DNA of 63,995 nt, counting the filler, from Porpidia crustulata (lineage: Eukaryota), in NCBI GenBank assembly GCA_964255105.1. It is 5 parts of 5 records of this genome, joined end to end, with 100 filler letters (N's around TTAATTAATTAA, not from the genome) between each part and the next. Parts side by side here need not be neighbours in the genome. Positions count along the whole stretch, not along the records: positions 51,973 to 63,995 come from CAXUWE010000577.1; 4 more parts are not named here. One strand, written 5' to 3'. A model generated the notes under the pieces. It did not search any database. It worked only from the letters and a program-made list of their open reading frames with translations, and was not told the DNA's origin. Below, in pieces: positions 1-63,995 of this stretch; within the stretch, counting starts at the first letter, position 1, and each line of letters starts with the position of its first letter. Both the position numbers and the translations under genes were made by a program.

Positions 1-1526
1 GCAAAACCTTTTCATAATCCCCACTCGTCTCCCCGCGGATCCTCGCTCCCAGATCCTTATTGTACCTCGCCCGATACGCCCCCTTGACCTGCGCCATATG
101 TCCGCGGTCCCAATGCATGGCCACCATCCGACACACCAGCATTTCGTCCTTGGTGCCAGGCCCCCTCATGCACTCCTCGAGCAGCCGGGCGTCGCGCATG
201 GCCCGGTCCGTCGCGCCGCGGACTATCCGGACCAGGGCGTCTTCCATGTGTCCGGCGAACTCGCGCTCGAGGACTTTCTCGAGCGGGACGCGGTAGCGGT
301 GCTCGTAGGCGTGCGCGACGGCGCGGTTGTGGCCATCGCTGCGGTTGCTGAGGATGGAGCAGACAGTCAGCTGTTCGGTGCCGACTTTGGCTTCGGTGGC
401 GCGGTGCAGTTCCGCGACGTCGGCGTCAACCTGCTGCGAGATTACGGGGGCGGATTCTTCTTGCCGGGAGGCGGAGACGATCATGGAGAAGAGACGTTCG
501 GTTTTGGCTGAGAGATCGCCGCGGACGTCGGATTCGAGGGAGCGGCGATAGGTTTGCTGGTAGGCGTGTTTGATGGCGTTCATGTCGGCGTTGCTCCTTC
601 CGATGAGCACGTCATTTAGCAGAAACTCCTTGGTGCCGGCGCCGCTTATTGCTTTGTTAAGCGCCCATACATCTTGCTGCAGAGGACCGCGTAGAATCGC
701 GGAGAGCGTCATGTTGAAGTATCCCGAAGTTTCCGAATCGACGTCGTTTTCCAGAGAGCGGTGATGACGTTGCTGGTATGTTTGCCTGAGTACGGGTAGT
801 TCAAGCGGCCCCATATGGGCAATAATACGGATAAGGATAGCTTCATCAGTGCCGAATCCCTTCATCGCCTTGCGGAGCGCATCTGCTTGTCCGGACGCAT
901 CGAATTGTGTCATCTGCCCAGGCACATACCCTGGTGATGGAGGTGTTGGCTTGACTGGAGGAGCGCCGTATGGTTGCGGTGGCGGTGCTCCATAGGGTGC
1001 TGAGGGTGGTCCGCCATACGGCGCTGGTTGCTGGTGCGATTGCTGGGGAGGATATCCAGGTGCCCCATACTGGCCTGGTGGGGGTTGCCCATAGTGCTGT
1101 TGAGGTTGCGGTGATGGCGCCCCATATTGTTGATGCGGAGGATATTGACCCTGCGGGGGATGTGGGGAAGGTGCTCCATAGGGTTGTTGTGGTGGGTATT
1201 GACCTTGGGGTGGTGCTCCGTAGGATTGCTGGAACTGCGGAGCACCTTGCGGAGGAGCTCCGTACGGCTGCGGTGCTTGACTTTGCGGTTGCTGATAATA
1301 GCTTTGAGATTGACCATAACCTTGAGGAGGCCCTGGAGGACCACCGTGCTGTGGTGGATACCCTTGTGGTGGATACTGGCCCGGTGGAGGCTGATGATAG
1401 CCTGGTTGAGGCGAATCTGAGTGACTGTGAGCAAAAGATGAAATCAGTAAGTATAAAGTTGGACTTACGGCTTGGGCCAGGTCCATATGGTGGGTAGCCG
1501 CCGCCTTGAGGGGGGGGATAAGCCAT
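1..1526 (-). CDS. Annexin (A7/A11-like) with Pro/Gly/Tyr/Gln-rich N-terminus; 3' end runs off the window
   Basis: ATG 1526 (MAYPPPQGGGYPP). Intron 1468-1417 (GTAAGT..CAG) restores a frame missing from the ORF track: YGAPP-type repeats, then annexin repeats ADALRKAMKGFGTDE, ALNKAISGAGTKE, LEECMRGPGTKDE, IRGETSGDYEKVL. Confidence 0.93.
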
Positions 1527-2231
1527 AGATTTTTCAAAGATAGAATACGATTATGTTAGTATCAAAGATACTGGTTCAAGAGTTGATGTAAAGCCGTGTT
1601 AAAGATACGAGATGAGGACTTGAGAGGGTAAAGCTTTATATGCTGGCAACTGGTTGAGGTGTACGAGACTCGGGAAGGGTAATGGAAGGAGGGGCAGCCG
1701 GGATATCGTCCGACTAGATTTGCTCTTTTGCAGTTGCGAACGACTCACTGAATCAGATTATGATAAGTAAATAGCTTGATACTGAGGAAAAAGTAAGAGG
1801 CCAAGTGAGAAATAGTCAGCAGGCCTTGAGTATTTTACAAATGCTCTCATAAATTGAACCATCAAAAGCCCCTCGATTACTACGTCAAGTAGTGGGGCTG
1901 AGTAGAGTTGTGGCAAAGGGTCCTCACTAGCCTCAAAATCGTCATTGCGGCTGAGCTGTAGGGCTCAGTTGGCGTGCTCGAGGAACATTCAGGGACCAGA
2001 TTGGCTCGAAGGTTCAGAGTATCTAGAATTAGGGTTGTTCGTGACCATGTTCCTAATCGATCAACCGCGAATGAAAGATAGCGATTGATCTCATCTGCTA
2101 GTCTGTTCATACGTCTAGTCACTTGAAGTGCTTTGGAATAATTAGCATTAGAAGAGGAGTCGAGACCACAATAATTCCAATAGCATTGTGACGAAGCTGC
2201 GATCTTACAATTGATGCTATGGCTGTTTTCC

Positions 2232-3562
2232 TCATCCATCTTTCACCCAGCTGCCATCCTTCATTTGCCCTTCATGTTTGCCGCCCTCCTCTCTCCACGT
2301 ATCGACCAATCCCTCCTTTGGATCTTCATCAGGAAGTCCGCGTAGTCTACGGACCTTCAGAACTGCCGCCCTCACTTGCTTCGTGCATTCCTCTCTCAAT
2401 ATCTCGGCCTCCCTCCCATACTTCAATTCATCGCCAAGGATTCCCATCGCCTGATCTGCGACCCCGCCCCGTATCCTGTTTCTCTCTACAATATCACGCC
2501 ATTTTCTTCTCAGCTCATGGAAGACGGCGTTTCCCTCGGTGCCTTCACCGCCAACATTCTTTCCAAACCAGACACCACATCTTTTGCCAATTCTAGGGAC
2601 GAACCTCGGGTATTCTCTTGCTTCGTGCATGATCTGATCGTTGCCCTCGATCCAGATAGGGATAATGTCGGGACATACGTCCGGCTCGAGTATCAACCTT
2701 GCGACACCCCATTTGAAGTAGCGCATTGTTTTCTTGGCGTGTTGGTGGACCCTGCCTTCAGGGAATATATGTAGCCATGAATATCTCCTCGAAGCATATG
2801 ATGAAGGGGCGGGGAAGGTATCTTCGCCATTTGTGGAATAGGTATGCGTTGGCGAAGAGAACGGGTCTGTGATATCTGGAGATTGCAAGGAGTGGTCTAT
2901 CGAGAGGGAGGACTTTGTATGTGAGGGCGTGGTGTCAAATGGAGGACGAGAAAGAAGTCGAACAGCTTCGGTCATGGACGGTTGGAAGAGTCCACCAAAA
3001 TCGCTGTGTGCACGACGGTGCGTAGGTAATACTTGGCCAAGTGTGAAAAACGAAGAGACTATCCTAGCGTTTCCCAGATATGTCAGCCATTTCTTTCATT
3101 GTCGGCTAGAGCGGGGAACAGACTTATTCTTGAAACATATATCGTGGCTGCCGAGGCCCCAGCGATGGTTACTGGGATTGAAGTGATAACGAAAAGGTAG
3201 TGTGCCGAATATTAAAGGATCATCTATTCTATACGCGCATGGAGTGTTAGATTCACGAGCCACGGCAATTCCTAGGGTTTGTGATACATACGTACACGCT
3301 AACATGATTTGATACTATGAGCAGGCAAAGTCAGCGCGAAGACCTCAGCTCAAGTATTTTCCAACTTACCAGTAATGAGCCCTCGCTGTCTACCTTCTAT
3401 GTCGCGCCTCTCATCTAAAAGCTCTAGAAACCCATCAAGCCCATGAACCTCAGTTGTGTTTGCGCCGAACATTGCAATGCGCGAAATAGATCCTACGATA
3501 CCCATGACTACTGAGGATCCCATCCGCCATGGCAGGCTGGGCTGCTCGAGTGGAGTGGCCAT
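2232..3562 (-). CDS. TAZ1: Tafazzin (cardiolipin transacylase), multi-exon
   Basis: Exons encode RGLITV-SNH..DDPLIFG, RWGLGSHDICF, WLHIFPEGRVHQ, MRYFKWGVARLILE, IIPIWIEG, all tafazzin acyltransferase motifs. Confidence 0.92.
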
Positions 3563-3938
3563 GAGATGGGAGGACGCTATTCATAAAGAGATTTCAATAG
3601 TGATGTCCTGACGAGGGAGCAGATCTTTTCCAGGTTCACATGACGATGGTCTCGCTTCTGGCTTAGCGACGTTCCTGGAAGCAAGGTCACGCGAACTAGC
3701 CCCTAGCCCTCAGGAACCGACCTCTTGATCATTCGAATCCTTGAACACTTTGAATGACGATTAACGAGCACTGTGAAGAGCTTTATACATCGGCAGGCTA
3801 TAGAAAGTTATGTAGACAAACATATAAATGGGTATCTGGCGCCGTCAAATGCAGGATTTTCCCAGAAAAAACAGTCCTCGAAACGCCGTTCAATGCTCAG
3901 CCCCCCTCTCCATGGTTGGCGTTCTCTTCTTGATCGGT

Positions 3939-5896
3939 CTAACATGCATTCATCCACCCTCGAACACTGCTATCTTCCTTTGAGACGACAAGATACTCCG
4001 CCCTCCCGTCCGCGTTCATATCCGCAAATTGAACCCCCTGCCCCGTTTGCCCGACACCGAGGCCCGCCACACTTGTGTCCGCCCACTTCACCTGTGCTCT
4101 GTTGTTCTTAATAGGATCTGTCCCGAGGTTCATTCTTGCGTTGACGCCTCCATGCTGTTCGTAGACTTCAAGGTAGTCAGCCCGGCCATTGCCATTAATA
4201 TCAGCAAAGTGGACGAGATTGATGTCGATGAAGGCGTCGGTTTTGGATGAAGCTAGTACAACGCCGGCATCTTCCCATTGGTAGCTATCTTTGGAGTCCG
4301 GGCCTTTGTTGAGGTATGCGGTGACCTCACCATTGCTGGCAACGTGGATATACTCGGGGAGGCCATCACTATTAAGATCAGCAAATCGGACGCCGGCACC
4401 TGCTTGATCCCCCTTGGACAAGAAGATGAGACCAAGAGGCCGCCAGTCGACTTTGGCGGCGTTAGGACCATAGTGATCGGAGCTCCCGGTGTTGAGCCAG
4501 GCGGAGACGGAGGCATTGGGATGCACATGTAGATAATCAGCGCGGCCATCGCCATTGATGTCAATAAAGAGGACATTTTCCCTGCGAACACCGTCCGCTT
4601 TAGGGGTGACGACGGCTTGGGAGTTCCAGTGCATGAGGGCGTTTCTAGGATTGGGCATATTTTTATAGGCCGGCTCCGTGGTGTCTGGGGCGCGCTGATT
4701 GAGGTAAGCGGTTGCAGAGCCATCTTCAGCAACCCAAAGATATTCAGCGCGGCCGTCGCCACTGAGGTCGGCGAAGCGGACAGCGGATTTTGACGAGGAC
4801 ATGCCGGAGCAGGTTGGGCCGGACTTTGGCACGGATTCAGTACCAGCGGATATGCCCGTGCCGAAGGTGCAGGTGCATTTGTTTTTGTCCTTGGGGTCGT
4901 CCTTGCATACGGTTCCTTCCCAGATATTTTGGCCCGGATTGTATTCTTTGAACATCCCGCCTTGTTGTTCGGACCAGGACGGCATGGTCTGGCAGGTCCC
5001 CTTCCTATCTTCAGCAGGCGCTGATTTAATCCACCCCATTCCATCCGCCGTGATGAGGGCATCGCGCCATGCATCTGCCATCTTCTGGTAGCCTTGAGGT
5101 TTGGGATGTTTGCCATCGGATGAGAGGTCGTTGACTGACACGGCTTTGTGCATATCAACCACCATTACATGCTTCTTTTCGTCTGTGAAGGACTTAACAA
5201 TCCCAGGAAGTGCATTGTTGAAATCTACGGTAAGTTTGTCCTTGGCCGGGTCTTTTCTAGGGACGATTTGTGCGACGAGGACAAGTACATCGGGGCAATT
5301 GTCAACGACCGCTTGTATCAGACCTCTCATATTACTAGGGGCATCGGATATGTCTTTCGGATTAGTACTGTCCAGGTCGTTCGTGCCAGCATGTATGAGT
5401 ACAACATTCGGGCGCTGCTTGAAAGCTGGACTTGCAATATCTTTGACTCCGTTGATTCTATAGCCAGAGTAGCCGCTACGCAAGGTACCAAATTAGCTAT
5501 TGTTTGTTAAAGACGAACATGATATCTAGCCCTGAGGGGAGGGCCCGCTAGGCAAGTACCCAGGATGTCATGTTCTCGATCGGGTGGGAAAGGAAAAAAC
5601 TTACTCATTGAAATTATCGGGCATGTATCCTTCTTGTCGCGATCCAAGCATTTCCACTATGTTCCCTGCGAGTTCATGTACGAGGTCGAAGCGGTATCCA
5701 TTCAAGCCAGCTGCTTCACTGTTGTCACCCTTGCCTGTTGTGATCGAGGCTATTCACGGAAACCGTTAGTCATTGTAGAAGGGGTATTTGAAAATGCTGA
5801 TAACGTACCTCCTAATGGCAAAATCCTCAGGTTGAGATTGCTCAAAGCAGCAGCTAGTGTGCTCGATAGCACCAAGGAAAGTATCGCCGTCCGCAT
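3939..5896 (-). CDS. Secreted SGNH/GDSL esterase (CE3-like) with C-terminal FG-GAP/VCBS repeats
   Basis: ATG 5896 gives signal peptide MRTAILSLVLSSTLAAA then RILPLG/ASIT after an intron (5808-5750); second intron ~5604-5479; blocks HAGTND and DGKHP; five repeats of the form (R/H/Q)FAD(L/I/M)NGDGRA(D/E)YL. Confidence 0.88.
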
Positions 5897-7003
5897 CACT
5901 AAGCTTTCTAGAGGATATGTATAGAAATCGTAAGGAAGACTCCGGTTGAGTCATGCGATATAGAAGGGATACGGAAATGAAACGTATGCGTAAGAATCGA
6001 CAAAGCCCGTGAAGCTGAAATTTGAACATTGCGAAGACTCGACAATGATATAGATTGAAAGAATGCAATTTCATCCTGTAAAAGAGAGGCGCAGGTGGAA
6101 AGACTCGCTTCCTGACCTCAACTCCTTTGTTGGTGAAATAGAACAGGCGCATTGAGAGTTGGTCTTGACACCGCCTAATATTAGCTGATACGATAAAATA
6201 GACGCATGAAGCTCTTTGTGCTACTATTCCATAATATAATTTGACTAAGACTCCTCATTGTAATATCGGTAATTGTGCAAAGGTCAGCTAAGGACGAGGC
6301 AGGACAAAGAGAAACACGCCGGTGGGAGCACAGTTAGTGGCGATGAGGATTGCGAAACAAAATCCTTGAAATTGGAGTCAAGTTCTCTGTAGGAACGTAT
6401 CTGTCCAACATTACGACCTGAAACGCACACAAGCTCCTCGTGCAGACGACAGGTTGCCCGAATTGATCTTGAAGATATGCATAAGGTACTCGCAGGTACA
6501 ATTAGAGAATCTCTTGTCATCGTCTTACTGGCAGACAAAGAGATCTTGTCGGTACTAGTGTGTGTGGATTTCAAGGATGAGGAAATGATTAGGATAGTAG
6601 GTGAGTAGCTTGAATAGTAAAAGGGCACATAAAACATGCAATAATCCTTCAAATTCCCTCGCTACGCACTGCCACCACATTGCTGATGCTAAGTAAGCAG
6701 CAGGAACTGGATACCGATTTAGAAAGCTCAACTCACCAACCTGACGAGTCAGAGAGAGAAGAATCGAAGTTGGAATTATTGAATCTTGTTTCATCCAATC
6801 CTACTGAATTGGTTTTGTGAAAGCTCAAAAGCACCGATTCACCTTCGTGCGCCCACTCGCGAGGGACTCTGTAGACCTCAGGAGAACGCCTTACAGCATG
6901 TGAGGTAACACAGTGCCGATACGCAGCTTACTACATTGCTATATACTGAGTGTGCAATCTCCAAGTCTCCATCATTAACGTATCCCACAGGTCATACCAC
7001 GGT

Positions 7004-9781
7004 TCAGTCAGCATAACCGACATCGCGATGCTTGGAGCCACTTCCGTCAAATGCTGGAGTGTCATACGTTCCATCCGGATCTAAGTCGCCCTTGTCAGCA
7101 TTTCGAAGCGGAGGAAGAGGCTTTCCAGGCTTACCTTTACCGGTAGCCATTATGTATTCCTGCGTCTTGACCAGATCGTGGTGAAGGGTGCTCAGCGTTT
7201 CATGCATATCCAATTTGACCTTTTCATTTCGTTTTGCTGCTCCCTTGATCGCCGCTTCAGCTACATGATATCGACTGACCCGATTGCGCAGCATCATGTC
7301 TAATGGGGTGGTGGTGCTGCCCTCTTCACTGTAGCTCTCAATGTTGACCCGATGGAGTTGAGGACGACCAAAGAGTAGACCCTTGAGTTCGTTCGCGTAG
7401 CCATGGTAGTTGAAATGGATGGGTCGATCGGGCGTGAACAATGCGTCGAAATCATCATGAGAGAGGGCATGGGGGTGAGTTCCCTCATTCTCAAGTACCA
7501 TGAGGTCAGTCACATTAACAACGCGAAGGCGAAGATCTGGAGCTCTCCTCTGGAGCATCGCTGCTGCTTCAATGACTTCAAAGGTGATTTCGGCACCAAT
7601 GCCGACCACAACAACATCCGGGTCAAGCCCATCATCAGTACTTGCAAATTTCCAGACCGAAGCACCAGCACGACAGTGTGAGTCCGCTTCCTCGGTTGAT
7701 AAGAAAACTGGCTGTGGCTGCTTTGAACCGACCATGAGGTTGACATAATTCACCGAGCGAAGACAGTGAGCTAAGGTTGATAGGAAAGTATTGGCATCAG
7801 GAGGAAGGTAGACTCGAGCAGCCTCGGGTTTCAGGTTCAGGACAGCTCCGATGAAAGCTGGATTTTGGTGTGAAAAGCCGTTGTGCTCCTGACGGGTCCA
7901 TGTACTTGTCTCGATGTAGTTGATGCTGCTGATATCCTTTCTCCAATTGGTTTCACGAGCCATTTTGTTGAATTTGCTATATTGGACCATCATCGTGTGA
8001 ACTATACCCAAAAAGCTTTCGTACGACGGAAAGAGACCGGTTCGTCCAGTTAAAGTGTATCCCTGGAGGAAGCCTTGGCATGTGTGCTCCGAAAGTATCT
8101 CAACCACCCTGCCGCCACGAGCGTTGGCGAACTCATCCCATTGAAAATTTCGACCTGTGTGCCGAAAAACAGCATCCAATTTATTACTGACGAGTTCATC
8201 TGGCGAGAAAATACGGATGCTATGCGGGTTGTCCACTAGTGTCTGGTCTAGGAGCTCGCCACAAGCTTGCATACAGCTGGCTTGCTCTCCTTTCTTCGCG
8301 GCAAATTTTCTCCAGTCCACAATCTTCAGAACCTCATGCGACCCATAAGTATCTATCTGCTGTCCAAGCTTTTTGCTGTCATCCCTGGGAATGATGCTGG
8401 ATATTGCTTCAACCGGAACACCCTCGCTGGTGAAAAGTTCCTTTGGCCTATAGCTTCCGAGCCAAGATTGAAGCTCTCTCAATTCACCCTCGTCCTTTTT
8501 GGCGCCCATTAAAGGTACTTGATGGGCCTTGAACGACCCTTCCATGAACTCGCCATGCACCTTTTTTGGGGCGCCCCACCCCTTGGGAGTCCTTAAGATC
8601 AGGACTGGCCAGCGAGGTTTCATGATAGGTTTCCCGGATCGAGCTGCTTTCTGGATGCGATGTATTTCGCTCAGAGCCCACTCCATGGATGCACTCATAT
8701 CGGCGTCGATGTTGTCTAGATCTTCCACAAATCGGCATTGGTAACCATAGCCAGTAAACAAAGCGACCATCTCCTTGTCGTCCATACATCCATAGATAGT
8801 TCGCTCACTGATTTTGAATCCGTTAACGTGCACTATTGGAATGACAGCTCCAGACTCTTTCGGATCGATGTATTTGGCCGCATGCCAAGCTGTAGCCGTT
8901 GGTCCACTCTCTGCTTCGCCATCTCCCACAATGCATCCTATCACAAGGTCGGGTTTGTCCATAACAGCACCGAAGGCTACCGAAAGGGCATATCCTAATT
9001 CCCCTCCCTCATGGATAGCGCCTGGTGTTTCTGCATTAATGTGGCTACGTAACCATTAGCTAGGCTAGCAATCGGGATTATTGCATAAATGAAAGAGGGA
9101 AGCTTTGTGCGGAACGGACGAAGCCTAGAAAGGCTCCGCGTGCCATTGAACTTGGATGGCTCGAAAATTGAGTAGAGAAACCTGACATACCTAGGGAAAC
9201 CGCTTGGAGTGCTGAACTTCGTGATGAGTTTGCGTAAACCGCTTGTAGTCCTGCTATACTCGGGGTAAAACCTACCAAGCGAGCCTTCGAGCCACAAACA
9301 CGCAAGAATTGCAGGCGCGCCATGGCCTGGACCAACAACGTATATGATATCCTGCTTATGTTTCGTGGCCAAAAGATTGAGATGCGAATAGACTAACGTC
9401 AAGCCCGGGCAAGTTCCCCAGTGACCTTGTGATGGCTGTCAGTCCTTGGAGTGAAGGAGGAAGCCTGGAAAGCACACACCGAGTAATCGGGGCTTGATGT
9501 CGTCGAATTTGAGATCTCTTTCAATTAGGATATTGTCCTGCAAAAAGATCATAGCTATCAGAAGGAGGTTAGCGATCAGGTTATACTTCGAAGGCTCTGG
9601 GTATGGATCAAGACATACAGGCAGCAATGTAATTAGCAGCACGCCTGAAAGCTTGCAGCCCTTCACTGGTAGCTTGATCAAGCTTTGTCTTCTCCAACTT
9701 GACCGACAAGGAGAGAACATCGTCTGGGATATTTGATGCAAGTGGTTGAGGATTAGGCCGGTCAATGATTTCTCCAGGCAT
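7004..9781 (-). CDS. xfp: Xylulose-5-phosphate/fructose-6-phosphate phosphoketolase, multi-exon
   Basis: MPGEIIDRPNP start; IKPRLLGHWGTCPG, GPGHGAPA, HEGGELGY, TPP motif GDGEAESGP, LSEHTCQGFLQGY, RQEHNGFSHQ, EEGSTTTP. Confidence 0.97.
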
Positions 9782-10428
9782 GTTTGCGATTCTCAAGAGT
9801 CTCTTGAGGCTCGTTATGGAAGTTTGAGAGAGAACCAAAAGGATGGAATCAAGATAGAGTCGTGGGTCTTACTACGTTAAGGATCGAGGTGTCCAACGTA
9901 GCATCGGGAGCCAAGGAATATAGGATACAATAGTCCGAAGTGAGTTCAAACGTTTATTCACGGAGGTTCTGCGTCTTGCCTAAGTAGTACCATATTCACA
10001 TTGTCATTATCCAATGCTACCCCATCCTTTGGCGGGTCATCGAATGTTCTTCGGTCGCTATGAGCCAGTAGTCTGCTGCACGGTCGGCTCCGTGAAGGAG
10101 CAATCGTCGATTGGGAACTCATCGGCTTTGCTATCCCACAAGCAGAGTCTTAGCCTGTGGCAAAGGGTTCTATTCAAACCTTCTTTCGAGAAAGGGTCTC
10201 TCTCTGTAGTACTATAATCTACGAACCCGCGCCGCTAGAGCGATTTATCGATTAGGGCTAGACCCTCGATCATCGTACCCTGCTGTTTGCCGCTACGAAC
10301 AATTCGGGGCCCTGTGATTGTTGGATTGCAATCGAACGACTTGGCTGAAGAACGAGTCATCGTCAATTTGTTCACGGCTTCAAAAGGTAGTCATTTCACA
10401 GCAGTTCTGTAACTTGCAAACGACGAGA

Positions 10429-11841
10429 ATGAATGTGATCTTGTCAATCAACGCCGGCTCTTCTTCAGTGAAAGTCTCGGTTTACCTTGCCAAGAAGCCG
10501 GAGAACCCTCCGACACAAATTGCTGAGGCCCAAATAGCCGGTCTGACAGCTCCGCCTTGTAATTTGACTTATCAACGCGGGTCTAAGAAAATCAAAAGTC
10601 AAAGTATCGAAGGCATCAAGTCACAAGAGGATGCATTCACATATCTTCTGGATCATCTCACTCAGGACGACGGCTTGACTGAAATAAGCAATAGAGACAG
10701 TGTTACTCATGCTTGCCATCGAGTCGTTCATGGAGGCGACTATGCCGATGCTCATGTCATAGACTCGGAAACGTACCATCGTCTGGAGGATCTTACAGAC
10801 CTGGCTCCTTTGCACAACGCTAGTGCCCTTGCTATTGTCAAAGCATGCACGAAACTTCTTCCCAAAGCAAAGAATATTGCGTACTTTGACTCTTCTTTCC
10901 ACGCGACTATACCAAAAGCCATTCAAACATACCCCATTGATCCTGAAATCGCATCGAGGAATAAATTGCGAAAGTATGGGTTTCATGGGATTAGCTATGC
11001 CTTCATTACCCGGTCTGTAGCAGAGTTCCTGAACAAGGACCCTAATCATACAAACATCATTGCGTTACATCTTGGCAGCGGTGCTTCGGCTTGTGCAGTC
11101 AAGAATGGAAAATCTTTGGACAACAGTATGGGGCTGACTCCATTGGCCGGCCTTCCAGGAGCTACAAGAAGTGGTAGCGTCGATCCAAGGTCGGTACTCA
11201 GCATTGCCCCTTTGTTATACTTGATTGCTGTATAATTAAGCCACGCCAGTCTGATATTCCATTTCACGCACGATGCTGGCAAGCTAAGCCCAAGTAGCAC
11301 AAAAGATATGCACATCAGCACCGTAGGTTACAGCCACCATGGCTAGAATCTAAACATACTCGAGCTCACCCAAGCACAGGCAGAAGAAATACTGAATAAG
11401 AAGTCCGGTTGGAAAGCGTTGACTGGTACGACTGACTTTGGAAAGATATCCTCATCGTCAGACCCACAATGCAAGCTCGCGTTCGACATCTTTGTAGATC
11501 GTATCATCGGCTACGTCGGAAGCTATTATGTGAAGTTGGAAGGCAAAGTGGACGCATTGGTCTTCGCGGGAGGAATAGGGGAGAAAGCGTCACTGCTCCG
11601 AAAGCAGGTCATAGAAAAATGTATTTGCCTAGGATTCACCTTAGACGAGGACCGCAACAGCGAAACAATCGAGCACATTGTTCAAGATATTGGAATGGCT
11701 GGAGCCAGTCATCGAACCTTAGTATGCCAAACCGATGAGCAGGTAAGAAAGGCTTTAGACTTGATGAAGTACTATCGTAGCAAGCTAACACACTGGTAGT
11801 TTGAGATGGCTCGGCAATGTGCTACGAGTTCGGGTTTCTAA
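10429..11841 (+). CDS. ackA: Acetate kinase, multi-exon
   Basis: ILSINAGSSSVK, HRVVHGG, LAPLHN, YGFHGISY, HLGSGASAC, SMGLTPLAGL, FAGGIGE, TDEQ/FEMAR; last exon 11800-11841. Confidence 0.96.
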
Positions 11842-11902
11842 GAGGATGGTGCCTGAAATTGTATGCCATGCCAACGTAACGGCGTACCACTTGCTACCTA
11901 CA

Positions 11903-12555
11903 TCAGTCACTGTAAGCGCTGCGTACCTTGACACCAGTTCCCTTAAGCTTTCTGTCAAATCTAGCTGTAAAGCAGTCCCGTGTGACGGCTACAGCTCTTC
12001 TATCAATGTCAAAAAGCTCAAATCCGAACCGTCGGAACAAGATAGCAAGTCTGAGATGCACTTTGGCATGAGCTAGGCTTTCCAGCCAGTAGTTGATCAG
12101 TCCACAAGCTGCGCAGAGACACGCAAGTAGACCACACTTTCGTCCTACACAGCCTCGCGTACCACGATCAAAGGCGTTAGAAAGCGTTCTAAATACTCGC
12201 CACGTGCTAAGGCTTGAAGCCACCGCTCTGGCTTGAATGGCCTCGAACTATGAAAAATTGCTAGATTCAATAATGTAAAGCGAAGATCCATCGAGATTGG
12301 CGCCTGGAATAGTAGGCAAATCATTTAGGTTCCGAGAAACCTGCCCTAAGTGATGAAACGGCAAAGAGAAAATGACAGAAATCATAGATTTACGCGGGGA
12401 TTCATGGGGCTCTGCATCGTCTGCCCAATGGAACTCTTGTCCCAACTGGAATATCCCAACCGTCATATCTTGAACACTTGTTCTGGCGCGATCACTGCAG
12501 GTCTCGAGGTCACAGACGTTGTGATGCGCAAGGTCTCTAACCACAGAGCTTTGGA
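11903..12555 (-). pseudogene. Cytochrome P450 relic (3' exons only, frameshifted)
   Basis: Minus strand reads ETLR (ExxR, ~12537-12526), YDGWDIPVG, ISMD..IF..FKPERWL (~12235-12218), then after a frameshift AFDRGTRGCVG (heme motif) and LAHAKVHLRLAILFRRFGFELFD. The motifs lie in different frames. Confidence 0.8.
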
Positions 12556-12944
12556 AAACATACTTAGCTAGGGTTTCAATATCGCGTGCCGGCTTTTGAG
12601 AGTCAAGATGTCCCGACCCAATCCATGTAGAGCGTATCGACCGTATCGACAAACTTTCATCCTGTAGAGTTTAACGCAAGGTATTACATGCACGTTCAAC
12701 AACCCGAAAACAGCACCAATCGTTTCTACGGCGGGAGAAGGAAAATATTGGTTCCATTGATCGATGAAGATACTGCGGGTTTGGGGGGGCGAAGACAGAG
12801 AGGTCGTTGGGTAAGATTTTGGCCGGAGGGAGTTTGTTTGGAAAATCTTTGTGGAGGGAAGGTTTGGACGTGTGAGATTTCTAAGTGTGTAAGGCGGGCT
12901 TCGGATGCGGAGGTTGGGGATGCGGGGGCTGGTGGTGGTGGTGG

Positions 12945-13044
12945 NNNNNNNNNNNNNNNNNNNNNNNNNNNNNNNNNNNNNNNNNNNNTTAATTAATTAA
13001 NNNNNNNNNNNNNNNNNNNNNNNNNNNNNNNNNNNNNNNNNNNN
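12945..13044. other. Artificial contig spacer N44-TTAATTAATTAA-N44
   Basis: N runs around a six-frame stop linker. Confidence 0.99.
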
Positions 13045-13420
13045 ATTTCTTCGTTGATTTACCCCCATAGCTAGGTAGTTAGGAGGCCCCTAACAAAATT
13101 CGTTTAATTTTAAAATCGAAATTAAAATATTAAGTACAGCGATATGTATGTGCAAAGTCTGTCGTTCTGACTCGATTTATTTAATAAGTGAACTCGTCGC
13201 TTTTTGAATAAGTCGTGTTATTTATTTACATGTCCTCAACCCGGCTCATCTAGCCGAGGTGAGCTAGGGTGAGCGCATCTCGAAAAGATCTCTCAGGGGA
13301 CCCGGTGATGGCACCCCTCCGATGTAATTAGACCTTGAGGGATAGTAAAGTTTTAAAAAATCCCGAAAAACAGCTTCTGCGGCCGATTGAGCGCACCTTG
13401 TCTATACACTGCTATATATC

Positions 13421-15373
13421 TCAGTCTACAGCCTTTTCAAAGACCAAAGGCTTCATTTCATCAAACACTCCACCTCTCATCTGCGACGCCACTATCTTCA
13501 AATCTCGCGGCGTTCTCACAACGTTCACCTCCCCCGCCTCCCATCCTTGCAATCTTGCAACTAGCAGCGCCAGGCTACTCGACTTCCACGCCGGAACCTT
13601 CTTTCTCTGTGACCGTCCGATCGCCACCGCGGCGAAGATCAAGCCAAGCAGCGCAAATGCGGCGTGAAATACATAGAACTGCCAGTACACGTAGTAAAAT
13701 GCTTCATTGCGCCATGCCAGGCCGGCAATAGGCCCACTACCTGTTCCACGGCGAATTTGGTTGCTCATTGCCGTGGCGAGAGCATCGACGATCTGACTCG
13801 TGGCGTTAGGACTGGCCGCGACCAGCTTGATGAAGTCTAGCTCGATAGAATTCCCGGTGATGGCGTCGGCGGTTGGCGTGCTAGAGGTGACGAAGTTGTC
13901 GCCGCTGATGTTTTGCTGCGTGAATATGCCGGTAAGCAGATTTGCGATGTCCGACCAGCCTAGGTTGTTGAGCGTATACAACGTCTGGTGCGGAGCCGAA
14001 TCAGACGGTCGCCGCCCATTCAGTGCGGTTGCAGGCACAAAGGTGGTAAAGTTATTGGGGTCTTGAGGCAGGAGCTCGGACTCGGTGATGGAGTCGTAGT
14101 GCACGATACCATTATACGAAGTGGTATTGTGGTACGTCCGTTGACACCAATAAAGGTAGCACTCCGTAGCGTCATAGTCGCGGTACTCGTTGTCGCCGTC
14201 AGCGAAGCGAAGAGTGCTTATATTTGTGAACCCAACAATTGATGGGTCAAGCCCGAACAGATTCTTCGCAGAGACGTCAAGAGCTGGCCTTGGGTCAGAT
14301 ACCGAACGGACGCTGATGTTGGATGAGACTTCTTTGGTGAAGTTGGCACCGCCCGGTAAAGTGTAGTTACAACCGTATTCGATGATAGGTATCGAGCCGT
14401 GCTGGCTCGGAACTTTCATCACGCAGTGACTATTAGTTTGTTCCGTCACATTTCGGCATCGACTGCATACGGCAAGGGTGCTGAACATCGACCAGGTGCA
14501 GTTTCCCGTAGAGCAGGTGTGTGCTAAGGTCGAGCTGACTCCATACATTGTTGAGATGATGGTACCACGCATCACCGTGTCTCGAGGCATATCTTTTTTC
14601 TGTGGCGAGTCAAAGTTGTACGTAGTCGACGCAGGCATGAGCGCCGTCTCATTATGGGACAATGTCCATTTAGTATCCACGTGTAATAATAGTTGTGCAA
14701 ATGGATCGATAGCCAGGGCAATTACAATCAGGACGGCGCCCCATACCGCTAAGAATGACCGTAATCGAAAATTCCAGAGCAGCTGCAATGCGCCGAACGG
14801 ACCTCTGCTAGCAAGATCATACACATCGAGGTGTTCGAGTTTGGCGGTTCGGTTCTGAACTGAGAGCCACTTCAACTGGCTGAGTCCTTCGGTAATGGGC
14901 AAGAGCAGGGCCGACTTGCCGATGGTAGAAAGGAGGGAGATCAGCGCATTAGGTGATATGATCGAAGGTGGCCAGGATGCGATCGCTCGTTGGTTCACCG
15001 GTATCAGGACGCCAAGCATCGCCACAAAGCATACAATACTCAGCATCGCACTGGCGACTTCAAGCGTCCATGAGCCATGAAGGAATGAGGTCGACGGAAT
15101 GCTCTTGGGTGAAGCTCTAGGTGCAGAGGGGCTCTCAGGCAGCAATCTCCCACTCGCCTCGGTAGAGAATTTCTCATCGTTCTTGCTTGGCGCCGGCTCT
15201 GTTACCGATGCTTCCTCAGGTCTTACTTCCTGCGATGTGCAGGATACAGATGAAATGGATCTTGAAAGCCTCTGTGCAGAAAAGCCGTTGTTGACTTCTG
15301 CCGAATTAGTTTCACTAGCTAGGGCAGGGCTTTCACGGCCATCCGATTGCCTTGAAAACCCATTGATAGCCAT
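13421..15373 (-). CDS. DUF3176-family membrane protein (650 aa, single exon)
   Basis: WTLEVAS..LS, ISPNALISLLSTIGK, EGLSQLKW, YDLASRGPFGA, IDPFAQ, CSTGNCTW..FSTLAVCSRC, WKSSSLALL. Confidence 0.88.
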   Translation of the reverse strand: MAINGFSRQSDGRESPALASETNSAEVNNGFSAQRLSRSISSVSCTSQEVRPEEASVTEPAPSKNDEKFSTEASGRLLPESPSAPRASPKSIPSTSFLHGSWTLEVASAMLSIVCFVAMLGVLIPVNQRAIASWPPSIISPNALISLLSTIGKSALLLPITEGLSQLKWLSVQNRTAKLEHLDVYDLASRGPFGALQLLWNFRLRSFLAVWGAVLIVIALAIDPFAQLLLHVDTKWTLSHNETALMPASTTYNFDSPQKKDMPRDTVMRGTIISTMYGVSSTLAHTCSTGNCTWSMFSTLAVCSRCRNVTEQTNSHCVMKVPSQHGSIPIIEYGCNYTLPGGANFTKEVSSNISVRSVSDPRPALDVSAKNLFGLDPSIVGFTNISTLRFADGDNEYRDYDATECYLYWCQRTYHNTTSYNGIVHYDSITESELLPQDPNNFTTFVPATALNGRRPSDSAPHQTLYTLNNLGWSDIANLLTGIFTQQNISGDNFVTSSTPTADAITGNSIELDFIKLVAASPNATSQIVDALATAMSNQIRRGTGSGPIAGLAWRNEAFYYVYWQFYVFHAAFALLGLIFAAVAIGRSQRKKVPAWKSSSLALLVARLQGWEAGEVNVVRTPRDLKIVASQMRGGVFDEMKPLVFEKAVD

Positions 15374-16264
15374 AGCAAGGGTTTGGTAATTCCAATGAAT
15401 TGAGGCTCAAGAGTAAATAACCAGAAGAAACACACAGGGAGGCCCAGCCATCTTAAGTCCATCTTCTACTTTGCGGCATGATGGGCGATCAGGCTGAGGC
15501 TGTCTCTGGAGCGGTTTTATTGGTCGGTCGCATTCCAGCATATCTCCATAAACTTCTCCGCTGTCGCGTCTCCTCCAGATCGCTTCTCATGCACATTGCC
15601 AGCCACACCGCCTTCGACCATCCTATCCCTCGACAGAATGTATTAATAAGTTCTCTATTCTGATGCACATGCGTACATCAGCTAGGCAATTAGCCAATCG
15701 GATGCGACTGTCCAATATTCTCCTCCACTATACGGACTTGAAGCAAGTCTAACCGAAGGCTGTGAAGCTCGAATGGCAGTCCCCTCAGCTGTTGCTCAAC
15801 CTCGTCTCAATCTCGCCTCACTCGGACGGATAGTATAGCGACGCTGTTCATTCTCTAGAACGGACGATGAAATACATATTTAAATTAAAATGATGTATAT
15901 AACTTTTAATTATAATAATAAATATGTTATAATTAATTAAGTAAACAGATAACGACTGCAGTATTAAAAGCAGTGTTTTTAATCTTTTAAGACTTCTTTT
16001 TTCTTTTTTCTTCTTCCAAAATCGATCACACCATTTTGCATACAACGATAGATTAGAAAGGCTTGAGCAAAAAATAAAATAGAAAAAATCTACCTCCACA
16101 TTTCGTAGACCAGCTACGAATTGAAACTATCGACGGCGAAACTCGGTTTCGAACCCTTGAGAAACCCCCCATTCCATCCTCTGCCTCGTCCCTGCCCTTG
16201 AATACTTCTGGGGACCCCTAACCCCCCTAGGACTTCCACATCTCACGGTTCCTTTCACACCATT

Positions 16265-18115
16265 CTAGCCAGCGCCATGACAATTACCGGCACTGCTACC
16301 CCCAGCACTCTGCACCGCGCTGCCCATGCAAGACTTGGTCCCGATCGGCAAGTTCCCAGATGCATACCACTGATACTTGACATCGTTTGGCGTCCACTCA
16401 AAGTGCCAATCAGTGAGAGCTCCACATCCCTTAATCTCCTTTTCCAGGCCGCTGCCATCAGCGCCCAACTTTGCGTCCGGGAAGTTCTTGCCGCGGACTT
16501 CAAAATTATCCAATACGAACTTATACGAGACGTCGCAGCTATCCTCGGTAGGTTTCTTGGCCGTCGGCTCTACCTTGAACTCCCACCCTTCGGGAATGGC
16601 GAACGTGCCACCGAACTTGTAATCGTGGGGATTGTTGAGAGGGTCATTGCCGTCGCAACCGTCGATGATGGCTTTGAACTTTCCTATGCAGTCGCCAATG
16701 ATTGAAAGGGCTTTAGAGTCGTCTTTGTTATGGGCCGAGAGTTTGACGGAGTCGGCGCTACCTTGGAAATATCTTGTTATAGTTAGAGATAAATTGTACC
16801 ATTACGATTAGGGTGAAACTCACTCTTTATCCTTGACGTCTTGTTTGCAGAATTGCTCCGCGGCGGATACTGCCTGATCTCTGCTTAACATCCATGTGTC
16901 TCCACCGACTCCGTGGCATTTAGGAGGCTGAGGAGCGACAGACGGTGGAGAGGCTGTTGTTTTGGGAATGTCGTGATCGTTAAGAAACTTGAGGACTACG
17001 TCACGGATCTTCCCATGACCGCGTGTGCTAGGGTGAAACATGCGTACAGTATCCGACAAAAAGGACTCGGCTTGAGGATCGCCCTTGGCTGCCTCGCCCA
17101 AGGCGTTGATGAAGTCTTCATCGGTCTTAAAGGCGCCAGCCTTCCCGCCTTTGACGCTCGCTTGGTAGGTCGGCATCTTTTCAAAGAGTTTCCGCGCTAC
17201 CTCTGATTTCGGGTCGTCTTTTGTGTAATAGTTGAAAAAATACGTCTCTGGATCATCAGGGCTTGGCTCCTTGCGATCGCAGAATCTGTGGTTATCAAAG
17301 TCCTTATCGTAATCGATCCAATAGACGCCCTTGTCTTTAAAACCGTTGACTGCCTTGGACAACGCTTCGTTGAGTGCGAGCGCAAGTCCATTCATCGCCG
17401 TTCGCCTTTCGACTGTCAGTTTCTGAGCCGCCAGAGGATTCCAGCTTGGCTTAAAGGAAATGTCGTTGCATTGAGTCGTTTTTTGATTGAAGAATTGCGC
17501 ATAGCCGACGACGAAGACTTTGAACCGGTCCCCAACGCTTGTACTGCGGCCTTTGTCGACAACGGCTTTGATGAGGCCGTTGAGATCATCCTTGAATTTT
17601 TGACTCTTGATGGTATCGTGTCCATATTGGATCACCTCTTCGCAATCCAAGCCCCAAAGCTTGAAAGATAAAACGCAAGTGGAGATCAAGTTCAAAATGC
17701 CAATGTCATTGCCCCCCATTGTGATGGTCACAAATTCGGGAGCCTTACCCCAGGCTGGACGTATGCCATTGTTCCCGTCATTTTCGGGCTTATCAAGTAA
17801 TTCTTTATCTTTAATCTGTTGGAAGGTGTTGCCGCTACAAGCGACATTATTAATTTTTGAAGGGACCGGCTTCAGTCCTGCTTGCACAACGAGAGGATAA
17901 GCATTTGGGAAACGGAAGCATCTGTTTGTATCATCTGCTGGCTGAGGTCCAGCTCCGACGCCAGATGCATACGAGTCGCCCATTGCGGTCCATTCTGGTA
18001 TCTGCCCGTCATCACGCCTTCCTAGCCCAATTGGATCATAGAAAGACAGATGGCTTGGATATGCTTGACTCTGCAAGAAGAAGCCAACGAAGGCAAGGAA
18101 GACTTTCGGAAGCAT
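16265..18115 (-). CDS. Secreted SGNH (SEST-like) hydrolase with Cys-rich C-terminal domains
   Basis: Signal peptide MLPKVFLAFVGFFLQSQA; AMGDSYASG, ACSG, TMGGND, FHP; intron 16823-16773 joins a Cys-rich tail (CIGKFKAIIDGCDG..GG; CDVSYK..GCGALTDW..CHGAG). Confidence 0.88.
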
Positions 18116-19291
18116 TGTCAAAGAGTGGATAAGAAAGTAGATCACGTCTTAGTGAAATATGAAAACGAATGTTGAGAAAGGCACCAAATATCGAAGTCTT
18201 CATCTATACCGGGAAAGAAAATCATCTTTCTGAGGAGTCTGTCCATGCTCTTATAGACATGTATCGATCCAAGAGGATTTGACCTGATGATCATTTGAGA
18301 GGCGCGAAGAATTGTAATCTCAAATGAAGTGCCTTACAACCTCAACCCTTGCCGCATGCATGTCAGCAAATATGGAACGATGGTTCTGTATTTTCAGCGG
18401 TCTTTCACGTCCAACAGGCGGACATCAAAGAGCATTGCCTCATTCCTACGATTCTAAACTCACGTCGGAACGTGAAGTATAGAGCGACTCACCCCAAAGC
18501 AATCACAACAGTCCATTTCTCAAACGAAGGGGTGCAGTCAAATTTCATATCCAGGCGTAAAGGAAGAAAAAAGCAGAAACGCTGCCACGATGTGGTCAGG
18601 AATGAGAAAAAGAGGATTCTGGGGCTGCGAAATACGCCACTCAAAATCAAGCCGATGTGTTTCGAATAACGCCTTTGAAATGGTGCCATCGTGACTATTT
18701 GGGAGAAGATGCTTAGAAAGTCGGCTTGAAGACCTGGAAGGAGGTGAGAGGAGTGTGAAGGTGGTTGCATTAGCTCACTCACATTCCATTAAGCATGCAG
18801 CCACTGCCAAAATTGGTATGTAAAACATGCTGAAATACAAAGAGCCGGCTGTGCTCTAGCTCCGTATCAGCCTCAGGTGGCCCGATCTGCAGGCTCTATC
18901 GTAGAAATAATCAGGCCCCCCCCCAAGGATGAAGGAATAGGAGAATGTTTCAGTGGACCAGGCAATGGAAGAAGGGCGTTGCCTCTATGTACCGCTACGG
19001 CATAGGATGGTAAATTCTATAAGCGCAAGAGGTCATGAGGTGCGCAAGGCTGTAGAAATTGTACTAGGAGAAAGCTATGAGGCTGAAGATGAGAAATACA
19101 GCGAGAAAAGGGAGCAACATAGGGTTTCGGTGGATTTTTTGGGCAAGAAGCCGAAGAATTTATTACGAATATAAGAAGCGATCTGATAGATATGCTGTCC
19201 AAAATCTATTGCATTTGGTGTGTATGAAGCAGGCATGCAGGATCGATGCAAATCTCAGAAGCGAGGGAACTAAGCCTTCGGCTAAAACCCT

Positions 19292-19407
19292 TACTCGTTC
19301 CCACCCCCAAACGGTCCGCGCTAGTTAAGATTAGTCAATATAACCCTAACCCTACGCTGTAGCCCTAACCCTAGTTAGAGCGGACCGTTTGGGGGTGGGA
19401 ACGAGTA
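19292..19407. mobile_element. MITE-like element: perfect 28-bp inverted repeats with TA ends, enclosing telomere-like CCCTAA repeats
   Basis: TACTCGTTCCCACCCCCAAACGGTCCGC (19292-19319) and its exact reverse complement (19380-19407); interior TAACCCTAACCCTA and GCCCTAACCCTA. Confidence 0.7.
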
Positions 19408-19730
19408 TCTGGTACTTTAAGGGTTAGGGCTACAGGATCGATTCGAAGCCTGATACCCATAAGCCATCCAAGGGGCGTCTCGCTTAAGGGGTCCAATGAC
19501 TTTTGAAACCCCCTGATGGACTGCCTATCCTGCGAGGCTGAACATTGAAACATACCGATTCGGCGAAGTAAAGTCTATGATGAAATGAACGTAAGCCGTA
19601 AGGTGCCTGAAAAGACACGTCGCTTGCCCGTTCTGGTTCGGAAAGCTTTCCAATTCTGTCTCAGCCGGCCGGCTGTCTACAGCATATACTACTCGACTCT
19701 TATCAGAGTCGTCTTCTCTGATGCTGCAGG

Positions 19731-20685
19731 ATGTTGTCTCCATCAAACCTCTTCTACTGTCTGACTTCAGCGATATTTTTGACATGTTCTGTGACACAGG
19801 CTCTACGTCCTCCCCGAGCGCCAAATCAGATCATTTCCAAGATCGACGAGACACCTCATAATGGTAGTGCTGTGCCTGGTCTCTCACCTGTTAAATATCA
19901 CAACGATCCTGGCAATGACCTTTTCAGAATCAAAAGCCTAGACATGCACCCTAATCCATGCGTCATGTACGTCTTCTATTCCAACCTTCTTTCTACATAC
20001 CAAATCATCCCTTTCATTTCTAAAACCCTTCACTTCATTGCGCATTTCCATCATCAAATAGAACGAAGAAACAGAGCTCAGAAAATGAGAAAAGAGCCAC
20101 GACGATGGAAATCCAAAAGAATGAGAAAAATTACATCCTCCTTCACACACATTCCTCTTCTGACCCAAAAGCAATGACCCCCTAACGCGAAGCAATCACA
20201 ACAGAGAATCTTACTGCACAGTCATCATCAACGGCGCCTTCACAACCTCCCTAACCAACACAACCCCGCACATCTCCTTCAACGTGACCTCGCATCTCCC
20301 CGACGGCCGCACCGGCCTGATCCCCGGCGAAGACGCTTTCTGCAACTGGGTCGACATCGTCCAGGACAACGACGATGAGGATTATGGCACCTCCATGCAC
20401 ACTCTCGCACAAGACCGCGTCCATCAACCCCATCCCCATCTTTCTCCCGACCCCTCTTTCAATCCCATCCGGCACAGGCAGAAGCGCAAAGACTCGACCT
20501 TCTGCCCACCGAAGAAAGGAGATGCGGTGATTAGCGCTACGATCTTGCTACTGGGGGGATATGTTCCGGAAGCGAATTTTACGGCCAAGGTGAAGGCGAC
20601 GGAGGAGGGTGAGGAGGGGAGGACGATTTTTGATTTGTGGACGGAGTTTGAGTTGAAGTATAAGGATGGGATGGTGGTGACGTAA
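19731..20685 (+). CDS. Secreted ML-domain (NPC2/PG-PI transfer protein-like) lipid-binding protein
   Basis: Signal peptide; VPGLSP..DLFRIKSLDMHPNPC; intron 19967-20204; YCTVIING..FC..CPPKKG..VPEANFT pattern. Confidence 0.72.
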
Positions 20686-21600
20686 GGGAGGAGAGGGGAG
20701 GGAATGTTGTGGGGAATGGGATGTTGATGGGAAGGAGAAGTGAGGTGTGGGATAGGATGGGAGGGATTCGATAGGGAGATGTGAAATAAGTTATTTCACC
20801 CCCCTAAGCAAGACTTACCAAGGTAAGACACATCCTCGTCTCGTCAAATATCCACAAAATTCTCACACATTCTCAAACCTTCCAGGCTCACATTCCACTA
20901 TGCTTGAAACTTTTGCGCTTCCACTTTAAATACTTCAACTCATCTGCACTCCAAACGATGGAGGGGGATGAGCAGCCCTAGTGGATGTGCTGACTTTCGC
21001 AGCCGATTATTGGCATGGCTTTTCTTCCTTTCATTTCTGATCTCCGTTAATACCACAACAACACTCGCACCGTCTACTATACAGCGAAAATCGAACCCGC
21101 GCAACCCAACAGATCTCGATCGCAATCGAGAATCGCACAAACATCTTCGGAACATTTTTGATCATTATTTTGTTTTGATTTAGAATAAAGGGGGTTTACC
21201 GGTTAATTATTGCTATAGTTTTTTTTATTGTTGATTGGTGGAGGGGTGGGGGTGGTTTTATCTATTGTGGCTTATACGCTAAGCCTAGCGTGCCTAGCTC
21301 CAAACGGCTTGATCTGCACCAGGTGACAAAAGTCAATGGAGTCAGCCTTACCGAGGCCTCACCAAACCATGTAATTTATTTAATTCTTTCAGTTCCCACC
21401 CACAACCTACCTATGGATTAGATACGGGCGCGCATGTATTAAATGTCATGCCACTGCGATCAGCTAATTGAATTTGGTGGTAAATGTATCAAATTGTATT
21501 TATCGTGATGGCTTTATGTAATTAGCAAACGTCGATGTTTTGGTGGGGCCGAAGATGCCTCGGTAGGGCTGACTCCACTGACTTTTGTCACCCCCTGGTG

Positions 21601-21672
21601 CTGATAAGCTGCTTGATCTGATAAGCTGCTGAGATGCTTGATCTGATAAGATGCTGAATCCGATAAGCTGCT
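21601..21672 (+). promoter_or_regulatory. Tandem cluster of four GATAAG sites, including ATCWGATAA (SreA-type) motifs
   Basis: GATAAG at 21603, 21620, 21645, 21662; ATCTGATAA at 21616 and 21641; ATCCGATAA at 21658. Confidence 0.45.
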
Positions 21673-22098
21673 TTACACGCAATCGACAGGTCAAGCCCAA
21701 CTAACTTACCTTACTAGGATAGTGAACGTTCTGTCGCTCAAAGTAACGATGAATCTATTGACACAGTAAATCAGCATGTCGTCTTCTACTCGAAACGATC
21801 TTCCCTTTGGTTACTGGATTCACTTTTGAATGTACGTTGAGATTGATATCTAATGATGGGTTTATTGGAAATACTTGAACGATCTATTCGAGAAGCGCAC
21901 TTCTGTCTTGGAGATAGATTCCTCAATATTCATGACTTGGGGATGTCAAAACACTCACGTAAGAAAGAGAAAAATAGTAATATGCTGCATGATGGCGCAC
22001 ATTAGTCAACCGTTATCACTTCCACAGGAATACAGCTCTAGGAACAATGGCAGTTGCCAGATTCCAAAAACACTGCATCAGGTTATGGCAAAGCAGAA

Positions 22099-22691
22099 TC
22101 AATGGCTTGTGAAGTACCTCCGATCGATTTGCGGCGCTGTTGGTCTGGATGCGGGATCGTCGAAGGACCCTGGAAGAGTGTAGGAAGAGTATGAGGTGAA
22201 AGCTCGAGGTACGGTAAACGCTGGTTCAGGTTGCGACGGGAAGTTTGTATCGTATTCGCCACTCTGAGTCTTGAGGATCGAGTCCTGGCAGCGCACTGTG
22301 CTGGATTGGCCGGTACTGGCTGCATCGGTCATCAGCGGATGGACAGCATAGTAGAAGTTTATATGGTAAATAAATACATACAATCAGACGGTATAGTGGT
22401 ATTTGGAATGTGTCCCGTAGCATTTCGGTACTCGTATATATCTAGAGCTTGTATAGGTGATTCGTTCTCTTCCCCGTCAACTATCAATGTCTCAAGTCAA
22501 TTGAGCTCATATGAAAAAGGTATTCCAACCTCACTTAATCGATGGCGACGACGGGCACCCTGCCATAGTGCAAGTAAACCAATGATCAACATGACTATCC
22601 CAAAGGCAATACTGGTGATGACTTCGGGGGATATCGAGCTCTGTGTTGATGGAGGAGAAGTAGACGCGGAAACCGAAGGTAGGGACGACAT
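22099..22691 (-). CDS. Possible small single-pass membrane protein (spliced)
   Basis: MSSLPS..ISPEVITSIAFGIVMLIIGLLALWQGARRRHR: Ser-rich N-terminus, TM helix, basic stop-transfer signal; the downstream exon is uncertain. Confidence 0.35.
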
Positions 22692-23698
22692 TGTAAAATA
22701 TAATATATAAGAGCTAGACGGGCTTAAAAGAATCGGACGCGGGAGGGCGTATGAGGTTTTAGGACTCCGGATGAAGCACAAGAAAAGCGTGAGCAGCAGT
22801 ATAGACATGTCAGTAATCGATGTGTAGAGTCAGTGTGCAAAAGAATTAATGAAAGCGTTAAGACGAATCTTCACGAAAGCAGAGGGTGCAAACACCTATT
22901 ATATGATATGACCTACGATAGCCTGTCCATGGTGGCACACACTCGAGTCCAACTGGCCGCAATTGCAGCGTTGAGGTACTTTTGTAATGGACGACTGACA
23001 TAGTAGGGGACGGAGCCACACAGCCAGTCCAAGGTCAACGAGCCCTGAATTCCAAGTAGATTTCCCTCGGAGGACAATGTGGAGACGGGTGGATGGGTTG
23101 GCACTTTTGCAAGCTCATGAATACAGCGAGGGTTCTTTTGCTTACTGCATCTCGAAAGCGTGTTTTGAATTCTTTTGTACACAAGCGTCGATTGGATGCT
23201 CGTGTAGAATGGGTACTTTTGCTGTAGTTGAAAAGCAAAACACAACAGCGCCATTAGGAATCGAATAACGGCTCACGGTAGTACGCACGCAAGGCGAAGG
23301 CACGCTATGACATATCTGTAAGGTTGATGCGTGCTTTGGTACTTTTGTTATAGGGATATTTGTAGCGGCCGGCCAGCTTCCCGAAGCAGCTAGACCCGAT
23401 TATGGCTGACGGTCCTTTTGTCGTGGCGCAGTACCATCATATCGCGGTCGGTATCCTGGCACGCGTGGTACCTAATTGTGAGGTTGATACCGGGTACTTC
23501 ACCATCTTACTTCGCTATGAAAAGTCTGGCAAGCCCGGTCATCATAACGATTTAGAGAAGACACAGCTGCCTCATCCTTTGGCGCATGAATTGTGGGCCA
23601 CCGTTCATTTCCGCCTTGACAGGATTCCTTCTCGGCAAGATTCGAGTCGTTGTCTGAAGGCTGCTCGTCCCTGCCGCCGCGAATGTCCTCTTCCGATC

Positions 23699-25364
23699 AT
23701 GGACAGGATAAAAAGTCACCAGTCTGCCGCTGATCCTTCTACCTTTCATACTGCCAAAGAATGGGAAGGGCAGCGAAAAACCTTTCAGCGACTTTACGTG
23801 ACCGAAGACAAGTCACTTGAGAAGGTGATGGAAGAGATGTATCGGGTTCATGGGTTTCATGCAACGTATGTGACAGTATCCGTACTCGTTGCAATCGATC
23901 TTGTCTCTATGATCTATTACATATTGACACTCAACCCTACACTTACATCTCATTCCATGCCGCCAGTCCTATCAACATGGAATTGCATCTAATGTTTCCA
24001 AGCCAGCGTCAATATAAGCGAAAAATTGCAGCATGGCATTTGGATAAGAACATCAAAGACGAAGAGATGAGAGTCATGCTTTGGTTGCAGAAACAGAGAA
24101 AGACAGTTGAAGGCAAGGACAGCCAGTTCTATGTGAGAGGTCGCCGTGTAGACCCCAGTAAAATGGCCCGCTACGCCCGACGAAAGAATACCATTGGACG
24201 TGTAGAAAGCCGACTACGTAGTAAGTCTAGATCTCAATGCAGTCGAGGCCGCAGTCTACTCTCAAAATTAACCATCACATAGCACTACCGCAACATATCC
24301 GTTGCCATACACCTCCTCTACGAGTCTCACCTGGGCCAGCAGATGAAGCCGAAGATGGGTCAAATGTTCATCGTACACTAGCAGACTCTACCTGGGGACT
24401 TAATGGCGCTCTTGAAGCCGCGGCACCTCAAGAAATTCTTACAGCTGCGGCAATCCTTGCAACATCTCAAGATGTTCTTGAAGCTGCGGCAGCCCTTGCA
24501 ACATCTTGGGACCCATCCACCTCACCCCAAGAGCCACATCTTGAGAGTTCGAATGCATCTGGAGTGCTTCCCAAGGCTACTGATATACACCAAAATCATT
24601 GGCCATTTCTACCAACCTCGCCATACGTACAGGACAGCAGTTCAGATGATTCCCCAGTGCTGCCGAAGACCACAAACACAAATTGTAATCACTCATCAGT
24701 CCGACCACAATCACAATCTGTACAAGATTCAATCTTCCCGGATCATTTCTTAAACTTCTCGCACGCCCAATTAGACTTGTGTCGACAGCTTAGGAAAGAA
24801 CAAAAGATAGATGATAGAATTTTCCCAGGCCGTCTTTTGTATCTCCCGAGGCATAAGCTATACGAGGTTCAGCGCTTGAAGGGGTTATACAGGGGGGGCA
24901 TCGTAGGAAGTACAACATCAAGTCGCTCAGAGAGCAGCAACAATGTTTCAATCGAGTGTGGAAGCAACAAATCGGAAACAGCTCACCATGATTTCTCCAA
25001 CGGTACGGAATTTGTAGCTACTGGAACTGAAGCAAGCAAAGATCGGCCTCGAAAATACCCTTTTATCCAGCAACTACGAACCCAACATAGTACTTTCGAC
25101 GTACCAGGAAGAAATATATCCCCAATTAGACAACACCTTCTTCGTCAAGAAACCGAGTCCAAGACTGACTTGTCCTCAACCACACACGAGGACAGTGAAT
25201 CCCATCAGCTGCTTGATACTCCGGACCGCTCAGTCGTGTTGGGATCGCCCACGGTCGATAACCGTTATGATGAAGCAAACAAGTCCGCACTGAACAACCA
25301 AATACGCCCGGTATACCAGGACGAAATGGATGACTCTTTCTTCTACTACGCCTCCGAATGTTGA
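23699..25364 (+). CDS. Clr5-domain protein, multi-exon
   Basis: KEWEGQRKTFQRLYVTEDKSLEKVMEEMYRVHGFHAT/QRQYKRKIAAWHLDKNIK is the Clr5 N-terminal signature; low-complexity C-terminus; 3' end uncertain. Confidence 0.8.
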
Positions 25365-25937
25365 TCATCTATGGCATGGAAAAAATCAGCAACCGGATAC
25401 TCCAGAACAGCAGCAAGCAAAACAACGTCAATTGAGTGAACAATCTACAGAATCGGCACAGAATTCCAAGGGACTTCCCCCTTTGAACGCACAAGGCGAA
25501 CGACTATTCGGTGCCAAAGCCGCATCCAAGTCCTCCACGACTCGAAAAAGCGGCAGAACCAGAATCGAGAGCCCAGATCCATCACTCATTGAGTCAGCTG
25601 TCGAAGACCGTATGTCGAGGCTTAGAGAGCGACTTTTATCGATGGGTAACTCAAACGGCAGGATTCATTTCGAAGATCAATCTGAAAGACCGTGATTACG
25701 TTGGTGTACCAACGACCGTAAATCGCACGTGTTGTCTCTTACCCCTAACCGGAATCCAGGTCTACGAAATCGAGGACTTCAGGAAGTTGTGACGGATGCA
25801 ACAACATATATTTCGACCAAATTACCGATCTTTGCAAAATCGTAATCAATTCCCTAATCAGCTCCAAATGCCTACCCGGATATAGTAAGCTTCTTTACGC
25901 CAGACTACCCGAACGAGCGCTAACCCTTATCCAGAAA

Positions 25938-26037
25938 NNNNNNNNNNNNNNNNNNNNNNNNNNNNNNNNNNNNNNNNNNNNTTAATTAATTAANNNNNNN
26001 NNNNNNNNNNNNNNNNNNNNNNNNNNNNNNNNNNNNN
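25938..26037. other. Artificial contig spacer
   Basis: N44-TTAATTAATTAA-N44. Confidence 0.99.
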
Positions 26038-26518
26038 GGTTGAAAATAGTTAGCCACGGGTTGAAAACGCTAGCGTTAAATCTTGACCCGCGACGAAGTC
26101 GTGAATGTTGAGCATATGCTGAACTCAACTCTGGATGAGCACAGAAATGTAGAGCATATACGTTACATGTACGTAGCATATACATAGCATATGCAGAGCA
26201 TACGTCATTTGAAATTCAGATATGTGATGTTGTTAATACGAATATCATGAAACACATGCTCAGCATATGCTGAACGTAAACTTTAACATGTAATTAATAT
26301 TTTAACATATTTTAAATCTATGTTCATCAGAATGCACACACAGTTTCTTAATATTCTATTATATGTCTTGCATATGCTGTGTATATGATACGTATATGCT
26401 TTGTATATGCCATGTATATGCTCTATATTTCTGTTTTAAACCCTAGCCGAGGTTTTGATCCGGTTCAGCCCGCATTCAACTTTAGTTTTCAACCCCGTCC
26501 GAGAAATTTCCAACCCCA
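26038..26518. mobile_element. Degenerate foldback/MITE-like element with long imperfect inverted repeats and ~11-bp subrepeats
   Basis: Left GGTTGAAAAT..GGGTTGAAAAC..CAGAAATGTAGAGCATATAC; right arm reverse-complements to GGGGTTGGAAAT..GGGGTTGAAAAC..CAGAAATATAGAGCATATAC; AGCATATAC-type units repeated; AT-rich core. Confidence 0.6.
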
Positions 26519-26537
26519 GCCGAGCTGCGACCCCGGA

Positions 26538-27778
26538 TCAGATAAGCCCTTCCAACAGGTGAGGCACGATACCGGCGCCTGTTATTGAGGGATCAATTCG
26601 TGGATCGTACTTGTCAATCCCGTCAATGGGAGCGTACTCCTCGCAGAGATAGCACATGTTGTTGTAAGCCGTTTTTCTTAAGATGCTTCCCGGGTGCCCG
26701 GCAGCGTAGTTGATGGCTCCTTTGATGCTGTACAGCCTGTTACGGTCATCAAACTCGTCGACTTCTTCCGCCGCCGGATACTTTCGCAGGTAATGCCGGG
26801 TGTACAATTTCGATCGAAAGACGGAACTGAATTCGCATCTCCAGTGGCCCAGTTCCATCTCGTTGTGCGCGTAGTAGGACCCGGCATCGAACAGGAGGCT
26901 TTCTCCCGTTTCCATGTTGATGCCCATGTTTCCTTCCCAGAGGTCTCCGTGGATAATACAGGGTTTGATCTGCCGACCTTCGGTCTGTAAGGATCCGAGC
27001 AGACGAGGGATCACCGCGATGGCCACTTGTTCGGTGGCTCGTTCCAACTCTGGCCACGGGCCATTCGTCTTCAGGTCCAGTTTGCAGACGCCCACGAGCA
27101 GCTTCCGGTAGAAGACGGCCCAGCTATCTTCCCAGTCGACCGTGTGCGCCATCTTGCCGTCGCACGTCACCACGTGAAAACCAAATTTGCCGGTCGGAGA
27201 CTGGCTCGCCTTGTGCATCTCTGCCAGCCGGCTGGTAAATTCGACCGGCTCTGGTGCAGTAGCCACATCCATGTCGACAAACTCCGACAGGTAGAAGTAC
27301 GTGGCCGGGTTCTTCACTTTGTATCGGCTAAACCCAAAAGGCTCAGGGATGTAGTCTGAGTTGAGTTCGTATATGATTTTGGACGACTCGTATTCCCCCC
27401 GCAGCACGATACCACCGAGCTCACCGTACGCAATCTAAAGGCCGGCTTCATTAGTATTTTGTCTATTGTCTAGTTGATGCCGGCAATGTGACGACACGAA
27501 CCTTAAGGAAATAAAATTTCTCACTCCCGTCTGGTTCCTTTGCCGTCACCCTTCCTGTGATTGTCCGGGCACTCGTACCGAGGTTTTCCACCGACAGAAA
27601 AATCGTTCCGGGCGGCAAGGCTTCGGGTTCAGAAGTCAGCATGTACTGCGGGACCTGGAGGGTTGACTCAATGTAAAGGCGTACCTTCGATTACGGCCTC
27701 GTCCATGGGGAATCGGCCGTCGAGTTCGGCGAGACTCTCTTTGATACTGAAAGGGCCTTCCATGTCGATGGTTTCCAT
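26538..27778 (-). CDS. Fructosamine/ketosamine-3-kinase family protein, 3 exons
   Basis: MDEAVIE/ALPPGT..EKFYFLK/IAYGE; SPTGKFGFHVVTCDG, PCIIHGDLWEGN, FDAGSYYAHNEMELG, DDRNRLYS. Confidence 0.9.
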
Positions 27779-29634
27779 CACCGGCGAAGTGGGAAAAATC
27801 TCAATTTCGTCCGCTTTTGGAATTGGACAATCCTCGCCGGTCGACGAGCATAAGAGGTCAAGCTACGAATCGCTCCGCCCTCGTCGAAGATTAATATGAG
27901 GATGCCAGAAGTCGAATTGGTGCAAGGTACTTTCTCTTCGTCAAGATGGGATACCACGACCCTGTAGACAGGAAGTTTTCTGAGACAAAGGAACCCTCAG
28001 CCTTATGCAAGGGAGACAGCCTTGAACGGCAGCCTGTAGCTTGATGAACGCCCCCTTTGAGCCGTTCCACCAATTCGCTCTAGACATCTCTCTAAACAAC
28101 TCATCCGCTTGATGCTGCGCCTAGGCCGCCTTTTTGGGATCTATTAATATTACCTAAGATATGTAACTCTTCCTATACTCTAGCTGGGGACCAAACACAG
28201 TACGTCCAATCTTCGATGGATCAAGACTGCTTGCTCCGCGGAGCGCCGTCGTTGCGCTGCCCGCAGCGTTCCCATCTCGACGCAGGAAATGTGCGTCTAA
28301 CGTATACCAAGGATATCGCTCATAGAGGGTACGGCCAGGGTGAGCCGTAGATGAAAGAATCCGCTCGAGCTCCACAGCCTTTGATTAAACTTGTAAAGAT
28401 CATGCAAGTGTATCTGAAGTGCCCGAATTCACTTGCTCTTGAAGTGTAGGACAAGTTGCTGGCTAATCTTCAGACTGATAGGGGCGAACGGAGTGTACGA
28501 TAGAGGTGGCTCGTGCCCGCAAGCGGGAAGCATGCTGTGTGTCTCTTTATGGTGCGCTTGATTACAGGGTAAATTGCTTAATGGAAGATGTCAACTACCA
28601 ATGTTGTGTCTCCGACGTATTGGAGAGAACGATGAACTGATTGACGACGTGATACTATCGAGGATATGATTCGCATAGCTGTCAAGAATACCGTTCATGG
28701 ACCTCTTCGTCTCGGAGTCTTGCATGCAGATATCTTGCTGCGGATAAGAAATAAGAGGCGTATGGTGAAATAACAAGAAAACGATAAGGTAATCAACAGC
28801 GTGCTCTACAATTGTTTGACGTGCTTCCAACCGCCAAACCCACAAACCCGCTTGCACACCGCCACATAAATACGAAAAGAACCAAAAACAATCCCAAGCG
28901 CCATTGCATCCCCAAATATAACCACTTTGGCCGGAACAGGCTCAAAGCTCATGCCCCATCGATATATAACAACCGACAGAGCAAAGTATAGCATCGTGAA
29001 AATTACGTTGAACCAATCGTTCCTATCAGATGAATCAGTCCTGGATATTTCCTTTGTAGTGCGACCGAGCGAATGAATCACCTTAGCTGCGTAGCGAACT
29101 TCTTTGGGAGCGGCGTCTTCAGGGTACAAAGCGACCACGCCAGAATTACTGCTTGCAACGCATATACCCTAAAAACACAGTCATCGACTATGAAGGTAAG
29201 GACGCTGAGTTGGTAGCTAGCTACCATCGTAACCAGCCGAGATTCCTCATCATACTTCTGTTGAGTTCATCGTCTGGCAATAGAAAAATTTGTAGAACCG
29301 CGCTCATGCTGGCTGTAGGGATATCAAAGAGACAAGAGTTTACTTTGCATTTGCATCTTGTTGGAAGTTGATATATATGGTGGTTTAGCAAAAATGAACA
29401 GGTGCGGTTGCCATTTTGTTCAACACATCTCTGCGTAATCTAGTCAGGGAATGGTCGTGGTTCGGTACCAGAGAGTCACTTCAAATTGACCCCCTTTTGC
29501 AATAGTGCTAGTATTGTTACGGGAATCTTAGGGTCAGGGATCGATCTGGTAGGGCTGCTGCAAAGGGGGGCACGCGAAGAGGAGAAAAATCCATATCGCA
29601 AAAATCGATCCTTATCAAATTTATCACGTATTTG

Positions 29635-29728
29635 TACTCAGGCCAGTTTTTTATGTCCGGACACAGAAGCGAGAAAACCCGCCCAAAATCAATCTTTTGT
29701 GTCCGGACAATAAAAGCTAGCCTGAGTA
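29635..29728. mobile_element. 94-bp MITE-like element with imperfect 31-bp inverted repeats and TA ends
   Basis: TACTCAGGCCAGTTTTTTATGTCCGGACACA (29635-29665) vs reverse complement of 29698-29728, TACTCAGGCTAGCTTTTATTGTCCGGACACA (4 mismatches). Confidence 0.65.
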
Positions 29729-29993
29729 GAAGCCATCATCTGGATGCTATAAAGTCAAGTGATGATGACTATAAAAACGAGAGTGAACGACACACTGTCA
29801 GACTACGTGGAATCATCGAAAAATCTTCTCAAAACAATCATTAAATCTAATTTATATTGATCGAGATCGAGTTTTGCAGTATGGATTCTTCCGCTCCCCG
29901 CGTGTCATTGTTCGCAAGCCGTGTGTCTAGCTTTCAGTCTTCATAACGATCATGATTATCGTCTCTATACAAAAATGTATAGAGAAGGAGCAG

Positions 29994-31283
29994 CTACGCA
30001 CATAGCTTAGGCGAACGTCTCTGTAAAGGAATCTGCCGCCTCGCAAAAGGAAAGACCGTTTGTATTGACCAAAATCGATCATCCAGACACCTCTCCACCT
30101 GATAACGGCAAGTCGTCATTCCATCATCTCCGTCCCCATTCTCAACCTCACGCAAGTTCATAACCTTCGTCCGGCAATACGGACAGTACTGAATATCCTT
30201 ACACCACGTACACACCACGCCCGGCTGTTTATGTCCCATGCGGCAGTCCAGGAGGGCGTGAATAGCAGCATCGAGTTTGAGATGCGGGCACAGCATTCGC
30301 GGCGATCTCTTCAATAACGCCGCCGTCGAAGGCTAAGTATGACGGTAATCGATGACAACGCCCAACTGCCCCACCTGCGGAGGCATTGAGAAGATGTTCG
30401 TTTTGGACGTGAAGACCAGGCCATCCAGCCATCGCTCCTCTTCAGTGCCATCATACAGGAAGATTCCGATCCTAATCTCGACTTTGACGGCGCCGCCACT
30501 ATACTGATGTTGGCATTGGTGCCACCAGAAGTCTGCTGCGACAGGCCGATCGTTTTCGGGAGAGGTTCGGGCGTTTTGGCGGAGGTGGGCTTCGAGCTGG
30601 CTTTTTTTGCGCACGGTGAGTTTGATGCAGGGGCACAGGTCGATGATGCCGACGGGAGCGAAGCAGGCGTTGCGTTCGGAGACTAGGTGTTTGCATTCAT
30701 GACGGCAGCTACGGTACTCGGGGGCTTTGGCGGCGTAGTAGTGGTGGAGCCGGGGGACGGAAAATTTCTCGAATTCGGCAAACATACGGCGGGGGTGGAG
30801 GGTGAAGCATTCGGAGCAGAGTTGTCACTTCCCTTTGAGATCGCGCTCAAGATGGCGGAGGAATTCCCAGCGGGATGGCTGGTAATTGTGGGGTTTGCTC
30901 ATTTTGGTGGAACGGAAATCAGAGGGTTCTTCGGTGGGGAGCTGGAGGCGGGCGAAGAGGGTAGCGTCGAAACAGGTGGAGAGCAGGGCTTTGCACGTCA
31001 CTGCGAGTGATGCCCGTGAGGCGTCGGGGAGATGTGATGCTATCGTGAGAAGCATCTCTGGAGGTATATTTAGGAGTCGGGATTCTTGATTCTTGCATTT
31101 CTTGAGATGCGAGGTTACGACATGTCGTGCTTTAGACCTCAGTTTCTCGGTGAAAGTAGGGCGAGTTGGATTGTTTGCGAATGATGTGGGAGTAGAAGCG
31201 GTTTTGTACTCGAGTTTTGATAGATCCGGCGTCAGAGGTATCACGGGAGTTTATTGACTTCGAAGGAGCCTCCATGGCTGCAT
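29994..31283 (-). pseudogene. F-box-domain gene with three in-frame stops
   Basis: One frame from ATG 31283: F-box ESRLLNIPPEMLLTIASHLPDASRASLAVTCK, then FLRHLERD..*QLCSECFTLH, IDLCPC, LCPHL, CPYCRT; stops TAA 31253-31251, TGA 30827-30825, TAG 30335-30333. Confidence 0.8.
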
Positions 31284-32076
31284 TCTCCTGGAATTGAATT
31301 TGGCTTCAATGGCTTGACTCTAGATAAAGACCAAAAATTGTGCCTGTTTTGAGAAATCTTCTTTCAAGAGAAATTATGATACGAGGAGTCGGCTAAGAAT
31401 TTGATATCATTTATAGTAAATGTGAAGTAGGGTATAGAGTATACCTTGCTACATGGTAGATCATAGCACAGCTAAGCCAGTGGATGGAACTGTTAGGATT
31501 TTCGCTAAGCTAGTTAGTGGGCACGCGTGAAACCTGGCAAGGCACAAAGAAGTCGAGGTAAGCACTCACGCACTGTTGGGCAGGCCATAAATCGAATTAG
31601 GAGGTTGGCGCCAGCGATGCGGAGAGTTTGGATATGTGGCATCGCTGACTGCGGACTGATCAGTGACACCTCATTCTAACCATTTTGGCATAGCGACCTT
31701 CTCCGACAATTACCGTCCCACTCATCTCGATTTTGATTTAGGCTCCCAACAGAACGTCTCCGCGCACGGAAGATGGAGGATGAAAGATATCAAGTCATCT
31801 TTGAAGGATTAAGAATTCAATACTGAGCTATCATAAAACCAACCTGCGTCATCGGGCACCAATCGCGCACGCAAGCCTTAGAGTACTGTGTTTCAAGTTC
31901 TGGTTGAGGAAAGCAGATTGAGGGTTGCTTGGCGGTATTTGGCATCTCCAACATTACTTGTCCGGCATGCTGTACACTACCTGGCTTCCTCTTGATAGAT
32001 CAGTGTTCTTCCGAAGTCAGCCCTTGCTCTAACCATGATACTCAAGCCCTCGTGTACAGTGTGTCCTACATGACTT

Positions 32077-32958
32077 TCAAGTCTCCAATGGCGCCACCTC
32101 GAGTAGATCGGACGTCCAATCGTCCTCCACGAGCTCTGAAAGCTCCAATTCAATTTTCTTAGCTAAGCTGTGAGGTTCCTCCATTTCTTCGTCACTGCTG
32201 CTGGAATCTTTCCGGCCAAGAGACAAATGACTACCACTTGCACGCTTTTCGTCCCCCAAAACGGGTCTTTCGGCCATATACCGAGAAGATATCCAAGGAA
32301 CTGAACGCTTAGGCTTGACCACGTCATAGGCAACGGCAAATATCTCTTCCTGCTCTACTTCACCGGTCATCGTCTTCTGCTCCGAACGAGAAGATGCTGT
32401 TTCGGCTCCAACGTCCAGATCTGGTCCCGCGCTAGACGCTGTGCCTGTAGGTACTTGGGCCCGAGCAGCGGCCATACGAGAATTTGACACTCCAACGTCC
32501 CATTGAGTACCTTTGGTAGTAAGAAATCCCACAATGAGGTAGACGCGTCCACGGAAGCTTTTTGCCATTAAAGTTTGGGTCTCCCTTTCAAACTTCGGGT
32601 TCTCCATGAGACGCTTGAATTTAACTTCATTTTGGATCATCTGATATCGCTTCACTTCGTTGCCGTGCAATGCGACAGTGCTTTCTGTGTCCGTCGACAG
32701 GCAAAGGTTGAAATACTTTGTGAGCACAGCTTGCAAAGAGCTGGACGTGGCTCCCCGAATAACGTCTGCTCGGCTCTTGTAAGGAATTGGTTTTTCTGTA
32801 ATGCCTGGAACAATTGTTTCAGGTCCTGCGGTCTCATAGTCAAGGGGTACGAAACGTCGATTCGGATCGAGGGGATCTAAGACAACGCGCCCCATAAAGG
32901 TACGGATATGGTCACCATGAAGCGAATACGGGAGAACGAAAAACCTATCCTTCTTCAT
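32077..32958 (-). CDS. Fungal gasdermin-like pore-forming protein (HET-Q1/RCD-1 family), 293 aa
   Basis: Intronless ORF with N-terminal MGRVVLDPLDP, central VYLIVGFLT, Ser/Thr/Ala-rich predicted hairpin segments, EEIFAVAYDVVK, and an acidic C-terminal tail. Size and motif order match fungal gasdermins; sits next to a protease gene. Confidence 0.82.
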   Translation of the reverse strand: MKKDRFFVLPYSLHGDHIRTFMGRVVLDPLDPNRRFVPLDYETAGPETIVPGITEKPIPYKSRADVIRGATSSSLQAVLTKYFNLCLSTDTESTVALHGNEVKRYQMIQNEVKFKRLMENPKFERETQTLMAKSFRGRVYLIVGFLTTKGTQWDVGVSNSRMAAARAQVPTGTASSAGPDLDVGAETASSRSEQKTMTGEVEQEEIFAVAYDVVKPKRSVPWISSRYMAERPVLGDEKRASGSHLSLGRKDSSSSDEEMEEPHSLAKKIELELSELVEDDWTSDLLEVAPLET

Positions 32959-33211
32959 GTTTTAGCCTTGGTCTGGGTTTTGTAATGAAGCTTCGCGTCA
33001 ACGCTGCTATGAGGTGAATTGATCGAGGAGGCCTGCCGAGCTGGCGAGGCTGGAGAACGGAGCTCCAAAGTTTAGCCGCTTACGTTACGTGGCGTGGTGG
33101 CTTAGTCTAGACCCTCAGCAATTAACCTGAGCTTGATAGCAGGTGCGTTAAGAATTGGAGCTTCTGCGAAAGCGATATACTGATTGCTCTATCGTATGAG
33201 AACCGGTCACA

Positions 33212-36200
33212 ATGCCTTGTGTGCGAATAACTGCGGAATCAGCTTTCGTCCTTGGGGATAACATTACTTGGAATATCGTCATTGAGCATGAGGGTGAAAA
33301 ATTGCGGCGTCTCCAACTGCGCGACCCTTTCACAGCCGCGCAGGAGCGTGAGTGCAAATGGTACCTAGAGCGTTACACTAGGTCACCGTTCGCTCTAGAG
33401 AGAGCTGCAGCAGCAGAAAAAAGCTTCAGAGAGTATGGACAAAATTTGCTCACACAATTAGGTCTCTCAGATATTGCACCGCTGTGGTCAAAAGACAAGC
33501 CTATGATTGACATCGAAGTGATTCAACGTGCAGACTGCGAAAACGATGTGGGTGGCTTATTGAGCGTACACCGCCTACATTGGGAGTTTCTGGAAGACGG
33601 GGACCTTTGGATTATAAACACTGCTCGAGTGTCCGTCCGAAGGGTTTTGGCCCAGAAAGAGACTACCAGAATGGCTGGGATCGATCAAGAGAAGACTTCT
33701 ATTCGCTCTCGCCATCCGAATTCCTTTAATGTCCTGCTAGTCGTTGCACGGGACCTTACAATCGACGGAGCAGCTTACGAGGATGTTGACGCTTCCAATG
33801 GCCTCAGAGCTCTCCTCTATGCGTCGAAAAGCCTCAACGATAGCGCATCTTCTTTTACTCTCAACGTAGAAGTGGTGCGCCCAGGGGCTCTACCAGCATT
33901 AGAGGAACACCTAAGTCGTTATGAACGCGGCCATTTTGACTTGGTACATTTTGATATACACGGTATTGTCCGGAAAGCTCGAGGGTGAGTATAGAATCTA
34001 CCGTGTTAAATGTTGAGACTAAATCATCAAAAGAGCACATACTGCTTACTTGATGTTTGCAGACACTGCTAGCGCGACAGATCTTTCCCCCGTCCATGCC
34101 GAGACTGTGGGTATATTACTCTCTGAAAGAGGAGTCCGTCTGGCCGTCCTGAATGCCTGCAATTCAGCTCGTTCAGATCGCGGTATGCTAGCCAATGTTG
34201 CAAGTAATCTTGTGACTCAGGGCGTTACTAATGTGCTTGCTATGACCTACGAATTCATGGCTAGCGCTGTTCCCTTATTTTTTAATGTATTCTATCAGTG
34301 CTTCTTTTTGCAGGGAATGCCATTTTCTCATGCCGCTGCCATTAGCCGTCATAATCTCAAGAGACACCCTGAACGAACCGCTTCCTTCGGCCTCACGGTC
34401 GGCTTACAGGATTGGTCTGTACCTACTATATACACTGCCGATCAGGATGTAATGTTCACGTACAGCACCACCAATATGCCAAAAAGAGCTTTACGCGACT
34501 TTTACAGTGAGGTTGTTGAGCCTAATACTTCTACATATGAGACAAGCGTCATCGGTCGTGACTTGGACAAATTGCGCTTCGAACGGGAGTTGATTGAGAA
34601 CAAGGCTCTGTATTTATATGGTGTGGCTGAGGGTGGGAAATCAGCGATGTTAGATACCTTGGCGAATGAATGGCGTTTGACCAACTTTGCTGAGGTTGTA
34701 CAAGTCGATTTCTCCCAGGTCCCGTATCTCACTCAAGAACTCATGATTGAGCAAATAAGTCTCCAGTTAGATCCGAGTATATCTACAGATGCTGCGAGCT
34801 CGAAGTCCCTTCCACAGTTGATGCAAGTATTCCGCCAGAAACGGACTGTGCTTGTGTTTGACAGCTTGGATACACCCTACAGCTACATGATACAGGAATC
34901 GCACAAGGAGACAAATGTTGAAAGATACAATGAAGACTACGCAAAGGTGCATGAGGTGTTGCGTTCACTTATCGAGCTCGCGTTAGATAGAAGTGCACCA
35001 GAATTCTATGTAGTCTTGGTTGGGAGGAAGGAGAGGTACTGGATTCAGGAACAATTACCGGGCCTGGATGTTTCCAGTTTCGAGCTTCCTGCTCTGAGCT
35101 TACCTGCTGCCATTTCGCTGTCAGAACGCATCCTTGTTGCCCATGGATTTCAATACGAAGCTCTTCGACAGTCAGATTCGCTAGTACACATCGTGCAGAT
35201 GCTGCAGAAGCTTCCAGGGGCTCTGCGGCTAGTACTACCGAAAGCCTCGAAAAATGCTTCGCTGGATTCATTTCGGGAAGGTCTTCTGCACGGAGACGTG
35301 ACCCTAACAGTGGCCGATTTGAAAGGCAAGCCTTTCACTGCACACAGATTTCTGAGGAATCTGAACACTTTGGACTATCTACAGCTGCAAATTCCTCTGG
35401 TCTCGTTCTGGGGGGAAGGTCCCGCGAACGTTGAATATTTCGTCAGGCAACTGAGAGACCTGGGTCTGGACTACGGAGAGAAGTGGCTAACGATATTCTT
35501 CTGCTTGAACGACTTGGACGCATGCTCCATTAGTCGAGAAGCGTACTTCATGAGATGGGTTCACCCGATGTGGACATTGTTGCTACGCGGCAAGCAACAG
35601 TCAAGCTTTCATTGGAGATGGCAGCACTCAAATTCTCTGCAGCCGCTTCGAGCGTGGGTAGATAAAGGACGAGACTATCTCGCTCCTGGATCAAGTCAAC
35701 TACACAGCAGTAGATTGCCGAAGATGCGTGAACTGTTCTGCTCTGCTGTTCAGGATCGTTTCAAATTCTTCTTTAACTTTCAAGTTCTTGGAGCCAATAA
35801 TGTGCCAAGATATGGCCGCTACCATCGAGGTTCCCTGAGTAATGTGCTCTCCGTCCTCGATATCTGTTGTGACGAGGAACAGCCCTTACAATTAACCAAA
35901 TGGCCAATGGAACTTTTCACAGGCCTGACGGCACTAAGTAGAATCTACTTCAGCGTCCCAGAGCAGCTCCTATTCAATCAAGGGTTAGAGCGTGCGTTGA
36001 AGATCTTCACCCAGAGGAATGGCGGCTTTGCTGTAGAAACAGACCTTTTATCCTTTCCGCTCATTGCTGCCACACATCTCAGAACATTCTACGGCCCCGA
36101 TAGGGTCAGAGCCTTATATCGTCCAGAGCTTACCGATATAGCTTTGGCTGTTATTGAAGCCTCCGAATCGAAATACGGGATCATGCCCAGATATGAGATG

Positions 36201-37007
36201 ATGTACAAAGGTCTAGCATTCCGGTATAAGGCTATCGATATGTTGATTGCCAAGGATGAAAAGAAAGCAGACGCTTGGTGGAAGAAGATGAATGCAGTTG
36301 ACAGCGTTCTATATCCATCGCAAACTAATTCTGAGACAGATGTGCCTATCCCGGCACCTTCAAATGAGTTAAGTATGGAGCAGCAGAACCAGGTTGCCAT
36401 AGAACAATTCACCAAAATAAACGATGAGCGTTTACGATCTTGGCTGGCAGTGCGCGGCCCAAGCTTCTGGGACTGGCTCAAGAGTACTATTCTACAGAAA
36501 GATATGGGCGGAAAGGAGACCGAGCTGCTCCAGGAAATGTCCACCAATCTGCGCCAGGCATCCAACGTCTACGAGCAGACGGGCGTACTGGGACTAGATC
36601 GCTGGGAATTCTGCTTCCCTATGCAATCAGATATGGTGCAATACACCCGCCGACTTGAAGATCCTAAGCAACGGCTCCTGGAGCTCGAGGAGGCGATCGA
36701 GACCGGCAGCTGGGAAAAAGCATATCAGCACCACATGGAGCTTTACAATGCCGAGTTTGCAGAAGGACACTTCCAGGCCGCAAGGAAACATCTTCTCGAA
36801 GCCAGGGAGATTTACGTCAAGAATATCGACGAAGCAGGCGAGCCGGCCTTGTGGATATCTCTGGCATCGCATAACGCGCGGTCAATCCATGGTCAGATGG
36901 TTCGAAATTTAGAGTACAGACATCAGCGTATCGAGGAATCGATAATGGCTGGCGAGCCGATCGATTGGGACTCGATCGCTCAGCAAACTTTTCGCGAGCT
37001 CTTATAG
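33212..37007 (+). CDS. CHAT (caspase-like) protease fused to STAND-type P-loop NTPase and helical/TPR-like C-terminus (NLR-like), ~1248 aa
   Basis: join(33212..33984,34034..37007); the 49-nt intron restores VHFDIHG..AYLMF. Catalytic His in VHFDIHG and Cys in VLNACNS; LAM, DWSVPTIY; IGRD, Walker A GVAEGGKS, Walker B VLVFDSLD, KLPGAL (GxP-like). Confidence 0.88.
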
Positions 37008-38021
37008 AGCTGAGGTGATTTGTCGATAATTTGCGTTGCCCACGATCTTCATTTCGCTAGATCCCAAAGAACATCGAGCAGAAAAATCTAACATGGGATC
37101 ATGGTGAAAGCTTGTTTGAGAAACTAGGTATGACAACTCCTATCCAGTGTGAAGTTCAGGCCCCTTGTGGTACTGCATGAAACACTACAATCGTCTTTTG
37201 TGTACGGTCAATACGACTGCCCTATGAGGGTGTAGCCTGACAGCCTACCTCTCCCTTGAATATTTGTCATCTCGGTCTCTCTACGCCTCCCTGATCATAC
37301 CCCTCAGTGGAAGATCAACATCATAAACCAAGGACAACTAGAACAAGCATGGGAGCACGAACATAGGCCAAAGCAACAGATCGTAAAGGGAAAACGTCAA
37401 GACTTCACGGAAATGTCGGGTGGCAAGGAAGCAGAAAAAACCTCACAGAGAGCAACGATAATAATGCTCTCAAGATTATATCTAGAGAATGGAACACGAT
37501 AAGCGGTCAAGGGCTTTAGTTCCTCTGAGGCGAAGATGCGTGCGGCAAAAACAAATACTTTGCCTTTTTGATTGTAGCACACCTAGATTGGGGAGCCTAG
37601 GTTTCACTCCTCACCCTTGTTAGTAGTACTGAAGATCGGCGCCAAATTGGGATAGGGGACAAGAATTAATAAGAGCCTTCAAGATCTGCGGCAGGAGGCT
37701 GGTAGCAATGGGTTTGGTGGATATGTGGAATGGCGAGTGGCTTTGGGGAAAAAGAGTTGGCTGCTCATACGTTCTGAAGTGGCAGGACAGATACAGTAAG
37801 AGCTAGACAGTCCCGGGTCAAGGAACGGGAAGAAGACGTGAGTGTAGAAGGCGTAACGGCCATTTGAGGATCAAACAGTTTGGTGGATGTAGATGATATT
37901 TGGGAGAATCTTGAATGTTGAGCTGTCTATTGCTAAGTACATTTTGTGCAAAGCATACTAGCAGTGTAACAGTTCCGACGCCCTTCATTGACGATTCAGC
38001 TCACAGCACCATTCTATCCCG

Positions 38022-38876
38022 CTACCAAGGGAAAGTCTCTCCAGTCCACATCAAAAAGGATCCCGATCCCTTCTCCTTAGTGGCCGCATCGATCTTCCAT
38101 TCCATCAGTACATTCCTTCCGGGACTAGGGCAAATACCTGGAATAAGGACATACCTGAGCCACTACACCTGCGACGCTATTTTTTGCCTCTGTGGAAGAC
38201 TTCTTCATGCCGACGGCCCTCGCGCCAGCGTTGCTAATATCTGTCTGTACGAATCTGGTACATCGCTCCAGTCAGCCATTCAAACGGAACTCTTCCATGA
38301 TTGGGTCTGGGACATTGGAATTGAGGATAGCCTGCACATCTTACCCTGGATCGACGACCAAGGCCACCAGCTCCGGGTGCTCATAATGAATCTTTCGGAC
38401 GATCCAATGTTGAACGGCCTTGCTGGTTCCATATGCTGTGGCGGGGTACGGGCGCTGGTCCATACCGCCAATACTGCCTAACGGGCTTCCGATCCCCACG
38501 AACTTGGCCCCCTCAGTCTTCTGCAGGAGCGGGAGCGTGGCCTGGAAGAGATATAGCGGTCCGAACCCATCCACCTCGATGTGTTCCTTGACGGCCGCGG
38601 GGTCGGCGGTGGCGAGGGGGGCAAGGTCGTTGCAGATGCCCGCGTTGGCGATGACGAGGCTGAGAGCGTTGACTCCTTGGGTTTCGATGTAGCTCACGGC
38701 GTTGGCCGGGTCGGTCGCGGATTTGCTGTCGATCTTCACCACCAGCAGTTTGCTGGAGGGGCCTCTGGGCAGGGAGGCGAGCTTCTGCGCGGACGGATGG
38801 TTGGGGTCGCGGACGCCGGCGATGACGGTGGTGGCGGGTCGAGCGAGGTAGGTTTCGACGAGGCTAAGGCCAATAC
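38022..38876 (-). CDS. Short-chain dehydrogenase/reductase (Nor-1/AflD-like), 5' end truncated by contig edge
   Basis: GIG..TVIAGVRDP, VIANAGI, GPLYLFQATLPLL, YGTSK (YxxxK), DPG/FVQTD, IDAATKE..GSF..GETFPW stop. Confidence 0.88.
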
Positions 38877-38906
38877 CTGGATAGCCCCGTCAGAAAATGA
38901 CAAAGC

Positions 38907-39006
38907 NNNNNNNNNNNNNNNNNNNNNNNNNNNNNNNNNNNNNNNNNNNNTTAATTAATTAANNNNNNNNNNNNNNNNNNNNNNNNNNNNNNNNNNNNNN
39001 NNNNNN
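38907..39006. other. Artificial contig spacer
   Basis: N44-TTAATTAATTAA-N44. Confidence 0.99.
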
Positions 39007-39579
39007 CATCATGATGGAGTCGTCTCGCGGTTGCAAAAAAGAAGAAAAAATGGGAGCGTATTATAAGTGGCTACTCTGAGAATCTTACGGATTTTGATGC
39101 TTCCACTATCGTTGAGTTTTAATCAAATTCGTTAAACAGAATTCAATATCGAGAGAATGATAATAGGCTATTGGATCTAGTAGAATTTGCGTAAATCTCT
39201 GATGTTGATGACAAGGTTAACTCATCCGAGGACGCGTGAGAGTTTATCGAAGCTTCCACTTTTCCCATCCACACGGTTTTGTTGATCATATGACGGGGGA
39301 AACAAAGGCACCGCGAGTCATGGTGAAAATATGAGTCGGCAACTTCGACTTTTTGGTAGATTGGTGGAGTGGAAGTTGGGATACCGATACGGGTTATCTA
39401 TGGCCAGCATCGGAGGCAAGGCATGCGTTCATGTCTAGTGAACATTATGCCTGCAGTACAGAAGTGGACCATTGTTTTGCGAAACACCGATACGAAGGTC
39501 ATTGATTACACCTAAAGTCCGTTGAATGCTAATCTAATGTCTTGGAGATCAAAAACCCGTAGCCAAAAGAGACCCTCCC

Positions 39580-41159
39580 TTAAGCAGTCGCAGTAAGACG
39601 AGTCGACCTAGCCCAGGACCACGGCATCGAAGGTAACCAGCTTTTGGTTGCGGAACGCTTATTATCCCATGTACAAGTACCTTGCGGATGGTCGGGAACG
39701 GGAAGGTAATCGAGCTCAACTCCGCCTTTGACCAAGGTCGCCGTATAATCAGCTACACGCTCGTCCCCCAACCATGGAGCAAGGTAGTTCGCGATGAACC
39801 AAAAAACCCCGCTATCCCAGGCCTGCATACGCGTGGCATAATAGCACGTGTCAAAAATTTTCTTCATCCGGGGTTTGTGCTCGTCCTGGTATTCTTGAAA
39901 CATTGCAGAAATAGCTGATTGGGCCATCTTTCCATTTGGAGCATTTTTCACTCGCTTGTTGATAGCATTAGCAAGTGTGGCGACAGCCTCAATGGCACAG
40001 TTTCCGCCGAACGCAAAATTCGGTGTCACCTGTTGGTCAATGAGGTCAGCATGCGAGCCATGGATTTGATGGACGCGTTGGCAGGACAAATTACCTTATG
40101 GGCGGCATCGCCCACGATGGCCAGCCGGCCATAGTGCCAGTGCTCAAAGACCACTTCCTCTAAGTTGACTAGCTGACTCCGAAGGCGTTTCTCGTAGATA
40201 TCCTTGAAAAGAACGTCCTCGGTCACTGGCGAATCTGCAAATACAGCGGCCTCCTTATCCGCGTCTTCTTGGGTGTAGTGGCTTCTCATTGGTCCTATGA
40301 CTGGCTTTTCCAATTTCCGATATACAAGGAAGAATGTAGCGTCAGGTTGAGTAACAATCTGAATTGTTTTACCATTGCCGTATGTTACCGACATATCAGG
40401 GCTATGGTCAAGACCTAGTATGCCTGAAGCCATGCCAAGGAGACATGTGTACTCTGCTTTGATAGCTGCTTGGGCTTTAACAGCGCGTTCTCAAAATAGG
40501 AACAAGCTTTTGTAAGTGGCTTACAGTTCTTTTCGGAGGCAGGAATCAAGTCTGGAGAGAATTTGCTTGCCAATTGCCACATTGCGTCTCGTACAACGCT
40601 ATGGGCGCCATCACATCCAATGACAATGTCACCTTCTTCGAAGCTACCGTCTTTGAAATCAACTCGCACGCCATGCCCATTGTCGATGATATTGACAACT
40701 TTTTTCCCTGAGATGATCTTCGATTTGTCCGGAATTTTCTTGTATAAGACCTCAAGCGCCCGCATTCTCTCGAGAGCTCGAAATTCATAGCCGTGGCTGT
40801 CTCGTCCATCAGTAAACATAGGAAATCGATCGATGCGCATTGTGCACTTACCGTACTTGGATGAAGTCCCATAGGCGAGTTGTAGAAATAGGTTTGCCAT
40901 CGGGCGATCGGTTATAGCTGTATTGCATTGACATGCTCTGATCTTTGATGTCATCCGCGCACCCAATTTGGCTTAAGATTTTCATACCATGAGGCCAGAA
41001 GCCAATGCTGGCACCCCTTGGGCTCAGAACATCATACGATTCGAAAACCACATGATCGATCCCTGACTTTGTAAGGCAGTGTGAAAGAGTTAAGCCTGCG
41101 ATTCCTCCTCCTACAATCAGGACTCGGAAATGCTTTTGATCGTTCTCAGCCATCATCAT
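39580..41159 (-). CDS. FAD-dependent monooxygenase (PaxM-like), multi-exon
   Basis: VLIVGGGIAGLTL, IGCDGAHSVVR, WHYGRLAIVGDAAHK/VTPNFAFGGNCAIE. Confidence 0.92.
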
Positions 41160-44100
41160 GGACTTTCAGGTCAGATTGACAGCGCTGTCTCCCCGAACGA
41201 ACACTCAGCGACACTTTGACAGACAGACGACCGAGAGAGAAGATAAGGTAAACGTCCTGACGCATTGGTCTAGCTTTTATTTAGAGCAAGAGACTCCTAG
41301 GCTTACAATATCTCGCCTTCCCTTTTGGCATTACACGTCGATCGGTGGAAACGGATAGACGGCGAAGCACATAGAGTAACAGATGTTCTATCCAACGGAA
41401 TATACATCACGAATAGTCGTCGAGAGCCAAACCGCAACTGCGGACTGGAATCCGAACATGAGATCTGGGTCATCGGCCCGATCGTGCATGATTGTACATC
41501 GTAGACTGATAGTACCTGGCCACGCATGCCACGGTCCGCTTTGCCCGCGCCGCGTAATTTTATGCAAACCTCGCCTATCATCATACTCGTATTTCCCTCT
41601 TAGTGCTATATAGTATCTTTATATCATCGACACCATTTTCGCTGAGCCCGTTCCTTTAGTTCCTTTTGCTCCTTTCGGTAGTGCTTGCAGCGTGATAGCA
41701 AATGTTCCGGTGTCTGTATAGCGTTCTCCCACATTAATGATGCGAAGAAACGACGTCTTCGTCTGTCATCACGCCGACGTTGATATTCTGATAAATTTAT
41801 AGACAGTTTCTGTCTAAGCTGTAGAAGAAACTGGGTATAAATGTGGCAGAGCTATCATATGCTGATATGAATTTCGCCGATTCGCTGTGAGAATCCCTCC
41901 AAGATTCGCCTGTACGTCGCGATAGGAAAATTTCGACCGTTTAGTCATGTATGGTTTGGGTTGGAACAAGAACCGTCACCGATTCTGAGGATCTTGCATT
42001 GAACGCAGAACCACGAATTGGCCGTGGTCTATGGAGATTCAAAGATGAGATAAGCCAGCTACGCCTGATTCCAACTTAGTATATAGCACTTTTCCGTGGG
42101 ACACTTGATGTAGCATGACAAAGGTCAACACGAGTACCATCAAGCATCATACTAAACTTTATTATGGAGCACGCCATCGTCGGGGTTGAAGCCTATATTG
42201 CTGCCTTCAAACGGGACGAGTGGGATTGAAATGGCCGGTGCTTTGTCTATTTAATACAACGAGGCTCCAATAGCTCTTCTTCTCATCTTCATCCTGGCAA
42301 TTGGATCGTCCGAGGGCTCAAAGCCACCCATAAGGGTTTGTGGATGACGAAACTACAATCGCTAGTGATAGACGACAGTAGGATCAGTACCCCCAAGCTT
42401 ACGGTAGTGCTCTTCTGCATGAAATTTTAGTACTGTCCAAATTGCCCGGCCGCGCCAAGTATATCTCGCTTCCTCAGACCACTTGGTCTCAACTGATTTT
42501 GCACTTCAAGTCTTTGGTGAAAGTTTTAAACATGGGCACTAGGACTGACAAAGCTGGGGATCGACCACGTGGCGTGGAGCTTGTGCATGGCGCGTGGGCC
42601 GGTGACAGCACATGCGAACCCTGGCTTATCAAACCAATGTGCTTATTTAGCTGACGAGCCGAGTGTGGAGGACTTTGCAAAATACGCCGCACTGAGGCTG
42701 CTGGTCGCAATATGCTGGTGGGCCTAGCCCCTGGTACGCTAATGCGGTGAGATAGCTTGAAAAGACTCCCATCAAAATTCATGTGGAATTCCGGCTTTAA
42801 TTCTAATCAAAGTTCGGTAGCTCTCTGTTCCACCATACAGCAGAGGGAGCCAGAAAGCCAGCATAGGAGGGCGAGGTGCTTGACTTGCTGTTTTCACCGC
42901 TATTCGAGATTGTTACAAGGCCAGCTGAAGTCAAGTTGAGGCCACATTCTGACTGCTCTGACCTTTAGCCGTCGAAGTGTACTCAGCGGGAGGATTTAGT
43001 GCTGATGGGTACCAGCTGATCACTAGGCTTAACATCGCCGTGTCAGATCCAGCTATATCCGCTCAGGATGTGGAAACACTGACTGACAATGAAAATCGCT
43101 TTAGCTCTTCGCCTGAGTAAGACTGTAACTCTTCAACAGTGTACGGTACTGCCGCTGATCAACGCTAGACCACAACCATTACTGCCTATCTCTGAGACAG
43201 TCAAAAATTGGTGTACCCACGCTTCGTACTGAGTGCCTTATGGTGCTTTGATAAGGCATGATAAAGAAGCGCCTACGGCCGATTGACCGTTGTGCATCAA
43301 CAAGGGTTCTTTGGCTTTTCGCTTGTTCAACGATTGTCGTTGGGATTGAGCACCTCGGCCTAAGTAGCCCCCATATCCAGAGTTTATGTAGCAGGTCTCA
43401 AGCTAAGCTGATAGGGACACGGCCGAAACAAGGGCTACTGTGCATTCGTAGTCGAAGATGCCAATGAAAACATGTCACTTGGCTGACGGACATTCTCTGA
43501 TCGCCATGGAATCCATAGGAGTGGGGGGAGATGCAGAAAACAATGGGTTTACCGATCATGGCCATTCGCGTATGACTGTTTGGAACCGTTACCGTACGAC
43601 ACTAGGGAAATATTTCCAAAACTGGGAGCCTGATGGTACGAAAACCAATCGTTGCAATGAACCATCACCACCCACCTCCATGACCTCTGCCCTGGAGATT
43701 AACCGCCAGTACCCTCAAGCGAAATTCCAACCGGAGTGTTTTAAATGCAGCTAATCTCTGACGGAAATCTGGTCTCAACAGACAAATGTGCTTCGCCAGG
43801 CCCGTGTCACGATACGATGACTGGGTGAAACCCTGGCCGTCTCAATCGGTACCAGTCGAACCATCCGTGGCTGACAGGATTGATCCGCTTTTTCACAGGT
43901 TGCGTTGTTGCCGTACTTACACAGGTGTATAGCGCGATAGTGATCAAGCTCACCAACGCCAAGGGCGGAACACGACATCTATCTAGCATCCCACCAACTA
44001 AGGTACCAGGAACCGAGAGGATCTAGGGAGGGCGAATAGCCCGACAAGTCAAATATGTCCCTCACCTCAAGTCCAGCCTGCTCTGGCGTTATATAAAGCT

Positions 44101-44295
44101 CGTGATGTGCACGGTATTCGTCGGCGTCGGCCACGGAAAGCTCTCAGTAGGTGCTTGAGCTACAGACTTAGGTAAATCATCCTTCAGCCACCGGGCCGTC
44201 AGTCTAGCGCCCGTTGTGACTCGTCTGAATAGTGTCGAGGCCTTCCGCCAACTTCTTTCAAAGCTCGAAGGCAAGCAGATCCGTACAGCAGAGTC

Positions 44296-46754
44296 ATGGA
44301 GACAGGAACCTTTGCCCCCCACCCAGGCCACTCGAGGCAGAACAGTTGTACCCCAGTCCACATTAGTGGACCCACTGCGGGGTCTGGGAGCTCTACCGAT
44401 CCCAGGTTTCGCCAACTTTCCAACTCGAACGAAAGTGATAGCGATGAGGACCGTACTTCGGGAGCTACGACCGGTAACGGAGTGGCCCGACGGATAGCTT
44501 GTGATGTCTGCAGGGAAAGAAAGGTTCGCTGCGACAGAAGTCAACCAAAGTGCGGAAGATGCAACAGACTCGGGCACAAATGCAAATACAATGCATCGAA
44601 GCGGAATCAGGACGCATCCAAACTGGATGTTCCACAAGCGCTCTTAACCTTACACGCGAGATTGGGTATAATACCTCGGTTTTCTATACCATATCAGATC
44701 CCAAGCCGTTGGCAAATGTCCACACCATGACCGAAGCTAACACTTGTCACAGCACAGGCAGAAGCTCAGCTCGCTTTAACACAACCTACGGTAGAGCTGG
44801 GGCAATCCGCAGCTCAATGGCCAGTATCAGATATCCAGGTGGGCTATGAATTCACGCAGCCGTACCTTAACAGTCAAGTACCGCCTTGTTCTGCGACTAC
44901 GGACTCAAGCTATGAGCCGCTGAACGATTTCGGCTTCGAACACTCGGTGATGCAGCAGGCCTTGGACGACTGGTAAACATTGAATAGCATAATGGTTTCT
45001 TGCTGATCAACTTTCTGACACGCTGGCAATTCTAGGCATCATTTTGTAACTGATGGCGACACTGAAATGGTTATGGATCCAGCAAAGCAAAGTGGCACTC
45101 CCGCGATTCTTGAAAATCAGCGTTCTGGCTCTTCGCCCTCAACAACGTTTGACATGTTCGAATTTGACGAAGCATTTTCTCCGCAAGTACTAGCTGGATT
45201 GTAATGACCCACTTTGGTTTTATGTCTTCCTCTCTGCTAATCTGTCCTTAGGCACCAAACCTACTTTGATGTCATTCATCACGCAATGCCTATGATTCAT
45301 CGCGAACGCTTTTCCGCTGCACTAGCGGCTTCATCCGGAAAACCCCAAGTATCTGCTCTGAGCTATAGCGTTGCCATGTTGGGTGCGACTTTGTCCGATG
45401 AAAACGCTCAATTAGAAGAGAAATGTTATCAACACGCGAGGAAATATTTGGAGACGGCCGAGAGGCAAGAGGACGGGACAAATTTTATCACATTGGATGC
45501 ATTGCAAGCTTGTGTACTCACTACGTGGTACGAATTCAAAGGACCGGGATTTGCCAGAGCGTGGATGAGCTTAGGAAGAGCGATCAGACTTGCCAAAATG
45601 CTCGGCCTCCATCAAATGGACAATCCCGATCCAAGAAGAGTACCGACAGGCTCGCCGATATCCAGCTTCCAACTTCCTCTACCTGCAACAGTAGGCCCAA
45701 CGGAATTGGAAGAGAGGCGGCGGACTTTCTGGGTACTTTTCATTTTTGAGGCTTATGCAAGTGCTAGAACCGGCTCTCCAATGACGATACACGAGTTCGA
45801 GGTATTTTTCAGGTCTTTCTTTGTTTACCACAATGTGATACTGCTTGGACAGGCCAAATCAACTCATGGGAATTACTAACTTTGGCTGTAGATTACTACT
45901 GCCTTGCCTTCACTAGAATTTCCAAGTGACGGATCCACTACACCATCAATGCCATCACTGAACAATGCGACGACCTTTGCCGGAACCACGCTGATCTCTG
46001 CTTTTGCTGGGGTCGTGCTAATGGTCTCGCTCTATACTCGCTGTTTGAAACACTTCCAAGCATCGTATGAACAGGACCAGACAGGCGATCTCACCTATGG
46101 CTTTTGGCTGCATCACTACCGACTGGATAAGACCGTCGTTGATTACTCAGCAAATCTACTAGGTCATCTGACGTCGCAAGCTCGTTTGCACGACCCACTT
46201 GCTCTTTGTTTGAATATCAATTTATGTGCTGTCAATATCTGCCTTCATGAAGCGGCCCTTGAAAAAGCCCAGAAAGGAAAACTGCCAGCAACTTTGGTGG
46301 CAGAGAGCGAGAATCGATGTACAGCCGCAGCAATGGAAATTGTAGGGGACGTCCGGTTGAGCCAACAACTGGACTCGTCACAGGTTTGTCTCCAATGACC
46401 CACATCCATCAGTATAGCGGATTGGGTAGCGCAAGGAATTTGTTTGGCTAACAAGATTGTCAGGCGAGGTTACTCAAGGAAATGAATACTTTTGTTATGT
46501 GGCCTCTGTCGATGGCTGCGCGAGCTCTGAGCCGACAGCTCAGAACCCCCAAAGGTGATGCTAATGGGATTGTGACATCCTTCCAGCTTCTTCGTTCAGC
46601 GATGGAAGATCTCAAAGACCCGAGTGGTCACTGGAATAATCTGATAGGCGATATTGCTCAGCAACTAGCAGATCCAGGGATCGTTGCTAAAAAGCGCAAA
46701 AGAGCGAAAAAGACCTCGATCCAGGGTAAAGAGGCTTGGGAAGAACCAAAGTAA
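44296..46754 (+). CDS. Zn(II)2Cys6 transcription factor with fungal-specific TF domain, multi-exon
   Basis: ACDVCRERKVRCDRSQPKCGRCNRLGHKCKY; AWMSLGRAIRLAKMLGLHQMD; EERRRTFWVLF. Confidence 0.93.
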
Positions 46755-47783
46755 TTTGTCTTTCATCTGTGGGTTCTGAGGATAGGTAGCTTTCGGAACG
46801 GAAAGCGGTGATGAGAAGATGCTACGATATCGCTCTAGAAACCGTCAAACCGCACAAAGTGTGCCGTTAGGTTTCGGGTCTCTGGTCAGGCTACCTCACT
46901 TGCATTCAACTTCAGGTGTCTGATGAATGTCTTCATGTTTAGTGCAAAAATCGTTTGGTAGCATGCAGAAAGCGTCTACAGACGAAACGAAACGGAGTCC
47001 GAGGGTTCACCCAAACAGGGAATTCGATCGCCTGGGTCGACCAGCTCTGCTTCTGTAAATATCGTGACACCGGCGTTATGGTCAGCCGGCCTGCAACTAC
47101 TATGCTGTAGAGTATCCAACTCCGTTAGCTCTGCCGACTCCTTCCGCTCCTATGAAAGAACTATCTACCCTTCAGCGAGTCGCGTCGCACATCAGGGAAA
47201 GATGTGTCGTAAGAGGCGGATGATCAGCCCTAAGGTTCAAACGTACTTAAGCCCTCCTGCATCTCACCTCCCACATTTTAGCCACAACCGTCTAGGCATT
47301 GCTGATATGGAGATAGGCCCGGCAATAACCGAAAGGGCATCATTCAGCCCAGTACAAGGTCCGCATTGCTGCCTACCTACTTACATATCTGACACAGTAG
47401 CCTTGGATAGCATTTCATCATCAGTCAAACTTGTTAAGCTGAAATGCCTCGGTGTAGCAAAGATAGATTTTAATGGCTCTATGACGATCAAAGCTTAAAC
47501 GTAAAATCTTACATGTAAGATCTTGTGGACAGCTCCTCCGTTCAGGACAAACTCGTATCGCTACGCCTCCATCATCATGACTACTAGGTAATTCTATGGC
47601 AAATTTGCACTATTGTCGGCATCACTCCCGCCTCGCTCAACCCCAGAATGCGATCCTTCCAATAGTCAAGGATTCCAACCGTAGAATACGAGTATGGTGA
47701 ATCAATTACAAAGCCGTCCATGCAGCGGACGAGCGGCCTGTTAGTCTGTCAGAGAACAGCTACAACGATAAAGAAAGTAGCTA

Positions 47784-48770
47784 TCATTCAGCTTCCTTAC
47801 CTCGAGAACTAGCTGAAAGTATATGCTGGGTCCGTTCAAAGGCAGTCGCGTCAATTTTCGCAGCGACCTTTGTCAAAGTGATGTTTCTTGGGATGCCAAT
47901 CTCGGTGTATGGATCTGTGTTGCTCCCCTGGATCTTTCCGCTCTTAGCCAGAAGCGAGCGCACATGCCTGAGGATGATTCGCTGGAACTCGGAGTACCCT
48001 GACTTCATGCTTAGGCCAAGAGATCAAGAGGCCGATAATCCCTACTGGAATGTTCACTTACGGTGCATGCCACCGCTGTGGCACCCATACAGGTTCCAGC
48101 TGATCTTGGTCTCGTGCTCGGAAACGTATTCGCCTTTGAACGACACCCATTCACCAGCGAACAAACCTGGCCCCGGATCGAAATAAATTGGGACTATCGC
48201 TCGATCAGTTCCGCTTCGAATATGGAGGAAAGATATGGCGTTACCGTTTACGAGCCTGAACGCCCAAAGAAAAGAGCCATCGGTGGCAAGCTCATACCTG
48301 GTCATCTAGAACTTCGTCAGTTGGGACTACTATTGATAAAGATATTTGTCAGAGTAGGAACGCCCACCTCTTCGACCCATTCATATACTCCCACGTCGAT
48401 GCCAATGACCGTGGTCCGAGTGGAACCTATAGTGTTGTCCGGGCCATCTTTCGAGAGAATTTTCTGTGGGATCCAACTAAGGTCATAATCTATGCATCCG
48501 ATCAGCTGGTGTATTTGTTTATCGAAGTACTACAAAAACATGCAAAGCCTTCATCTTCCAATAATCCTAGACCAACTTACAGTTGCCGGTCAAATTGCGC
48601 ACATCAAAAGCGTTTGCTCCAACATTTATATAAGTTGTGCAGGTCTGATAATCTGTATTCTCCGGACATTTACACGGCTGTGAGGAGGTCAAAGAGCATT
48701 CTTCGACGGCTGTTGGATGTGCGAACACGGCTGAGATTACGAGACCTGAAGCGAGGAATCGGTTGAGCAT
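47784..48770 (-). CDS. Small secreted Cys-containing protein, possibly START/SRPBCC-like, multi-exon
   Basis: Signal peptide MLNRFLASGLVISAVFA; PCKCP; spliced exons giving YDLSW..GPDNTIGSTRT..YEWVEE/LTRY..ETKISWNLYGC..YSEFQ. Confidence 0.65.
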
Positions 48771-51700
48771 GTTGCTGTCTCGTCAGAGGTTGCTTCTATG
48801 AAAACCAAGTAGAAGAAAAGAAGTGATTCTACGGAGGAAAGAGTGAAAGCCCCAATAGACTTAATTCCAACCACTTTAAGAGGAAGGTCATATCAAATCT
48901 GGCGGAAGCACTGGTTCAGCTGTTTTTACGTACTTAAGAGACCTAGCAGCGGGGGGATCCCTCCGCTGCGAGGGCGGGGAAATGGGGAGAGCGGAGGGAT
49001 TCAGCGTGTGTCAGCCTTTCCAGACGGTGTTGTCGGACCGCGCTGCCCTATTGACATCAAGTACCTCGCAGAATAATTCTCGCAGATCTTTTGCTTAGGG
49101 CTGCATGGTGGCATGTTACTAATGCGTGCCGTCGAAGGCTAACACAAATGCTTTCCACGTATACCCTACATCATACAATCATGCAGTCGTTGTCTCCGCG
49201 CACAACCGATAGACCTAATCGTAACCGAACCGAGCCAACGGCCGCAGCAAGGACTCCCAACCTTGCGCGCATCAATATCCGTATCCAGGTAATGCAAGGA
49301 ATGGTTGAGCAACCTGGACGACACCCCTTCAGCCATCTGGAACTGCAGAATCAGGCCCCTAGATCACGCAGATGATAATGCAGGGTGATCTCCACCCCCA
49401 GCCTAATTCCGTCATCCCCACGTTTTTGATATCTAATGGCGTTCAGCCTCCATATTCCAGCGTCGTTCTCTCCACATCCGCCATGGGCCTGGATCACTTG
49501 TACATCAGCATCTGGTCCTTTGAAAATTCAAGACCCGCAGCTTCCGCCAACGTCAACACCACTTCAGCAAAACAACCTCCGTCTCCTCCACTGTCGCACC
49601 GCCTTGTTGGAAATCGTGCTTTCGAATGATGTGTCCCCTTTTGTGGGAGCGTGCTTTCCTCTTGAAATATTGGAACCCGTAAAACCCAAAGATCTCTGTA
49701 CTTTCAAAGAGTCCGCAATTGCTGAGGTACACGGTTGAATTCTCACCCAAATAAGCCAAGACGTAGGCCATGACTAATACAACCTCGCATCATCAATTCG
49801 ATCTTCCTAAATTGCAAAGTCAGCAATCTGGTTACAATGCTGCGTCTCCACTCTTTTGGCACCCATCAGAAGCCAGTCGCCAACCAGGTCGCACAATGGC
49901 CAGCCCATGGTTCTGGAATTCGTACTGAAGATCGTGGCGTGCGTGTAAGTTGATGGCCTTTTGATCTCGCCCTCTTCATGCTGAGCAGCCGATCAATGAA
50001 TCTCCGTGTCAGCCTTTCGAACTCTTCGACACGGTGAAGATAACCGAACCGGCATCCATCCACCTGCGTGCCCCCTGAAACAGAACATGGTTCCGTAACG
50101 TGAAGTATCAAAACGCAATACGTTCACCGCCTTGTTACATTACAGAATCTTGAAATACCACGAATACTCTCATTGTGGGATCCAAGAGCACCCAAATCTT
50201 CCGGGTTGCCTTACAGTCCAGGACTGGACCCTGTGGAGCTGGACCCTGCACAACCAAACACTTTCTATCCGCATGAGGCGGGTCGAGTTGCGCATCTACG
50301 TATACTCCTACGATACTCTCATGCATCTACATGCTATATCACCCTGTTCTAGACCATGACACGGGTCTCGACTCTTAACTACCTTAACGGTAATCCTTTA
50401 GATGACGTAGGAAACCCATCTTGCCGATGACGATGACAACGTCATACTATCTAGGCGGCTGCTTCTTATAGTGTCTTTAGCCTAGCTGATGTAAGTATGC
50501 GAACTTGAGCGGTGTTGTTGCACACCGTCAGCCCGGAGTGATCTCAGATGAAGAACAGCGTAGGCTGACGCTTGCAGGCCTCGCTGTACACAAAACACCC
50601 CTGGCTAGTCTCCTAGTTCCTCCCTCCCTCCCCGTATTGATACTTCACCATTCTGTTTGCTTGAAGATGCGGTGTTTGATAGTCTCAAACCCGTCGCTTG
50701 ACCAACGTCGAAGTCCTCTGATTACATGACGTAGCAAAAATTCAATATAAAATTGATTGATTCAATGTGATCTATTCGACATCGCTGTTGAACATGGTCA
50801 TTGTACATTCCGCGAGTAATTTGATTGTTCAAGTTGATGAACACTCTTTAAATCGATCTTTCGATGTTTAGATATGCGTATGCTTCGTTACAGTAATTGC
50901 TCGACGAAAATATGCGCTGCAAAGCATTTTGATCGACAGTTTTTTAAGATCTATATGTTTCTTCACCCAAACCTGTGACATACCCCAGGTCAATTGTGCC
51001 ATGGTTTATGATTGAATGCTCCTAACCCGGTTCAAAGTCCTGCAAGCATGGGCGATAGGCCGTCCAGTTCCATACCTTCGGCCCAGCAAGACTTCGCGGA
51101 TGGTTCGAATATCCCAACACTCAAAGAATACCCACAGGACACGGATAGAACCACAGGCGTCCCATCAAACCCATTTAACGCGGTGGATGACACCCAGGAG
51201 CGGGATGGCAACGTAAACGCTATGTCATCAACGAATCCACGTAGGTATGGGAGAGTTAGGCCATGGTGCTATGATCGTTTTTTAAACCTGATCACTTCTA
51301 ATCAAGCCGTCCAGAATTTTGTCCTACCATCCTAAACCCACATTTGCAGCGCAACAAAGTTCAAAACGAGTGTCCTTCCAGAGTTTGAACAAAGCCCCCA
51401 CTAGCACCCAAGTGCAACCATTCTAAGTTACAAATTATATATTGGGCTTCAATATTACCTATCATCACCAAAATTCCACTCATTAAGATAATTCCGTCGA
51501 GCCAACACCAGCTTTTCGGTACATAAAGCTGGCTGTATCCTCGCTTCGGTTCTTTCAATCACTTTCCCGTCTTTCATGCACCTCCTTGTCCTCAGAATCA
51601 AGAGCGTGCTTACCTGTGCGCTACTGAATCTAGCCTTCTCTTACTAATTTTCAATCGTTTGTTGAAATAAACGTCCGATCCACAAGAATTTGTCGAATTC

Positions 51701-51872
51701 CCACCAACGGTGGCTCAACTGCACATTTCGTATCCCCTATAACACGGCCTTGTATAACAATCTTGCAATTGGAGCCATCATGCTGCTCCATGCACCAGAG
51801 TAAGATGCAAGCCAATTTCACAGAACGATCCTTCGTCATGACTGTTTCCTCTAGAACCACAAAAAGTAAATC

Positions 51873-51972
51873 NNNNNNNNNNNNNNNNNNNNNNNNNNNN
51901 NNNNNNNNNNNNNNNNTTAATTAATTAANNNNNNNNNNNNNNNNNNNNNNNNNNNNNNNNNNNNNNNNNNNN
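51873..51972. other. Artificial contig spacer
   Basis: N44-TTAATTAATTAA-N44. Confidence 0.99.
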
Positions 51973-52850
51973 TAAAGTGGGGTGTGCACGGGACCGGAAC
52001 GTGCACGGGCCCGGGAATACTCCTAGGCCACAAGTGATCCTGTGACAGGTAAACTACCTACACAAAATTCTTACAAATAACCCATTATCTCTTCTCTACC
52101 TGCGATTTTCCAGTGACCTTCTCAATCTCCCATCCAGACTACATCGAGCAGCTCCGAGCTTTTCTTCCTCGAGCAACTTCGAGTTGTCCTATGCCAGGAA
52201 GGTGCTTCTAAAACCCTACCTACACCCATGCAATCTTTCAGAATCATAGCTGCCACGTGCCGTGAAGCTGTTGGGACAACAGATTTGAACCTTTTGAAAT
52301 TCTTTGTCTCTATTCCCTTCCCCATTGAAGAGGTCCACTTTAAGACCTTTGGAGGATGCGATGTAGTGACGGATATGTGTTGTGGAGGTTGATGAGGCCG
52401 TTGACGGGGGATGAAGGTTTGAATTCGGATGGAGAAGTATGGGTCTGCTGGGAGGGGGATTGCGGTCTCAAAGGGAATGATCATTCGTTTGAGCTGATAT
52501 GAAGCTTGCCACAGCTATTGCTAAGTATACCGCCAGTTGAGATTGGTATCTCTGAGGGGTTGATAATACATTTCTTTTACAACGATCACAGCTCGCAAAA
52601 GATACATGTTGTACCCACACATGTTCTCGCGCCCAGTATTACCAAACCCCCACGAATCCCGATTCATTTTAGCTGGTAAGGAAGCCTGTGGTATCCCGTT
52701 GACCGTCCCCAGCGTGTAATCGTGAGCCCCAAAAGTGCCATCGCTAAGCCAGATGTTGCCAAAACGCCTCTGGCACCTAATATTTCCCTCGTGTGCTTCA
52801 CCACAGAATAGCCTCACCCATAAAGAACCCGAGGCTGAAGGATGTTCATA

Positions 52851-54086
52851 TCACGACTTGATTGCCACCTCCTGCCCAACGTTCAATGCCACTACGCTTG
52901 TACCGCATCTCCCACTACCCTCGCTCAACATCTCTTTGACCTCCCCAATGGTATATTTCCTCGTCATCACCTTCTTGACCGCTAGCCCTGAGTTCTCCTT
53001 ATCCTCATCGTGGGCCTTGATCCAATACTTAGCCATCAGGTTCCTCGAGATCTCGACTCCGCCCGGTAATCCAGCGCTGACGTTACCGCCCATCCACCAG
53101 GGGTTCTGCACGCGGTCAAATGAGTGGATAAGAGCGGTGAGGGGGAGGGCGGCGTAGGAGACGAGGTGGGAGGAGGCATAGGTACGGATGAGGGAATAGT
53201 TGACACCGTGGGGGGAATAGATGATGGAAAGGGTCTTTTCTTGGATTGGGCGAGTGATGCTCCTCGAGGTGGTGGGGCGGGTTGGATTGGAGCCGATGGA
53301 GCTGGCGGAGCTGATTGAGAGGGCGCTGGAGGCGTGAGAGAAGGTAGAATTCGACTGTGGGGTTGAGGCGACAGATATAGTATTATTCGTTGAGATGGTT
53401 GTAGTTCGCAAAAGAGGGGAATCGGGAGGTGTTACTGGAAAGGCCTGCTGTTCAAGGCACTGATAAAGGTGCGCAGCCGATTTGGAGTGGCGCACACCAG
53501 ATGGCTTGAAAATTGTCTGCTGATGTTGAGACGACGGTGGGCGGTAAGTAATGCCGATTGCGTTGTGCAGGCCCGAAACGTCGAGTTTTGCCGGTATGAG
53601 GGCTATGGTAGCCTCACCTGCTATTGCTCCAGGGGTCGCGCCTGGTATTCGAAACTTGATTATCGTGTTCGGTTTCTTGTCGGAAAATATGGGCAGTGCG
53701 TGCACCCTCGAGGGGTCGAAATGCTTCATCGCTCGAATTCTCTTAGCTGCGGCTGGCTCTGCAAGAATAGTAGTGAGCCTTGATGAGGGGTCCAATTGTC
53801 GAAGAGTCGGCTCATGGCAATGATCTGGCTTGTCTTGCGATACAATCACAATGTTAGGCTCAGGTATGTGAGAGAGGTTCGTGATACATGATGGGACGGT
53901 GTGTTTCGAGAGCAGCCATTTCGGATGCCACATCGAGGAGGGACCGGAGAGCCATGGGTCGACAAGGATGGAGAAGGTTCCCGGAGCTTGGTAGATACCG
54001 GGGGGAGAAGGTGGACGATCTTCGGTAGGTGAAAAGGTGATGAGGAAGGTGGTGTCACCGTTGAGTTGTCGAATTCCAACTGACAT
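52851..54086 (-). CDS. Metallo-beta-lactamase-fold (Lactamase_B_3-like) protein, 411 aa
   Basis: LNGDTTFL, ILVDPWLSG, VSQDKPDHCHEPTL, YSPHG, LIHSF..GG..GLPGG, WIKAHDE. Confidence 0.85.
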   Translation of the reverse strand: MSVGIRQLNGDTTFLITFSPTEDRPPSPPGIYQAPGTFSILVDPWLSGPSSMWHPKWLLSKHTVPSCITNLSHIPEPNIVIVSQDKPDHCHEPTLRQLDPSSRLTTILAEPAAAKRIRAMKHFDPSRVHALPIFSDKKPNTIIKFRIPGATPGAIAGEATIALIPAKLDVSGLHNAIGITYRPPSSQHQQTIFKPSGVRHSKSAAHLYQCLEQQAFPVTPPDSPLLRTTTISTNNTISVASTPQSNSTFSHASSALSISSASSIGSNPTRPTTSRSITRPIQEKTLSIIYSPHGVNYSLIRTYASSHLVSYAALPLTALIHSFDRVQNPWWMGGNVSAGLPGGVEISRNLMAKYWIKAHDEDKENSGLAVKKVMTRKYTIGEVKEMLSEGSGRCGTSVVALNVGQEVAIKS

Positions 54087-55247
54087 GTTGTGGGTGGAGA
54101 TGTTTGAATCGTGCTTCGAAACTATTCGAATGGATTGTAGATTCAGCGACCTGGATACATAGCCGTCACCGAGTCGTACAATGTCGAGGAGTTGATTGTG
54201 AAAGCATTCTCGTGCTCAAGGATATAAGGTGAAGCTGGCTGACAGATGGGATGAGTGAGTGAAAGTGGTAGAAGCAGAAGCAGAAGCAGAAGTGCTAATG
54301 GCGGGTGAGGGTTTGCGACGGAATTCGCGGGATCCACGGGCATAATAAGGTAGTCAAACGATTGCCCGGAGTGGATCTTCCATTTCAACCTCATCCAATG
54401 GGAGATGCTCATCGAGGACGATCTAGCCTTGGCGTTCGTTTATAATTTCTCTGGCTGGCTGAAGAAATGGAGCTGGAACCGGCTAGTGTAAACAGTACCG
54501 AAGCCATCCAACCGGAAAACTTTGACCTAATAGGAAACCCCTGGATACTGGATAGGAATTGTGCTGTTCATGTGTAGATATTAATCATAACATCGGGATC
54601 AAAGCGTGACATATATAGATAAATAATAGGGAAGGAAGATTAAGGAATTGAAACTAGGACGCAGTCGCTCATTCGGTTAAATATCCAAATGTGGCTCTTA
54701 CCGAGTCAACTAATGCGTGCAATTGCTGGGCAAGGAGAGTATCACGAGAATCTGATGTATTGCAATTATCTATGTTTGCCATACTAAGCAAGCTGAAAGA
54801 ACGCACATCTTTGACTTTCGTAGTCAATCACAATCCCTCACTTCCATCCCACAGCCCCCATGGCGGCGCCTGCAACTCGAAGTATCTGTCCACGCTATAT
54901 TGACGTCTTTTGAACCAGCATCTTAACTCAATAATTGACTGTCATTTCCATCTCTAATTCACGATACGGCTTTGAACCCTAGCAATATTCCTTGGGCTGA
55001 AAAGTAACTCGATTATAACGAATAACCAGTGGGGACCGAGCATGTTGGAATGCACAGGAACTGACATTGCAGGTTCTCCAGTGCCACAGCTCATCGCAGC
55101 CTATATAGCGCAGCCCTCTCTCCTGATACTGCCATCGTTGATATAGTCTACCCTGGAATGAGCAGTATGCGAACACTAATACTTGTGGAGGAAGACCGTG
55201 TCATGTCCGAGGCGCAAACACTCGAGACCGCCGCTGGCCATCAAAGC

Positions 55248-56099
55248 TTATTTTGCTGAATCCATTCTTTGCAGCTCGCGACTTTTGAGATCGAGATACC
55301 TTTGGAATTCCACCTCCATAGTGCCGGATTTGATCTCATACTTTTCACTTGACGGGCTGAACTCCACGGAATCAACGTCTTCATGGAATGCGAGCCAGCA
55401 CGACATAAGAAAACCGTTGACCTCCCAAGCAAGAAGACAGTCATAACACGTTGGCGAGTCCACATAAGCATCGTTCTCAGAGAATTGCCTATCAAGTTCG
55501 GACTCGTGACTCTCCAGCCATCTCAGATAGAATGGAAACAAGGTTGGATATCTATATTCCATTTCGTCAAGTTCAACGACTGGATCATCCGTGGGATTTC
55601 CAGGCCAGAAAACGTCATACCAAAGGTATGAAGTTTGCCAATCAGGAAAGATTCGGTAGCGGTATTTCCTCTCGGATTATTGGGCGTTTGACGGAGTTGA
55701 GATTGGTTCATTTGATCGTTTTTCTCGAATAATGGGCGAGTTATACGTCTCATCATTCTGCTCGTGTAATGTTGACCGCCTTGATGTTGGACGACAGGAT
55801 ATGTTGAGGACGCGACTTGCGTCCTTATTCAGCTCAACCTGGATGTTGTACTTCGTTCTTATAAAGATCCCTGTTTCCTGATCCGATTCGTTTCCACCAC
55901 TCCTAGCAATACCACCTGATGAAGTGAATGGAGGACCGATCGGTGTCTTAACCCTCCAATTGGGATTAACCGCAGCATTTGATATTTGGTCGAAGTCCTT
56001 TCTTTTTTCCCCCGTCGCAGAAACATTCGTTCGACCAGAAGGTGGCGAAAAATCCAACACGACATGCTCGTGCGAATTAAAAGCTTGCAGTGCCTCCAT
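55248..56099 (-). pseudogene. Putative immunity/antidote-like gene with one in-frame TAA
   Basis: ORFs 55677-56099 and 55248-55562 are the same frame. Reading past TAA 55679-55677 gives YRIFPDWQTSYLWYD..LDEM..L..FYLRWLESHE..AWEVNGFLMSCWL, resembling bacterial 'IxLxxDYxxxPLW' immunity proteins. Confidence 0.55.
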
Positions 56100-56662
56100 T
56101 GCTAGACTTCTAGAGGTCAGTAAATTGAGACGTGAAAGAAGGTCCGTAAGGGTAATGTGGAAGAAATCAGACGTCGTGAACGTACGAGGTGGGGTTGGAG
56201 AAAATCAATTAGAAGTGGCCGCAGTCTCGGTAAGATTCAACAAGAGTTTACCCTATTATATATTAAATTAAACGGTTCACATTGAGCTTAAATCTCGACC
56301 TAACAAATATTTAATCTCAAAAAAACATCTGAAAAATAGCTGAGTCGAATGGCTCTATTGAGAATTGCAGTGAAAAATGAAGATTTCGTTTCCATATCTC
56401 TCCTCAATTAGATTCCGATCATTAAAACGATACCACGTCAACTCCGCCTGCATAGATACCTAATGGCGTGATAGCCAAGTCTATTGGGCACCCTTTGACA
56501 GCCCTTCAAGGAATTCTGGTCCTAGCATTTAGGCATAGGTGCTGCCTACTTTCTTCGTCGTAGACGGATTCAATTACTTATCATTCTATTTCTCAAAAAT
56601 CCTCTAGATAGGAAAGTCTAGATTTCCACCTTTGTCTCTCAGATCATCAACATCAATCTCTC

Positions 56663-57163
56663 ATGGATTCAGCAAGTTCTCTACTCAAGTCTGGATCAAG
56701 ACTTTCTTCCTCGGATCGCTCAATCGGTGAAGATTTTAAGCGGGAAATTGAGGCAACTGCATTGTCCGATGAAGCAAAACGCCTTATGTACCAAATGATA
56801 GCAGATTCAGTAAAATAGTCTATTCCCGATGTGTTGTCGATATGGGAGATTGCAAAAGACCGCGTCAAATTATTCCCGAATCTGAGATCCCAGATTATTT
56901 GGTTGGAGACTGGCAATAACACGGCAGGATATCAGCACATGCTTAAACATGCGGAGGAGTTTGAGCAACTTGGGATACAGGAGACGGAGTTGGAAGAAGT
57001 TGCAAGGTCCGCCACAACGATGGGAGACTTTGCTGGTTCACAAGGTGGGAACAGTAGGGGTCGTACCGGGCGTCCTGTGCTTCTTTTGGTCTATAAAGAT
57101 ACCCCATTGGCAGTTGCCATATCAATCGGAAGCAATGGCTTTATCGTTGGTATGAATCGATAG
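56663..57163 (+). pseudogene. Bacterial polymorphic-toxin-like domain (predicted nuclease) with one in-frame TAG
   Basis: ATG 56663, TAG 56816-56818, same frame as ORF 56831-57163: MIADSVK*SIPDV..IIWLETGNNTAGYQHMLKHAEEF..GI..G..GSQG..GRPV..Y..VAISIGSNGFIVGMN. Confidence 0.68.
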
Positions 57164-58483
57164 AGTTTCGATAAATACCTCAAATAGGGACCTCCTTTCA
57201 ACAAAGTTGGGCGTCATTAAAGCAGCGGTGCCGATACAGTGGTTCCCGGGAGTGCCAGTTTCCGTGGTTGGGTCCTGCGTCTGCATAGACCTGAAGTGTC
57301 TGGTTCGAGCTATTACGGCTGCTCTTTCGACTATCATATAAATCAGCAAGCGACTGATTCCCAAACAGGGGAGCCATTCGGAGAATGGATATACAGCGAC
57401 CACATTGAGGGCCATGAGGGATACCATTGTTATCGGTGGGATCGTGAGCGCAAGTCGTACGTATGTTCGCCATGAATAGCTTATTTGAAGTCTTGAGTTT
57501 GATGGACCGGAAGAAGCAGTGGCTGTAGGTGATAGGGTTAGAGGCAGTAACACAAGGCATGAAAGGTGTATGAGAGTGTGAGCATCCAGTAGCTCTCACT
57601 CGGGGATCTCGGGTATAATATATCTTGTCTGCTCGCTATCTAAGTCAGTCAGCCACTGTATAGTCTGTATTTCAAACAAGGTCAACTCGTTTATGCTGTC
57701 CGCAGCAGACTGAGGGTCAGTCAATGCAGTGTGTTGAGTACTTCATCCTGTTCACTGATGACGATTTCCCGGCAAAACATGAAGATAATGGTAGACACTT
57801 ACATCATAGCCACGAGAGCCTCAGCTGATTGTTCGTGCCCCGATTTCCATGTTGTGTCAGCCAGACCACGTCTTACTCAACCCTCCATGAAGGGTAAGAT
57901 AAATGTCTCAATGCCCAGTCATCCGATATGTCGATGCAGTTAGGACATCTTGTAAAGACCATAATATCTTCTCACATGGCATGAAGTGGAAAATGGCCGG
58001 AGATTGTACGGTCAAAGGCACGGACCATTGGAATTTTCACCTTTTCAAGACTACCGCAGATCCTTGGCATCATGGCATATTGTTTGTTTTCTGGCCAAAT
58101 AAGGATCTCCTCTCGTCCCCGGGTCCAACCTCGTCTAATCTGGATCCCTGAGGGGGTAAGAGTGGTAAGGAAGGTAAGAAGATTAATTGTAAAGGAGCGA
58201 TAATAATAAAGTGTCTCTTTCATCATCGCCGCTTTTCTATATAGAGATCCCGCTAAACGAAAAAGAGACACGTAATGGTTTCTAACCCGTGTCGCGCACA
58301 CAGCGGCGCTCACCCTAAGTACCCGGTGGAGGTTGAGGTAGGGCCAGCCTAAAGTTTACCTACGGGTGACCCTTGCTAGTGCCAGATTCGCTATTGACAT
58401 GGTGCATCATCTTGCAGCTGTATCAAACATTGTTTCGCTGACAACTCATTTTCACCAAAACATCTTACAGTCTCGAAGTTGGC

Positions 58484-59699
58484 ATGTCAAGCGGATTACA
58501 CACCGCCGAGGCCAGTTCGGATTTGAGCTTCCGCCCCAATAAACGACGGAAATTCTATCGCCAACGAGCGCCTACTGACGACGACGGCGACGCCTCTGCT
58601 CCGGCGCCCATCGAGCCAGCAGCCTCCACCGAGCTACCCTCGGTGGATGAGCTGATTGGTCAGAGCCATGAAACTGTCACCGCCGAAGTCCTCTCTGGAG
58701 AAGAATCTAAGGTCTCTGTCGCCGAGATCTTACGCCAACGCAAGACTGCTCGACGAAGGCAAGGCGGTATCGACTTTAGTACGACTAATAATGCCAAGCC
58801 TGCCATACTTCCAGCTAGCGATGCAATTGTCCTCAAGGAGGATCCGGTCGAGCAGCTGAAGGCAGTCGTTGACCGCTTCGCGCCACAGACGGGAACAGGT
58901 CAAGTTGCGGACGTGGACAAGCACATGTAGTCCCCTCCTTTCCTCCGACTTATATACCTACGGAACAGTCTCAGATGCAGCGACTAACGGATCAAGGATG
59001 GCGTACATAGATTCCGAATTAGCTAAACGTCGTCAAGCTCAACCCACATCGACATCCAATCCTGATGGCATCGGTGAGCTCTCGGAAAATGGGGCTCTAA
59101 TCGATGCAGGACTGCACCGACAGCCTGCCGCGCTCGGGAAGCTGCATGAAATTGATTTGGGGCCGGACGCCACATTAAAAAACATAGCGAGGACCGAGGA
59201 AGCGAAGAGACGGCTGGCGGGTGGGATATCGGAAGAGGAGGTGGATGGCAAGCCAAAGTTGCGAAGGGATGGCAAACCCTTTCGTCGTCGTCGCCGCCGG
59301 AATAGTGAAGACGTCAGACGTGACAAACTCGTGGAAGAAATCATGAAGGAAAGCCGACGTATGTCTTGCCTCAATCTACCTCCCCTGAAGCCTACCATCT
59401 ATTTGGGGAACTCATTCTCATTGCCTAATACAGTCGAAATTTACGACGACCCTCCCCCCATTACCGACGACAACGATCAAGCCGCCGACGATCACATCGC
59501 CGAGCAATTCCGGCGTGACTTTATGGATGCCATCTCCTCGCGCCGGCAGCGGACGAGCCAAGCCGCGAAGAAGGCGAGTGCCGGCGGTAAAGGGGTAGCA
59601 GTCGAGGTGAAGCCGAGAGGACCAAAACTGGGCGGAAGTCGAAGTGCGAGGGCGGCAATGAGGGAGAAAGAGATGGCAGAGAAGGGGAAGAAGAAATAG
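58484..59699 (+). CDS. TLS1: TLS1/C9orf78 (Hep_59) splicing-associated protein, 3 exons
   Basis: FRPNKRRKFYR, RQGGIDF, RFAPQTG..DVDKHM/MAYIDSEL, LGKLHEIDLG, RRNSED.RRDKLVEEIMKES, GPKLGGSRSARAAM. Confidence 0.85.
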
Positions 59700-61231
59700 G
59701 CGATCGGTTAGTAGTCAATAAATGTTTTCTTAGAGTGAGTGTGGCAGCGGCTACGAACAGAATCATGTCCTGTTCCATCTCAGCTGCTTGAAAATACTGT
59801 TCAATTTAAATATATTGTAAGCTTCAACAACGCTCGTTCGCCGCGTCACCACCCATTACACCGACAAAGATTCGTCACGGCAGAACACCTGCACTCCCTA
59901 CTATGCCTCAAGCTGGTCTTTAGTTTCCGTGCAGCATTGAAGAGAATGGCGTTGTTTGCACGAATACTAAAAAGCAGCACAACCGACTTTTCGCTTTCCT
60001 GATCGCGGCTAAAAACGAGACCGCTCCAAAACAGGTGGGAGGTGGCCGCCTTGGCGCCTGCATCTTCGTTGAGCCTGGATTGGAGATGTTGCCTTTGCCA
60101 CATTGCCGTGCTCCAACATTTCTGGTACGGAACAGCGATGTGGCGGCATCTGTGCCGGATTAGTACACGATCGCCATACCTGTTTTTGAAAATTGCGGTG
60201 GCGGCTGGCTATGGGAACTCGCGCCCTGACGCATCCTCAGGAAAATGAATATTCACGTCTTTGGACAGGAAAATATCTTGAACATTTGCCACTCATATTC
60301 TGCCTGACGCAACGAGTAACCAATCTTTACCATGTGCGTGTTGGATATATGGCCTTAGTATCAGGATGAGAAGATACGTAAGCTAAAGATAGCAGGTTAC
60401 AGCTTCTTTGTCTTATTTCAGACGTGTCAGCATGGAGAAAGTGCACTCTTTCTTGACTCGGTATAAGTCCATAACTCTCAAGGAAATCCGAAGCTACTGA
60501 TGTACAATACGTGAAGATCATATTCGGTGTCGAGAAGCTTGACGGCCTCGTTTTATCTCTGGCTCCAGCTCGCTTTGTCAAGTCAACGCAATCAGCTCAA
60601 TTATTCTGAATACGGGACACGACTTGAAGATATTCCGACTATCTGAACTGGGGCAATTATGGGCTGAGACTTTGGGGTCATTAATGCAGCTAATTAGGTG
60701 TCAGCAGATCTGTGAGCTCCGGGATTACATTGATTTCCGGAGCCCGGAGCGCTGAGTTGAAAACTTTACTGGAAAGTTCAGGCGAAGTCGGAGGTCACAG
60801 AGTGTCAAAGATGATCAGGCTATCGTCGAAGTACACCAAGGGCAATGAAGGTATGCCATTAAAATCAAGCCTTGGCCAAAGACTAATTTAATTTTCCTAT
60901 CTGTCGACTTGCCTCGGGTCTTTACTAAGATCAATAGCTGGCCAATCACGTTGCATCACAGAGACACGCGTCTATCGCGGTAGTCTGCAATTTAATGCCC
61001 TATCAGACAGCATCCTGTAGCTTAACGGCTGCATCTGGGCACATCGTTAAGTTATCACAGAAGATAGTGTGACTCTACCCTCGCAGCTTTCAACTTAAAA
61101 CGCTAGGTTTAAGGACTGCCAACTTCTACTTACGCAAGACCCGGAGCTTCAAATTACATATTGAGGAAAGTTATCATATATTATACATCTACCGCCTTAC
61201 CAAGAGCCATTTCTTACCTTCATCCCAAACA

Positions 61232-62245
61232 ATGAATTCATTGATCTGTCGCAATCCATTCCGGCGGCAGAAACGGCCTACGAAGCCAATTGCCAAGTAT
61301 GATGAAGATCTTGATGCTATATTCGCACTGATCAAATCTCGCCCTCGGGCCCTGACTCTGCCACTTCCGCAAGATCACACCGTCGGGCCTGGGGATACTC
61401 AGATGACCCTAGACCAGTCTTCATCTCCATTCTTTGCTCAGCTGCCGATGGAAATTCGCATGTTGATATATGCAGAAGTATTTGGCGGCAGGCGGCTTCA
61501 CCTCATTGTACACCCCAAAGACGGTAGGCTGGCGCACGTACACTGCCTCCTATCCCACATCCGAGCTTCGGAGCACATATGTGACCCGCTCAGTTGGAGA
61601 CGGAGGAGCTTCTACTGGGACCCTATAGAACCCATGAATCCAGGTACTTGTCCGTATTTAGATCTCCCACGTTGCGGGGGCTTATTGGGCCTGCTGAAAA
61701 CATGCCGACGAGTGTAAGACTCTTCTCCTGGAAGCACTCGTATCACTCAATCGAGCGTATTTTCTTGAACATTTCTTTTCTTAACCATTTCTATACTGAT
61801 GAGAATAAATACCCAAAGATACTCCGAAGCCATCAACATGCTATACTCACACACCGATTTCTATATCGGAGGATTGGAAGACACCACTCGACTTGCTCGA
61901 TCGATTCCGGCGCAACGTCTGGATGCAATCTACTCGATCCATCTAAATGTATGGTATCAGCCCTTTCAATATGGGAGCGTCAGTGAGTCTGGTCCCACAT
62001 GGGAAGCATGCTGCCGCACAATTGCAGGAATGCGAGGTCTGCGGGAGTTGCGTGTTCACATCAATTTCGCCCTGCCCGTCAACGTGTCTTGTCCGTCGTT
62101 GTCGCAGATTCTCCATCCGTTGAGGGCTGTCACAGGTGCAAGGATCTTTGAGGTCTATGTGCCCGGGTCCGGTGAAGAGAAAGCGAGGGCTTTCCTGGAT
62201 GCGCCATTTGTCTTTAAGAGCGCCCCGTCGGGTACATATGATTAA
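61232..62245 (+). CDS. DUF7730/F-box-like fungal protein, 2 exons
   Basis: QSSSPFFAQLPMEIRMLIYAEVFGG..LH, LLGLLKTCRRV/YSEAINMLYS, W..CC..IAGMRGLRELRV. Confidence 0.78.
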
Positions 62246-62873
62246 GTACAGTGTGTCACAGATGCAGTGCGCTGATGCTCGTGTGGTATATGGTAGCGGT
62301 TCCGGGAGCCGTGGACGATCAATTCCAGACTATCGCGTGCTTCATGTGACTACTTGGTTGGTGCCGACTAGAGATTCAAATCACTGCCACTATGACTTAG
62401 CAGTGAAAGAGTATTCCCTTTCTCTTACATCTTCGCATTTGCCCCTGAATTATTATGGATTGTGTACCTTGGGTACAACGCTTTACTACAGGCTTTGTGA
62501 TAAATCAGTAATAAACATCATCGGGGCTCCTGCGGCCTTTTCACTTTTGAGAATTCAAGTAGTATCGTGGTAGGACCCTTCTTCCGCGAGGGAACGAGCA
62601 CTACTGTACCTGTTGTCGACTGGCTACTGAAAAGAGTAGCTGGCAACCCTCGAAAACACACTGCATTGGAGACCTCTGCATCAATGTTTCCGCCGGGTAA
62701 AAGCGACATGACGTTTGAAGATGCTCAAAGACCATTGACTCGGGAGCAATGTGACTTTTATACATGATGTACACCTAATACTTGTCTGCGTAATGACGCA
62801 TTTGGTGAGAGAACTAGGAGCGGCGCAACCCTGATCAGGGAGAGCGGCCTACCATCTACACGCCATTCAAATG

Positions 62874-63709
62874 TCACCTCGCCCTCCTCACCAAACCTTC
62901 GAGCGCCTCCCTACCATCTTTGACCGTCTCGTCCGACCACCTTCGCGTCGCCTCAGCGCGAACTTGCGCCTGCTTCCATCCCTCCAGCACCGCTCCCCTG
63001 ATCCGCATATGATTCTCCGCCACAACCGGTACCCTCTCCTCAAACGTCCAAGCCAGATCTCCCACATTCCGCATCGTAATGGGCAGCACCACCCACGCGG
63101 CCCCCAGCCCCACCGCAATCGGTACCGTCGCGCGTAATAGTATATTTCTGTTCCGCGATACGATCGAGCCGGCCATCGCGGCGACGAGAACGTAGAGCGC
63201 ACCGGGCATGAGCCGTTCCTGGGATTCGAGGGGCGGGGCTAGGGAGGCGATGGTTTGGGTGAAGGAGCGTTCATGGGCGAGGAAGGCGGACATGAAGCTG
63301 TTGAGGCGGTCTTCGGCGGCGGTCGTATGCGCGTGGACGAAGAGACGGGCGTGGCGTACCTGACTCGCTAGACGGTTGGTTGTGGTTGGATTTGAGGCGG
63401 AGGTGGAGCTGGGTGCTGGTGATGGCTTGGGCGGCTGGCGGAGGAGGGCGAGATCATCGTAAATAGGTTTGCGGGCGAACTAGATGGGCAATTAGATCAG
63501 TTGAATTTCCCAATGAGGAGGTGAGGGGCTTGCTTGTTGTTCTGAGGGTGCGTCGGCGAAAAGTGTGGTTCGGGGGATCAGGAGGGAGCCAGCTGCGAGA
63601 GCGGTAACGACGGTCGGAAGCGCGGCAGGCTGGATTTGTGTCAGTCAATTGCATCGGTGTGATGTAGATGAGTGCGACCTACACGCCGAACAAGAGGTCT
63701 GAATGCCAT
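62874..63709 (-). CDS. MIC26: MICOS complex subunit Mic26/Mic27 (apolipoprotein O family), multi-exon
   Basis: MAFRPLV start; RKPIYDD, RLASQVRHARLF, ERSFTQTIASLAP, LMPGALYVLVAAMAGSIVSRNRNILLR, LPITMRNVGDL. Confidence 0.88.
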
Positions 63710-63995
63710 TGGAGATTTCTACCGCATTGCTGGTGAACAAAGAGGAATTGCCGGAAGCTGTGATGTCGGTTGCGGATCCGGCTAGCAGGGATGGACGGAA
63801 GAAAGTTCGGTGCTAGAGCCGCTGCTGCATTTCACATCCATCCCATACTTCCGATCCCACGGCAAACAAAGGACATACGGAATATACGTTGCTACAATCA
63901 ATATCACAACGTCCAGCGTCTGATACATCCACACTTAATCGCCCACAAATTTTCAAACCCGTCTACCTCGCCCTCCCACCACTCCTCCTTCCACC

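Follow-up and report, generated by a model that had tools for sequence, protein, structure and literature searches.

A decayed toxin-immunity gene pair in the fungus Porpidia crustulata, probably derived from a bacterial contact-dependent inhibition system

Fungal killer elements such as Spok, wtf, the het systems and the tRNases of killer plasmids couple a toxin that acts inside the cell to a linked antidote, and they are patchily distributed and frequently decayed. None of these systems is known to descend from a bacterial toxin-immunity pair; the locus described here is likened to them by description only, through a shared proposed logic. Its counterpart of solved structure is the bacterial CdiA/CdiI pair of Serratia marcescens BWH57 (PDB 7M5F, CASP14 target H1065). 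Toxins of this type end a CdiA, Rhs, eCIS or MuF carrier and are followed by the immunity gene in an operon, whereas the fungal toxin stands alone, is encoded divergently from its partner, and occurs in a eukaryote as a broken copy. The accessible text of the 7M5F report (PMC8616854) proposes H47, E51, H52 and R89 as active-site residues of the toxin and names K5, D9, Y10 and W16 of CdiI as conserved toxin contacts.

Bacterial toxin tips have been recognized in fungi before. As far as its accessible text goes, Zhang et al. 2012 (PMC3482391) report at least 13 polymorphic-toxin domain families transferred to fungi, where a bacterial toxin tip has likewise become an intracellular fungal protein, and suggest that they act in conflict within species or in incompatibility. 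In the cases covered there, toxin or immunity domains move singly, whereas here a cognate pair is linked; the accessible text names neither of the two families considered here, both of which are absent from Pfam. The bacterial immunity-type gene PoNi of Neocallimastigomycota, like the present genes, lies in native fungal chromosomal DNA, but according to the accessible part of that study (10.1101/2020.10.15.341461) it is a lone immunity gene that shares more than 70% identity with its donor, occurs in a different phylum and belongs to a different family. A search of the freely accessible literature returned no account of a linked fungal toxin-immunity pair. Toxin tips in fungi are already known; here a cognate immunity gene was seemingly transferred together with its toxin and is still linked to it, as would suit a candidate fungal poison-antidote module of bacterial origin that is apparently undescribed.

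The window, by which we mean the whole analysed stretch of 63,995 nucleotides (filler included), consists of five joined parts of the P. crustulata assembly GCA_964255105.1, and the two genes lie in the part from CAXUWE010000577.1. Each is present in a single copy within the window (Table 1). From ATG 56663, the + frame translates as ...ADSVK*SIPDVLSIWEI...IIWLETGNNTAGYQHMLKHAEEF...GRPVLLLVYKDTPLAVAISIGSNGFIVGMNR*, and from ATG 56099 the - frame translates as ...NAQ*SERKYRYRIFPDWQTSYLWYD... (asterisks are stops); these readings, and the 563 bp between the two start codons, agree with what a sequence-only reading of the same DNA had reported. That reading let the + gene run from 56663 to 57163; the start holds, but the frame continues past 57163, through two further stops, to TGA 57473-57475. 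As it had also claimed, the genes are intronless, both being colinear with intact relatives with no gaps that would suggest introns: the toxin pseudogene aligns with P0003, its closest intact relative, to which it is 70% identical, and with 23 other fungal-type proteins, and the immunity-like pseudogene with intact P0002 and 43 other relatives. The surroundings are ordinary fungal DNA, with flanking ORFs that carry fungal or eukaryotic Pfam domains (Zn_clus, Fungal_trans, Hep_59, DUF7730 and ApoO) and neighbouring genes that are long, ordinary ORFs under the standard code.

Table 1. Positions of the two pseudogenes and their parts, counted along the window
Feature	Position	Strand	Basis or remark
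Toxin pseudogene	56663..57475	+	270-codon frame, four in-frame stops, zero frameshifts
In-frame TAG within toxin domain	56816..56818	+	translation and alignment of relatives
Toxin domain core, uninterrupted, 114 codons	56819..57160	+	match to 7M5F_C, query 24-113 against chain 51-137
In-frame TAG directly after the ...GMNR end of the toxin core	57161..57163	+	Gln in P0003
In-frame TAG in C-terminal extension	57185..57187	+	Gln in P0003
In-frame TAA in C-terminal extension	57218..57220	+	Gln in P0003
Rest of fungal C-terminal extension (FRGW...GEWIY)	57221..57472	+	alignment with intact relatives
Immunity-like pseudogene	55248..56099	-	283 codons plus stop, one in-frame TAA
CdiI-like domain, residues 4-110 of the 142-residue piece	55347..55667	-	AF2 model, VIA, hhalign
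In-frame TAA, five codons ahead of the conserved YRYRIFPDWQTSYLW strand	55677..55679	-	translation
Spacer between the divergent start codons, 563 bp	56100..56662	.	presumed shared bidirectional promoter, inferred

The + gene is a homologue of the C-terminal tip of bacterial CdiA-type polymorphic toxins. With phmmer, the window toxin matches chain C of 7M5F ('Toxin CdiA') at an E value of 1.3e-13 (54.3 bits, query 24-113), and among the 589 matches at E <= 1e-3 in a representative library, many are the extreme C-terminus of long proteins, bearing out the proposed likeness to CdiA/Rhs-type toxin tips. Pfam labels some of these long proteins CdiA-like, eCIS or MuF; TPS, Fil_haemagg, DUF637, DUF6862, eCIS_core or MuF_C domains are present in nine of the 15 longer bacterial-type matches scanned, eight of the nine exceeding the Pfam cut-off. 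In a genome scan, 410 of 508 bacterial or archaeal stretches proved to be toxin relatives, and bacterial members of the family were widespread in soil genera.

The fold was judged on a model of P0003 (pLDDT 77.5), which stands in for the window copy. With Foldseek, 7m5f_C is its sole match at E <= 0.001 (5.2e-6, TMt 0.65), and VIA places the same chain at rank 1 (Z 12.0, rmsd 2.1, 92 residues aligned), followed by MqsR, colicin D, BrnT and other CdiA-CT RNases at Z 4.4-6.0; the window domain is thus of the 7M5F family by sequence and, via P0003, of the same fold. The fungal toxin domain is presumed to be an RNase. All near-invariant family residues are retained in the window core (E30, G37, H40, H44, F48, G52, Q75, R85, N106, G107, V110 and N113), and H40, H44 and R85 are equivalent to the proposed active-site residues H47, H52 and R89 of 7M5F. 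The position of E51 is occupied by Lys in the window toxin, and it is also variable among bacterial members.

From N- to C-terminus, the window toxin comprises a short helical leader, a BECR toxin domain of the CdiA-CT(BWH57) type and a fungal extension of ~100 residues. The start codon lies 51 codons upstream of the core, and the N-terminus, judged by eye from the translation, is hydrophilic with no hydrophobic signal-like stretch. Fungal-type toxin proteins are 93-304 aa long and lack a carrier domain; the fungal toxin ends in GMN where that of 7M5F has GAN, and it may bear the C-terminal extension. The extension is beta-rich in the P0003 model, with strands predicted at 197-238; it belongs to no Pfam family and has no usable match in the ESM Atlas.

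In bacteria, the gene order is toxin tip and then immunity ORF: at 77 of 80 loci, an ORF of 92-153 aa starts between -38 and +38 bases from the toxin stop, and a profile of these downstream ORFs matches the CdiI of 7M5F_A at E 5e-34. The 'KLMADYQCxPLW' protein, described in the sequence-only reading as usually following the toxin directly, is thus CdiI. The C-terminal domain of the fungal - gene is, on well supported but indirect grounds, a diverged homologue of it. The fungal partner is two to three times longer than CdiI, as it has an added N-terminal half, poorly conserved and with a TKYGLRL-type motif, and an extra C-terminal helix after the CdiI-like domain. When an AF2 model of that domain (pLDDT 87.9, pTM 0.82) was compared by VIA with 48,161 solved chains, 7m5f_A took rank 1 with 93 of 98 residues aligned (rmsd 3.3) at Z 6.9, a level often reached by the best matches of unrelated models, and rank 2 followed less than one Z unit behind, at Z 6.1. 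Aligned by hhalign, the fungal and bacterial profiles share 92-93 colinear columns spanning the whole of CdiI, with scores of 25.4 and 26.4 (P 0.0037 and 0.0028) at a probability of just 9-11%. All 32 decoys scored below this match (19.3 for the reversed profile, at most 15.5 for 30 column shuffles and 15.6 for the toxin family). In the register of this alignment, R, D, W and W of YRYRIFPDWQTSYLW stand opposite K5, D9, Y10 and W16 of CdiI, and the D and last W of this strand are invariant across 45 fungal sequences.

Direct searches gave no such signal. With bacterial CdiI as query, phmmer found nothing in the 3570 ORFs of the window, and hmmsearch with a 77-sequence profile scored about zero, also with its filters off. 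Against the PDB, Foldseek returned nothing for the immunity-like model at E <= 0.001 (best E 2), and in the ESM Atlas the domain matched just bacterial clusters at 0.81-0.82, below the meaningful level. None of the four ORF pieces belongs to a family of Pfam or NCBIfam, nor do the CdiI ORFs of bacteria or the fungal relatives, and in Pfam neither protein has matches such as HET or Het-C. A kinship of the immunity-like piece to WD40 repeats was considered and rejected as noise, since it consisted of weak summed PDB matches with no single stretch passing. The earlier assignment of the - gene as an immunity homologue therefore stands on fold, a weak profile-profile match and the predicted interface described next, but not on phmmer or hmmsearch.

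Modelling the two domains as a complex, which the sequence-only reading had suggested, gave a score of 0.73, compared with 0.01 for the best of three controls; in a benchmark, that score was attained by 51 of 78 solved complexes and 2 of 108 mismatched pairs, and it may reflect the model's memory of 7M5F, thus showing likeness rather than binding. Three runs had at least 83% of contacts in common, with a partner pLDDT of at least 83. On the toxin side, the predicted interface comprises H40, H44, Q75-79, 82-85 and 100-114, and on the partner side it comprises residues 10-16 and W19, i.e. the conserved contact-motif residues. The fungal partner therefore resembles the CdiI of 7M5F in best-match fold, in contact motif and in a predicted equivalent interface, and binding of the toxin by the partner, as modelled, is well supported but indirect.

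Both genes are dead in the window, and the module is a relic. The pair has five nonsense codons and zero frameshifts in ~550 codons, and with these in-frame stops it is not a working toxin-immunity system in this DNA. The first toxin stop (TAG 56816-56818) falls at a position that is Met in the closest intact relatives and Ile, Val, Leu or Trp in others, and a VIA alignment of P0003 residues 22-165 with 7m5f_C places it inside the domain. Logan contigs of sequencing run X1, which is possibly the source sample of the deposited assembly, are identical to it over all 2228 bases, with 0 differences at a depth of ~10; as these contigs carry the same letters, an error in the deposited assembly does not account for the stops.

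For each of the two genes, intact relatives are found across several classes of ascomycetes. Searches of the fungal family, which are word-limited and from which unannotated pseudogenes escape for both genes, gave 29 toxin-type matches, with carriers including Dothidotthia, Blastomyces, Arachnomyces, Polytolypa, Sphaerosporella and Lentithecium. They also gave 49 immunity-like matches, one of which is the window's own piece, with carriers including Histoplasma, Emergomyces, Blastomyces, Helicocarpus, Dothidotthia, Trichoglossum and Clonostachys. In a toxin tree of 246 rows, a branch with an SH-aLRT of 97 separates the window, all six identified fungal rows and 38 short proteins from all 78 bacterial loci. 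This supports the horizontal acquisition that had been proposed and would fit a single transfer of the toxin from bacteria to ascomycetes; the tree is unrooted and was built by a quick method, so that the direction of transfer and the single origin are unproven.

The nearest relatives of the two genes lie on contigs of equal size in three cases (P0003/P0154, 6439; P0204/P0156, 27104; Dothidotthia P0205/P0181, 1158003), and these matching sizes suggest that toxin and partner are also linked outside the window, on three contigs. Among matches on contigs of at least 3 kb, such co-location is suggested for just 3 of 18 toxin-type and 3 of 32 immunity-like matches. The expectation that fungal homologues keep the pairing would hold for these three contigs but, within what these searches covered, is not general. 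A metagenome scan for the immunity-like family returned four loci of 1.0-1.7 kb, with no toxin gene visible in upstream sequence that is too short to judge.

We consider it probable that the window holds a decayed copy of a CdiA-CT/CdiI-type two-gene module that ascomycetes obtained from bacteria and that, when intact, acts as an intracellular poison-antidote pair. The source would be a bacterial polymorphic toxin system of the same type as that of Serratia marcescens BWH57 (7M5F). The intact fungal + gene would yield a small cytosolic protein that is basically a BECR-fold toxin domain without the bacterial delivery part, bearing the short helical leader and, in the window's subfamily, the extra beta-rich tail. 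Its partner would neutralize it by placing the conserved R-x-x-x-D-W-Q...L-W strand against the His/His/Arg face of the toxin, as CdiI does in 7M5F. Both genes would be transcribed divergently from the common 563-bp spacer, and such transcription would make them co-expressed. The biological role of the intact module, which like co-expression we infer, would lie in genetic conflict, whether the module maintains itself selfishly or drives, serves in allorecognition or sets off cell death; no drive or incompatibility phenotype is known for this toxin-immunity family. The spore-killer, heterokaryon-incompatibility and antiviral-suicide roles raised in the sequence-only reading are conjectural. In the window relic, one toxin nonsense codon falls inside the putative catalytic domain and the antidote nonsense codon just ahead of the putative binding strand.

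One alternative is that the genes are functional here, with stops that are spliced out, read through, recoded under an unusual code or due to sequencing errors. The presence of nonsense codons without any frameshift and the retention of every near-invariant toxin residue speak for it, but the alignments with relatives run through all the stops, with conserved residues to either side, which leaves no intron that could remove them, the neighbours use the standard code, the letters recur in the independent X1 assembly, and internal Met starts beyond the stops would lose essential parts; we regard this view as very improbable. More room is left for the suggestion that only the toxin is bacterial and the - gene is unrelated to CdiI, with the D-W-Q...L-W motif, the Z score and the interface due to chance or model bias. 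HMMER detects no similarity, Foldseek returns nothing, the hhalign probability is low and the Z score is typical of best matches for unmatched models. Against this, the chain ranked highest of all those compared is the very immunity protein that pairs with the PDB relative of the toxin, the profile alignment runs colinearly through the whole domain above all decoys, the complex scores far above its controls through the conserved motif, and contig sizes agree for three toxin-partner pairs among the nearest relatives; we regard this suggestion as improbable.

A further alternative accepts both homologies but has the pair serve as weapon and shield: the toxin would be released unconventionally or on lysis against bacteria or fungi, and the CdiI-like protein would protect its producer, or would shield toxin-free fungi from bacterial members of this toxin family. 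The 29 of 32 immunity-like genes on contigs of at least 3 kb for which no co-located toxin was detected, including those of Histoplasma, Emergomyces and Clonostachys, would suit a free-standing shield, as would the wide occurrence of bacterial BWH57-type toxins in soil genera and, from the accessible part of that study, the passage of the lone bacterial immunity gene PoNi into gut fungi (10.1101/2020.10.15.341461). However, neither a signal-like stretch nor a delivery domain is seen in the fungal toxins, the equal-sized contigs of the closest relatives speak for a pair, and delivery by CdiA or Rhs into the fungal cytosol is not known for the BWH57-type family. We find this alternative unlikely, though less so than the two above, and retain the decayed poison-antidote module as the preferred reading.

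A broader proposal, which we put forward tentatively and with less than even confidence, is that ascomycetes possess a family of chromosomal poison-antidote modules whose toxin and antidote derive jointly from one bacterial contact-dependent-inhibition cassette. If so, intact copies may be selfish elements such as spore killers or addiction modules, or else allorecognition systems or cell-death switches, decayed copies such as that in the window would record birth-and-death turnover, and the many lone antidote genes of Onygenales would be survivors of lost toxins. The family extends into medically relevant Onygenales, where its members are annotated just as uncharacterised 'hypothetical proteins'. 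The module would represent a toxin-immunity pair of eukaryotes whose bacterial counterpart has a solved structure, and it would place the BWH57-type toxin family in cells with eukaryotic RNA substrates. As a candidate for a new type of conflict element in fungi, it lends itself to experiment: the partners are defined, the interface is predicted and the putative catalytic residues can be mutated.

Some observations concern the stops and the surroundings of the pair. Repeat-induced point mutation (RIP) was considered as a source of the stops and rejected, as the indices over the pair (TpA/ApT 0.61; (CpA+TpG)/(ApC+GpT) 1.25) compare with 0.70 and 1.26 for the rest of the window. Between 52000 and 61000, a search for mobile-element borders returned just short repeats at chance level. 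Three of the four toxin stops correspond to Gln in P0003, and a relative in metagenome run X2, 93-98% identical, has CAA (Gln) at the partner's TAA, as read from A>G at 55679 in one contig at a depth of 2.9.

The two start codons lie 563 bp apart in divergent orientation, as had been claimed (Table). The sequence-only reading had placed the + gene at 56663-57163; its start stands, but its end does not, as the same frame runs on to a later TGA. The contig is fungal, as had also been proposed, since flanking ORFs hold Zn_clus, Fungal_trans, Hep_59, DUF7730, and ApoO domains. Adjoining the pair is an open frame with long Ser/Thr/Pro-rich stretches, for which only weak, sub-threshold metallo-beta-lactamase-fold matches were obtained (E 2e-4).

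Table. Features of the divergent pair and the adjoining frame
Feature	Position	Strand	Detail
+ gene start ATG	56663	+	51 codons before first stop (translation)
+ gene stop 1, TAG	56816-18	+	followed by 114 codons without a stop, ending ...SIGSNGFIVGMNR
+ gene stop 2, TAG	57161-63	+	then 7 codons
+ gene stop 3, TAG	57185-87	+	then 10 codons
+ gene stop 4, TAA	57218-20	+	then 84 codons
Toxin C-terminal extension	57221-57472	+	FRGW...GEW[IV]Y
+ gene final stop TGA	57473-75	+	frame unchanged from ATG 56663
gene start ATG	56099	-	140 codons up to TAA (translation)
gene N-terminal half	55680-56099	-	
gene in-frame TAA	55677-79	-	then 142 codons beginning SERKYRYRIFPDWQTSYLW
gene codons 211-223	55433-55468	-	
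gene terminal stop	55248-50	-	closes 142-codon piece
Adjoining open frame	52851-54215	-	454 codons

Logan contigs of a public sequencing run (X1, which may be the window's source sample) reproduce all 2228 bases of the pair with 0 differences at a depth of about 10, so the stops are present in reads. Introns are ruled out as their explanation because the alignments with relatives continue across each of the five, and the residues to either side are conserved. Repeat-induced point mutation (RIP) was likewise rejected as their cause, the RIP indices being normal, and a search for mobile-element borders found no flanking repeats around the pair. The first toxin stop is inside the domain, at a Met/Ile/Val position in relatives, and the other three are each Gln in P0003, the closest intact toxin relative. 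The - gene stop falls five codons ahead of the predicted binding strand, and a 93-98% identical relative from a metagenome (X2; one contig, depth 2.9) has CAA (Gln) there. The module in the window is almost certainly a recent relic rather than a working system. The X2 relative differs from the window's - gene at 15 codons, 10 with a residue change, the stop included; seven of these changes cluster in codons 211-223, surrounding the low-confidence stretch of our structure model (piece residues 71-73, codons 212-214), and on this one low-depth contig the region may be a fast-evolving loop.

The + gene has no family in Pfam or NCBIfam. A sequence search of the PDB gave one real match, 7M5F chain C ('Toxin CdiA', E 1.3e-13). 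The authors of that structure present it as the complex of CdiA-CT with CdiI from Serratia marcescens BWH57; the toxin has a BECR fold, and H47, E51, H52, and R89 are its proposed active-site residues (PMC8616854). HMMER, run exhaustively against 1.84 billion representatives, found the domain in 589 proteins at E <= 1e-3. The best ~25 are short, with the domain near the start; most others, which reach 2783 aa, have it at their very C-terminal end, and 9 of the 15 longer matches scanned (374-2783 aa) carry polymorphic-toxin-carrier domains (TPS, Fil_haemagg, DUF637, DUF6862, eCIS_core, or MuF_C). In a scan of prokaryote genomes, 410 of the 508 candidate stretches proved to be relatives, and 80 loci were kept. 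Near-invariant family residues, including H40, H44, and R85, are retained in the window. For a structure model of P0003 (70% identical to the + gene; pLDDT 77.5), 7m5f_C was the sole Foldseek match at E <= 0.001 and ranked first in VIA-align (Z 12.0), with MqsR, colicin D, BrnT, MafB2-CT, and other CdiA-CT RNases at lower ranks (Z 4.4-6.0). The bacterial toxin domain claimed for this gene is borne out by the 7M5F match and the carrier-borne relatives in bacteria, and its homology to a CdiA-type toxin tip is virtually certain.

The tip also occurs on a Bathyarchaeia MAG contig (L012), with a CdiI-type ORF behind it, and one of two other relatives (P0106 and P0137) joins it to an eCIS core domain, the other to a phage MuF C-terminal domain. 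A subset of fungal toxin-type proteins (the window, P0003 at residues about 168-264, P0005, P0008, and P0011) share a C-terminal extension of ~100 residues, predicted by modeling to be beta-rich, with no Pfam family or Atlas match; judging from length and 98-100% coverage of P0003, P0201, P0204, and P0210 probably bear it too.

Of the 80 bacterial loci, 78 have an ORF of at least 60 aa that starts -38 to +38 bases from the toxin stop; the other two end too early to judge. After exclusion of an unrelated ORF (locus L030), 77 align as MxxIKLMxDYxCxPxW..., and their profile matches 7M5F chain A (CdiI) at E 5e-34; the 'KLMADYQCxPLW' motif given for the protein that usually follows the toxin directly was therefore correct. 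The 98-residue CdiI has conserved toxin contacts K5, D9, Y10, W16, D25, and Y98 (PMC8616854). Plain sequence methods detect no similarity between bacterial CdiI and the - gene protein. Relatives of the fungal protein numbered 49 (one the window's own piece). In an hhalign comparison of the fungal and bacterial profiles, 92-93 colinear columns spanned the whole of CdiI, with scores of 25.4 and 26.4 (P 0.0037 and 0.0028, probability only 9-11%), and every decoy scored lower: 19.3 for the reversed CdiI alignment, at most 15.5 for 30 column-shuffled versions, and 15.6 for the toxin family. The register places fungal R-x-x-x-D-W-Q...L-W on K5, D9, Y10, and W16. For the 142-residue piece from the window, AlphaFold gave a confident model (pLDDT 87.9, pTM 0.82). 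Foldseek gave no match with it. When 48,161 representative chains were searched all-against-all by structure, 7m5f_A ranked first (Z 6.9, rmsd 3.3, 93/98 residues). That Z alone is ordinary (rank 2, Z 6.1), but the top chain is the very one that pairs with the solved relative of the toxin. The - gene protein very probably ends in a diverged CdiI. Its N-terminal half is poorly conserved save for a short L-x-TKYGLRL motif, common to 45 aligned relatives and without counterpart in bacterial CdiI.

Complex prediction with the two uninterrupted window pieces scored 0.73 (three runs, 0.72-0.74); among solved complexes 51 of 78 attain that level, among mismatched pairs 2 of 108. None of 3 controls scored above 0.01. 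The runs agreed in at least 83% of contacts, with partner pLDDT of at least 83. On the toxin side the predicted interface comprises H40, H44, Q75-79, 82-85, and 100-114, and on the partner side residues 10-16 and W19; this is the face described for 7M5F. The two fungal domains are predicted to bind in CdiI fashion; because a like complex is already solved, the score shows likeness, not binding, and may be model memory.

Toxin-type matches number 29, including Dothidotthia, Blastomyces, Arachnomyces, Polytolypa, Sphaerosporella, and Lentithecium; immunity-like matches include annotated hypothetical proteins of Histoplasma, Emergomyces, Blastomyces, Helicocarpus, Dothidotthia, Trichoglossum, and Clonostachys. 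In an unrooted toxin tree (246 rows, 153 columns kept, quick method), a branch with SH-aLRT 97 separates the window, all six named fungal rows, and 38 unnamed short proteins from all 78 bacterial loci. That transfer went from bacteria to fungi is suggested by how broad the family is in bacteria and by its functional setting there. A joint bacterial origin of toxin and partner is probable. In three cases the nearest relatives of both genes are on same-sized contigs (6439, 27104, and 1158003), from which we infer linkage outside the window. For 15 of 18 toxin matches and 29 of 32 immunity-like matches (contigs >= 3 kb) no partner was detected on a same-sized contig, which does not refute pairing because the searches were word-limited and could not see pseudogenes that lack annotation.

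Transfer to fungi is reported for at least 13 polymorphic-toxin domains, and occasionally for immunity domains (Zhang et al., 2012; PMC3482391). A preprint reports that gut fungi have an immunity gene on its own (10.1101/2020.10.15.341461). Literature searches, confined to the main text of openly accessible papers, found neither the BWH57-type toxin family described from fungi nor a cognate pair described as linked there. For intact copies we lean slightly towards an intracellular poison-antidote role, the main rival being that they serve as weapon and shield. Seven annotated immunity-like genes (P0166, P0171, P0173-P0175, P0184, and P0190) from Histoplasma, Emergomyces, Blastomyces gilchristii, Helicocarpus, and Clonostachys had no toxin-type match from the same contig, and may be lone antidotes or neighbours of unannotated toxin pseudogenes.
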